Below the pieces are notes generated by a model. The model had not been told where the DNA came from. It searched no databases and worked only from the letters and a program-made list of their open reading frames with translations. The translations under genes were made by a program, and so were the position numbers. A stretch of DNA of 64,000 bases from sequence record PV754031.1; one strand, given 5' to 3'. Positions within the stretch are counted from its first letter, which is position 1; the number at the start of each line of letters is the position of its first letter. Below are positions 1 to 64,000 of this stretch, one piece after another.

Positions 1-2
1 CA

Positions 3-725
3 AATGAAGCAGAAATTGCTAAGGTAGTTACTTATAAGTCTGGTACTTATAACGACAGCACTAATAACCTATTAATTACTGCTAAACGTGCAGCTAATGG
101 TAGTGTAGCTACGGCTACTGCTGTTGTAGCTATTGCAAATGCGGCTCCTACTGCAACGGTTACCTATCCAGCAGCTCGCCTTCGCTCAGGTGGTAACTTT
201 GGAACCCAAGTACAAAGTCATGTCATTACTTTAACCTCTACTCAGAAACTAAGTGCAGCTCCGGCCATGAATGCGCCTGGCGGTAAGTGGGCTACTGAGG
301 ATTGGAAATCTGACGCCACTGGTAAGGTATGGACACGTGCGTTACTAGTACATGACGATGATCCTAAAGGAACCTACGATTTTAACAGTGTGGTTCTAAA
401 AGGTTTAGCTGGTGTTGAAGCTAATAGTGTAAATGGTGGTACTTACGTACTAGGTGGATTTGTATTCCGCACTCTAAGTGTGGCTGCTTGGCCGAACCGT
501 GAAACTGATATTGGTACTGAAGTAACCAATACTGGTAAACTACGTTGCAGTAACCTATCTAAAGGTTCTACTGGTAGCTTAAACTTCACTTATAAGGCGG
601 ACGATGCAAATCAAGTTGACACCTACACCATCAAGGATGGCAATAAGTGGTATAACTGTGACTCAGCAAACGCTGTATCCAATACCACTGGACTGATGAA
701 AATCGAACTTGAGGAAGTAGTATAA
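3..725 (+). CDS. Virion/tail structural protein, 5'-truncated (phiKZ gp145-like, C-terminal part)
   Basis: Frame is open from base 3 to the stop at 723-725, so the track start at 267 is internal. Thr/Ala/Gly-rich beta-type sequence; stop overlaps the next start (TAATG). Confidence 0.7.
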   Translation, partial: NEAEIAKVVTYKSGTYNDSTNNLLITAKRAANGSVATATAVVAIANAAPTATVTYPAARLRSGGNFGTQVQSHVITLTSTQKLSAAPAMNAPGGKWATEDWKSDATGKVWTRALLVHDDDPKGTYDFNSVVLKGLAGVEANSVNGGTYVLGGFVFRTLSVAAWPNRETDIGTEVTNTGKLRCSNLSKGSTGSLNFTYKADDANQVDTYTIKDGNKWYNCDSANAVSNTTGLMKIELEEVV

Positions 726-3700
726 TGGCTTCTGCATTTGAAGATTATGTAAACGGGGAACTCCCCAAACGGGTATCATCAATTGATGAACCCACTTCTG
801 TAGTTAATGGACACATCCCGGTTTCTACCGGGGTGGGTCTTAATACCACTTTCGTTGATCCTGTTACTATACCTGGATTAAAGGGTGAAGATGGTCAGCC
901 GGGTAAAGATGGCGATCAAGGTCCCCCTGGCCCAGTTGGTCCGGCTATTAACATTATCGCTAATGTTGATCTAGCAACATTCGAACAAGATATTAAACCA
1001 TTAGATACGCATAATGTCGGTGATGCTTGGTTCGTTGAAGATCGGCTATGGGTATGGGAATCACCGCTAGGTAATGAAGATCCCCCTGTAAAAGGTCGTT
1101 GGGTTGAAACAGGTTCACTTCGTGGTCCAGATGGTACTGGTCTGGTTATCCGTGGTCGTTGGCCTAATAACTTAGAATTACCTAAGACTGAAAGTAATAA
1201 ACCTGGAGATGCTTACTCATGGAATAATCAACTCTGGGCGTGGATGCTTATCTCAGGTAATAATCCGCCAGAGAATCCAACTATTGATGACTATGATTGG
1301 TTCCCAGTTACACCACAGGGTGAACGTGGACCTGAGGGCCCTGAGGGTCCGCAAGGTAAAGATGGTGAAATTGGTCCTGAAGGTCCTCAGGGTGAACCAG
1401 CAATGCCGTTTACCATTAAGGATTCGCTACCATCACCAGCTGATTTACCTGATCCATCTGTAGCTAAAGAATCAGAAGCATACTTAGTTACTATGGAAGC
1501 TGGTAAACCAGAACATCTATTCATCTTTGTAAAAGGGGCATGGTCAGACCTAGGTACTTTCCAAGGCCCTGAGGGCCCACAAGGTAAACCAGGTAATACA
1601 GGTGATCCGGGTCCCGATGGTAAACAAGGTGAACCTGGTCCACAAGGTCGTAACTTAGAAGTAGTTAAAGCAGTTGAAACTGCTGATGATCTATTAACCA
1701 CCACTGGTGTAGAACAATACCAAGGTGTTTCAGTACGTTCCACCAATACGGTTTATGTACTGACTGGCCAAGATCCGACTGTTGATATCTCATGGACAGC
1801 CATGGGTTCATTCCGTGGCCCGCAGGGCCCTGAAGGTCCGCAAGGTGAAGATGGCGAACAAGGTCTACCTGGTGAACCAGGGGCACAAGGTAAATCGGCT
1901 TTCCAAGTAGCATTGGACAATGGCTTCACTGGTACTGAGGGTGAATGGTTAATCAGTCTACATGGTAAGAACGTAGTTATTACTGGTGCTGTTGCCAATG
2001 AGGCAGCCCTGCCGGCAGATGCTCCTGATCAGGCAGCGTACTTCACACAAGACACATCTACCTTATTTGTTAAGATAGATGGTAATTGGGTAAATAGTGG
2101 TACACATCGAGGTCCTAAAGGTGAAGATGGCGCACCTGGTAAAGACGGTGATCAGGGACCAGAAGGACCCGAGGGACCAGAAGGCCCACAAGGTCCCGCT
2201 GGTGAACCTATCCAGATCATCGCAGCGATTGACACTCCTGAAGATACCCCACCAGAAGCACTTGCCGATAACCAATGGAAAGCATATACTGTTAAGTCCA
2301 CGGGCGAAGTATTTGTTAACATGGACGGTAGTCGCTGGACTAGCATTGGTATTATGGCAGGTCCGCAAGGTAAACCGGGTGAAGGTTTAAACATTAAAGG
2401 TGTTTTAACCGATGCTTCACAACTACCAAAGAAAGACACTGATCCTGACTTAGTAACTGGTGATTCATACTGGGTTGAAACTAACGAAGGTACAATGCTC
2501 TATACTTACCAAGGTCAGGAAATTGATGGCTATATCGGCCCAATTAATCTAAATGGTGAGCAGGGTATCCAGGGTGTCGAAGGCCCACAAGGTCCTGAAG
2601 GTAAACAAGGTGGTGGTCTATTAATTATCTATGTTGGTGATGATGCTGGTAAACCAGTAGCATCTGCTGATAACGTAGGTAAAGGTATTGCCATTCGCAC
2701 CAATACTGAAGGACAAGTAGAAGTATTTGTAAGTATCGATACTGAAGGTACATTTACTTGGGAAAGCCTAGGTGTCTTAGCCATGGGTCCGCAGGGTCCT
2801 GAAGGTCCTGAGGGCAAACAAGGTGTTCCAGGTATCCCTGGTAAAACCGGTCAGAAAGGTGAACGTGGATCCTCTTGGGTAATTCTACCTGAAGGTCAAA
2901 CTGCACCCACTTCTATCGATGGTAATCGTGGTGACTGGTGTATCGACAAAACTGGTACCGTTTGGTATAAAGATGCTAACTGGGTTGTATTCTACAAATT
3001 AATGTCAGTTCCAGTTAGTGAAGTCGATCCAGAAGATGTCGATAAGAAAATGGTTCGGTACAAACTCGGTTGGACTGAACTACCTGTTGATGAGGTGGTA
3101 GATGCTGAAGTAGGTGTCTTCTATGGTCGCCGTAAAGCAACCGCTGACGGGGCTGTTGAATGGACTGCTATTGAATTACCAACACCTGCCATTGATGCTG
3201 TACCTAGTCCAGTTGTTAATGCACAATACGTTCGTAAAGGTATTGCAGGGGGTGAAACTGAATGGGCTACCATTACATTCCCAGAAATTCCTTCAGATGT
3301 AGTACGCGATACTGCACAAGCTACTAAGCCTCAAGGTCGTGTAGCTGGTAACTGGGTTGATGTAGCACCTCTGCAAACCGATGATACTCTAATGGGTATG
3401 CAAAATGGTGAATGGGTAGCTGTACCAGCCGCAGTTATTGGTGAAGTACCTAGTGAAGGTGCTAATGGCACTAACTATGTACGTGAGAAAACAGCTAGTG
3501 GTTCTAAATGGACACCTGTAACTATTATAGTTGATCAAGCTGATGCTACTAGTGGACAACTATTCCTACGTAATGCTGCGGCTAAATCATGGACTCTATT
3601 CCAAGGGCCGAATAATGATGTAACCGCTGATGGTGATTGGCTACGTAGCCGTACTGGTACTAATATTACTTGGAAGAAGCTAGATAAATCATTCGATGCA

Positions 3701-4006
3701 TATAGCCTAAAATCAAGTACATTCACTGGTACAGCTTTAACTCTAACACCAGCTAACCAACAGTGCTATAGGGTTCAAACTGCTGCTAACCAAACCATTA
3801 CACTAGAGAATGGACCTGTTGATCGTATGATCACAGCTGTTCTTGTATTGCTTGGTAAGGTAGCTATGCCAACACTTTCTAGTGCAGTGTTACAATGGAA
3901 CAATGGTACTCCAGTAATAGTAGATGACCTAGGTGATACTAAAACAGTTCTTACCCTCTTATGGGATGGTACTAACTGGATAGTTTCCAAAGGTGCTGTT
4001 ATTTAA
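725..4006 (+). CDS. Collagen-like tail fibre / virion protein (phiKZ gp146-like, 1093 aa)
   Basis: About nine Gly-X-Y tracts alternate with ~60-aa Trp-containing modules; YxR...W repeats and a LLWDGTNW C-terminal motif typical of fibre proteins. Confidence 0.85.
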   Translation: MASAFEDYVNGELPKRVSSIDEPTSVVNGHIPVSTGVGLNTTFVDPVTIPGLKGEDGQPGKDGDQGPPGPVGPAINIIANVDLATFEQDIKPLDTHNVGDAWFVEDRLWVWESPLGNEDPPVKGRWVETGSLRGPDGTGLVIRGRWPNNLELPKTESNKPGDAYSWNNQLWAWMLISGNNPPENPTIDDYDWFPVTPQGERGPEGPEGPQGKDGEIGPEGPQGEPAMPFTIKDSLPSPADLPDPSVAKESEAYLVTMEAGKPEHLFIFVKGAWSDLGTFQGPEGPQGKPGNTGDPGPDGKQGEPGPQGRNLEVVKAVETADDLLTTTGVEQYQGVSVRSTNTVYVLTGQDPTVDISWTAMGSFRGPQGPEGPQGEDGEQGLPGEPGAQGKSAFQVALDNGFTGTEGEWLISLHGKNVVITGAVANEAALPADAPDQAAYFTQDTSTLFVKIDGNWVNSGTHRGPKGEDGAPGKDGDQGPEGPEGPEGPQGPAGEPIQIIAAIDTPEDTPPEALADNQWKAYTVKSTGEVFVNMDGSRWTSIGIMAGPQGKPGEGLNIKGVLTDASQLPKKDTDPDLVTGDSYWVETNEGTMLYTYQGQEIDGYIGPINLNGEQGIQGVEGPQGPEGKQGGGLLIIYVGDDAGKPVASADNVGKGIAIRTNTEGQVEVFVSIDTEGTFTWESLGVLAMGPQGPEGPEGKQGVPGIPGKTGQKGERGSSWVILPEGQTAPTSIDGNRGDWCIDKTGTVWYKDANWVVFYKLMSVPVSEVDPEDVDKKMVRYKLGWTELPVDEVVDAEVGVFYGRRKATADGAVEWTAIELPTPAIDAVPSPVVNAQYVRKGIAGGETEWATITFPEIPSDVVRDTAQATKPQGRVAGNWVDVAPLQTDDTLMGMQNGEWVAVPAAVIGEVPSEGANGTNYVREKTASGSKWTPVTIIVDQADATSGQLFLRNAAAKSWTLFQGPNNDVTADGDWLRSRTGTNITWKKLDKSFDAYSLKSSTFTGTALTLTPANQQCYRVQTAANQTITLENGPVDRMITAVLVLLGKVAMPTLSSAVLQWNNGTPVIVDDLGDTKTVLTLLWDGTNWIVSKGAVI
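875..2870 (+). repeat. Interrupted collagen (Gly-X-Y) repeats
   Basis: Repeated GPEGPQG/GEPG/GKDG triplets encoded by recurring ggtcctgaaggt/ccgcaaggtaaa words; boundaries approximate. Confidence 0.9.
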
Positions 4007-4017
4007 AACGACATATT

Positions 4018-4037
4018 GCCCTCCCTTCGGGGAGGGC
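4018..4037 (+). terminator. Intrinsic terminator
   Basis: GCCCTCCC-TTCG-GGGAGGGC followed by TTTATTTT, just after the fibre gene. Confidence 0.85.
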
Positions 4038-4105
4038 TTTATTTTGTCTTTTAAGGTTGATTCATTGTTAACCATGCCGTCATACCAGTTATATCTAAAA
4101 AAAGC

Positions 4106-4132
4106 ATAGAAAGCCCTAATAGGGCTTTCTAT
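4106..4132 (-). terminator. Intrinsic terminator
   Basis: ATAGAAAGCCCT-AAT-AGGGCTTTCTAT; the A-run at 4097-4103 gives a U-tract on the minus strand, just downstream of the 4139 stop. Confidence 0.8.
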
Positions 4133-4138
4133 TGGGTA

Positions 4139-4855
4139 TCATGGCTTAAACATGGAAAAGTATTCAGCATCGATGAAATCAAAGTCGATATTAAGTTTAT
4201 GCTTTAACTGGAAATCCATGATAATAAACTGTTTATCTTCAACAGCTAATTCACTTACATCTTTCTCAAATAGTTTTGGACCAATAATAGTAAAGTCAGG
4301 CATCAACACTTGTCCTAATTCAAGAACATGGGTTTTACACCATTCTCCAAAATTATACATAATCGCCATTGAATAGATAGAGTTTAATCTAGAACAAGTA
4401 AGGTCTGTTAATGGAGTATTAATCAGGGTGATCTGAATATGATCACCAATGTACTTATGTAAGCAGTATAGTAATTCATCTTGAGCATCTGGTGTTAATT
4501 CATATGGCCAGATATTGACTTCAAGACATGTTTCAAAATTAGCATTAACTATACCATCTAATCTATTCAAATCTGATTGGGCTATTAATTGAATAATAAA
4601 TGGAATGATACCAGTGAATATAGAACTATTGATAGTGTCAGCAGTATTTTCACCACCACGTTTAGAATAAGCTTCGACAAATTGTTCATTAGTTACTAAA
4701 CCATCTGTTAGTTTAGTCCAATCATCCATTTCCCTATGCCAGTAAATTTGACCATTGGTAACAAGCTTATTAGCTGCATCTTTATTTAGTAACCTAATGG
4801 TTCCTAACCGTGTATCTAATAGTGAGTCAAGATCAATTAAGATTTTACGAAACAT
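4139..4855 (-). CDS. Conserved jumbo-phage hypothetical protein with HAD-like N-terminal motif
   Basis: 238-aa ORF; ILIDLDSLLDT resembles HAD motif I; overlaps the upstream gene. Confidence 0.6.
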   Translation of the reverse strand: MFRKILIDLDSLLDTRLGTIRLLNKDAANKLVTNGQIYWHREMDDWTKLTDGLVTNEQFVEAYSKRGGENTADTINSSIFTGIIPFIIQLIAQSDLNRLDGIVNANFETCLEVNIWPYELTPDAQDELLYCLHKYIGDHIQITLINTPLTDLTCSRLNSIYSMAIMYNFGEWCKTHVLELGQVLMPDFTIIGPKLFEKDVSELAVEDKQFIIMDFQLKHKLNIDFDFIDAEYFSMFKP

Positions 4856-5351
4856 TATTATTTACCGCCTTCTTTTTAGATGGCTTAGCTTGAACTGGGA
4901 TAGATTCAACCATATTAGTAATATAACGGATATTTAAACATTGGCAAATAATCCAAACTAACCAATCATTTTGGTATAAAATGTCAGTTAATTCTTTTCG
5001 TGGAATTAATCGCGCTAACATTTCTTGGTCAACAATAGTTGAATTAGGCTGATAAGGATAAATAGAATCAGCTAGTAATTTCACCACACCATCCCAATCA
5101 TTAACAGCCATCTTAAATCGACTAACTAAACTTAAGATAGGTTGAAGACGATTACCTTTATTACGGAATAAATTCCAGATATCCCTAATAACTGTTTTAT
5201 CAGCAATGTGATACCAATGAGTATTGGTACTCCAGTTATTTAGTAAATCCAAAATATCCGCAATGATTTCAGCACTGTATCCATTTACTAACTCAGTATT
5301 AGATACAATTAAAGCTTCGCACATATCTTCATAAATCTGGCGATTATTCAT
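4845..5351 (-). CDS. Hypothetical protein (phiKZ gp148-like)
   Basis: 168-aa ORF tightly packed in the minus-strand operon. Confidence 0.7.
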   Translation of the reverse strand: MNNRQIYEDMCEALIVSNTELVNGYSAEIIADILDLLNNWSTNTHWYHIADKTVIRDIWNLFRNKGNRLQPILSLVSRFKMAVNDWDGVVKLLADSIYPYQPNSTIVDQEMLARLIPRKELTDILYQNDWLVWIICQCLNIRYITNMVESIPVQAKPSKKKAVNNNVS

Positions 5352-5353
5352 AA

Positions 5354-6028
5354 TTACACCAAGTTATTTTGTAGCATCATGCCTTTTAGATAACATGCAA
5401 ATGTTTTATTAGATTGCACAGTAGTATCATAAGTGGACATGATGGAATCAACAGAAGCACTACCAGTTTCGATAATAGAGCGGTTCATTGCATTATACGC
5501 CTTCTGGTCGCCACCACGCAGTTTCATGAATTCGATCATGGAATAACGGAGACCTTTTGAAGCGTTAACTTGAATCTCTGGTGCAGACATACGGGATCCT
5601 TTAGAATCACCAGTTACCTGCCCTGACCTCTGGTCAATCACGTGACTAGAACCTGGAATACTTTTCTTTTTCTCAAGCATTTGTACTTGACGACGGATTG
5701 GTATTAAACCAACTAAATGTTTATTAGCAGTTCGATATACCTGGCCAGTACCTGGATCAGTTAAAATGATGTGTTGGAATAAATTATGACCAATCGCTTT
5801 AGCAACTTTATAATTTTGCTTAATAGTTAATTTAGGCTTAGTGCATAAGTTAGGAGCATATAATGCCAACATCTCTTCACCAGAATCTAACTTATTAATC
5901 CACTCCTCAAATTCCTCATCATTCATTCGTGCAAACATTTCTTTATAGATATCAACATTACTACTACCAGGTAGAAACATGTCAATAATCCATAGGCATT
6001 CTTTTTCTACCAATTCTCGTTTAGTCAT
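5354..6028 (-). CDS. rpoB: Virion RNA polymerase beta subunit, C-terminal piece (phiKZ gp149-like)
   Basis: RRQVQMLEKK..QRSGQVTGDSKGSRMSAPEIQV aligns with the bacterial beta C-terminal [20 protein letters not shown] region. Confidence 0.85.
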   Translation of the reverse strand: MTKRELVEKECLWIIDMFLPGSSNVDIYKEMFARMNDEEFEEWINKLDSGEEMLALYAPNLCTKPKLTIKQNYKVAKAIGHNLFQHIILTDPGTGQVYRTANKHLVGLIPIRRQVQMLEKKKSIPGSSHVIDQRSGQVTGDSKGSRMSAPEIQVNASKGLRYSMIEFMKLRGGDQKAYNAMNRSIIETGSASVDSIMSTYDTTVQSNKTFACYLKGMMLQNNLV

Positions 6029-6060
6029 GGTAATTTCCTTTAAGGTTGTTTAACATACCA

Positions 6061-6381
6061 TTAGCTTGAGCGAGATACCCCTTGATAGACAGGTATTGAA
6101 TTCTGGTCAGTACATGGAGGCAACCTATGCCTCTTAAGAATTGGTAATATGTTGGCTAGAAAATTAGCATACCATACTTCAAAGGTGACTGAATCATCAA
6201 TGGTAGTTCTAGCTGTCAACGTCTGACTAGGGTATTGAGCTAATAGTTGTTGAAAGCAAGCTGATAAAGTGGGTACATCTGTACACACTGGTAATCGACG
6301 TAATAGATCTTCTGATAGTTCAACATCAAACATTCGTAGACGTTGACAAAGTGTTAAACGATAATCTTCTGTAGTTTTCAT
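6061..6381 (-). CDS. Hypothetical protein
   Basis: 106-aa ORF with AGGA RBS, in operon. Confidence 0.7.
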   Translation of the reverse strand: MKTTEDYRLTLCQRLRMFDVELSEDLLRRLPVCTDVPTLSACFQQLLAQYPSQTLTARTTIDDSVTFEVWYANFLANILPILKRHRLPPCTDQNSIPVYQGVSRSS

Positions 6382-6404
6382 TATAGTTCCTTAGGGTCTT
6401 TATT

Positions 6405-6755
6405 TTACTTTGATATCTCACCACAGTAAATGACCTCTGTTTTTGTTTCAAGCCATTCTACTAATAAATGCCGGTGACAGAAATTACCAGCGCGACAATA
6501 ACAACCTAATGCTACTTCCTCTAATTGGAAGAACCATTTAAAGAATTCTGGATTATCAATCAATGATTGCTCTAACATACTGAGATATGCTTCAGTGTAT
6601 TCATCATCTGATATAATTCCTTTCTTATGTCCCATAACCATTAACCAAGTAGGTGCGAGTTGATACGCACCTGATTTAACAGTTATGTCTAGAGGTTTTA
6701 TTCCTTTCTCTATAACTAACTTATATTTAGCTATCTGATAAGTGTAAACATTCAT
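6405..6755 (-). CDS. DUF488-family protein
   Basis: LAPTW motif plus LGCYCRAGNFCHRHLL (Cx5CHR-type motif characteristic of DUF488). Confidence 0.7.
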   Translation of the reverse strand: MNVYTYQIAKYKLVIEKGIKPLDITVKSGAYQLAPTWLMVMGHKKGIISDDEYTEAYLSMLEQSLIDNPEFFKWFFQLEEVALGCYCRAGNFCHRHLLVEWLETKTEVIYCGEISK

Positions 6756-6770
6756 ATACCAAACCTGACA

Positions 6771-6799
6771 TAACTAGGGATCTTATTGACCCCTAGTTA
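6771..6799 (-). terminator. Hairpin, probable terminator after uvsX
   Basis: TAACTAGGG-11 nt-CCCTAGTTA between the uvsX stop and the next start. Confidence 0.55.
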
Positions 6800-6831
6800 T
6801 TTTGAAACTGGCGATAACATCTATACTAACA

Positions 6832-8271
6832 TTAAGCTTTTGCTTTAGCTAGTTCAAGAGGTACAATTTTAGCTTTTTCTTCGTCAGTCATCCAGTATGG
6901 TTTATATTCACTTTTACGCATGCGTAGTAGGTCATACGTGGATAGGAATTTTTTATCACTAAATTGTTCGTCTTCTTCGAACATCCAATAGCCACGGGTA
7001 TTATTAAGAATAATATTCCAATCATAACCCATTACTTTAAGATCAGCATATAGTTCGGCTGGAGTTACTACATAATCTCCAAGATTCCAACGTTGGAATT
7101 GAATTAATTGTAGCATTTCAGATTGGATTTCAACAGCTCGTTGTAGAGCAGGGTTATCCATCAATTTCTTACGAACAGTGGTTCGGCTTAGTTTGATATC
7201 AGGACATAGCTCAACGAAGTAGTTAATGTTATTACCACCAATCCCCCAATCATTTTCACGGCAATAATGGAATTCCGATAGTGATGGAAGAATACCTTCA
7301 GTCTGTGAAACAATGAGATGGAATGGTAGACCAGTAATTCCACCTTTACCACGTAAGTTAATAACTTCTAGAATACGTAGATCTGTATCGCCTTCAATAG
7401 CAGTTGAATTGTCAATTGGATATAAAGGCATTTTTTCTTTATTGACTAACGGTTTATTAGATTCAATAGAAAACACATTATTCGGCAGAGAGTAGAAACC
7501 ACCTGATACCCCTTTAAGAACCGTATCCTTCTTCATATGCGATAGATTACGTTTATCAGTAGGGTACATCTCAATTTGAATAATATCTCCAACGTGTGCA
7601 GTGAGAATCATGTATGTACTGGTTTTAGCACAGATCTGCGGCAGTTGGTTAAATAACTGATTCTTGGCTTTACCATTAGTCATCGCATCAGTGTTTACTT
7701 TAGAATCACCGATAGCATTTTTAGCATACATTTCAGACACAGCTGAGACAATGAACTTTGAGAAACTATCAATGAATCCACCAGTTGGGTACAGTGCTTT
7801 CTTATTGTTACCATTCACATCAAGAAATGGGGTAGTGCGTAGATAATCTTTTTCAGCTTTCTCTTTTTCAGATAATGCATCTCGGAAGATTTTGAACCAC
7901 TCATCTCCAGTATAACGAGATAAGTCAGTAAACATGTATTGCTCATCATTTTCCCAATCGATAGCAGCTAGCTCAGGATAAGCTTGTGCTAAAGATGTAA
8001 ATCGAGCACCTGGGTTTAATGTACCTTCTGTATCGTAAGTCATTGCATGTGCACCGGGGAAAGCACGGCGCATCATTGCCATGAGGTAGATACCTAATGC
8101 AGTTTTAAAATTGTTAGGTCGTGAAGCAATACCAGTTAGTGATCCCATACCACCATTTAGAATCATTTCACCATGCTTACCTTGTTCATACTTACCAGTT
8201 GAAATGTCCATAAGGCATCCGATGTTAAGAGCCGGTCGGAAAGCTGGACGTTCGAAATGTTTACCAAACAT
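6832..8271 (-). CDS. uvsX: UvsX/RecA-like recombinase (phiKZ gp152-like)
   Basis: P-loop variant GIASRPNNFKT, YDTEGT, Walker B FIDSFS, LTAHV; 479 aa; syntenic position. Confidence 0.85.
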   Translation of the reverse strand: MFGKHFERPAFRPALNIGCLMDISTGKYEQGKHGEMILNGGMGSLTGIASRPNNFKTALGIYLMAMMRRAFPGAHAMTYDTEGTLNPGARFTSLAQAYPELAAIDWENDEQYMFTDLSRYTGDEWFKIFRDALSEKEKAEKDYLRTTPFLDVNGNNKKALYPTGGFIDSFSKFIVSAVSEMYAKNAIGDSKVNTDAMTNGKAKNQLFNQLPQICAKTSTYMILTAHVGDIIQIEMYPTDKRNLSHMKKDTVLKGVSGGFYSLPNNVFSIESNKPLVNKEKMPLYPIDNSTAIEGDTDLRILEVINLRGKGGITGLPFHLIVSQTEGILPSLSEFHYCRENDWGIGGNNINYFVELCPDIKLSRTTVRKKLMDNPALQRAVEIQSEMLQLIQFQRWNLGDYVVTPAELYADLKVMGYDWNIILNNTRGYWMFEEDEQFSDKKFLSTYDLLRMRKSEYKPYWMTDEEKAKIVPLELAKAKA

Positions 8272-8368
8272 GTTGACTCCATTTTTTAAGTTAAACAGTC
8301 AATTAATTGATTTGGAGAGTAATTTTATGTCTACATATTCAACAATCCTTGCGCAAGGAAATTAAGAC

Positions 8369-9283
8369 ATGTTTAACATCCATAAATACGCTAAAAGTAT
8401 TTCACTAGAAAATGATTGTCAGGATCTAATTGAATCTGACAATATTGTTAATGATGATATTAGTTTAGTACAAGTTGATCCAAAACAACAGCTTGTAGAT
8501 ATTACTGAGACTATTTCTCAAGAAGCTAATTTCGCAACAAACGCTATTAACATTATCAATAAACGCGGTGCTAATTTTGCTATCGCTGCTCGTAATGCAT
8601 TTACGTCGATGACTAACTGGAGTAATCAAATTATTCCTGAGTTCCATCCAGCGCAGATGCGCCATTTAGTTTCACACATTGATTATTTAGAAGTAGCAAA
8701 TACAATCGTGCCACAACCAGTTGGTTTTAATGGTGAGATTCCAGACTATGTTGATTATCTATTAACAGAAGCTAAGGAAATGGCCACTATTATTCCAGCG
8801 GTATTAGACCCGGTTAAAGCACAACTTGGATATTATCTACAACAGCGTGCTGATCGAATGGATAAGCGTGGCTTTGCTAATTCATTTGCAATGGCATCGA
8901 TCAATGATCTTGCTAAAGATGCTTCTTTCTATGACAGTGACAACCGGTCAAGTACAGCTGAGTTTGGTAAGCTTTACCCATCATTAAATTCATTTGTTGA
9001 CGCAACAAAGAAAATGAACGATATTCGTAGCATTTTATCACGGGTTCGTCCAAATGATGTAAAACGTGCTTCAGAAGCGCTTAGTCAATTAATTGATAGC
9101 TTTATGGAGGATGTTAAGGATAGTAACTCTGACACCTCTCCAGAGCTATTACAGACATTAATTGAAGGGGTTACATGGGCAGCAGACCATGTTGAACGTT
9201 ATTCAACACTCTTTACCAAGATTGTTGAGACTGCAAACACAATGAAAGCCACTGAAGATATTCTTCGTGAAATCATTGGATAA
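8369..9283 (+). CDS. Virion head protein (phiKZ gp153-like)
   Basis: 304 aa; acidic N-terminus with ISLE/ISQE head-protease-type motifs; helical body. Confidence 0.65.
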   Translation: MFNIHKYAKSISLENDCQDLIESDNIVNDDISLVQVDPKQQLVDITETISQEANFATNAINIINKRGANFAIAARNAFTSMTNWSNQIIPEFHPAQMRHLVSHIDYLEVANTIVPQPVGFNGEIPDYVDYLLTEAKEMATIIPAVLDPVKAQLGYYLQQRADRMDKRGFANSFAMASINDLAKDASFYDSDNRSSTAEFGKLYPSLNSFVDATKKMNDIRSILSRVRPNDVKRASEALSQLIDSFMEDVKDSNSDTSPELLQTLIEGVTWAADHVERYSTLFTKIVETANTMKATEDILREIIG

Positions 9284-9320
9284 CAGCATAAGCCCTCTCC
9301 CAAAGGAGAGGGCATTATGT
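9284..9320. terminator. Bidirectional terminator (CATAA-GCCCTC family)
   Basis: cataaGCCCTCTCC-CAAA-GGAGAGGGCattatg between convergent genes. Confidence 0.85.
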
Positions 9321-9328
9321 CGTACCAA

Positions 9329-9748
9329 TCAATTTGGAATACACTTCTCATGTAAACTTAATTTAAAGAGGGTTTTTAAATCCTTTAAAAAAGTTGCATC
9401 ATCAGCATATTTCATCCAACACGGAGTCTTACGAATAAGCCTCATGAAAAATTGATCAGTGGTTAGATCTGCTTTATCAATCTTATCGATTGCTATCACG
9501 CCTTTCCATACGTACGGCCCATAATGAATAGGGAGTCGTAAGGCAGCTTCATCGCGTACTAGTTTCATGTTAGAATTCAAATGAGAGATCTTTTCACACT
9601 CATTTGTCTTACACTGTACTATAACGGAGTACAGTGACGCCATGACGCACATCCGCTTTAGTTCGGGATCAGCATAGTCCCAGAGCTTAATCCAAATTGC
9701 CCTGAAACCATTCTTAACCGACTTTTTGAATCTGCTAATAAGGTTCAT
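9329..9748 (-). CDS. Hypothetical protein
   Basis: Track ORF 9329-9814; ATG at 9748 (MNLISRF) avoids overlap with RNase H. Confidence 0.65.
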   Translation of the reverse strand: MNLISRFKKSVKNGFRAIWIKLWDYADPELKRMCVMASLYSVIVQCKTNECEKISHLNSNMKLVRDEAALRLPIHYGPYVWKGVIAIDKIDKADLTTDQFFMRLIRKTPCWMKYADDATFLKDLKTLFKLSLHEKCIPN

Positions 9749-9758
9749 GGAATACCCA

Positions 9759-11207
9759 CTATTTTGGGAGAATAAATTGTGTATAGGGTGATTGATAAAT
9801 AGCTGAACCATCATCAGTCACGAACACAATTGAATATGAATAAGAATATGGGCCTTCAGCTACTACAAGAATTTCCATTTTAACTTTATTAGCTCCAATA
9901 CGAGCTAATTGGTTTCTACTTGGAATATCGATATTTAATACAAGCTTTAATTTTATCTTACGATCTTTAAATGTGATCGGAACTTCTACAAAGCCTGTAT
10001 TAGATGTAATCGTCTTAAGTAGTTGATAGCCAACTTTCTTACCCTTTGCGACTTCCTCGAAGAAGTGCTCGGTAATATCAATAATACCAACCGACTCTCC
10101 AAGTTTACCAGCCAAGTAATCTTCAAGACGACTGCGCATAACATTAAATGTAGCTACAGCGTCATTTGCCATACGTGGTGGATTAAGAGTCCGACTAATG
10201 AGTTCATCTGTTGGCGTCGACAAAACATTGATATCTTTCCATACGACTAGAGCAGGTAGTCCCATGGATTCAATTTTCTGTCGAATGGTTGCACGGTATG
10301 CGTTTGCCAAATTGATGATACCCAGTTCTGGATTTTCAGTACCCAGTGCTTCTGTATGCATATTAATTAGTAACTGGAGATACTCATCTGGCTCATTTGC
10401 CTTATATACACTGAAGGTTGCTTCAGAGATACGACGCCCTAAAATTAAATCAGCTTTAGCTAATTTATCTTTAGCAGTGTCTTTTGGTTTATGACCATAG
10501 TTATGCATACGACCTAAATTATAGGTGTAATAGAACCCATCTGGTTCTTCTCCAGAGTTAATGGCGAAGAGTAACCTACTTTCGAGGATAAGTGGATTAA
10601 CAACTTGTTTTTTAAGTTTGTTAATTTCTTCGCCTTTAACCGAAACCATCACTGGCTTATCATTATTCTGTCCCGAACCAAGCTTAGCATTAGCATCAGC
10701 TTTTTCATTACCAATGTCTCCGTTATGACCGCGGACCCATTGGATGCTTAATGGTTTATTAGTTTCTTCCCATTTAGCTTTTAGTTCGACCATCTGTTTC
10801 CATAGGTCCTGGTTTGCTACCGGTGTACCGTCTGATTTAATCCAATTGGACTTAATCCATTTGGGTAAATATGCGGTCATACCTTTTCTAACGTATTCAC
10901 TATCCATGAGCATCGTTAGTCTAGGTGCATCTGCTTCATGGGCTATTTTGAAAGCCTCAATTGCAGCGGTTAGCTCACCTGTATTATTAGTAGGGTTATT
11001 AGTTACACTACCAAATGCATCAATATAATTTAAAACAGTGCATGTCTCATCTGCACCTACATCTAAGTATCCCTTAGCTGTTGGTTGCTGTTTGGTGGCT
11101 GCTTTAGATTTCATTGCAACATTTTCATAGGTATAACCATGAATACCCCAACCAGCTTTACCCTGTCGGAATGATCCGTCAGTGTATAAAACCATACCGT
11201 CTGACAT
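9759..11207 (-). CDS. rnhA: Ribonuclease H1 with long C-terminal extension (phiKZ gp155-like)
   Basis: LYTDGS, TNNTGELTA, MDSEYV, PVANQDLW, WVRGHNGDIGNEKADANA: all RNase HI catalytic motifs are present. Confidence 0.95.
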   Translation of the reverse strand: MSDGMVLYTDGSFRQGKAGWGIHGYTYENVAMKSKAATKQQPTAKGYLDVGADETCTVLNYIDAFGSVTNNPTNNTGELTAAIEAFKIAHEADAPRLTMLMDSEYVRKGMTAYLPKWIKSNWIKSDGTPVANQDLWKQMVELKAKWEETNKPLSIQWVRGHNGDIGNEKADANAKLGSGQNNDKPVMVSVKGEEINKLKKQVVNPLILESRLLFAINSGEEPDGFYYTYNLGRMHNYGHKPKDTAKDKLAKADLILGRRISEATFSVYKANEPDEYLQLLINMHTEALGTENPELGIINLANAYRATIRQKIESMGLPALVVWKDINVLSTPTDELISRTLNPPRMANDAVATFNVMRSRLEDYLAGKLGESVGIIDITEHFFEEVAKGKKVGYQLLKTITSNTGFVEVPITFKDRKIKLKLVLNIDIPSRNQLARIGANKVKMEILVVAEGPYSYSYSIVFVTDDGSAIYQSPYTQFILPK

Positions 11208-11262
11208 TATTGTTTCCTCATGTGATCGATTACTAAACTAGATAATAATTCTAGCAAGTAAA

Positions 11263-11664
11263 TTACTCATCACACTTTGCACGCCATTCTTCATATGCTT
11301 GCTCAATTTTAGCGCGCTCAGATACAATATGTGACTTTAATTCTTTTATATAGTCAGTCAACAAGATATCGATTTGTTCCGGAGTTTCTATAAACTCTGT
11401 AATAATCGGTGTTGGCGGTACCGGTTTCTTTCTTGGTAGTTCGAAAACCATACACTTCTTACTAGTATCCTTACTATATTTTTTAGGTGTAGGCAGAACT
11501 TTTTGTATTACCTCTTCTTTAGTTGTAACAACAGATGTATGATCATCTGTAGAAGAGGAGTGTTCATATTGGACCACAGTCGTGTTGTGCGTGTGGTACT
11601 CATGTGGCGTATAAACACAGCCACTGATAAGTGGTAGGAGTATTAGAAAGAACTTTCTTGACAT
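11263..11664 (-). CDS. Lipoprotein, candidate o-spanin
   Basis: MSRKFFLILLPLISG-C lipobox (Cys16 from ATG 11664); Pro-rich PRKKPVPPTP linker; helical C-terminus. Confidence 0.65.
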   Translation of the reverse strand: MSRKFFLILLPLISGCVYTPHEYHTHNTTVVQYEHSSSTDDHTSVVTTKEEVIQKVLPTPKKYSKDTSKKCMVFELPRKKPVPPTPIITEFIETPEQIDILLTDYIKELKSHIVSERAKIEQAYEEWRAKCDE

Positions 11665-11684
11665 GTGATCCACCAATTTGGTAC

Positions 11685-11975
11685 TTACTTTAGCAAGTCA
11701 TTTAAACGACGGCGGCGCTCAAGCATTTCAGCCTTCTCAGGCGTCATTTTCTTGAGTCGATCCATTTCGGCTTTAACGGCCCAGTTGCTTGCTTTAACTG
11801 ACTTCAACTCACTAGTCACTATGAATAAGGTGCCTAGTAATATTACAACTAGGATTAACATTGCCGTGACATGTTTGTTTTCCAGCAACACTTCCTTAAT
11901 TGTTCTATCACCAAAGATAGCCCTCTTAAGGAATGGCCAAACGAAGAGCAAGGCTTTAATAGTCAAACCGAGCAT
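11685..11975 (-). CDS. Membrane protein, candidate i-spanin (or holin)
   Basis: One TM segment (VTAMLILVVILLGTLFIVT) followed by a coiled-coil; GAGGT RBS; immediately upstream of the lipoprotein. Confidence 0.55.
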   Translation of the reverse strand: MLGLTIKALLFVWPFLKRAIFGDRTIKEVLLENKHVTAMLILVVILLGTLFIVTSELKSVKASNWAVKAEMDRLKKMTPEKAEMLERRRRLNDLLK

Positions 11976-12150
11976 GATGACCTCTGTTAGTACTATGCCT
12001 ACCCATAAAAGCCAGTATTGGCATTTCTATCAATAGACTGTTACAAGGGTATTACGTAAAGCTCATAATACCAGACTTTTTATTTTAACACAACTAGAAC
12101 AGACTGATTTTATAGATGGAAACCCATCGCGCTCTAATTATGAGGATTAA

Positions 12151-13491
<1,341 letters not shown>

Positions 13492-13500
13492 TGCATAAAT

Positions 13501-13524
13501 GAGAGAGGGCAAAGGCCCTCTCTT
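13501..13524 (+). terminator. Intrinsic terminator
   Basis: GAGAGAGGGC-AAAG-GCCCTCTCTT. Confidence 0.75.
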
Positions 13525-13546
13525 ATATTAATCTAAAGGTGGCGCA

Positions 13547-14497
13547 ATGCGTAGATTCACTCTTAATCTGGCGGATAACCCGCGTGGACAAGATCCACGA
13601 ATAGGTTTCTTCAAAGCAGTTACAACAGCATATCCGGATTTAGGTTTATCTGAAGATAAGTCCATTATCGTAATGGTAATGGATAGTGCAACTATCGATG
13701 AGCCTAATAGGGCATTTGTTCGTATTCAAAAAGATGCAACTAATAGTGCTGTTTATTACGACTTTCTTTATAATCGTTTTAATGTTAATGATTATATTAA
13801 AAATCCATATTGGACAGCATCGGAAGTAACGGTTGTTCAAGGATTAAAAAATAGCGAAGCTTTAGTTGCGTATGTTGCTAATAAAGCTAAATTAAATTTT
13901 ACTGCTAGTGACATATGGTTAGAAATATCTAATATAACGTATACCGGTGGTAAGAAACAACCAAACTTTTTATTTAAAGCTATTGATTCATCACTATGGT
14001 GGAGAGGATGGTTAAATCTATGGTTACATTCAGGTGGTGATGTTGACCCTGATCCGCCGGACCCAGATCCAGATCCTGATCCAGAACCAACAGATGGCTA
14101 TCAGATATTCCCGCAATTGCTTGTACCATTTACAATTACAGTTGATAATGAAACAGGTAAATTTGGTAATTGGATTTGTCCGCCTTATGATCAAGCTATA
14201 GGTAGGCTATTGGTACTAATGCCTAAACCAGATGATGCTCAAATAGAAGAGTCACCTAAAGGTGTTATACTACCTTCTGGCAATAGCGAGAAACTTAAGG
14301 CTGGTGCTGAATATCGAATACTGAATTTAACTAATGAAGATGTCGATATAGCTACTGCTTATCAACAGAGTATCATTAGGCCAATGTATACAAGTACTGG
14401 TTTCTTACCTAATAATGGCTATACTCGATTTATCTGTTATAATGAAACAACTAAAGCGATGTATACACTTGGTCTGTCATGGTGGATGCAATCATGA
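13547..14497 (+). CDS. Putative virion/tail-associated two-domain protein
   Basis: 316 aa; two domains joined by a DPDPPDPDPDPDPEP linker. Confidence 0.7.
   Translation: MRRFTLNLADNPRGQDPRIGFFKAVTTAYPDLGLSEDKSIIVMVMDSATIDEPNRAFVRIQKDATNSAVYYDFLYNRFNVNDYIKNPYWTASEVTVVQGLKNSEALVAYVANKAKLNFTASDIWLEISNITYTGGKKQPNFLFKAIDSSLWWRGWLNLWLHSGGDVDPDPPDPDPDPDPEPTDGYQIFPQLLVPFTITVDNETGKFGNWICPPYDQAIGRLLVLMPKPDDAQIEESPKGVILPSGNSEKLKAGAEYRILNLTNEDVDIATAYQQSIIRPMYTSTGFLPNNGYTRFICYNETTKAMYTLGLSWWMQS
14045..14089 (+). repeat. Asp-Pro dipeptide linker repeat
   Basis: gac cct gat ccg ccg gac cca gat cca gat cct gat cca gaa cca. Confidence 0.85.
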
Positions 14498-14898
14498 GCG
14501 AATTCTGTTATATCTACCCACCTATGAAAGTAATTGACACGTCTAAAGCAACTGGACGTAAGTTTGATATTGACTCAACTTATCTTAATGCGCACATTAT
14601 CGTTGAAGATCCTAATTATACTGATAATGATAATTCAGATAGTCCATTTATAGTAAATTTACCAGCTACTGCCTATGATACTAAAAAAGGTAAATATGTA
14701 TTTACTATTGCCAATAAGACAAATGGATTATTGGTGATTCGTGCTTATGGTAATCGTTTAGTTGGTAACCGTGTATTCAAAGTTGACTGTCAATTAAACA
14801 AAGGTGAGGCATGTGAATATAGAACGGTTTATGATTCATTAGAAAATGAATTATACTGGTCTATCGAAGGACGTGTAATGACGGATGTACAGGAGTAA
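14494..14898 (+). CDS. Hypothetical beta-rich protein
   Basis: ATGA overlap with the upstream stop favours start 14494; resembles the C-terminal domain of the upstream protein. Confidence 0.7.
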   Translation: MSEFCYIYPPMKVIDTSKATGRKFDIDSTYLNAHIIVEDPNYTDNDNSDSPFIVNLPATAYDTKKGKYVFTIANKTNGLLVIRAYGNRLVGNRVFKVDCQLNKGEACEYRTVYDSLENELYWSIEGRVMTDVQE

Positions 14899-14901
14899 AT
14901 C

Positions 14902-15375
14902 ATGGCAGATACATCAAAATGTGATAATTTCATTCCTGGTGCATTTTACACAACAATAAATAAATATCCATTAAAAATGAAACACCCTCTTTATGGAGAT
15001 GATGTTATTTATAATCTGTTAGATGTTAAAGATTATTTTGATACTAACATTATCTTTAAAGAAGAAGATGGATATGTATCATCACCAACAACACCTACAT
15101 TTATTGGCACTGTTATTAAATATAATACATCATTGCCAAATGGATTTACTTTCGTATTGAGTTTCTATGAAAAAGATCCTATTAATGGCAAAGAGACTAG
15201 GGACTCATTAAGTTTTTGGGCACAAGACAAAGATGGTAAATTAGTTATACCTAGAGGTTTTCCATTTGAAGATGCTTCTGTGCGCGGTACGGTTGGACAA
15301 CGATTTATATTAGTCAGACCTAATGGCCAAACAACTGGTGATTATATTTGGGTTTGTCCTGGTCAAGCATTTTAA
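14902..15375 (+). CDS. Hypothetical protein
   Basis: 157-aa ORF, AGGAG RBS. Confidence 0.75.
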   Translation: MADTSKCDNFIPGAFYTTINKYPLKMKHPLYGDDVIYNLLDVKDYFDTNIIFKEEDGYVSSPTTPTFIGTVIKYNTSLPNGFTFVLSFYEKDPINGKETRDSLSFWAQDKDGKLVIPRGFPFEDASVRGTVGQRFILVRPNGQTTGDYIWVCPGQAF

Positions 15376-15380
15376 TTTAA

Positions 15381-15408
15381 AGCGGATCTGCTTTAAAGTG
15401 GATCCGCT
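15381..15408 (+). terminator. Intrinsic terminator
   Basis: AGCGGATC...GATCCGCT followed by ATTATTT. Confidence 0.7.
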
Positions 15409-15449
15409 ATTATTTCGTCTTAAAGTAACTATAGTGCTCAATTGAATGA

Positions 15450-16109
<660 letters not shown>

Positions 16110-16144
16110 CAACCTTATGAACTTTAATACTCCGGAGTTTTAAA

Positions 16145-17713
16145 ATGGCTAAGAAAAAAACAGTTCCCGCAATGGATTTCTTTGCAAGTCTTGAGCGCGT
16201 TTCTGATGCTGAAGATAAGAATGTCAATCTTGATGTTGGTAAAGAATTACCAGAACAATTAAAAGATGATGAAGATGGTAAAGTAAATCCATGTGATGAA
16301 GTTACCAATGTCGTTACCAATACCCCAATTGACGTATGCAAAGGTCCAGATGTTGATGGAACTGCTGATAAGATCAATGATAAGAAGATTCATGTTAGTC
16401 AAGGGCTAAAAGAATTCCAAGTAGCTAAAGGTGATCGTGTTGAAAACGAAATCACTGAAACAGCTGATGAAATGATCACTAAAGTAAGTGATACTAAAGA
16501 TCTTAATGTTAGTACCAAAAAACCACACCAAATTGCAGATGTCCCATCGAATGAAGACATTTCTATTATGGAAGCCAATGAGACTGAGCAGCTAGACCAT
16601 GGCTATGATGCCACCGCACTACTGGAAACTACTGAAGATATCATCACTGGTGAACTAGATGATCATCTAGAATCATTATCAGTTGAAATGTTTACAATTG
16701 TAAATGAACTGACTAAAGTAGAATCTGTTCAAACTGCATTAGAAAACTATATTGGTTTAGTTAGTAACCGCCATCATCGCGGGCATGATGTCGATCATGA
16801 TCTAGCTAAAGCTATTAGCATCGCGCTAGAGTCATTTGACTATAAATATTTTAATAACACTGTGCCATCAATGGAATCCTTTATATCACCGCTAACTCGG
16901 CCTAAAGCTTCTATTGAAGTATTAGATAATCTACAAGCTAAAGCAAAAGAAGTATCTACTGTTGCATTAGATTTCATTAAGAAGCTAATTCGCATTGTTG
17001 TAGAAACTTATCAACGTATTCGCCAGAATGTCAGTAATCAAATAGAACGCGTTAATAAGATCATGAAACGCGTTAAAGAGAATGAACTACCCGATGAAGT
17101 TCGTACTATCGCAATTCCACGCGATCTGATTCTAGGTGACACTGGTGAGAGTTGGGTTGGTGTAGACCCTGTTCAGGGGGTTACTGTAATCCGTAATCTA
17201 TTTGACAGCATTGAAAAGAATGGACTGCGTGCTCTTAAAGCAGCCTTAGCTGGAAAAACAACTGATGATAAAGCACTGGCTTTAGCTAAAGGTATGTTTG
17301 GAACAGCTACCAAAATTAATGCTAATGGTGTCCGATATGCTAGCCCGGTTGTACCCGGTAATCGTGTTTATACCTTTGGTAAAGACAAAGCTGCGGTAGA
17401 CTTCTCCATTCTTGATGCACCGGGTAAACCCAACTATGGAATTACTGTTGAACTATTAGTTGATAAGAATGTTGTTATGGCTCAGCTAAAAGCAGTTCAT
17501 AACCTCCTAAATCATCTAAATAATATTCGCGGTATCTCTAAAGAGTCAACTGCTGAAATCATTGCACAGATGACTGATAAAGAAGCAACCAATGTTGGTA
17601 AGGCTTATCTAACTGGCACCACTGAAGCTAGTAATGATCTGTTTAAATGTGTGATGATCTGGATCACCGTACTTGAGAAACTAGTTGATAGTGAAATCAA
17701 GGAAACTGAATAG
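16145..17713 (+). CDS. Inner head / inner-body protein (phiKZ gp162-like)
   Basis: 522 aa; long acidic propeptide with SVE, IALE, PSME protease-type motifs followed by a helical core. Confidence 0.75.
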   Translation: MAKKKTVPAMDFFASLERVSDAEDKNVNLDVGKELPEQLKDDEDGKVNPCDEVTNVVTNTPIDVCKGPDVDGTADKINDKKIHVSQGLKEFQVAKGDRVENEITETADEMITKVSDTKDLNVSTKKPHQIADVPSNEDISIMEANETEQLDHGYDATALLETTEDIITGELDDHLESLSVEMFTIVNELTKVESVQTALENYIGLVSNRHHRGHDVDHDLAKAISIALESFDYKYFNNTVPSMESFISPLTRPKASIEVLDNLQAKAKEVSTVALDFIKKLIRIVVETYQRIRQNVSNQIERVNKIMKRVKENELPDEVRTIAIPRDLILGDTGESWVGVDPVQGVTVIRNLFDSIEKNGLRALKAALAGKTTDDKALALAKGMFGTATKINANGVRYASPVVPGNRVYTFGKDKAAVDFSILDAPGKPNYGITVELLVDKNVVMAQLKAVHNLLNHLNNIRGISKESTAEIIAQMTDKEATNVGKAYLTGTTEASNDLFKCVMIWITVLEKLVDSEIKETE

Positions 17714-17722
17714 GTAAACATA

Positions 17723-18910
17723 ATGTCCACATATGCAGAACTATTAATTACCAATAATGAACTCAAAGAGGCTATTGTTTCTGTTGAAGCATATCGCCAT
17801 CGATTAGCTCGTTATCAAGATCTGCTAGATGGACGTGACGTAGCATCTGAAGACCTGTCTAAAGCGATGTCATTTGCTTTAGAAAGTATCGATCCCGCCT
17901 TCTCCATAAAAGAAGGCGGTATAATTACACTACGTGCTTTAAAAGATGCATTAGTTCGAGCTGCTAAGGCTGCACGAGATATTGTGCGGATGGTAATCGA
18001 AACACTCACGGCATTCTACGTCAAGTTTACTGGCAGTATTTCACATGTGCGTAAAACACAGCAAAAATTATCTAGGCGACTTGCAAAACTAGGTAATCGT
18101 ACGACTAATACTCGATTGACTGTTTCTGGTTTACAGCGATTATCTATTAACGGTGAATTCATTGGTGATCGACCAGATAATCTTTTAGATATCAAAGAAG
18201 TCACTAATTATATTTTAATGACTTATCCTAAAATGACTTCTAATATTGCTCGAAATATTAGTAGACAAGCATTGAATATCTTAGATAATCAAGGCGAAGA
18301 TACCACTACAGAAATCATTGATGAGTTATTACAATCTTTTGCCGATATAGTGCGTCGTGATTTTAAAGCGCCGCCAGGGGATGAGCCATTAAAGAAAGGT
18401 GAGACTACTTCTACTGGTACCCATAGAAGTTATATTTTACCAGCTAATCGTGCATTTGTTTATACTGATGCTGACCATATAGCTACATCAGTTACTAATA
18501 AACAATCTGCACTAGAAATGGTTCGCAATACATTTACAATGGAATTTACAGAGTTACAAATCAATGCAATTGATAGCACTGAACGAGATATAGAAGTACC
18601 TTCTGTAACTACGCTAAGTGATATTGTAACTGGTATTGCTAATATTTTAACGATCGCTGAACGTGCTAAACAAGGCGAAGTAGAATATAAAACAGTTAAG
18701 GTAGTTGTAGATGATTCAATTCGACAGCTAGCTGAACGTAGTGAGTTATTGGGAAGGGCAAATGGCGAGGCAATTAATATGCTCGCTGAGATATCCCGAA
18801 AATTAGCAGAACCTGTTGGTAACTACACCCATTGGTTAGCAGTAACTCTTAAAGTCTGGTTAACATTTGTTAGTCACTGCATTACTCATTATGAGAATGA
18901 AGGTATTTAA
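17723..18910 (+). CDS. Head protein, paralogue of the upstream gene (phiKZ gp163-like)
   Basis: DLSKAMSFALES parallels DLAKAISIALES of the upstream protein; shared PGNR/PANR motif. Confidence 0.75.
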   Translation: MSTYAELLITNNELKEAIVSVEAYRHRLARYQDLLDGRDVASEDLSKAMSFALESIDPAFSIKEGGIITLRALKDALVRAAKAARDIVRMVIETLTAFYVKFTGSISHVRKTQQKLSRRLAKLGNRTTNTRLTVSGLQRLSINGEFIGDRPDNLLDIKEVTNYILMTYPKMTSNIARNISRQALNILDNQGEDTTTEIIDELLQSFADIVRRDFKAPPGDEPLKKGETTSTGTHRSYILPANRAFVYTDADHIATSVTNKQSALEMVRNTFTMEFTELQINAIDSTERDIEVPSVTTLSDIVTGIANILTIAERAKQGEVEYKTVKVVVDDSIRQLAERSELLGRANGEAINMLAEISRKLAEPVGNYTHWLAVTLKVWLTFVSHCITHYENEGI

Positions 18911-18946
18911 CAGCATAAGCCCTCCCATAGTGGGAGGGCATTATGT
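18911..18946. terminator. Bidirectional terminator (CATAA-GCCCTC family)
   Basis: cagcataaGCCCTCCCA-TAG-TGGGAGGGCattatgt between convergent genes. Confidence 0.85.
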
Positions 18947-18949
18947 TCT

Positions 18950-20122
<1,173 letters not shown>

Positions 20123-20171
20123 TTACTAGGGTTATTAACTCTATAGAGTAAGACATTATTAAGGGTTAATC

Positions 20172-22664
20172 ATGCAGATCAAGCTACTTAAGCTAATTGG
20201 CTATACTAGGTTGATGGCCAATAATACACATTATTTTGAATGGACTCCAAGCAAACAGATGATGGTTATACTTGGTAGTAATGGTTCTGGCAAATCATCT
20301 ATTATTAGTGAACTGACACCTGTTGTATCTAGCAGTTCAAACTTCAAGCAAGGTGGCGAGAAACATTTCTATTGTCATGCAAATGGTAAAGACTATAAAT
20401 TAATTTCTAAATATAACCGTGGCACTGGACATCATTCCTTTTTATGTAATGATGAAGAATTAAATAGTGGTCATACCTTTAAAGAACAAGAAGAACTTGT
20501 AATGGCGCATTTCGGGTTAAACCGAGAACTTCATGAAATGTTGACAGGTAAGATGCGTTTTACAAAGTTAAAGCCTAATGAACGTAAAACATGGTTAACT
20601 AGGATGTCCGTAGTCAACCTTGATTATGCATTTAATGTTTATAACAAAGTACGTAAAGAATTATCTAACCAGCAAGGCACTGTTAAAACAATTAATAAAC
20701 GATTGGTTACAGAACACCATGGGGTATTAAATGATTCAGAAATGACACAGTTGAAAGAAGTAAAACAACGGTTAGTTAATCGTATTGATTTGCTTTATAA
20801 AACTCGTGATAAAAAAGGTGTCCTTCATTTTAGAGATGAAGCCACTGCACGTAAAGAATTAGATTCTATCTTAGATGAAGCTCGTTCATTGTTAATGTCA
20901 TTTCCAATGTTACCTATTCAAGTTAAAGTAGATGGGTATGAATCTTTCTTAGAACTAAATAATAAGAAGATTGAAGAATATAAATCTATACAAGCAGTTA
21001 TTGCACGTTTAGTTGAAGAATTAGAAGAATTAAAAAGCTCTAATCCGAATACAGCTGAACGTATGTCTCCAGAAGAAATACAAGAACTTAAGGACAGACA
21101 TGAACATCATACACGCATTGCTGAAGAAGCTATTAGTAAATATAAGAAGTATACCGGTAGATTTCCTTTGGTTGACATTTCTGTTAACGGTGATCCATCT
21201 GGTAAACTTACTGATCTCTCAGATCGTTGGATCAAACTTCTCACTACATTTCCTAATAATGAGAATGGTTACTTAAGTAAAGAAACTGCTATTAAAAATG
21301 CAGAAAGGCTAAAAGAATTAAAAAGTAAATACTCAACCATGGAAGGCATGTATTTACAAATTAATCAACGCCTAAATTCATTTAAGGAATGTGCATCTAT
21401 TATTTGTCCATCGTGCACTCATTCATTTAAACCTGGTGTTAGTGAACAAGATATCACAATAGCAGAAGAGCGCAAAGCTAAGTTAGATGAAGCGATGGAT
21501 AGCTGTTCAAATGAGATCAAGGTTCTTGAACAGTACATGACTGACTTCAATGAATATGTAAGTTATGTACATGGCTACGTTCAATTAACGAAAGAGTATA
21601 ACGAATTTGATACATTATGGAACTATGTAGCTGAGCATATCGTAATGTATCGCACACCAGCAAAATATATAAATGATGCATTAGACTGGCGAGATGCAAT
21701 GCAGCAACTCATTGTCTCTAAGCAAGCTCATGCGGAAGCTACTTTATTAGCTCAACGACTACGTGTTATTGCTGAGATGGATCAAGATGCATTAGGATTC
21801 ATTAAGGCACGTACAACTGCACTAGAAACTGAAATTAATAATAAAACACATGTAGCAACTGACTTACAAAGAAAAGCAGCTCATTTCAATAAAGCTGGTA
21901 ATGCTATTCGTGAATGGGAAGATAAGTATCATTCTTTTATTGAACGGTGGGAGCAGTTTATTAAAAAGATAGTGGATACAGCTGACAACTTTGTAGATAA
22001 GGCATACCAAGCGGAGATTGATGCTGTTAACTTAGAACTATCTAGTGTACATAGCCGTTTAAGTGAAATGGAACGTCATGAAGAACGTATTAAAGTTTTA
22101 GAATCAGAAGTTAACCATGCACAACAAATGGCTACTGATTTAGCTATTCTTGAAAAAGCATTATCACCAAAAAGTGGTATTCTTGGTCGCTATTTATTAG
22201 GTTTCTTACAAGGAGTAGTTAAACTAGTAAATGCATACATCAATGAGATTTGGACTTATAGGTTAGAAGTATTACCTTCTAATGTTGACAAAGATGGCAT
22301 GGATTATAAGTTCCCAATGCATATTGCAGGTGGTGACGTTCAGCCACCGGACATTGAATACGGGTCTGACTCACAATTAGAGATTGTTGATTTTGCTTTT
22401 AGAATGGCTATCTTGAAATTTTTACATCTAGATGACATGCCCCTTTTCTTAGATGAATTTAGCAGGACTTTTGATGAACAACATCGAGCCAATGCTATTC
22501 CATTCATTAACAGGTTAATTGAAAATGGCATTGTTAATCAAGTGTTCTTCATCAGCCACTTTGAATCAACACACGGTGCATTTAACCAAGCTGAATTTAT
22601 TGTACTTGATCCAGCTAATATTAGTACTCCAGAAGTATTTAATAAAAATCTAGTATTAAAATAA
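20172..22664 (+). CDS. sbcC: SbcC/Rad50-like ABC ATPase (phiKZ gp165-like)
   Basis: Walker A GSNGSGKS, coiled coils, CPSC zinc hook, GSDSQ signature, Walker B LFLDE, ISH H-loop. Confidence 0.92.
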   Translation: MQIKLLKLIGYTRLMANNTHYFEWTPSKQMMVILGSNGSGKSSIISELTPVVSSSSNFKQGGEKHFYCHANGKDYKLISKYNRGTGHHSFLCNDEELNSGHTFKEQEELVMAHFGLNRELHEMLTGKMRFTKLKPNERKTWLTRMSVVNLDYAFNVYNKVRKELSNQQGTVKTINKRLVTEHHGVLNDSEMTQLKEVKQRLVNRIDLLYKTRDKKGVLHFRDEATARKELDSILDEARSLLMSFPMLPIQVKVDGYESFLELNNKKIEEYKSIQAVIARLVEELEELKSSNPNTAERMSPEEIQELKDRHEHHTRIAEEAISKYKKYTGRFPLVDISVNGDPSGKLTDLSDRWIKLLTTFPNNENGYLSKETAIKNAERLKELKSKYSTMEGMYLQINQRLNSFKECASIICPSCTHSFKPGVSEQDITIAEERKAKLDEAMDSCSNEIKVLEQYMTDFNEYVSYVHGYVQLTKEYNEFDTLWNYVAEHIVMYRTPAKYINDALDWRDAMQQLIVSKQAHAEATLLAQRLRVIAEMDQDALGFIKARTTALETEINNKTHVATDLQRKAAHFNKAGNAIREWEDKYHSFIERWEQFIKKIVDTADNFVDKAYQAEIDAVNLELSSVHSRLSEMERHEERIKVLESEVNHAQQMATDLAILEKALSPKSGILGRYLLGFLQGVVKLVNAYINEIWTYRLEVLPSNVDKDGMDYKFPMHIAGGDVQPPDIEYGSDSQLEIVDFAFRMAILKFLHLDDMPLFLDEFSRTFDEQHRANAIPFINRLIENGIVNQVFFISHFESTHGAFNQAEFIVLDPANISTPEVFNKNLVLK

Positions 22665-22671
22665 TTATAAG

Positions 22672-22706
22672 CAACATAAGCCCTCCCGCAATGGGAGGGC
22701 ATTATA
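22672..22706. terminator. Bidirectional terminator (CATAA-GCCCTC family)
   Basis: cataaGCCCTCCC-GCAAT-GGGAGGGCattat. Confidence 0.85.
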
Positions 22707-22883
22707 TTAGTAACTATCTTTATAAGTGCTATTAAGTGAAACACTTTCAAAACTCTTTTTATTTTTATCAGCCTCAACAAAGTCTTTACCAACTGATTGT
22801 GGTACACCAACTTTCTTAGCAAACTTCTTATCATTGGCTACAGCAGCCATGAAGTTATGTTGTTTTTTACTTTTACTAGGCAT
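22707..22883 (-). CDS. Small basic conserved phage protein, 58 aa (missed by ORF track)
   Basis: MPSKSKKQHNFMAAVANDKKFAKKVGVPQSVGKDFVEADKNKKSFESVSLNSTYKDSY; GAGGA RBS 7 nt upstream; ends at the terminator. Confidence 0.85.
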   Translation of the reverse strand: MPSKSKKQHNFMAAVANDKKFAKKVGVPQSVGKDFVEADKNKKSFESVSLNSTYKDSY

Positions 22884-22912
22884 CGTATATTCCTCTAAGT
22901 TTTCACAACTAC

Positions 22913-22940
22913 ACTAAAAAATAATTAAGATATATATTAC
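22913..22940 (+). promoter_or_regulatory. phiKZ-type early promoter (vRNAP)
   Basis: A-tract..TTAAGATA-TATATTAC (octamer at 22933-22940), upstream of the ORF at 22975. Confidence 0.8.
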
Positions 22941-22974
22941 TACTATGCATACAATATCTTAAGAGGTTAATGAC

Positions 22975-23370
22975 ATGTTTAATCAACAATATAATCCAAA
23001 TAGTTCAGCTAAGGTAATGGAGACATTACATGCCTGTGCTAAACTTATTAAGGAAATGTTTTATTATAATGATCAATATGTTCAAGTAGAATCGGCTTAT
23101 ACAGATGATCCAATCCAAGCATCCATTGAAACAGTAAATGATGGGTATTACAGATTAGTTATTCAAGACACCACACCAGATAGTACGTGGCCAGTGTGGG
23201 CAGTTGTTTTTATCAGACAACGTGGTGGAGATATTAAGTGTCTCCATATTATCAATCGTATTACTGGAGTATCTGCAAATATAGATACGCAATTCAACTG
23301 TGATTCTTTTTACTCTGTTATTGATTTACTATTAGATCATTATCGAGTATTAACTTCGATGGAATACTGA
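22975..23370 (+). CDS. Early hypothetical protein
   Basis: 131 aa, GAGGT RBS, downstream of an early promoter. Confidence 0.75.
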   Translation: MFNQQYNPNSSAKVMETLHACAKLIKEMFYYNDQYVQVESAYTDDPIQASIETVNDGYYRLVIQDTTPDSTWPVWAVVFIRQRGGDIKCLHIINRITGVSANIDTQFNCDSFYSVIDLLLDHYRVLTSMEY

Positions 23371-23380
23371 TATACATATT

Positions 23381-23402
23381 ACCCTCTCCTTCGGGAGGGG
23401 GT
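23381..23402 (+). terminator. Intrinsic terminator
   Basis: ACCCTCTCC-TTCG-GGAGGGGGT then TTAT. Confidence 0.8.
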
Positions 23403-23429
23403 TTATATCGCATTAATTTTTTTATTACA

Positions 23430-23456
23430 CTAAAAAAAGTTTAAGATCTATATTAC
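23430..23456 (+). promoter_or_regulatory. phiKZ-type early promoter
   Basis: AAAAAAAGTTTAAGATC-TATATTAC (octamer at 23449-23456). Confidence 0.8.
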
Positions 23457-23512
23457 AGACATGTATCTATATTGGATACTTATTAAAACTTAATGATTAG
23501 GAAAAATAGAAA

Positions 23513-23719
23513 ATGAAAGTACTAAAGATCGCAGCTGCAATTATCTCAACTGGTGCCCTCGCTGTTGCCGCTATTAATCTATATAAGGCCGTTTCTAAAT
23601 CAACCGTTATTGATGACACCGTAGCTGATGATGATACGGTACTAGACAGTGAAGTAGATATTCTAACTGATGAGCTAGATAAAATCGATATTGATGATAG
23701 TGCTCAACAAGTCGATTAA
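23513..23719 (+). CDS. Early small membrane-anchored acidic protein
   Basis: N-terminal hydrophobic helix, then an Asp-rich tail. Confidence 0.75.
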   Translation: MKVLKIAAAIISTGALAVAAINLYKAVSKSTVIDDTVADDDTVLDSEVDILTDELDKIDIDDSAQQVD

Positions 23720-23737
23720 ATAATAGGGTTATCGCTA

Positions 23738-24166
23738 ATGGCGGCATTCACTTTAGCAAACTTAATGGGTGAGCTAAAGAAGAGTTCCGTCATTGACTTA
23801 TTCAACGATGGAAAGGTCAAGGCAGAACTCTATCCAGCTCATATGACATATATGGGTAGTGTGGTTGACTTACATCGTGTAGGCGATACATTCAGCTTCT
23901 ATGTTGCAGATGGACATGGAGGCGTCACACGCTATCCATGTAGTAATCAGATTCTTGAATCGATAACATTAGAACCAGATGTTTATTATAAGTTAACTGG
24001 TAAAAAAGTTATTGAGAAAAGAATTGAATTACCAGCTGTTACAGTACCAATTGAAGAACCCGCTAAGCGCATGCCGCTGGAAACAATCACATCAGTTGCT
24101 GTTATTGGCGGGTTTATTTTGTACGTTGGTACACGGTTTTATAAAGCATGTAAAAAATTAAAATAA
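23738..24166 (+). CDS. Early protein with C-terminal membrane anchor
   Basis: ITSVAVIGGFILYVG followed by basic YKACKKLK. Confidence 0.75.
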   Translation: MAAFTLANLMGELKKSSVIDLFNDGKVKAELYPAHMTYMGSVVDLHRVGDTFSFYVADGHGGVTRYPCSNQILESITLEPDVYYKLTGKKVIEKRIELPAVTVPIEEPAKRMPLETITSVAVIGGFILYVGTRFYKACKKLK

Positions 24167-24173
24167 TACGGTC

Positions 24174-24872
24174 ATGCAGTATACTTTAGGTACAATAACC
24201 CTAGAGGAAACTGCAATGGCCGTATTAGACCGTCAATTTAATATTCGTTTAAATGGTGCTGATTTAGATAAACAAAAGCGAATTATTAAAGAAATTTATA
24301 CCAGGATTGCAAATGTGAATAACACAGTAATCAATGGTACTACTGTAAGACTGATTTTATTTGTTAAAGCTAATGGCCAAGTGGCTACTGGAAGCGATGC
24401 TATTAAACTAATCAACGATGCAGAAACTAATCTACAGGCGTGGGTTCTTTCTAATCGCTTTATCTTTAAATGGATGTTTAGCCATGCTAGTGATTTTGGT
24501 GCAATCTCTTCCAATTTTGAAGAAGTTTCACCAGGTGTTTATGATTGGAGTAAACGCCGTAGCTTTAATAAAGAATTTGATGATGAGCTAGCTAAAGCAA
24601 AAGAACGAAAACTAATTCGTCAAAATAAACCTACTCTATTTAAAACTATTAAGAAAGTAGGTAAAGCTGCATATGAAACTATTTCAGATAACTCAACTGC
24701 AATCGTAAGTTTAACTGCTATTGGACTATTAGCTCTTAAAGTAACATCTGATCATAATCAAGTTATTAACCAAATGAATGTTATTAAGAAATCAATTGGT
24801 AATATTGAGCTACCACCTGTTGAAGTAATCGTAAATACAGTTGGTGATGTATTAGATATCGATTTGTATTAA
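24174..24872 (+). CDS. Early protein with a C-proximal hydrophobic helix
   Basis: 232 aa; STAIVSLTAIGLLAL segment. Confidence 0.7.
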   Translation: MQYTLGTITLEETAMAVLDRQFNIRLNGADLDKQKRIIKEIYTRIANVNNTVINGTTVRLILFVKANGQVATGSDAIKLINDAETNLQAWVLSNRFIFKWMFSHASDFGAISSNFEEVSPGVYDWSKRRSFNKEFDDELAKAKERKLIRQNKPTLFKTIKKVGKAAYETISDNSTAIVSLTAIGLLALKVTSDHNQVINQMNVIKKSIGNIELPPVEVIVNTVGDVLDIDLY

Positions 24873-24874
24873 GT

Positions 24875-24910
24875 GCATAACGCCCTCCCATTACGGGAGG
24901 GCTATATGTC
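24875..24910. terminator. Bidirectional terminator (CATAA-GCCCTC family)
   Basis: cataacGCCCTCCC-ATTAC-GGGAGGGCtatatg between convergent genes. Confidence 0.85.
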
Positions 24911-24917
24911 GTTAATA

Positions 24918-25433
24918 TCAATCGTTTTCTAATTCTTTTTCTCGTGCAGCATCCATCCGCTCCATAAATGCATTGGATTCCTCCATGATGATACCGATTT
25001 CAGTTTCACCTTCTTCAATAGTGTAATTCTCAAATTCCTCATCAGGAATATCTGGAATCTCACGTGGTGTTGCAGGGACATCATTCGGATCACGTATTAA
25101 TGGATTACGGTTCATTTGCATCTTAACGAATTCAGCAAAGCCTTCAGCAAGTTCACGGTTAGAGCGTGCACCCTCAGAATCAACTTGAATACGACGGTTA
25201 GCAATTGTTGTCTTATCCATTGAATCTGTTAATTTAAGAATCATATCAACTGATTCTTTATCAGTAGGTACTTTACCAGTTGTATTTTCTAATACAGCTT
25301 TTAGTACTTTCTCTTTAACTGATTGTGTATACCGTATCTGCTGCTCATATTCTAGATCAGCATATACCTTTTCTTCTGTAGTTGATGATTTCTTTTCTAA
25401 AGGCTCATCAGATAAATCTGCACCATGGAACAT
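24918..25433 (-). CDS. Acidic conserved hypothetical protein
   Basis: 171-aa ORF with GAGGA RBS. Confidence 0.75.
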   Translation of the reverse strand: MFHGADLSDEPLEKKSSTTEEKVYADLEYEQQIRYTQSVKEKVLKAVLENTTGKVPTDKESVDMILKLTDSMDKTTIANRRIQVDSEGARSNRELAEGFAEFVKMQMNRNPLIRDPNDVPATPREIPDIPDEEFENYTIEEGETEIGIIMEESNAFMERMDAAREKELEND

Positions 25434-25512
25434 TTTATTATCCTCTAATTAGTAATAGTAATACCTAACATACTTACCATATGCTAAGTATCTGAAAAAT
25501 AGGTCCTATATC

Positions 25513-26037
25513 ATGTTTAAGAAACTTATTCAATATTTCCGGGGCTTCCAAAAGGAAGTTGGTAAAGAACAACTTCTAACTGAATTAGAACGGATAGATA
25601 AAGATATTATTTCAGGTGAAGAACGATTAAAAGCTATTAATAATTTCTGGCAATTAATTAATCTGGATGAATTAAAAACTCTGACCATCAGGAAGATGAT
25701 AGGTGTTCCTGTCTATCTAAGACATTACAGTATTGGTTATTTATTAGATGCTCTAACTAGGTTAAATGATCATATTGCAAATGAAGATGATCTAAAGATT
25801 AGTGAAATGTGTCGTACTGAGTTTATCGACAGGAAATCAATTGACCTTGATGAATATTTTATAAACAGTAATGATAGTTTTATTGATGTATGTAAATCTA
25901 TTGAAACTATGCGTGACTTAATTTGGCAACAAACTGAATATCTTGAACAGATTAACCATCAAGCATATCAGCGCCAGATGGATAGAATGTACTATGATAT
26001 TATTGAACTATCAAGAGCAATTATTAAGTTACTATGA
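25513..26037 (+). CDS. Hypothetical helical protein
   Basis: 174-aa ORF with AGGT RBS. Confidence 0.7.
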   Translation: MFKKLIQYFRGFQKEVGKEQLLTELERIDKDIISGEERLKAINNFWQLINLDELKTLTIRKMIGVPVYLRHYSIGYLLDALTRLNDHIANEDDLKISEMCRTEFIDRKSIDLDEYFINSNDSFIDVCKSIETMRDLIWQQTEYLEQINHQAYQRQMDRMYYDIIELSRAIIKLL

Positions 26038-26107
26038 GGTGCAGACTATACAAGTATAAATTAATATAAAGTGTGTTTATTATCAATTCACCGTAGGTGT
26101 AAAAAAG

Positions 26108-26869
26108 ATGGAATCTGTAAAAGACTTATTAAGCGATCCTCAAAAAGGATTAAGGCAGGCAGAAGGGGTTTTGTGTTATGTTTTCCGGGAAGTACTACTG
26201 TGGCGTAATATGACACAGTTTGCTTGGGATAAACGTTTGAATGCATACTTTCAAAAACCACATAACAAGAATAACCCAGATAAAGGTAATCTTAATAAAG
26301 CACTTAAAGCTGATACAATGAGTTGGGATGGCTTTAAGAAAGCTATTGATTTCTTATCACCTGTTAAAGCAACATTAGAGGTACGTCTGATTTGGGGTAC
26401 ATCAAAACCTGATTCAGTTTATACGATCAATATCGATCCAACTGAAGATGAGGTAACTTGCTCTGCAAATGATTTCCCCTATGAAGAATGTGAAATTTTT
26501 AAGAATCAAAAACCAGCTACAACTACAATGGCCCATCTGTATAGGCATATTCTCTGGAAAGAAGGAATTAACCAGGAGAAGTGGGATAAGCTATGGGAAG
26601 AGTTTTTAAATAATCCAGTCAACCTTGTAGGATTGGATAAAAAGAAACTTACCTCATTGGCTAATACACAAAGGCGTGGTTTACTATCGCCCAATATGTC
26701 TTGGAATACATTAAGACGTGGATTCCTACTACTACGGCCTAAAGAGGAGAGATACACTCTTTCTCTACAATGGACTGATGATCCTAATCTTCGAGATAAA
26801 CTAGAGGACAGTGTGCATATTGTTCCTGTACCTGATCCTCATTGGGTGGAGCCTAATTCAAATGAATAA
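26108..26869 (+). CDS. Tandem-duplicated-domain protein
   Basis: Both halves share the pattern R..L.....xWDK...MSW......L.P......L.W. Confidence 0.75.
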   Translation: MESVKDLLSDPQKGLRQAEGVLCYVFREVLLWRNMTQFAWDKRLNAYFQKPHNKNNPDKGNLNKALKADTMSWDGFKKAIDFLSPVKATLEVRLIWGTSKPDSVYTINIDPTEDEVTCSANDFPYEECEIFKNQKPATTTMAHLYRHILWKEGINQEKWDKLWEEFLNNPVNLVGLDKKKLTSLANTQRRGLLSPNMSWNTLRRGFLLLRPKEERYTLSLQWTDDPNLRDKLEDSVHIVPVPDPHWVEPNSNE

Positions 26870-27302
26870 TCCAGAAACCCCATGGGTACAAAATAATTAT
26901 CCTGTAGATAGCATCATTGTAGATCAGAGCGGTAATACACCGCTTCCTGATCTATTTCAGTTTAATGGAAAAGAGAAGAAGACCACACTTGATAATGAGA
27001 ATTTCTTTTCATTCAAAGGTCTTCGGATGTATCTCATCACTGGTAAAAAAGAAAAGGCTTTTCTTCAACCAGAGGTTAATTCCCATTATAAATTAGACTA
27101 TGGTTTAAAGTATCAATACGTAGATGGACTTACCAATATCCTTCGTGATACCCTATTATTAAATCTTAATAGTCGACCATTCGTTTTATTTAAAGCAAAA
27201 AGTTTTGGTCCATTAGTTTTATCAGGAGCAAACCTAACCATTCAAGAAAAAGAATGGTTTGAAATTGTTTGTGATGTTATTAAATCAATCAAACAGAGAT
27301 AA
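26862..27302 (+). CDS. Hypothetical protein
   Basis: ATG 26862 overlaps the upstream stop (ATGAATAA). Confidence 0.65.
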   Translation: MNNPETPWVQNNYPVDSIIVDQSGNTPLPDLFQFNGKEKKTTLDNENFFSFKGLRMYLITGKKEKAFLQPEVNSHYKLDYGLKYQYVDGLTNILRDTLLLNLNSRPFVLFKAKSFGPLVLSGANLTIQEKEWFEIVCDVIKSIKQR

Positions 27303-27306
27303 CTTA

Positions 27307-28233
27307 ATGCATACTGAACATAGCCTTAAAATCAGTAAAAAGATTAACTTCCTTGTGCAAGTAGAAGCACGTATTAATGAACTATATCAGCAAAGACAAA
27401 ATATGTCAATTGATCAATTCTCAAAAGAATTTTTCAATGAATCACCTGATGTAGTTAAACAAGCTATCACTGAGCTATATACAACATATCCATTCCAAGA
27501 TGAAACTAATCCAAAACGGCAAAACCTTCGTTTAGCTATATTTATCCACGATAATGATGTTAGTTGGATTAGTTCAATTCTAGGCGTAGATGAATTTAAT
27601 AATGTTTTAAGGCACGCAGATATTTTTTATAATTATGTTAGTAGTTGCGAGACTGTTGTTCAGCGTAATTATTATGCGTCTTTACCAGATTACCGTGGCT
27701 ACATGTATGCTATCTATGAAGAGGCATTCAACCGCGTTGCCCCACTAGTCAATAAGTATTTAGATATTGATGCACATGACAGTGTTTCATTTTTAGAAAC
27801 ACCCCATGTTCTACCAAAAAAGAGTGTATCTATTAAAGATATTATTGATCCATTTGGTCCATATAAACCTAATTACTGTATTAGTGATATTTATAGTGCA
27901 CAAGCTACACAAGTAACAGAAAATACATATATCGCAGTTAATACATTTATCCGTACTGAGGTATATGAAAGACTATGTGCTGAAGGCGATACTGTAGATA
28001 AGATTGTTATTTCAGATAAACAAAGTATTATTAATGATGAGGATTATATTAAACTAGTCCAAGATAAGATTAATGCATTCCATAAAGAAATGGTAGATAA
28101 TGATTTTATACTTTATGCGCCGTTTAATATGTCCAGGTTAATTTATGTAATGAAGGCTAAATATCCGATTAAAGTTACTATTAGTTGTAAGGGATTCAAG
28201 CATATTGGAAAATTTATTGCTTATAAAAAATAG
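27307..28233 (+). CDS. Hypothetical protein
   Basis: Long ORF; ATG 27307 follows the upstream stop. Confidence 0.7.
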   Translation: MHTEHSLKISKKINFLVQVEARINELYQQRQNMSIDQFSKEFFNESPDVVKQAITELYTTYPFQDETNPKRQNLRLAIFIHDNDVSWISSILGVDEFNNVLRHADIFYNYVSSCETVVQRNYYASLPDYRGYMYAIYEEAFNRVAPLVNKYLDIDAHDSVSFLETPHVLPKKSVSIKDIIDPFGPYKPNYCISDIYSAQATQVTENTYIAVNTFIRTEVYERLCAEGDTVDKIVISDKQSIINDEDYIKLVQDKINAFHKEMVDNDFILYAPFNMSRLIYVMKAKYPIKVTISCKGFKHIGKFIAYKK

Positions 28234-28244
28234 TAGTTTTTAAT

Positions 28245-29381
<1,137 letters not shown>

Positions 29382-29418
29382 CAGCATAAGCCCTCCCATT
29401 ACGGGAGGGCATTATGTC
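29382..29418. terminator. Bidirectional terminator (CATAA-GCCCTC family)
   Basis: cagcataaGCCCTCCC-ATTAC-GGGAGGGCattatgtc. Confidence 0.85.
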
Positions 29419-29432
29419 TTTTTTTTTTATTT

Positions 29433-30245
29433 TTAACGCATGAAGCCAGGGCGCCTATGTTTAACTGGTGAAATATCCCAGCCAAGACTTTTCGCTAGAT
29501 CTGTCACATTGGTGATATCAGAACATTCAAAACCCATGTTAATTTGACGTTCACGTTCACGCTGTACCTGATATAGAGTATCAGGCGTGATAACCATTAA
29601 TTGATCTTCATAGTTCTCTAATGCAGGGGAATTCCATTTATTAGCACCGTAAATACCACCTTCCCCAACCATATCCCAAGTTGAAATCTCACGGGTATAT
29701 TTGATACCGCGCATAGGATCATCTTGAGTTATTGACCTTACCGAGCAATAAGTATTCTGAGAAGGATTGGTAATAGATGCTTCGAAGTACTTACCAAAAG
29801 GACCGTATGGTTTGCATTTGCCAAGTACTAGTTTAATAGGAAGACCTTTCTCATCTGTAGAATCAACCAGAATAAGTTCCTTAATATGCGCACACACACG
29901 ATCATCATCGATTTGACGAATTCGCATTAGGTACTCATGTTCATTCATCCGTGTGCCATCTTTACGATAGGGTTCAGGGTGTTTGTATTCCATGAATAGA
30001 ACACCCTTTTTAACACGGCGCATTAAAGGTGAGTCTGGATTAAACATAGATACGCCGGATGCCATTTCATAGAACATACCAGCTGAATTTCGGGTACCAT
30101 AAGCTCCTAGTGGAGTTAGATAGTAACCATCCGCATCAGGTACTAATACACCTTTTTTATTAGTACCGGCTAACATATCACTGCCGATAACTACTTGGTT
30201 ATTAGTACGCTGTTGCAAACCAGAAAAATTAGAATATGGTTGCAT
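29433..30245 (-). CDS. Prohead (head maturation) serine protease (phiKZ gp175-like)
   Basis: 270 aa; EYKHP (His89) and YCSVRS (Ser168); ALE ending at residue 210 matches the recalled C-terminal autocleavage site. Confidence 0.88.
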   Translation of the reverse strand: MQPYSNFSGLQQRTNNQVVIGSDMLAGTNKKGVLVPDADGYYLTPLGAYGTRNSAGMFYEMASGVSMFNPDSPLMRRVKKGVLFMEYKHPEPYRKDGTRMNEHEYLMRIRQIDDDRVCAHIKELILVDSTDEKGLPIKLVLGKCKPYGPFGKYFEASITNPSQNTYCSVRSITQDDPMRGIKYTREISTWDMVGEGGIYGANKWNSPALENYEDQLMVITPDTLYQVQRERERQINMGFECSDITNVTDLAKSLGWDISPVKHRRPGFMR

Positions 30246-30256
30246 AACGCAACTCC

Positions 30257-30985
30257 TTAGGTCCTGAGGAGTTCTTCAATAAGCTCTACTGACTCAGATG
30301 GGTTAACAAGTGCTGATGTGATACCTTGATCAAAATAAGCCCCATTGAGTTTTGATGTTGTGTCTGAAGTATTCCAGATAACTGAACGGAATGGTACGTC
30401 GACTGGTGGATTATCCACGATATCACTGTGTCTAGTTAACACATGTCGATATAGTTGTGATATATCATCCGAGGCACGCTGAGTGGTTGAAATAATAAGT
30501 TGTAATGTAGACCATCCACCAAGGTTAACACCAGCGTGTAAATTAGCTGTCTCAAATAATTTGGCTTTGTCATAATAGTTAATATACCAAGGGAAGTTTC
30601 CTTTGTTAATTAACTCATCATAGACATAGTAAGTTAATGTATCATTAACAACTAAGTAAGTATTCTGGAAAATCTTACTACCTTTATCAAAATGAAATTC
30701 TAGATAAACTTCACCATTGATGTGGACGCGTTCAGTAGAGATTGGATTTATCCGCATCATTGCAATGGTATTATTTACTGCGTAATATTCATCATTAAAA
30801 ATAATAGGAAATATACCAATAGTGAATACTTCACTACCAATAACAGCTAGATGTCTTCCTGTAAATCTTTCTGGAATCTGTATTTTACATGGGGCATTAG
30901 TTACTACTGAATTATCTTCTAAATCAGTTAGATGACTGTGGACCCGTTCTGGATCCCGTCGAAGAGAACGTACGTCCATTATCAT
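30257..30985 (-). CDS. Probable virion RNAP beta' C-terminal subunit (phiKZ gp176-like)
   Basis: GVNLGGWSTLQLIISTTQR resembles bacterial beta' GVKINDKHIEVIVRQMLR; the C-terminus resembles beta' region H; syntenic with SPN3US gp244 (recalled). Confidence 0.6.
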   Translation of the reverse strand: MIMDVRSLRRDPERVHSHLTDLEDNSVVTNAPCKIQIPERFTGRHLAVIGSEVFTIGIFPIIFNDEYYAVNNTIAMMRINPISTERVHINGEVYLEFHFDKGSKIFQNTYLVVNDTLTYYVYDELINKGNFPWYINYYDKAKLFETANLHAGVNLGGWSTLQLIISTTQRASDDISQLYRHVLTRHSDIVDNPPVDVPFRSVIWNTSDTTSKLNGAYFDQGITSALVNPSESVELIEELLRT

Positions 30986-31058
30986 GTCCTAATTGTTCAT
31001 TTATGTAAAGATTAAAATACTTAATCAAAATCATGCACCTTTAAATATTCGCTGTATT

Positions 31059-31086
31059 ACTCCGGTATCCTTCCAAATACCGGAGT
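31059..31086 (-). terminator. Hairpin, probable terminator
   Basis: ACTCCGGTAT-CCTTCCAA-ATACCGGAGT downstream of the 31133 stop. Confidence 0.6.
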
Positions 31087-31132
31087 TTATCATCGATTGC
31101 ATGTTTTAATGATTATTAACCATTAAGATAAT

Positions 31133-32692
31133 TTAATTAGAAACTTCTTCTTCGATTTCAACATCATCTAAAGTTTCAGTGCTATCATCTTCTACAGTTT
31201 CAATAACTTCTTTTACTGGTAGTTTTGCATAAGGATCAACAACACCAGTGAACCGCTCAACTTTAATCTGTTGAGACAGCCATGCTGCCATTAGTGAAAT
31301 TAGTGATTGTGTATTGAGTTCACGTAGAGTGGCCTCAGGATACATTTGACTAAATTCATCAACTGCTAGCAGATATTGCCAGTAAACATTTTCTGTAAAG
31401 AATGTTTTACAGATAAGTTTACCAAAGGTGATATAAGGATTCTTAAGATCTTCAGTCGTCATCGTACTCATTGCTTCTTTAATACGATATTCGAGTTCAT
31501 TAACATGGCGATCTTTAAGTTCAGTATTAATGACACCATCCATAAATGATTCATGAATGTCATTGCGTAGTTTACGTAAACCTTTATCCATAGCCGATTG
31601 TTTAATCAGCGGATATACTGATAGCCAACGTTGAATAAACTGTTCTGAGTTATTAAGAATCTGTTCTAGGTAAATGTTATTACTACCTGCTACAGCTGCA
31701 CCAAGGATAGCTTGGATGTCACCACCGGCTAATTCAAATTGAGGTGCAACATCACCATTAATGATTACTTTGCAACGAGAATTAGCAACTACATTATTAG
31801 CTTCTGAGGCTAGGATGAGTAGACCTGCATCACGATCAGCTTGACGACGTTCATAAGCACGCTTGAGATAGAATCCAAACATCTCATGTAGTTTACGAAT
31901 AGTTAGTGACCATGTTTCTAGGTCAACATCACTCTCGCCAATAACTTCAACCGGGTTATCGATGTAGTGACCGCAAATCATGTAAGCCAGAGCTAGTGAA
32001 TCAACAGTGAATGGGAAGGACCTACCCACAACATATTCAAGTTCACCTGGAATGAGAAGACGACCATCATTGAAGATAGAATTCCACACACCTTCAATAA
32101 CAGCGGCACTATTAGGAATAGATAGTAGCCATTCTTCAACTTCAGTTTGATCTAGATGCGGATTACCCATTGACACTAACCGAATAATTTCATTAGCATC
32201 AATTGATTCTAGAATAAAGGTACGATACTCAGGTAGCGGCTGTAAATTATTGTATCGTGTACTAACGTGTGCAGTTAAGCGTGGATCACTATGAACTGCA
32301 TTATAGTGGTAGAATGTAGCGCTTACATCTGGTTGACAACTAATGCTTTGACGCTCATTAAAAACACGTACCATATATTCAATTGCAGGGCAAATAACAT
32401 TCTGCGTATTGAATTGGATCTTTTGTAATGATGAGCAGACATGTGCAATCAGAGCTTCTTGCTCTTCTTCTACACTAACAGGTTGCTCTTGGTTAGCTTC
32501 CTCGAAGAACTCTTCTACAGATGCTTCCAGCTCTTCAGAGAGGGCAACTTTATTAGAGTTGCCATCTACACTGAAACCATCTGCAAAGACCGCAAGGGGA
32601 TATGTTTCATTAGGGATAACTAGAACAAGGTTATCCTCAGTTAGACTACGTGCTGAGCCAACAATCGCAGCTTGGGTTTCTTTACAGAACAT
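31133..32692 (-). CDS. Virion head protein (phiKZ gp177-like)
   Basis: 519 aa; acidic termini with ASVE/SVEE motifs. Confidence 0.65.
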   Translation of the reverse strand: MFCKETQAAIVGSARSLTEDNLVLVIPNETYPLAVFADGFSVDGNSNKVALSEELEASVEEFFEEANQEQPVSVEEEQEALIAHVCSSLQKIQFNTQNVICPAIEYMVRVFNERQSISCQPDVSATFYHYNAVHSDPRLTAHVSTRYNNLQPLPEYRTFILESIDANEIIRLVSMGNPHLDQTEVEEWLLSIPNSAAVIEGVWNSIFNDGRLLIPGELEYVVGRSFPFTVDSLALAYMICGHYIDNPVEVIGESDVDLETWSLTIRKLHEMFGFYLKRAYERRQADRDAGLLILASEANNVVANSRCKVIINGDVAPQFELAGGDIQAILGAAVAGSNNIYLEQILNNSEQFIQRWLSVYPLIKQSAMDKGLRKLRNDIHESFMDGVINTELKDRHVNELEYRIKEAMSTMTTEDLKNPYITFGKLICKTFFTENVYWQYLLAVDEFSQMYPEATLRELNTQSLISLMAAWLSQQIKVERFTGVVDPYAKLPVKEVIETVEDDSTETLDDVEIEEEVSN

Positions 32693-32703
32693 TTTAACAC
32701 TCC

Positions 32704-32901
32704 TTAGATATTGAGGTTCTTCATTAAGCGAGCGTTTAAAGCTGCTGCAATATCAGCCTCAGTTAAAAACTCCCCATTCAGAGATGGGGAGCTGGTGGTG
32801 CCACCAAGCGATTGTAGAATTGCTTGAGTACCTAGTTTAACAGCAGCATGAAGAACAGCAATGTTCTGACCATGTGCTACATTATTACTTAGCTTTTGCA
32901 T
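32704..32901 (-). CDS. Small hypothetical protein co-transcribed with vRNAP genes
   Basis: 65 aa, strong GAGGA RBS, overlaps the end of beta-N. Confidence 0.7.
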   Translation of the reverse strand: MQKLSNNVAHGQNIAVLHAAVKLGTQAILQSLGGTTSSPSLNGEFLTEADIAAALNARLMKNLNI

Positions 32902-35900
32902 TAGTGTTTCCTCTATATACAGCTACAAGATGTTTTCCAGCTGCCCACAAGATACCAGTTGTTGTAGCAATGATTTTAGGAGATAGAACCATTCGTTCTT
33001 CTACCGATGTATTACCGAATAGTAGATCAATATTACGGCCATCTTCAGTTTCATTACGTCCAGTCATTACACGGGAGAATACCGTTTTCATCTGGTTAGC
33101 TACTACGCCTTTATCTCCAACACCACATGGGATATCATGATCGATATACACTCGAATAATCATGTGGTCATATTCTAAGGCTCGTCCTTTCACTCGATAG
33201 TTAGCATCTACTTGTCCAGTGAAAGTAGGTTCTTTCAATGATTTAGCTCGTTCAGCGCGTTGTTTATCTGACGTATTAGCTAATGCTTGTAAACTTGGTG
33301 TCATATCGTCTATTTCACCATGATAGAAGCATTCAATCTTTGATACTGTACCTACGAGCTTAGCACGTGGCGAATATGCTGATAGTTTGCGTAATGTCTC
33401 AATAGATGCCTCGTCATATAGTGAGTGAGCAGCTGTTTCAGGATCTTCAATTATACATAGAATTGAATTTAAGTCGACATGATCCCCAACTTTCACCATA
33501 TCTCGAATAGTCTGATCAAACCTAACATCGATATTCTTGATTGCAGTTGTTTGAGTATTTAACCTTTTAGCTAGGTCTTCAGAAATAACTGAACCGTCTT
33601 CTAAAGTGTCAAGGTTATCATCAAATGCTACAACAGCCATACAACCGGCTTTCCATAATACTTGCCCAGGCGTATACCTATCTTCAGAGAAATAACGTTT
33701 GTTATATGTGATAGTATCTCCACGTTTAAACTTATCACCTTTCTTTAATGAGGTAACAAGAATGTGTGGGTAGTTAACACCAGCTGCTGTGCCATGAACT
33801 GTACCTAATTGATATCCAAATACATTACCATCAGCATATTTAACTTGGATACCATATTCATCAATAGCTACAACTTCACCATCTTGTTCTGCTGCTACAG
33901 CAAAGATAGAACTAGTCCTTTGGGCTATGATTTGTTCATAGCCTGTACGAACTGGTGTAACTGTATACCCATCAGCATAAATACCTTGCTGCTGCTGAAT
34001 TGATATAAAGTTAATTCGCTTAGGGTCATCATGTTCGGTTGCAACACCAAGCAGTGCACTAGTTGAGAGTAGTCTAGCTGGCCCATCTGTCTTTGGATCA
34101 AACATACGCGTAACACCACGCATGTTTACAAAGTTAGCATCAGGTACTAAGTAAGCAATAACACCAACGTCACCTGAGTCCACAGTTGATTCACTAACCA
34201 CACCAACATCCGCTTCACCGTAAATACGTGTACGTGCAACCATTGAAGTTGGACCGCGTCCACCATCTCCACGATAAGTCATCGCTTCTTGTTCACGGAT
34301 ATTTGCAATGGGGTTAGAATCTTCAATAGTGGCTACTGTCGGATCTTGTACAATCTTGCGCCAGATCACGTGTGGATCTAACTCGACAGTTTGCACTGAC
34401 CCACCATTACGCATATTAAATACACGTACCGCTCTATTGAGTTCATTAAAAATAGCCCCTGCCATGCGCTCATAACCACGATAGCGCATATATGCACCAT
34501 CTACTTCTGCTGGACTCCAGTCGTTCGTTAATAACTCGACAGACCGATAAAGCAATCCTTCAAAAGTAGTTGGTTCACCCATCTCCTTGAGTAGACCCTC
34601 AGTGATTGGATCGACCCATGCTGAGAAGAGTGTATCAATATCACGTGTAAATCTATTACTTAATCCAGCTTCTTCAAGAACCCTGAAGTAAACATCTCGT
34701 TTATTGAAATCATAAACAGAATAACGCCGCAGTGATTTATGATAACGTTTGAGTCCACTTAATACAAGCATTGCTTTATAATCAGCTCGATCAAATACTA
34801 GGATCTCATCAGCGAACGCTAATGTATAATCCGTACTATTGACAACAATCCTGGTACCACGCTGATGACGCTGATAATTAACATTCAACTTCTTAAGTAG
34901 ATTGTTTAAGCCATGGTGATATGCTAAAATGAAACCTAATGGTAGCTCTTTACCACCAATTGACATTAGAATAGCTTCTAACGGCGCTTTGGTTAGATCT
35001 AAGCCAAGTATATCTGTAATGGTACCAATAGGTTCTAGCTCATTACCTGTTTTCATGTAAAAGATGGAATTCTTATCTAACAAGATAGCATCAGTGCCAT
35101 TGAACCCCACCATTATCAAATCATCAGTTTCATAATCTTCGATATGTAATCCTTGTTTTGCAAAGAATTCATTACGATCTTTGAAATTAAAATAGAACAC
35201 ATTACGGTGATTATGGAAGCCTTTAAAAGCTGTTCCTAAAGTAGTGTACACCCTTGGTAGAACATAGTTGGATTGATCTAATTCAGCATAGGTAACTGAA
35301 TGTACAGACATATCACTTCCATCTAATGCACGGTTGGTAATCGCTCTGATTAACCAATTATCAAAGTTGTTTTCAGCACGTTCAGATCTGGTCACAAAGG
35401 TCTTATTATAATAAGAGGTCAATGCAACTTTACGTGGATTAACTTTACGAATTGGAATATCAGCACGTTGTAAACGTTGGCGATATGTTACCCCATTAGA
35501 CATGAACCTACCGTCATTATCAATGACAGGGATACGGAACATTACTTGTGAACTTCTACCACGAATAGGCTTTAATGTAACTTTGTGGATTTGGTAATGG
35601 TTACCAGAATCGCGTACAGTTTCAATTTTGTAATTAGTTACTGATACGCCTTGTTTCTGAACAGATAACACACTGTTTAAAATATCTTTCTTTAATAAGA
35701 CCTTGTTGTATTTGCGTTGGATGGCTTTTAACTTACTACCCAACATTGATTTATCAACAATGGTTGGCTTATCTTCAAAAGTGGTGTCTTCTGGAATCTT
35801 AAGATCATCTGGATGATATTCCATCGCCTCAGCGATCGTCATAGGTTCTACTGATTCATCATTAGGATCGGTAAATGGATCAGGTAGACGACGATACATA

Positions 35901-37240
35901 ATCGAATCTTCTTGAGCTTGCTCGAATGTATTCGCAGAAATCATATTCACGCGATACATGTCGTATGCTTTAGCTCTAATGGCATCGATTAGTTTATCTT
36001 CTTCATCAACTTCAGTATTGATGAATAACTCATCTTCTGGTACATCTGTTACAATGAGTTCCTTCTCTTCTTTAATTTGGCGAGAAGGTGAAGATTCCAG
36101 TGGATCTTTTTCAATGATAAGCTTTGTTACCTCAAGATCACTTTCTGGTGGTGGGGTATATGTTACCTCAATTGCGCCAATATCAATTAAGTTAGTTAAG
36201 TTGGTTGGGTCAAATTGAACATCATCAATAACATCAACTTCAGTTACTTCTTCTTCAACGTTATTAGACTCAACATCCTCAACCTCTTCTGCTTCACCTT
36301 CTTCATAACTAACCGGAGTTTCTTCATCAACAATAATATCTTCATTAAAGATAGGCGTATCTTCTTTAATTAATGAAGTATTACCTTGGTTATATTCAAC
36401 CATCGCTGATACTAGTGAAATAAGGCGCCTAGCTATTTGCTGGGTATCATAACCTTTATCATCTTTAATTTCTGGATCACGACGCCATTGATCAAGCATC
36501 CCTAAGTTAATAACAAAGAATGAACTTTGTACACGGAATAAAAGATTAATGTTACCGTAATACTTAGCATCGATGACATTCATGAAAGAACTTTCACGAT
36601 CATCAGAAACCCAGCGAACTAAATCAAATATATTTAGAATATCAGGTGTATTGAATTGATTAGCTAGATCTTGAGTTAAACCCCCTCGTAGTTTATTAAA
36701 AGAAGAAGGAGGTGGAACTAACTCAGGTAAGTGTACATCAATGAACTGGTTCCAACCAGGAAAACGTTCACATGCAGCCGCTACGCCACTCCAGAATGTA
36801 CGCATGTCATTTGACCAACGGAACCATGTAGCTTTATAAGAAGCCATATAATTCCATTGAGGGTTAATTAAATTATAATTCATTACCAGAATGTTCTGGT
36901 TTGATAATTTAAAACCGGTATCACTGCGTAAAGGTTTAAAGAAACGGTTCTGGCGGCGAAACTCTTGAATCATTGTTGCTGGGATATTTGAAGTCCTACG
37001 TGGATTACCTTCAAATGTAAGCATATCAGTAACATGCTCAATATATACTTTACCTTGATGTTTGGAGAATAATGGGTCTGTTTGACTAGGACCCATTACT
37101 GCATTATTACCATCGAAGAACTGATAAATGGATTCGAAAGGTAGATCAAGTTTATTTAGAGCATGCAACTTAGGTGACTGAAGTTTAGCATATTCGCGTA
37201 CACTATAATTTTTCAGAAACTGTGTAATATTTAAGCGCAT
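32885..37240 (-). CDS. rpoB: Virion RNA polymerase beta subunit, N-terminal piece (phiKZ gp178-like)
   Basis: GDGGRG, DSGDVG, DDPKRINFISIQQQQ (DDANRALMGANMQRQ), PVRTGYE, LEDGSVISE, GDKGVV, EERM motifs; 1451 aa. Confidence 0.92.
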   Translation of the reverse strand: MRLNITQFLKNYSVREYAKLQSPKLHALNKLDLPFESIYQFFDGNNAVMGPSQTDPLFSKHQGKVYIEHVTDMLTFEGNPRRTSNIPATMIQEFRRQNRFFKPLRSDTGFKLSNQNILVMNYNLINPQWNYMASYKATWFRWSNDMRTFWSGVAAACERFPGWNQFIDVHLPELVPPPSSFNKLRGGLTQDLANQFNTPDILNIFDLVRWVSDDRESSFMNVIDAKYYGNINLLFRVQSSFFVINLGMLDQWRRDPEIKDDKGYDTQQIARRLISLVSAMVEYNQGNTSLIKEDTPIFNEDIIVDEETPVSYEEGEAEEVEDVESNNVEEEVTEVDVIDDVQFDPTNLTNLIDIGAIEVTYTPPPESDLEVTKLIIEKDPLESSPSRQIKEEKELIVTDVPEDELFINTEVDEEDKLIDAIRAKAYDMYRVNMISANTFEQAQEDSIMYRRLPDPFTDPNDESVEPMTIAEAMEYHPDDLKIPEDTTFEDKPTIVDKSMLGSKLKAIQRKYNKVLLKKDILNSVLSVQKQGVSVTNYKIETVRDSGNHYQIHKVTLKPIRGRSSQVMFRIPVIDNDGRFMSNGVTYRQRLQRADIPIRKVNPRKVALTSYYNKTFVTRSERAENNFDNWLIRAITNRALDGSDMSVHSVTYAELDQSNYVLPRVYTTLGTAFKGFHNHRNVFYFNFKDRNEFFAKQGLHIEDYETDDLIMVGFNGTDAILLDKNSIFYMKTGNELEPIGTITDILGLDLTKAPLEAILMSIGGKELPLGFILAYHHGLNNLLKKLNVNYQRHQRGTRIVVNSTDYTLAFADEILVFDRADYKAMLVLSGLKRYHKSLRRYSVYDFNKRDVYFRVLEEAGLSNRFTRDIDTLFSAWVDPITEGLLKEMGEPTTFEGLLYRSVELLTNDWSPAEVDGAYMRYRGYERMAGAIFNELNRAVRVFNMRNGGSVQTVELDPHVIWRKIVQDPTVATIEDSNPIANIREQEAMTYRGDGGRGPTSMVARTRIYGEADVGVVSESTVDSGDVGVIAYLVPDANFVNMRGVTRMFDPKTDGPARLLSTSALLGVATEHDDPKRINFISIQQQQGIYADGYTVTPVRTGYEQIIAQRTSSIFAVAAEQDGEVVAIDEYGIQVKYADGNVFGYQLGTVHGTAAGVNYPHILVTSLKKGDKFKRGDTITYNKRYFSEDRYTPGQVLWKAGCMAVVAFDDNLDTLEDGSVISEDLAKRLNTQTTAIKNIDVRFDQTIRDMVKVGDHVDLNSILCIIEDPETAAHSLYDEASIETLRKLSAYSPRAKLVGTVSKIECFYHGEIDDMTPSLQALANTSDKQRAERAKSLKEPTFTGQVDANYRVKGRALEYDHMIIRVYIDHDIPCGVGDKGVVANQMKTVFSRVMTGRNETEDGRNIDLLFGNTSVEERMVLSPKIIATTTGILWAAGKHLVAVYRGNTNAKAK

Positions 37241-37242
37241 GA

Positions 37243-38895
37243 TTAATCCCTTTGTTTGGGTTCCCCAGTCATGTACCGAAGAGTTAAATTGAGTGTATGG
37301 ATACCAACACTAAATGCCAGTCGACCATCGGCATGTATATATGCAATACGTTTCTTAAAGAAAGCATCTGTTTCAGCGATAGCTTCCTCTGAATAAACTG
37401 CGTTAAATGATACAGTGTCCCCGTCGAAATCCGCCCCCAATGGCGCGAGAATAGAAGGAGAGATGGATACTGAGTCATGCCACTGGGCTGGTTTATTTAA
37501 TTCAAACACAGGGAATTCTAAGGCTGGTTCCAACGTATCATCACGTTCCCATTGATCATTTAACGGATAACGTAATTCACCCACTACGGTTGTTTTAACA
37601 TACATCTTACAGGGGATAGAGCTATTGTAGTTTTCTACAGGATATCGTGTAACAAACGCTGAGTTTGTTCGCCACATACTTAATCCACTAAGGTAAACTA
37701 ATTCGGCATAAGTAATAGGTCTAACAAATTTCTTATTTAGATTAGTAGGTAACTCATCGATGTTGCGGAATATTTTAAAATTCTGTTTATCATCAACGTA
37801 AATAAGGGCTAGATAATGATCAGCAATTTCAATTGCACGTGAACGTTTTTCAATGACATCTAACTCATTGATGATTTGTTCTTGCCCTTCAGGAGTTCCC
37901 CATAGATCCATATCTTCGTTAGAGATATCAACCCATTCTAAACGTAGTGTTTTCTTATTGATGAGCTGTACAGTGTTAGTAACTGTATCAAACACTTCAC
38001 CAACTACACCTTGCCTTAGTGCAAAGATTGTACGCGGTGCAACTGAACGAGCTGCTTGATGTAAGCCAACTACGGCATCTTTGAATGTTGGTCGATTAGG
38101 TGAATCAAGATCAGCAGCATTAGTATCTAGCGAACTAATGACGTTACGTGTACCATTGGCAATACGACGGGATGCCCATTTAGATTGAATGTATCCACGT
38201 TTACCGGATAGCAGTCGTTCATAATGTTCATAAATAGCTAATACGGTGTTTTGCATTGCTACTCGTTTGCGATCATAGATACTCAAGTCATCATTTGGTC
38301 CAAAGCTATCAGGTACACCAAACGACTGATTTAATAGATACCTATAGTGTTCATTGATCTCATCCATCTCAACACGATTATTCTCATCAATCTCTGCATC
38401 ACGATAAGCGGCTGGTGTTACAAGCATGTCTTTAAAAATACAGTTATCTTTATATTTTTCGATTAATTGTAACCTTGATAGCCGAACCCCTGACTTAGTG
38501 GACCCAAAGTCAATTCGTTTCCAGTTATCAAAAAAGAATGTATAACCAGTTTTACCAGTTAGTTCATCGGCGCGGATAAAATCTTTAATAGATTCGTCAA
38601 ATACTGCAAATGCCTTACCAAGAATAATTTCTTCATAGAAAGCTTTTAATTTAATTAAGTTTCGATATACAGCTGGATGGATAAGTTCTAAACCTAAATG
38701 AATATATCCAAATAAACTCTCACGATCAGTTGATCCAACTCTTCCAAAAATGGAAACAGAGAACAAACCATCTTCATGAAAGTTACCACCTAAACCTTCA
38801 AATATCTCATGACTCTTTACTTGACCTAAGAACTTTAATTGTTCTTTAGTAGGAATAAGTAAAGAAATATTAAAAGGAACTAATGCCTTCTTCAT
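37243..38895 (-). CDS. rpoC: Virion RNA polymerase beta' N-terminal piece with catalytic motif (phiKZ gp180-like)
   Basis: GLFSVSIFG, GYIHLG, GKRGYIQ..ASRR, TRYP and LGADFDGD (DFDGD at 37417-37431). Confidence 0.93.
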   Translation of the reverse strand: MKKALVPFNISLLIPTKEQLKFLGQVKSHEIFEGLGGNFHEDGLFSVSIFGRVGSTDRESLFGYIHLGLELIHPAVYRNLIKLKAFYEEIILGKAFAVFDESIKDFIRADELTGKTGYTFFFDNWKRIDFGSTKSGVRLSRLQLIEKYKDNCIFKDMLVTPAAYRDAEIDENNRVEMDEINEHYRYLLNQSFGVPDSFGPNDDLSIYDRKRVAMQNTVLAIYEHYERLLSGKRGYIQSKWASRRIANGTRNVISSLDTNAADLDSPNRPTFKDAVVGLHQAARSVAPRTIFALRQGVVGEVFDTVTNTVQLINKKTLRLEWVDISNEDMDLWGTPEGQEQIINELDVIEKRSRAIEIADHYLALIYVDDKQNFKIFRNIDELPTNLNKKFVRPITYAELVYLSGLSMWRTNSAFVTRYPVENYNSSIPCKMYVKTTVVGELRYPLNDQWERDDTLEPALEFPVFELNKPAQWHDSVSISPSILAPLGADFDGDTVSFNAVYSEEAIAETDAFFKKRIAYIHADGRLAFSVGIHTLNLTLRYMTGEPKQRD

Positions 38896-38970
38896 TTTCT
38901 ATTTTCCTATTTTGGTAATACTAAGTTAAACAACGATATGATACTTTACTAATCGTCAATGGAGTTTAAT

Positions 38971-47731
<8,761 letters not shown>

Positions 47732-47789
47732 ATACTTGGAATAGTTATTTATTGTAACCATTCTTAAACCAATGTAATAGGTAATTAAC

Positions 47790-48095
47790 ATGTCTCTACT
47801 TAAAAAGATCGGTCTAGCTTTAATTGGATCAGAAGGACGTAAGGAAGTTTTTGAACAAGAATTAACTAAACTATCAAATTCTAATGCAGTTATTGATCAA
47901 ATGGTGATTAATTTACTGGGTAGTAAGAAGAAGTTAGATGACTTCCTAATTAAAGCTGAAGAAATTGATAATAAGAAACTAGGCTTCATTAAAAATCGAG
48001 CCGAACTTATTAAACTAGTCAAATCTAAATATTCACAAGACCCTCGGGTTGCCGATGTAGTAGTGTCACTTTACATTGGTGGTTTCATTTATTGA
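47790..48095 (+). CDS. Hypothetical basic helical protein
   Basis: 101-aa ORF with AGGT RBS. Confidence 0.7.
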   Translation: MSLLKKIGLALIGSEGRKEVFEQELTKLSNSNAVIDQMVINLLGSKKKLDDFLIKAEEIDNKKLGFIKNRAELIKLVKSKYSQDPRVADVVVSLYIGGFIY

Positions 48096-48102
48096 GGTAA
48101 GT

Positions 48103-48795
48103 ATGTCTAAACCTAATCTTGAGTGGTTAGCTTCCTTAGAAAGTAAAGAAGCTAAGAGTACAGTAGATTCTTCCGATATGGATAATGATCAAAAGGAAGG
48201 TAGCGATAAGTCTCAACAAGATGAAGCTACTGAACCTGAGAAGAAAATTACTGCAACTGATGTACAAATTGCAATTGAAGAATATGCGCGTATCCGTGCA
48301 TTAACCACTACTAAAGATCTTCCAACTGACCCTGAACCAGGTGATACTTATCATGTAAATGGGGTAGATTGGATTTATCAAGAAGATGGTGGATGGGTAA
48401 CTATGCAAGGTATTTATGGCCATGAACATTTTGATGAAAATGGTCTAAATATTGAAGCAAGTGGTATTGATCAGAAATCAGGTGCAACTAAACGTTATGT
48501 GGTAACTGGTTATAATGCTCAGACTAACCCAGCTGCTATGCCTGGTGATAATCTGACTGAATGTGTTATCCTAATGCAGAATGGACTTGTTCCAGAAGTT
48601 GGTGTAAATGGCCTAACTGCTGACTGTCTACTTAAAATCGTTAAAGATTTATTTGAAGGTTATCAAGCAGGCCCATTTGCATGTGAAGAGAATCAGGTAG
48701 TGATTAATTCAATGGACCGTGCTCTTAGTGCAATTCATCAACGCCTCGTAAGACGTAAAGAACAAGGTACTGAAGGTACCTATAGTGGTAATTGA
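48103..48795 (+). CDS. tad1: Tad1-family nucleotide-signal sponge domain fused to an acidic propeptide (phiKZ gp184-like)
   Basis: The C-terminal ~125 aa match Tad1 motifs: GA..Y, xQNG..EVGVNG, LL.IV.D...YQAGPF..EN, R-x3-R and GT. ATG 48103 follows GAGGT. Confidence 0.75.
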   Translation: MSKPNLEWLASLESKEAKSTVDSSDMDNDQKEGSDKSQQDEATEPEKKITATDVQIAIEEYARIRALTTTKDLPTDPEPGDTYHVNGVDWIYQEDGGWVTMQGIYGHEHFDENGLNIEASGIDQKSGATKRYVVTGYNAQTNPAAMPGDNLTECVILMQNGLVPEVGVNGLTADCLLKIVKDLFEGYQAGPFACEENQVVINSMDRALSAIHQRLVRRKEQGTEGTYSGN

Positions 48796-48802
48796 CATAA
48801 AT

Positions 48803-48820
48803 GCCTCCCTTCGGGGAGGC
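48803..48820 (+). terminator. Intrinsic terminator
   Basis: GCCTCCC-TTCG-GGGAGGC then TTTATTT. Confidence 0.85.
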
Positions 48821-48832
48821 TTTATTTCGTAT

Positions 48833-48858
48833 TAAAAAAAATTTGAGATTTATATTAC
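48833..48858 (+). promoter_or_regulatory. phiKZ-type early promoter
   Basis: AAAAAAAATTTGAGATT-TATATTAC (octamer at 48851-48858). Confidence 0.8.
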
Positions 48859-48903
48859 TAGTGTGTAATTAGGAAACCATCTATCTAGTAAAGAGGAATC
48901 ACA

Positions 48904-49398
48904 ATGAGCGTTGTAATTTTCACTGCCAGACCTATTGGTTATAAAGTTCCTGGCGCTAATTCCACTGTAAATAAGTTTGCACTAAATACAGCTAATGCAC
49001 CTAGTGTATATAGTTCTTCACCAGGATCACCAATTACTGCTCAGGAGAGTAGTTGTATCTATACACTCACTTCAAATCATGAGTTAATCGCTGGGGACAC
49101 CGATAAAGATAACTCCCTAATGAGTTTCAAACTAGTGCTTGCGTATAATAACGATACAGCTAATTATCTAATTAGTACGCAGGTTATTGATAGTATCGAT
49201 AAACTAAAAGGAGTGGAAATTATTAGTGAACTCAGTTTCAGTGTAATTGATACTGGTGCTCATGCGATTCGTCGAGTGAATTCGATCGGTGTATGTGAGG
49301 CTGTTGCCGCTCGATGGTCGCCAGTTGCAATTGTAGCTGATACTAGTGGTGAAGACTTTGGCGATGTATGTGCATCATATATCAAATCGAGTAACTAG
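48904..49398 (+). CDS. Early hypothetical protein
   Basis: 164 aa, GAGGA RBS. Confidence 0.75.
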   Translation: MSVVIFTARPIGYKVPGANSTVNKFALNTANAPSVYSSSPGSPITAQESSCIYTLTSNHELIAGDTDKDNSLMSFKLVLAYNNDTANYLISTQVIDSIDKLKGVEIISELSFSVIDTGAHAIRRVNSIGVCEAVAARWSPVAIVADTSGEDFGDVCASYIKSSN

Positions 49399-49399
49399 C

Positions 49400-49642
49400 A
49401 TGGTAGATAAAGACAAAACAATGGTAGATTTGGTTAAGTCAGCACATGAGCTGATTTCACATCTTGACACACTAAATAAAGTAGCAGCCACCATTAATCT
49501 AATTGGTATGCCAGATGCTTTAAAAGAAGTAGTTAAACTCCCCGATGTAAAATGTGTTGTATATAAACGACCATTAACTGACAATCCAATTAAGATTGTC
49601 TTTAATGATGGTAGTTGCTTTGTAATGAAAGATGTAAATTAA
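49400..49642 (+). CDS. Early hypothetical protein
   Basis: ATG 49400 directly after the upstream stop. Confidence 0.6.
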   Translation: MVDKDKTMVDLVKSAHELISHLDTLNKVAATINLIGMPDALKEVVKLPDVKCVVYKRPLTDNPIKIVFNDGSCFVMKDVN

Positions 49643-49672
49643 ACCACCACCCTAAATAGAGAGAGTACTAAA

Positions 49673-50077
49673 ATGTCCATCGAAACCACCAAGAAGTTTA
49701 TCGAAACCCACAACCTAAATGAAAAAGTAAGCATGTCCGATGCCGGGGTATTCGAAATCCCGGATGGCCTATTTGAAGAAGTTGTTCTACAACCGGCAGG
49801 CGTGACCGCCGAGCAGTATGCTCAGGTACATGAAGGTGCAGGGCAACTGGCAGCAGCTGTAAGTTATGTATTTGCTGAAAAAGCTGCACCGTACATGAAA
49901 GAAAATGAAAACATTGCTGAACTGGGTTATTCCTATAATGCAGGTGGTGCAACTGTTTCTGGTATTATCGATCGTAAAGGCGAGCTTGTTACGGTGGTAG
50001 ATACCAAATATAAGAGCAGCGCTATGAATGATGTTGTTGAAAGTGTAGCCAGCTTCTTTGAAGATGTCAATAGCTAA
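49673..50077 (+). CDS. Hypothetical protein, probably highly expressed
   Basis: 134 aa with many C/G-ending codons and its own terminator. Confidence 0.8.
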   Translation: MSIETTKKFIETHNLNEKVSMSDAGVFEIPDGLFEEVVLQPAGVTAEQYAQVHEGAGQLAAAVSYVFAEKAAPYMKENENIAELGYSYNAGGATVSGIIDRKGELVTVVDTKYKSSAMNDVVESVASFFEDVNS

Positions 50078-50107
50078 TATATACTAGCTATGTCAATATA
50101 ATAAGAT

Positions 50108-50128
50108 CAGTGGGTGCATTACCCACTG
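50108..50128 (+). terminator. Intrinsic terminator
   Basis: CAGTGGGT-GCATT-ACCCACTG then GTCATTTT. Confidence 0.7.
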
Positions 50129-50194
50129 GTCATTTTATATTAAAAAGTTTAATGGTTAAATAATACATTTTAATAATTTAAGGAATTGGGTATC

Positions 50195-50527
50195 ATGGCG
50201 GATCAGAATTTATTTAAAGAAGTTTATGGTGATAATAAAAAATCACATTCTAACGATATCAAATCTAATCTAGTTATTGTAATTGTACAAACTGTTCGAC
50301 AAAAAGCCATTTCTCAAAAAGTATTGATTGACGATGTTTTCACTAAACTAGGTATCTCTGATGAACTTAGTGAAAATATTAAAATGTGTAATTTACCAGC
50401 TCTAAGCATTGATGCATTAGTTGACGTTCTATATAGCTTAGGTTATAGGGCTTCATTAAAATTATCGCAACAAGATTTAAAAGATAACGTTGAAGCAATA
50501 ATTGAATTTAAGATGAAGGATCAGTAA
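50195..50527 (+). CDS. XRE/HigA-like helix-turn-helix protein (HTH_37-like)
   Basis: KSNLVIVIVQTVRQKAISQ..KLGIS..SENIK..LPALSIDALVDVLYSLGY follows the HTH_37 pattern. Confidence 0.7.
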   Translation: MADQNLFKEVYGDNKKSHSNDIKSNLVIVIVQTVRQKAISQKVLIDDVFTKLGISDELSENIKMCNLPALSIDALVDVLYSLGYRASLKLSQQDLKDNVEAIIEFKMKDQ

Positions 50528-51588
50528 TGAATGGTTTATTTGTAAGTATTGAAGGGAATGAAGGTGTCGGTAAAACGACCGTTACAAAAATGGTTGTTGC
50601 GGAGCTTCTTAAACGTGGATATGATGTCGTAACACTACGTGAACCTGGCGGTACAAATACATCAGAAGAAATCCGACAAATGCTGATTTGGCCTAAACAC
50701 AATGATGTTCGACCACCGGAATTTGATGTACTGATGCATAGTGCATATAGAGTGATGAATGTAGAGAATATCATCTTACCTGCTCTTAAAGAAGATAAGA
50801 TTGTTATTACCGAGCGATTCATTGCATCGACATATGCTCTAAATGTGTATCCTTTCGAAGAAACTAATCCATATCTATCAAAATTGTTTATGGATATCCT
50901 TCAAGGAACCTTACACTCTATCCCAGAGCCAGCTACCTTCTTCCTGACTGCACCTAAAGAAGTACGTGAAGAACGAATTAAGAAAAGTAATAGGCGCCTT
51001 GATTATTATGAATCTAAAGGATCCGATTACTTCGATAAGGTTGATAAAGGTTTTGAACGACTTATCAATCAACCTAGTTCTATTACGGTCGATGCTAATC
51101 GTGGTCTAGATGTCATTGTTAATGAAATTGTTGAATCGATTATCTTCTTGCGTGAAAAACAAAAGAATAAACAGTCATCTTTTGATGAGCAGCTATCTAA
51201 CACATCCTCAAGTAATAGCGAATTTGATAGTGAAAGTGAAAGTTCGGACATTCCATGGAATGATACGCAGCAGGAAAATCCTGTAGAAGTATCTGACAGC
51301 GATTTACATTTTGATCTGGATGCTGAGATTAATAAATATCTAGATGAAAATATCGTTCCTCAACTATTTACAGGGGATGAACGTTTTCTTGCATCAGGTA
51401 AGGTAGTAGCTAAAAAGTATTGCCAACTTGTCTATGATAAATTACCGGATGAAGAAAAGCATAAGATGTTCCTAGGGTCAAATAAAGAACGTCTAAATCA
51501 ACAAATTCATAGTCTACTTTACTATGGACATCAATTAGATAGTTTCATCACAGAAAATGATCTAATTGGTAAAACACTCTGGAAATAA
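50527..51588 (+). CDS. tmk: Thymidylate kinase with C-terminal extension
   Basis: SIEGNEGVGKTT, LREPGGT, ITERF motifs in the first ~210 aa. Confidence 0.92.
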   Translation: MNGLFVSIEGNEGVGKTTVTKMVVAELLKRGYDVVTLREPGGTNTSEEIRQMLIWPKHNDVRPPEFDVLMHSAYRVMNVENIILPALKEDKIVITERFIASTYALNVYPFEETNPYLSKLFMDILQGTLHSIPEPATFFLTAPKEVREERIKKSNRRLDYYESKGSDYFDKVDKGFERLINQPSSITVDANRGLDVIVNEIVESIIFLREKQKNKQSSFDEQLSNTSSSNSEFDSESESSDIPWNDTQQENPVEVSDSDLHFDLDAEINKYLDENIVPQLFTGDERFLASGKVVAKKYCQLVYDKLPDEEKHKMFLGSNKERLNQQIHSLLYYGHQLDSFITENDLIGKTLWK

Positions 51589-51624
51589 ATCAATTTATTA
51601 CTTCGTAACTGGTGACGAAATTAA

Positions 51625-51876
51625 ATGAGCACTACCCTGACTCTGAAAGAATCTAAATATATTCCTGCAACTGAGCTTGATAATCTAGAAGCTTATATTG
51701 GTCGAACTTTTCTAGTTGAGCGCAATGGTATATCAACTGCACATAAGCTAATTAAACTATCTCGACGTGATGTTTATCTCGGTTATCCAGATGGTAGGGA
51801 AGATTCATTTACATTGTCTATTAATAAGTTCCGGAAGTTCTATAAGCTAGCTCCATCTAGTCGCGATAAAAAATAA
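51625..51876 (+). CDS. Hypothetical protein
   Basis: 83-aa ORF ending at a terminator. Confidence 0.7.
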   Translation: MSTTLTLKESKYIPATELDNLEAYIGRTFLVERNGISTAHKLIKLSRRDVYLGYPDGREDSFTLSINKFRKFYKLAPSSRDKK

Positions 51877-51889
51877 AGCACGATATAAT

Positions 51890-51912
51890 AGAGTCCCCAT
51901 TATGGGGACTCT
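51890..51912 (+). terminator. Intrinsic terminator
   Basis: AGAGTCCCCA-TTA-TGGGGACTCT then TCTTT. Confidence 0.85.
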
Positions 51913-51945
51913 TCTTTATAATTTTTTTGTTAAAAGGTATATCAA

Positions 51946-52386
51946 ATGTTTAATAGGATTGTTAGAGCTTTCCATATTGTTGATAAAGACCAATCTAAAC
52001 ATGGTGAACTAGATTTACCACAATGGCCAGCCTATATATCGGTTACTCCTAAAGTTATCGACATTAGGGATAAAGAATTTAATTATCATGGTTTTATTTC
52101 ACATATTAGTGCCCCTTTAAAAGTTATAAAACCAGATGAATATATTAAAGCCAGATATACATTATCTTCACACTTTATTTATCAGCATGAAGGTGATAAT
52201 GACCCAGTCGATGCACCTGGCTTTAGTATTGACATTGAATACAGACTAGTTACTCAAAATACTAAAACGTGGTATTTAGATATCAACATCATCACTGATA
52301 AATCCATTAGTTACAATATCGAAAGTATTCTGAATGCAGAATTCATGTGTCAATGTCCATTTAATCTTTATATAAATGGTAAATAA
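51946..52386 (+). CDS. Hypothetical protein
   Basis: 146 aa, AAGGT RBS. Confidence 0.7.
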   Translation: MFNRIVRAFHIVDKDQSKHGELDLPQWPAYISVTPKVIDIRDKEFNYHGFISHISAPLKVIKPDEYIKARYTLSSHFIYQHEGDNDPVDAPGFSIDIEYRLVTQNTKTWYLDINIITDKSISYNIESILNAEFMCQCPFNLYINGK

Positions 52387-52413
52387 CTAATCTTTTATAA
52401 TAAAGGAAAGAGT

Positions 52414-53205
52414 ATGTTTAAATCCTTGAACTTTAACTATACTACTCAACCTTCTACAGAAGGTATCTGTTTGTACATCGGCCATGGTGATGTTGGACTA
52501 CTTGAGGGTAACAAATCTTCAACTGGTATTGCTGATAAATTAGAACAATGCCCTTATTACTTACATGTTACTGTTGGTAAATCAAACACAGCTAACCAAT
52601 TGACCATCACTGGTTATACTAATAATCAACCTAACCTCCGTAGTTGGCATGGTCAAGAAGCTATGGACATTCTTCTGAATAATATCAACATTGATAACAA
52701 TGTGGTACAACGAGAACTCAACTTTAAAGTACTCATTGAATCAGTTGAGCGTAAAGATCCGCGTGTTATTATACTAATGGCACTAGGTGCACTTCCATCT
52801 CAAGATTACCCTGGTCATTTTAATGATTTAACATCCGATAAGCAACTATTCAAACGGGAAGGCACTTTCATTGATTATAATGAAAAAGAATATAGTGATA
52901 CATGCAATACCATTACACGCAAATTATTAAACCTGTGTGGTTGTGGTCATCCAGAAGCAGAATTGCAGTATATTGATGATGTATTGGATATATATCGCCA
53001 AGGGTGGAATATTTCTAAACGTAATGAATGTGATAAGAAATATGGATTTGGTCCGACTACATTCATGCTACATTATTTAGATAGTCTTGGATTTGCCGAG
53101 CATGGCACGGGTGCAGCTGGTTGGCTACTCGATGAAGGCGCATGGGTAAGTGTATTAGTAAAATTAGCAATTAAGGAAACCGAGGGTGGATGCACTGATG
53201 TTTAA
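52414..53205 (+). CDS. Hypothetical two-domain protein
   Basis: C-terminal LCGCGHPE..LDSLGFAEHG...WL motif. Confidence 0.7.
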   Translation: MFKSLNFNYTTQPSTEGICLYIGHGDVGLLEGNKSSTGIADKLEQCPYYLHVTVGKSNTANQLTITGYTNNQPNLRSWHGQEAMDILLNNINIDNNVVQRELNFKVLIESVERKDPRVIILMALGALPSQDYPGHFNDLTSDKQLFKREGTFIDYNEKEYSDTCNTITRKLLNLCGCGHPEAELQYIDDVLDIYRQGWNISKRNECDKKYGFGPTTFMLHYLDSLGFAEHGTGAAGWLLDEGAWVSVLVKLAIKETEGGCTDV

Positions 53206-53923
53206 ATTATCGATGCGTATATTCTGTGCAGTATTTCTGATTAGTATTGGCATGTATACTAAAGCTAGTGTTAATTACGAACCACTTGCTTTTTATGGAG
53301 TACCATTATTCTACTCTAATCATACTCCGCGAATTGCTCCATGTAATTTCAATAAGCAATCCAAACTGGGTAGTTGCGGTTGGACCAGTTATCCAGAAAA
53401 TTCAATAATATTGGTGGTTCACCCTAGTGATCCAACTAAACAACTACCTGTTGAATACTCGATGTACCAGGAGGTTATCTGTGAGGATGATCAGTGCTAT
53501 ACATCCGATTATCATGAACCATATGGACATCTATTGGGATTTAAAGGAACTACTTATTGGTCAGTACCAACTGGATACTATTTACTAAATGGACCTAATG
53601 GGGTACATGGTGTCAAATTTGGCAATGGTCCCTTAAAAGACACTTATCCTATTCGTGATGTATATATGGTAAATAATGATAGAGTGATTGATGGTGAGTA
53701 TCTTACACTACAAAATACTAGGGGCTTTTATAATGTAGTGTGTAGTCAACTTACACAAATGTGTAAATACTTTGGTAAAGAATATACTTTACTAGAACTC
53801 ATTCAAATTATCCCATTTGTAAAGACCACCACTTGCGATGAATTCCTTTGTTACATCAATAATGATAAAGGTAAGGTTGCAGGCATCAATCCAAAACGAA
53901 AGGATATTTACGAGGGGCTGTAA
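53198..53923 (+). CDS. Exported cysteine-rich protein
   Basis: Signal-peptide-like N-terminus (RIFCAVFLISIGMYTKA-S); eight Cys in the mature part, apparently paired. Confidence 0.7.
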   Translation: MFKLSMRIFCAVFLISIGMYTKASVNYEPLAFYGVPLFYSNHTPRIAPCNFNKQSKLGSCGWTSYPENSIILVVHPSDPTKQLPVEYSMYQEVICEDDQCYTSDYHEPYGHLLGFKGTTYWSVPTGYYLLNGPNGVHGVKFGNGPLKDTYPIRDVYMVNNDRVIDGEYLTLQNTRGFYNVVCSQLTQMCKYFGKEYTLLELIQIIPFVKTTTCDEFLCYINNDKGKVAGINPKRKDIYEGL

Positions 53924-54285
53924 TGAACATTACCAATATAAAGCTCATCCAAACTATGGATGCTGTATTAGAGGAACTCACGAAATATCACGATAACCTC
54001 AAGCCTTGTGTAGGTATTAAAATAGAGGTTTCACCATGTGACGCTAAGTGTATACTCTTATCTGAGGATATGGTTCGTAAGGTAGTTATTGAGATCAATG
54101 TAGTTAAACCACTGAATATGCGTGTAACCTATCTCTTTGATGAGAAGATGGTTACTAAGATCAACAAATATAATTCACATTACTACACTGAATTAGCCAA
54201 ACAAATAAATACGTTCTTTTCGGATACAAGTATCCCAACACGCACATTCGATTACCATGGATTCTTTGATTATCTTGGATTCTAA
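53923..54285 (+). CDS. Hypothetical protein
   Basis: 120 aa, TAATG overlap. Confidence 0.7.
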   Translation: MNITNIKLIQTMDAVLEELTKYHDNLKPCVGIKIEVSPCDAKCILLSEDMVRKVVIEINVVKPLNMRVTYLFDEKMVTKINKYNSHYYTELAKQINTFFSDTSIPTRTFDYHGFFDYLGF

Positions 54286-54297
54286 AAGGAGATTATA

Positions 54298-54654
54298 ATG
54301 GGTTCTCTAACTCTTGAAACAGGGCGACAGATTGAGCATCATTTGCTGAATGCAATTAGCATTCATATTAATGCATCCCGGATTGACGCTACATTGCGTG
54401 AAACAGTTAATGTCATCGATAACCCTGTAACAAAACGATCTATTGCATATGTGGTTGAGAGAGGCAAGGATATCCGCATTGCAGTTTATGATACCAGCAA
54501 TGATCATCTTGGCATGATATCTCATATTGAGTCTGGTGATAGTGAATTTAAAGTTCTTAATATGGCACAGGCTGTTCGGATAACCAAATTCTCATTGAAT
54601 CAATTTGATGAGGCAGCAATATGTGCAGTAAGCTGGCTTGCCGGAAATCCATAA
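54298..54654 (+). CDS. Hypothetical protein
   Basis: 118 aa, AGGAG RBS. Confidence 0.75.
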   Translation: MGSLTLETGRQIEHHLLNAISIHINASRIDATLRETVNVIDNPVTKRSIAYVVERGKDIRIAVYDTSNDHLGMISHIESGDSEFKVLNMAQAVRITKFSLNQFDEAAICAVSWLAGNP

Positions 54655-54689
54655 TACATCATTGATTAAAGTACCACTACAGCTTAATA

Positions 54690-54733
54690 TTCAATCTCAG
54701 TCTAAACACTGATCCAATTAGGCTGAGATTGAA
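54690..54733 (+). other. Long intergenic RNA hairpin (16-bp stem, no U-tract)
   Basis: TTCAATCTCAGTCTAA-12 nt-TTAGGCTGAGATTGAA, with one G-U pair on the + strand. Confidence 0.6.
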
Positions 54734-54809
54734 GACTACTGGGTCAGCTCATTATTGCCTACTTCTAATTTGATATAGGTAAATTATAAATACAAAGTCA
54801 GGTAATGTC

Positions 54810-55184
54810 ATGGATTCATTAAAAATACAAAATATTCTCTTATGCAATAAAGCATTCAAGGCGATTGTTGAGCATCCACTTCAGATTAAATCTAATAGAT
54901 CTACTAGTATTCAAGTATTAAATAATGAGTTGAATTATGGGTTGACTTATATCTTTCATGATACCGACTCTACTCGTACAGTTAAATTAACAGTACGTTA
55001 CGGTAATGTAGTAATCTCATTAGTGGATAGTAATAATAGATTAGAAAAAGAATTTACCTTTGATAATGAAGCTAACTATCAATTAATGGGTAAAATAGTT
55101 TATTGTTATTTACGTAAAAATAAAGATGATTATTATCGTGGATTAAGTGATAGTGGTTATCTACAATGGTTAGGGATAACTTAA
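54810..55184 (+). CDS. Hypothetical protein
   Basis: 124 aa, AGGT RBS. Confidence 0.7.
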   Translation: MDSLKIQNILLCNKAFKAIVEHPLQIKSNRSTSIQVLNNELNYGLTYIFHDTDSTRTVKLTVRYGNVVISLVDSNNRLEKEFTFDNEANYQLMGKIVYCYLRKNKDDYYRGLSDSGYLQWLGIT

Positions 55185-55185
55185 T

Positions 55186-55548
55186 ATGATATTTAATAAA
55201 ATCACTCGATCTATAAAAAGAAGGCGATGTAATAAGTCTGAATTAATTGAAATTAATGAACTTATCTTAAAAGCAGCTCGTCGTCAAAACTATGATTTAT
55301 GTCATCTGATTAGTTATCTTGGTGATGGTAATGATCCAGTAGTTATTGATATTTTAAAGAAAGAATATTCTGAAATATATGCCTATTATAAATCTGTATT
55401 TGACCCTGCTGATTTTGGTAAGAATTATAAAAATAAATTACATAATGATTTATTAGAGGCTATGACCAAAATAGATAAATTTAAAGAATTATGTGAAAAA
55501 CATAATATCGACTATTCACACATTGTTGAAGATGAAATACCTTTCTAG
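55186..55548 (+). CDS. Hypothetical protein
   Basis: 120 aa ending in EDEIPF. Confidence 0.7.
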   Translation: MIFNKITRSIKRRRCNKSELIEINELILKAARRQNYDLCHLISYLGDGNDPVVIDILKKEYSEIYAYYKSVFDPADFGKNYKNKLHNDLLEAMTKIDKFKELCEKHNIDYSHIVEDEIPF

Positions 55549-55559
55549 GCGGAAATAAA

Positions 55560-55922
55560 ATGGAATTAATCAGTGTCAACTCAATGGCATTATTCTTTGG
55601 TTTAATTGTAGCGCACTTCATCTTTGATTTTTCATTGCAAAATGATTTCATTGCAAAGGCTAAAAATCATACTACTGAACTAGGTTCACTATATTGGAAA
55701 TGGGTATTACCTGCACACAGCTTCATGCATGGTGGCGCAGTTTATTTCATTACTGGTTCATTAGTTTTAGGACTTATTGAAACAATTTCTCACTGCATTA
55801 TTGATTATTTAAAATGTGATAATAAAATTACATTTAATCAAGATCAGTGGTTACACATTGGTTTTAAACTAATGTATACTTATCTAATTGTTTACGAAGT
55901 ACCTTTCGTGATGTATGGATAA
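55560..55922 (+). CDS. DUF3307-family membrane protein
   Basis: AHFIFDFSLQ, HSFMH, SHCIID, DQWLH His/Asp motifs on hydrophobic helices. Confidence 0.85.
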   Translation: MELISVNSMALFFGLIVAHFIFDFSLQNDFIAKAKNHTTELGSLYWKWVLPAHSFMHGGAVYFITGSLVLGLIETISHCIIDYLKCDNKITFNQDQWLHIGFKLMYTYLIVYEVPFVMYG

Positions 55923-55933
55923 AGTTATATATT

Positions 55934-55955
55934 ACCCTCTCCTTCGGGAGAGGGT
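55934..55955 (+). terminator. Intrinsic terminator
   Basis: ACCCTCTCC-TTCG-GGAGAGGGT then TTTAT. Confidence 0.85.
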
Positions 55956-56064
55956 TTTATGTTTAATATTTTTTTTTATTAAGTTTTATTACCCAATCTG
56001 ATAGGGCTATAATGGAGTTTAGTCTTGTGGAAGTTTATAAAACCCTATTGGGAAGAGAACTACA

Positions 56065-56553
56065 ATGGTTATTACACATCAAACTGTAGACCAAATAGAT
56101 ACACAAGTAAGTTTAGGTTTACCTATTGGCTACTATGGTGCTAATGATGATTTATCTACACTAATTAGGACGATTGGTGATTGGAATATCAGACCTATTG
56201 AAGAGCGTAGGACACCAGGTACAGGCTACATTGTAGCTGTCCCATCGAATACTCGTACACGAGTGATTTACACTGCTGGTCGCAAAAGATGGCTAGAAGC
56301 ATTAGATTTTAGCCCCGAATTAGCCGAGAAGTATATTCGTGCTTGTAGTGCAATAAAACGATGCTGGGACCACGATGTCGCAACCTTTGTCCTGACACAT
56401 AATAAAATTAGCGACGAATTACTTAAAGAATTGATGAGTGTTGAGAATCCTAAAGCTGTACTCAACCACTACAAAATTCCTGTAAAGATTTCTAGAAATA
56501 GAATAATTGCAGCTTGTCAAATAATCTTCAATATTCGTGGACTAAAAGTCTAA
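56065..56553 (+). CDS. Hypothetical protein
   Basis: 162-aa ORF. Confidence 0.7.
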   Translation: MVITHQTVDQIDTQVSLGLPIGYYGANDDLSTLIRTIGDWNIRPIEERRTPGTGYIVAVPSNTRTRVIYTAGRKRWLEALDFSPELAEKYIRACSAIKRCWDHDVATFVLTHNKISDELLKELMSVENPKAVLNHYKIPVKISRNRIIAACQIIFNIRGLKV

Positions 56554-56564
56554 TACTTTTATAG

Positions 56565-56587
56565 GAGAGAACCGCCATGGTTCTCTC
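56565..56587 (+). terminator. Intrinsic terminator
   Basis: GAGAGAACC-GCCAT-GGTTCTCTC then TTTTT. Confidence 0.8.
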
Positions 56588-56643
56588 TTTTTGACGTAAG
56601 TGCATTATTGTTATGATAAGACTTTCGTATAAGGAAAACTACT

Positions 56644-57075
56644 ATGTTACTTTTTGTTGATACAGAATTTGATACGCCTACTGGTACTCTTATTTCACTC
56701 GGTATTGTTAGTGAAGATCGACGTTGTGAATTCTACGAAGTTCTACCATATGACAATATTGAAGATGAATGGGTTAAAGAAAACGTTATTCCTATTCTTC
56801 AAAAAGAACCAATCTCTTTAGAAGAATTCCATGATAGACTAGCCAAGTTTCTTGGTCAGTTTGCTCGATTACATTTTATAGCTAATCATGTTAACGATAT
56901 GGTTTACACTGGTAAAGCTATGGATATGGGTAAAGGTAAACAAGTTGTTGAGTTACCAACTATATTTGAATTAAATCATGAGCTAAGTGGAAAAGGTTCT
57001 AAAATGCTTCACAACGCACTATTTGATGCTCGTGCAACCCTAGATGACTGGGAGCGTTTAAATGGTGTGAACTAA
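56644..57075 (+). CDS. DEDDh 3'-5' exonuclease (DUF5051/Rv2179c-like)
   Basis: FVDTEF (ExoI), WVKENVIP, HNALFDAR (ExoIII). Confidence 0.85.
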   Translation: MLLFVDTEFDTPTGTLISLGIVSEDRRCEFYEVLPYDNIEDEWVKENVIPILQKEPISLEEFHDRLAKFLGQFARLHFIANHVNDMVYTGKAMDMGKGKQVVELPTIFELNHELSGKGSKMLHNALFDARATLDDWERLNGVN

Positions 57076-57094
57076 CCTTTTTGGGATAGCCATC

Positions 57095-57754
57095 ATGACT
57101 AATACCTTTGAGAAGATGTCAGGCGACAAAGATAGAAAAAGTCGTCCAGAAATCGTACTGCGTTTGCTGATCGCAACCAGTTTTCCTCAATCCGTTTTAG
57201 CCGATTTGACTTTTGATATTACTAAGCAAGTTGGTATTACTGATAACGATGAATTAGAGAAGATTGCTAATGACATGCGTGATGTTGAACGTAAGTTTGA
57301 TATGACTGATTTCATTAGATGTATTGATCTACGTCGTAATGGTAATGACGTAAATATAACTGTTAATTGTTGGGATTTTGATCCACGTGCTAAAACCATC
57401 GAGGATCGTGCGGAGAACCATGAATTCCTGGCAAACAGTAATATTACCTTACATTCACCAGAAACAGATTTTAATGATCCACGTGAACTAGCTAGTAAAT
57501 TAGTTGGACTATTTTTTCGTAGCAAGATAGGTCAAAAGCCGTCAGCTAGTAATTTTACTAAGGGATGGAAAATTCTTAGTAAACCAATTAGTAAATCTAA
57601 AAATACAGGTGATATAGAATCAATCGATCTAGTTGATGCTATTGAACTAGTAGCTCAGAGTTTAGCTAAACGTAGGTTTAACATTAAAATTACCACAAGC
57701 GCTATTTTATTACTTGATCAGAAAAGACGGTTATTTAATATAACGCGTGGTTAA
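57095..57754 (+). CDS. Hypothetical protein
   Basis: 219-aa ORF. Confidence 0.7.
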   Translation: MTNTFEKMSGDKDRKSRPEIVLRLLIATSFPQSVLADLTFDITKQVGITDNDELEKIANDMRDVERKFDMTDFIRCIDLRRNGNDVNITVNCWDFDPRAKTIEDRAENHEFLANSNITLHSPETDFNDPRELASKLVGLFFRSKIGQKPSASNFTKGWKILSKPISKSKNTGDIESIDLVDAIELVAQSLAKRRFNIKITTSAILLLDQKRRLFNITRG

Positions 57755-57757
57755 AAC

Positions 57758-57792
57758 AACATAATGCCCTCCCATTGCGGGAGGGCTTATGC
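57758..57792. terminator. Bidirectional terminator (CATAA-GCCCTC family)
   Basis: cataatGCCCTCCC-ATTGC-GGGAGGGCttatg between convergent genes. Confidence 0.85.
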
Positions 57793-57794
57793 CG

Positions 57795-59744
57795 TTAAAC
57801 TTTTACAAGTTTATCATTTTCTATTTTCCAATTAGCATGGAAAGAAATTGGTTGACCAGTGGTCTCATCAAGAATGTCACCAGTCTTTAACCTATTTTTA
57901 ATAGCTCGGTTATTTCCAAAGAATGGAACTAGTTTAGCTACTGTTACATCAGCTAATCCTGGATCTTTCATTACATACCAGCCAGGTGTTGAAGCCAGTT
58001 CATCATACTGGACAACTTTAGAAGTATCTGCAAAGATAACAATATCACCATGTCGTCCGTTCTGGACACGTTGTGATAGTTTACCCCATGTGGAGTTATT
58101 ATCATAAACATATACATTAGCTGTATTCAATGTCTCACCAAGGAATGTACGACGTAATGCAGTCAATACTATTGGTTTTATATTAATGTTATTCTTATAT
58201 GCATTCGCTACACGATACATATACTTGGTCATGCTAAGATTAATATATTCATAAATTTTAGCTTTACTTATCCCTTTATAATCATCCCATGCCATTGTAC
58301 CTATAAGGGATGCTTCATTATAAAGAGAAGCAGGTTTTGAACTAAGTACCACTTGATGCTGCATTGTGTAAGTATAAGGTACACGTACGTTAATACGTAT
58401 CTGATCATTATCATGGATTAAAAGAGTTGATCCATGAGTTATCAGATCCCACTGAGTAATGCCCTGACTAAATAAGAATGATCCAACTAAATAGCCATTT
58501 ATTTGAATATCACCTAAATAGTCCTGATGGTCAGTGCCATTTGAGTAACCTAGATTAAGATCAAAATAACGCTTAGCTGTTAGTATCTGAGTAGTATCAA
58601 TAGCTTGGCCATTATCACGTGCAACAAAGATACCATCATCTACACCAACTTGGAATCTAAATGAAATAGCATACGGTTTATTAGGATTTTCAGATGTCGT
58701 ACAAAGAAAATTGTAAATGTACTCGCCAGTATGATCGAAGGTAAATTCAGGAATATCTTCTTTGTTATACGCTGGGAAAGTAACAAGCTTAATCTCACTT
58801 TCACTTGAATCACCTTTGATAACAAAGTCAGTTACTTGACCATTACCAATAGATTTATTCATACCTGTAAACAAACCAGATGATGCAGCTTTTGGTGACC
58901 AGCTTAGCATCTGATTTACAGTATATTGAACATCTGACCTATCAACAACACCAGAGAAATAAGAACCAAAATTAAAGGCTAGTCTATTAGCGGTAAATGC
59001 AAAACTACCATTATTTTCTTTAGCATCTTCAATATTAGTGTAATCTCTTGAAGCAGAATCAGTTATAACAAAGATACCATTACCCGATTTACGCCAAGTA
59101 GCTAGATTATCAATAGTCGCCTGACTCACTCTTTCAGGAGTTAATGCACCAGTATTATGATCTTTAGTAGAGAATAGAATACATGCATAATACTTATTAA
59201 GATCTGTTAAAGTAAGGTCTACTGTGCCACCCATCATTTCTGGGTAATAAACATCATAGGTAGAATCTTGTACACGAGCAGCCGTATCTAGTATCTTTTT
59301 AAAACCATTACCTGACGTATTGAGGACTGAATAAGGTTCACTAGGATTACTATCTGTGATTACTAAGAATTTCTTTCCAGTTGATTCGTACTTACTACCA
59401 TTCCTAATAAACCCAATAGCATTATAAAAATATCTTACCCATCCCCATAGATCTTGAGGGTTTGTTGTATTAGCCGGAATTTGGTAAGTATCATAGTTTA
59501 AATTATAGAATTTTGGAAAACTACAATCATAAAGAACATTACCAGTGCCATCTTGCACAACAGCAATAAATGGACTACCACCTGTTGCAGGGTCACCATC
59601 ATAAGCAATGTATTCAGAGAGCACCGGAGGTAACTCCGGGCTCACTGTATAATACACCTTCTGAATATCTGAACTAAAGTTAAATTTAACTTTAGAGTTT
59701 AGTGCCACAGGACCCGGCACTTGCGACGGGACAATAGAAGGCAT
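57795..59744 (-). CDS. Virion structural protein (phiKZ gp201-like)
   Basis: 649 aa, AGGAG RBS; N-terminal alpha/beta domain (GNGIFVITD). Confidence 0.7.
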   Translation of the reverse strand: MPSIVPSQVPGPVALNSKVKFNFSSDIQKVYYTVSPELPPVLSEYIAYDGDPATGGSPFIAVVQDGTGNVLYDCSFPKFYNLNYDTYQIPANTTNPQDLWGWVRYFYNAIGFIRNGSKYESTGKKFLVITDSNPSEPYSVLNTSGNGFKKILDTAARVQDSTYDVYYPEMMGGTVDLTLTDLNKYYACILFSTKDHNTGALTPERVSQATIDNLATWRKSGNGIFVITDSASRDYTNIEDAKENNGSFAFTANRLAFNFGSYFSGVVDRSDVQYTVNQMLSWSPKAASSGLFTGMNKSIGNGQVTDFVIKGDSSESEIKLVTFPAYNKEDIPEFTFDHTGEYIYNFLCTTSENPNKPYAISFRFQVGVDDGIFVARDNGQAIDTTQILTAKRYFDLNLGYSNGTDHQDYLGDIQINGYLVGSFLFSQGITQWDLITHGSTLLIHDNDQIRINVRVPYTYTMQHQVVLSSKPASLYNEASLIGTMAWDDYKGISKAKIYEYINLSMTKYMYRVANAYKNNINIKPIVLTALRRTFLGETLNTANVYVYDNNSTWGKLSQRVQNGRHGDIVIFADTSKVVQYDELASTPGWYVMKDPGLADVTVAKLVPFFGNNRAIKNRLKTGDILDETTGQPISFHANWKIENDKLVKV

Positions 59745-59754
59745 TTCTCACTCC

Positions 59755-60225
59755 TTACGGGGTATACACGGGAATATCAGCCGTCTTAATAGGTGAGTCA
59801 ACTCGAATATAATAAGTGATTGGTACAGACAGGCTATACCCACGGATATTTAAAATCCCTGTAGATGAATCGAGATCCCAACCAATACTAGCAGAAGCGC
59901 TAATAAGCTTACCACTAGTAGGACTAGTAGTTTCAGGGTCGATAATCTTGAGATCAACGATGGCTGTAGCCAGAGTATAATCACCCATAGAAGTAATAAC
60001 TTTGGAAAGATCATAAGTAACTACATCTCCTGGGTTTAATGTACCAGTTTGAAATAGAATTGGTTTTAAACCAGTACTAGGACCTGGACCAGGGCCACCA
60101 CCAGATTCTAGGATGGTTGTTACTTTGTCAACCCACCTTAAAATCGCATTATACATTTCTTCACTGGTGGCTTCAGGCCCAAGAATAAGATCTTCACCAG
60201 TATTAGATGAATGTGGATCAGACAT
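59755..60225 (-). CDS. Virion structural protein (phiKZ gp202-like)
   Basis: 156 aa; GGGPGPGP linker then a beta-rich domain; AGGAG RBS. Confidence 0.7.
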   Translation of the reverse strand: MSDPHSSNTGEDLILGPEATSEEMYNAILRWVDKVTTILESGGGPGPGPSTGLKPILFQTGTLNPGDVVTYDLSKVITSMGDYTLATAIVDLKIIDPETTSPTSGKLISASASIGWDLDSSTGILNIRGYSLSVPITYYIRVDSPIKTADIPVYTP

Positions 60226-60236
60226 TTCTGTCTCCT

Positions 60237-62348
60237 TTAAAACCGCATATATGCGGGCTGATATGGTTTATACATACGTGTATCAAAGTCATTAAAATCA
60301 ATTGCGATATCATACTTCTCAAATGATTCTTTTAGCATCTGATAAATGATTTTATTTTCATCAAAATTATTATTTTTATCAACATAACTTTCTAATGACT
60401 CTGTGATCTCAAATGGAGATTTAATACCCATAATAGCTTCAACCATTGCCTGACTCCATTTTAGAATGTCATCTGACCTTGTTGAGATATTCGGTTCATC
60501 TTCTGTATCGAGAGTACATTGATATACGACTGTTTGTGAATCCTGACCTTTACGGTAAATTCGAGCAATAGCTTGTTCTAGAATGTAATGCCTAAACGGT
60601 GAATTAATTGTCACCATAGTATCAGCCATCGTCATACGGACCGCTGTTGAAAGGGAAGCATATGTAGCTACCAATGGATTTAATTTAGGGTCTTTCTCAA
60701 ATCTACTGATTATTTGAGGTAAATTGTCATTGGTTTTACCATACACCACCGCCGGATGCATACCTAATTTATTGGTGTACTTATCAACAGTATCAACAAC
60801 CTCAACAAACGATGTAAATGCAATCGTTTTCTTCATAGTTGATTCAGTGATACCAACCCAGTCAATATACGGTACCATGTCCACATGGCACTGAATGCGT
60901 TTAGCACCTAAAACCCTTCCCAAACATTCACCTTGTATCTTTAGCATAACGTATTTTATAACTGATTTAATATCTCTAAAAGCAGCTATTTCATTACGAG
61001 GTAAAGTTGGCTCTATAAACATTTTTTCATATTGGTTAGATTCTTTAATTTCTTCACCAATGTATCGCGGGTCTTGATTCTTCTGAATTATTTTAATCAA
61101 ATTCTTATAGCGAGCGAAACCATCTTTCTGCGCCTGGGTCTTAAGAGAGTTCTCGTGTATCGCCATTAGTTTAGCCCAATACTTCTCATCTTCTGGTCGG
61201 CGCGCAGCATAGAACTTTACACGTTCTCTAATAAAAGCTTCACAATCACGTTTAATGGCATTAAGAGTATACTGTGATCCATTTGGTATCTTGATACGAT
61301 ACGCTTTTATCCTCGGTGGTAAAACCTCAGTATCTTTCTTTTCAATGACGTACGCAATTAACCCAAAGCGATGTTGGACAATATCTAATCCTTTCTGTGT
61401 CTCTTTTCCAAATGCTTTCTTAAAACGTTCTTCAACCTCATTGGTGAAGAGATCGTCTAATACTCTTAATGCACTTACTAATTCAGAACCAAGTGCTTTA
61501 ACAGGGGTACCTGACGCTAATAATCTGTTATTAGAGTTAGACATAAAACATATTTGCTGGAACTTAAGAGATTGTGCAGAATTAGGATCGTTCATATTGT
61601 GTGATTCATCCAGAATCACCGTAATGTTCTTACCTTTGAATATACCGCTTCTTAATAGATCAATTATTTTATCTTGCGCCTGGTAATGGGATATAAGTAT
61701 TCTTTGACCGTTGTAGGCTTTATCATCAATGGTCGACCATACTTTTTGTCTTTCCTTATACATCTCAATAATAGATGGCTTCCATATTAGATCAATAGAC
61801 TTCTTTTCACAAACAACTATAATGATATCCGACTCAACCATTTCAGCAATAGCCATCGTCATGAATGTCTTACCAGTACCAGGTTTACCTGCAACAATAT
61901 CACCACGTAAACCATACTGGTCAATTCGATAATTATAATTTTCAAAATAAGCTTTTTGAGACTCATCTGGTGTAAATGTCAATTTGTCTAACATCTTGAA
62001 ATTGAGTCTACCTGGTACAGAGTTGGTATCTACAGGACGAGTATTTTTTAACCAGGTATATTGAAGCATTGCTTCACGGATGGCATTAACAGTTTTAATA
62101 GAGATGTATCTACTTCTATAATTCTTTACTGCTTCTAGCATGTAATATATTTCAGGAGCAAAGAATTTATAAAATGAAATACTACGACGACTAACCGTGT
62201 TAAATAACTGCGTAGCTAATTTAGTGGTTCGCCAATACTTGTTAATATCTCTAATGAATGCAGCACCATCAAAACCACTGATGATAATTTCTTGATCAGT
62301 TTCAGTAATTGATAGCGAGCCCATTAGCTTCCTAAATGAGTCTATCAT
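60237..62348 (-). CDS. SF2 (SNF2-like) helicase/ATPase (phiKZ gp203-like)
   Basis: GKPGTGKT, DESH, ASGTP and QAIARIYRKGQ helicase motifs. Confidence 0.88.
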   Translation of the reverse strand: MIDSFRKLMGSLSITETDQEIIISGFDGAAFIRDINKYWRTTKLATQLFNTVSRRSISFYKFFAPEIYYMLEAVKNYRSRYISIKTVNAIREAMLQYTWLKNTRPVDTNSVPGRLNFKMLDKLTFTPDESQKAYFENYNYRIDQYGLRGDIVAGKPGTGKTFMTMAIAEMVESDIIIVVCEKKSIDLIWKPSIIEMYKERQKVWSTIDDKAYNGQRILISHYQAQDKIIDLLRSGIFKGKNITVILDESHNMNDPNSAQSLKFQQICFMSNSNNRLLASGTPVKALGSELVSALRVLDDLFTNEVEERFKKAFGKETQKGLDIVQHRFGLIAYVIEKKDTEVLPPRIKAYRIKIPNGSQYTLNAIKRDCEAFIRERVKFYAARRPEDEKYWAKLMAIHENSLKTQAQKDGFARYKNLIKIIQKNQDPRYIGEEIKESNQYEKMFIEPTLPRNEIAAFRDIKSVIKYVMLKIQGECLGRVLGAKRIQCHVDMVPYIDWVGITESTMKKTIAFTSFVEVVDTVDKYTNKLGMHPAVVYGKTNDNLPQIISRFEKDPKLNPLVATYASLSTAVRMTMADTMVTINSPFRHYILEQAIARIYRKGQDSQTVVYQCTLDTEDEPNISTRSDDILKWSQAMVEAIMGIKSPFEITESLESYVDKNNNFDENKIIYQMLKESFEKYDIAIDFNDFDTRMYKPYQPAYMRF

Positions 62349-62429
62349 TGCATTTTTCCTTAAGGGGTATGTAAATATAATTCTAAGTCATAAGATTAGC
62401 TAACGAATAAAAATACGCACAGTGCAATG

Positions 62430-62615
62430 ATATAGAGCAAGGCAGTTTGCGTAAAACGCACTGCACTTTAAGGGGGTGATCCAGTCGTAAATAAACCGGG
62501 GTACTAAAGTATCGTCAGGAACGACACGAACCCCAACTACGGTGCCTTGCTACTCACCGACCTCTAGATAGGGGTCGGACCTATTACATTAAAGGAGCCC
62601 ACCAGGGGCTCCTTT
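62430..62615 (+). ncRNA. Candidate structured non-coding RNA (family unknown)
   Basis: GC-rich intergenic segment: closing stem 62436-44/62543-51, internal stems, hairpin 62557-78, terminal hairpin 62591-615. Confidence 0.5.
62591..62615. terminator. Symmetric intrinsic terminator
   Basis: AAAGGAGCCC-ACCAG-GGGCTCCTTT. Confidence 0.8.
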
Positions 62616-62627
62616 ATGCCATTCATT

Positions 62628-62652
62628 ATAAATTAATTTAAATCTATATTAC
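62628..62652 (+). promoter_or_regulatory. phiKZ-type early promoter
   Basis: AT-tract..TTAAATC-TATATTAC (octamer at 62645-62652) upstream of the ORF at 62699. Confidence 0.7.
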
Positions 62653-62698
62653 AGGATTACCATAAAGATATTTATCCTTTTATAATGAGGAAAAGATT

Positions 62699-63094
62699 AT
62701 GTCCGATATTAATAGCACCAATGTAACAGATGAATTAGTACCTTATTTTCCATCGGCGGATGCCATTACTAGTTCTACTATTAGGGATGAAGTAATTCCT
62801 AATATTTTGTTATTCTACAAGAATGCTTTTAGTGACTTCCAACACGTTAGAAATATCACAGGTACTAACCAGATTGCATCAGGTTATTTACCAGGTGTAG
62901 GTTATTATTTCGAGTATAGTGTTACCGGTAATGCTAATCTTATTCCACCTGAAGCAATTAAAGTATTACGTAATGTAATCACTAAAAATGGATATAAAGA
63001 TGACATTACCATCACACCAAAAGGTTTTGGCCTAATCAATTGGTTCATTGTAAGAGTATACGTAGATGAGCAAATTAAGAAGACTACTCAATAA
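62699..63094 (+). CDS. Early hypothetical protein
   Basis: 131 aa, GAGGA RBS. Confidence 0.75.
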   Translation: MSDINSTNVTDELVPYFPSADAITSSTIRDEVIPNILLFYKNAFSDFQHVRNITGTNQIASGYLPGVGYYFEYSVTGNANLIPPEAIKVLRNVITKNGYKDDITITPKGFGLINWFIVRVYVDEQIKKTTQ

Positions 63095-63242
63095 AGAATT
63101 AGAAAAAGAGTTAGTTAAAAAACTAGATTTTCTAGAACGTGATTTTAGAGCTATAAAAGAAGTTATCAAAACTGGAAAATATCCTGATCCTGTTAATCCG
63201 AATCGCAGACAAAGTGATTATGATTTATCTTTTAATAATTAA
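63066..63242 (+). CDS. Small hypothetical protein, 58 aa (missed by ORF track)
   Basis: MSKLRRLLNKELEKELVKKLDFLERDFRAIKEVIKTGKYPDPVNPNRRQSDYDLSFNN fills the gap between two genes. Confidence 0.55.
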   Translation: MSKLRRLLNKELEKELVKKLDFLERDFRAIKEVIKTGKYPDPVNPNRRQSDYDLSFNN

Positions 63243-63258
63243 CCTATAAGAGGATGCT

Positions 63259-63660
63259 ATGGAAATCACATTTCCATCTGTAAAAGAAGTAATGACAACT
63301 GATCCAGCATTTATTGATTTGGTTCTGAAAAGTAAATTACTTACTATCCGTAAAGCAATGATTGATGTTATTCGAAACATTGAGAATACATCACTAGCAT
63401 CTAGTAGGCTTGTTAAACAGAAAAGCTATCCATATCAAACTACTTTCGAACTTGTATTTAACCCAAAGGTTTTTAAATGGTTTGATAAAACAGATGCTAT
63501 CAATATTAAAAATATTCTTCATGCTGAAGTAGTTAACCAGGATTGGGAGAGTATTGATATTTCTTATAATGGTAGGGATATACATGGTTTTGAAAAAGTG
63601 ACTATTGTATTAACTCCTATGAAAGATGAAGCTATTAAATATGATCTTTCAAAAGCATGA
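63259..63660 (+). CDS. Early hypothetical protein
   Basis: 133 aa, GAGGA RBS. Confidence 0.75.
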   Translation: MEITFPSVKEVMTTDPAFIDLVLKSKLLTIRKAMIDVIRNIENTSLASSRLVKQKSYPYQTTFELVFNPKVFKWFDKTDAINIKNILHAEVVNQDWESIDISYNGRDIHGFEKVTIVLTPMKDEAIKYDLSKA

Positions 63661-63676
63661 ATTAAGATAACATATA

Positions 63677-63698
63677 CCCTCCCCTTTATTGGGGAGGG
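63677..63698 (+). terminator. Intrinsic terminator
   Basis: CCCTCCCC-TTTATT-GGGGAGGG then ATTATTT. Confidence 0.8.
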
Positions 63699-63902
63699 AT
63701 TATTTACTCATATGTTTAATAGAATAAGGACTCTACCTTGGAATAATGCTAATGCTCTTCACCAGAGAAAAGAGATATATAGATAGACGTATTACACATT
63801 ATCAGGTTGAGTAGTAAATTAAAACAACCAATAATACGTTATTCAATATTGAAATAGTTGTTATAAAACATTTATATTAATCTAATACAGGAAATAAAGA
63901 AA

Positions 63903-64000
63903 ATGGGTGATTATGTATATTTAGAAACTCAAGCTAAAGTAAATAATGAATGGATTGGTATCGAAGATATTGAACTAACACAGAATTATGATCTTTATGC
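63903..64000 (+). CDS. Hypothetical protein, 3'-truncated
   Basis: MGDYVYLETQAKVNNEWIGIEDIELTQNYDLY runs off the window end; AGGA upstream. Confidence 0.55.
   Translation, partial: MGDYVYLETQAKVNNEWIGIEDIELTQNYDLY

Follow-up and report, generated by a model that had tools for sequence, protein, structure and literature searches.

Phage T4 produces the anti-defence protein IPI* late in infection. A short peptide at its N-terminus, which the head protease removes, targets it to the prohead, and after injection with the DNA it disarms a host defence at once by binding a restriction enzyme. The protein described here, gp184 of phiKZ-type jumbo phages, resembles IPI* in concept only: sequence and fold are unrelated, and what gp184 would sequester are small signals.

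Related in sequence are the Tad1 proteins, for which CbTad1 from a Clostridium botulinum prophage (7UAV, 7UAW, 8SMD, 8KBE-H), CmTad1 (8KBB-D) and the Tad1 of SBSphiJ7 served as the comparison set. Homology over the whole domain, the topology of a sheet followed by two helices, and the adenine-stacking, Hoogsteen and phosphate contacts are common to these proteins and gp184. In contrast, gp184 has 108 extra N-terminal residues, is packaged and processed rather than being a free small protein, and is changed at the linkage contacts H29, R78 and N122 and at the trinucleotide and hexamer residues R90, T97, M102 and W103. Acb2 is a cyclic-nucleotide sponge as well, and its PF24729 hairpin also marks gp184 homologues, but it belongs to another overall family, is a free protein, and has a trinucleotide-binding hexamer pocket that is apparently absent from gp184. 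Within phiKZ itself, gp93 and gp162 (PF12699, phiKZ_IP) share with gp184 an N-terminus woven into the inner face of the capsid, cleavage by gp175 and injection of the C-terminal part, and gp162 also shares the N-terminal A-S-L-E. Their cargo is a helical inner-body fold, whereas that of gp184 is a nucleotide sponge.

The minor capsid protein gp184 of phiKZ is located at the inner face of the vertices and is cut by the head protease gp175. Every vertex carries five vertex-binding complexes, each with a piece of gp184, mainly beta strands, that has gp86 on one side and the centre of hexamer 1 on the other and closes the space separating gp86 from one major-capsid subunit; the gp175 cleavage sites of gp184 were verified, and most of the chain is invisible in the map (PMC11297242). 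Co-fractionation proteomics showed gp184 to interact with the inner body, and its injection was documented by western blot with a C-terminal FLAG fusion in translation-blocked cells (PMC10449902). In a phiKZ TnSeq preprint the gene is named orf184/tad1 and found to be dispensable, the Tad1 N-terminus is described as wedged in the capsid with the C-terminus being released through head-protease cleavage and injected, and anti-Thoeris and anti-CBASS activity of Tad1 is given (bioRxiv 10.1101/2025.11.23.690004). That phiKZ Tad1 blocks CBASS and Thoeris is also stated in a passage of PMC13282480, which cites Li et al., Nature 2024; phiKZ is unmentioned in the 2023 preprint version of Li et al. AntiDefenseFinder gives Tad1 as the sole known anti-defence gene of phiKZ (PMC11724313).

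Here, we report on a 64,000-nucleotide stretch of sequence record PV754031.1 (the window) and show that one of its genes is this already known feature, the published gp184/Tad1 of phiKZ-type jumbo phages. A preliminary description had proposed that the gene encodes a sponge that is packaged, processed by the head protease and injected against Thoeris and CBASS. Its main steps are supported and are not new: packaging and processing are on record in PMC11297242, injection in the western blot of PMC10449902, and anti-Thoeris and anti-CBASS activity in literature reports, among them the statement of PMC13282480 citing Li et al. 2024. A reading made from the sequence without tools had recovered a published result.

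Gene and genome context

The window derives from a phiKZ-type Pseudomonas aeruginosa jumbo phage. It is 100% identical to phage Bobae over this stretch, and its nucleotide identity with phiKZ is 98.6%. The features relevant to the gp184 gene are as follows.

29433–30245, minus strand: gp175 homologue, head maturation protease, with 100% nucleotide identity to PHIKZ175 (annotated 'head maturation protease')
45737–47731, plus strand: gp182 homologue, baseplate spacer, first gene 3' of the terminator at 45689–45716
47790–48095, plus strand: gp183 homologue, 101 aa, separated from the gp184 gene by a 7-nt gap; phrog_27341, a family of unknown function
48094–48097, plus strand: Shine-Dalgarno sequence GAGG, read from the sequence, 5 nt 5' of the ATG and overlapping the gp183 stop
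48103–48795, plus strand: coding sequence of the gp184/Tad1 precursor, 230 aa, with ATG at 48103 and stop at 48793–48795
48797–48830, plus strand: intrinsic terminator, with a GC stem at 48803–48820 followed by a T run
48842–48858, plus strand: early-promoter-like motif ending TATATTAC, an exact match to the extended pattern; the next gene starts 45 nt further on

The open reading frame at 48103–48795 is real and had been delimited exactly, from ATG to stop (230 aa). The ORF listing also holds an alternative TTG start at 48076 that gives 239 aa, which accounts for the residue numbering of the preliminary description. A phmmer search against the PDB returned gp184 (8Y6V chain I) with identity across all 230 residues, and phrog_22140 was matched over the full length (E 9e-166). 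The window thus holds the same protein as phiKZ, at the same locus after gp181–gp183, for which virion role, processing and injection are published. The phiKZ counterpart gene, PHIKZ184, carries the annotation 'structural protein'. In public records the protein is still labelled 'hypothetical', which leaves room for better annotation.

Upstream of the gp184 gene lie gp181 (tail-associated lysin), gp182, whose role is that of a baseplate spacer protein (PMC13250141), and gp183. The earlier placement at the end of a tail-gene cluster holds in that gp181 and gp182 precede the gene, but gp184 itself is head-internal. Terminators are present on both sides of the gp182–gp184 unit, at 45689–45716 and at 48803–48820. 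The latter had been noted before, and its stem has a folding energy of −16.7 kcal/mol (z −5.2), with an equally good fold in 0/200 shuffles. Farther downstream an early promoter had been proposed. An early-promoter consensus has been given for phiKZ and 201phi2-1 (PMC7058600). The site at 48842–48858 is one of two exact matches to the extended pattern in the whole window. The bare 8-mer showed no enrichment (8 occurrences versus 6.9 expected across the window), and the extended pattern alone is informative. We regard the site as a candidate early promoter by virtue of its match to the consensus.

The GC content of the gene (0.37–0.40) is like that of its neighbours, so the gene bears no sign of recent acquisition. 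Neither the anchor nor the Tad1 domain occurs a second time in the window. The gene that follows, gp185, is shorter by 20 codons here than in phiKZ.

The N-terminal half of gp184

The precursor can be divided into four parts, all on the plus strand.

48103–48141, plus strand: N-terminal peptide, aa 1–13, ending in A-S-L-E; candidate short propeptide with the first protease motif
48142–48279, plus strand: acidic disordered linker, aa 14–59, ending in A-I-E (aa 57–59)
48280–48426, plus strand: capsid-anchor beta module, aa 60–108, ending in Y-G-H-E, which superposes on the residues modelled in the capsid map
48427–48792, plus strand: Tad1 sponge domain, aa 109–230, a four-stranded sheet and a two-helix hairpin

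Residues 1–69 were predicted to be disordered by AlphaFold2 (pLDDT <50), and aa 1–70 are acidic, with 16 Asp/Glu against 9 Lys/Arg. The acidic N-terminus with S/A/G-x-E motifs had been recognized in the preliminary description, and the strings quoted there are all found in the translation: ASLE at aa 10–13, AIEE at aa 57–60, LPTDPEPGD..W..GGW at aa 73–98 and, towards the C-terminus, YQAGPFACEEN and R-x3-R...GTEGT. When homologues were aligned, S/A/G-x-E was present at aa 11–13 in 18 of 20, at aa 57–59 in 20 of 20 and at aa 106–108 in 15 of 20, while the surroundings of the motifs varied. The same S-L-E is found at residues 12–17 of gp153 and gp162, two further head proteins that are processed or injected. 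This genome accordingly combines positionally conserved motifs with a gene for a gp175-type protease, and A-S-L-E (aa 10–13) is a candidate cleavage site. The motif at Glu108 is short.

In the wider family the motif was weakly enriched upstream of the Tad1 domain, being present in 41/67 sequences against 31 expected, and these sequences are not independent of each other. We therefore confine the claim of protease motifs to the phiKZ clade. The idea that such a motif precedes every N-terminally extended Tad1 was dropped on the same account.

Residues ~70–105 form a small three-stranded module in the AlphaFold2 model. The part of gp184 modelled in the phiKZ capsid map 8Y6V amounts to 34 residues in all, and these superpose on the predicted anchor module with a TM-score of 0.82 and an rmsd of 2.0 Å. 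Presence of the protein in virions is evident from the identical sequence having been built into this map, and the record of the 201phi2-1 homologue states that mass spectrometry detected that protein in virions. The module had been likened to the fibre modules of the protein encoded at 725–4006 (phiKZ gp146, with collagen repeats). This homology was rejected, as BLASTP gave an E-value of 1.0 and hhalign a probability of 3.5%, and what the two have in common is just a short G-D-x-aromatic...W motif. The small beta module is a capsid-binding anchor and is not demonstrably of fibre type.

The piece C-terminal of Glu108 comprises 122 aa and is as long as a free Tad1. We hypothesize that gp184 is cut a second time, after Glu108 (G-H-E), a candidate step that would free the 122-aa Tad1 from the anchor.

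Anchor modularity in related phages

Among related jumbo phages the locus from the gp182 homologue to the thymidylate kinase gene displayed four architectures.

Propeptide, anchor and Tad1: phiKZ type
Propeptide and Tad1, no anchor: PhiPA3 gp217 and 201phi2-1 gp280 (virion protein by mass spectrometry)
Propeptide and anchor, no Tad1: Psa21 gp249 and RVTF4, ending exactly at the Y-G-H junction
Tad1 alone: Noxifer gp200, 134 aa

Goslar is without a gp184/Tad1 gene. In PhiPA3-type phages the same anchor (60–68% identity) is located in the inner-body gene cluster instead, where it is joined to different cargo, a PF12699 internal-head protein among others, with S/A/G-x-E motifs on both sides. The 49-aa anchor can thus be described, as a lead for further work, as a module that has been shuffled and is flanked by S/A/G-x-E motifs.

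An N-terminal extension is unusual for Tad1, as had been supposed for this gene. The relatives comprised 77/166 standalone Tad1 proteins and 67/166 with an N-terminal extension of at least 50 aa. The extension follows genome size: in IMG/VR it was present in 6/7 contigs of at least 266 kb versus 4/73 smaller contigs.

The Tad1 domain

Residues 109–230 are a true Tad1 domain. The likeness to Tad1, proposed earlier, lies well above chance. With the single sequence as query, phmmer returned six Tad1 chains from the PDB at E-values of 2e-6 to 4e-6. A profile built from 20 homologues (A1) matched Tad1 at 3.7e-12, and a profile of the C-terminal domain from 66 relatives (A3) matched CbTad1 at 3e-25, aligning residues 9–124 of the 125-aa chain. 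The homology thereby spans the whole Tad1 domain of ~120 aa. By tblastn against annotated phages the founding Tad1 of Bacillus phage SBSphiJ7 was reached, as was a record annotated 'anti-thoeris viral protein', and an exhaustive phmmer search collected 2133 cluster representatives at E ≤1e-3.

The fold was predicted with high confidence when residues 109–230 were modelled by AlphaFold2 with A3 (pLDDT 95.6, pTM 0.83). It consists of a four-stranded antiparallel sheet followed by a hairpin of two helices, at domain residues 65–81 and 87–112, and this topology of sheet plus two helices agrees with published descriptions of Tad1. A Foldseek comparison with Tad1 structures had been suggested as a check. 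The first 21 matches were all Tad1 structures with probability 1.0, yet with TM-scores of 0.40–0.44 and an rmsd of ~16 Å, the query being the low-confidence full-length AlphaFold2 model (pLDDT 55.8). The family PF24729 (Acb2_Tad1_hairpin) is among the precomputed matches of gp184 homologues, while scans of gp184 itself with Pfam, NCBIfam and PADLOC gave nothing useful and PF24729 was left unscored on gp184 by the Pfam scan. With its 230 aa, gp184 departs from the small standalone form (~120–145 aa) of Tad1.

The ligand pocket

The contacts of CbTad1 with gcADPR, as given in bioRxiv 10.1101/2022.05.03.490397, were mapped onto gp184 through HMMER alignments, and the numbering offset was verified on R109 and R113. 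The core of the pocket, for adenine and diphosphate, is retained by the pairs (CbTad1/gp184) F82/Y187, F87/F192, N92/N197, R109/R214, R113/R218, G55/G161 and G120/G225. The preliminary description had named aromatic-Q, Asn, R-x3-R and GT residues as kept, and the retained pairs bear this out. Conservation is strict among relatives, with G161, N197 and R214 invariant in 67/67 and R218 present in 64/67.

Four of the 11 gcADPR contacts of CbTad1 are changed in gp184: H29 to K130, R57 to V163, R78 to L183 and N122 to Y227. Three of these (H29, R78 and N122) are the side chains by which CbTad1 binds the ribose-ribose linkage of gcADPR, so that gp184 lacks the linkage-specific contacts as well as R57. 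Most relatives had His at the H29 position (41/67; K130 in gp184) and Arg at the R78 position (53/67; L183 in gp184). As the linkage residues vary among family members, they bear on ligand preference and not on membership in Tad1, and the affinity of gp184 for gcADPR is unpredictable from sequence with four of 11 contacts changed.

A second set of residues concerns cyclic trinucleotides. CbTad1 binds these by R90 and T97, which also hold the hexamer together. In gp184, R90 is changed to E195 and T97 to N202, and the hexamer-interface residues M102/W103 of CmTad1 are replaced by S209/A210 and K106 by Q213. Neither the cyclic-trinucleotide pocket nor the hexamer interface is thus retained, and among the 67 nearest relatives the trinucleotide positions held Arg in 7 and Thr in 8. 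Judged from these residues, the Tad1 of gp184 would probably bind gcADPR and cyclic dinucleotides in its dimer pocket and be devoid of the pocket in which the hexameric Clostridial Tad1 proteins take up cyclic trinucleotides. In published work, a phiKZ mutant without nlp1 in which tad1 is intact is killed by CBASS with cAAA and NucC and rescued by Acb2, which fits the loss of the trinucleotide residues in gp184.

From the observations on anchor and pocket together a more specific proposal may be formulated. The anchor (aa 60–108) would be a portable capsid-docking tag that is swapped among cargo proteins in the Chimalliviridae, and a cut at Glu108 would free a 122-aa Tad1 that is blind to trinucleotides and probably non-hexameric. 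This combined proposal is tentative, and we consider the odds to be somewhat against it. Three leads, the modular nature of the anchor, the candidate cut at Glu108 and the loss of the trinucleotide pocket, could refine what is understood of cargo loading in jumbo phages and of the range of signals bound by Tad1.

Proposed mechanism and alternative explanations

We consider the gene product to be the precursor of phiKZ gp184/Tad1, an immune-signal sponge that is packaged in the head, processed and injected, and assign this explanation as a whole a probability of about 0.9. The gp184 gene would be transcribed with gp182 and gp183, and its product of 230 aa is composed of a peptide (aa 1–13), an acidic linker (aa 14–59), a 49-aa anchor (aa 60–108) and a 122-aa Tad1 (aa 109–230). 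As published for the identical protein, the precursor enters the prohead and is cut by gp175 at S/A/G-x-E, the anchor is wedged at the inner face of each vertex, with gp86 on one side and the centre of the neighbouring hexamer on the other, and the C-terminal part is injected into the next host cell. The further cut after Glu108 would separate the anchor from a Tad1 as large as the standalone proteins. Five complexes at each of 11–12 vertices would correspond to a dose of ~55–60 copies per virion. Homology and the conserved pocket, along with the activity reported in the literature, suggest that the injected Tad1 domain sequesters the signals of the Thoeris TIR protein and the CBASS cyclase, so that the effectors would never be reached. 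The sponge would act before the phage has proteins of its own. Being preloaded in the head, it would cover the time until the phage nucleus has formed; this structure would be unable to stop small molecules and gives no cover against them.

It could alternatively be argued, along the lines of the second option in the preliminary description, that most of the action of the sponge comes from protein freshly synthesized in the cytoplasm late in infection, before packaging, and that it protects the late stage or the timing of lysis, with injection being incidental. Such late action is in keeping with a structural operon bounded by terminators and with the early-type motif not being found upstream of the gene, and the small injected dose estimated above (~55–60 copies) points the same way. 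Signalling defences fire early, however, and injection has been demonstrated experimentally; the link to lysis timing is conjectural. The architecture of propeptide and protease motifs is moreover specific to the jumbo-phage homologues, which argues that packaging is selected. We find predominantly late action very unlikely.

Another explanation is that gp184 is a structural cement of the capsid vertex, the Tad1-like domain being a relic or serving inside the head, for instance in contacts with DNA or inner-body proteins, without a role against immunity. Membership of gp184 in the vertex-binding complex, where it fills the gap between gp86 and a major-capsid subunit, is what would be expected of a cement. 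Psa21 and RVTF4, moreover, retain just the N-terminus and the anchor at the same locus, so the anchor is of use without Tad1. The reverse is also observed, as PhiPA3, 201phi2-1 and Noxifer retain the Tad1 domain without the anchor, and Goslar does without gp184 altogether. A cement role is further opposed by the dispensability of the gene at 37 °C and in competition, by the strict retention of pocket residues family-wide, by the exit of the C-terminal part from the capsid into the cell and by the anti-defence activity reported in the literature. We give very little credence to an essentially structural role.

That the Tad1 match is a distant likeness of fold in a protein that binds something other than immune signals, as the empty Pfam, NCBIfam and PADLOC scans and the 4/11 differing CbTad1 contacts might suggest, is exceedingly improbable in view of a profile E-value of 3e-25 across the whole domain, the continuum of 2133 relatives that reaches up to bona fide Tad1, including that of SBSphiJ7, and the invariant adenine-stacking and phosphate-binding residues.

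Modular architecture of the capsid anchor

Judged by sequence comparison, the 49-aa capsid anchor of gp184, the phiKZ Tad1 precursor, is a shuffled module, which occurs both as a standalone protein and joined to other proteins in the following places:

Window 48280-48426, capsid anchor of gp184, 49 aa
Psa21 locus L004 2857-3132, gp249, standalone anchor at the same locus as gp184
RVTF4 locus L006 3357-3635, standalone anchor, also at the same locus as gp184
PhiPA3 locus L007 2437-3402, gp096, anchor-bearing protein
HHBS36_1 locus L008 2851-5541, CDS0319, anchor-bearing protein

The standalone anchor proteins of Psa21 and RVTF4 have Y-G-H as their terminus. In PhiPA3-type phages the anchor is joined to cargo proteins of the internal head, a PF12699 protein among them, and in every fused case S/A/G-x-E motifs, as recognized by the head protease, are found on both sides of the anchor.

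An S-L-E motif at residues 11-17, behind a short N-terminal peptide, is common to gp184 and two other processed and injected head proteins:

phiKZ locus L092 6990-7904, gp153
phiKZ locus L092 14767-16335 (window 16145-17713), gp162

The S-L-E-bearing peptide may constitute a common prohead-targeting propeptide.

Other Tad1 architectures

Tad1 domains are also found in other arrangements:

L096 2805-3821, gp131 of the Burkholderia jumbo phage FLC9
L095 3468-3872, gp200 of Pseudomonas phage Noxifer, at a syntenic locus after gp181 and gp182 homologues
L009 8001-9455, metagenomic protein P0159, on a 252-kb contig

The 338-aa FLC9 protein carries a cyclophilin-type prolyl isomerase N-terminally (PF00160, E 2.5e-44) and the Tad1 domain C-terminally, and gp200 of Noxifer (genome 278 kb) is a plain Tad1 of 134 aa without propeptide or anchor. 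In two metagenomic proteins, P0159 and P0072, the C-terminal Tad1 domain is preceded by part of a PhiKZ-family major capsid protein (PF25620, profile positions ~135-368; 85 and 37 bits, cut-off 27).

Neighbouring sequence and public annotation

Besides the copy downstream of the gp184 gene (window 48842-48858), the extended early-promoter-like pattern TTTRARRNNTATATTAC had a single further exact match within the window, at 23440-23456, and a copy with one mismatch at 22924. The gp185 homologue (window 48904-49398) encodes 164 aa vs 184 aa in phiKZ, to which it aligned in two pieces and 60 nt shorter.

All named members (18/18) of the 90% cluster of the gp184 protein are labelled 'hypothetical protein' despite the literature, and Tad1 homologues in PDB 7UAV and some phage records bear the name 'ABC transporter ATPase'. 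Fragments of gp184 are also found on several tiny contigs (220-572 bp) labelled Klebsiella pneumoniae, which probably represent carry-over.
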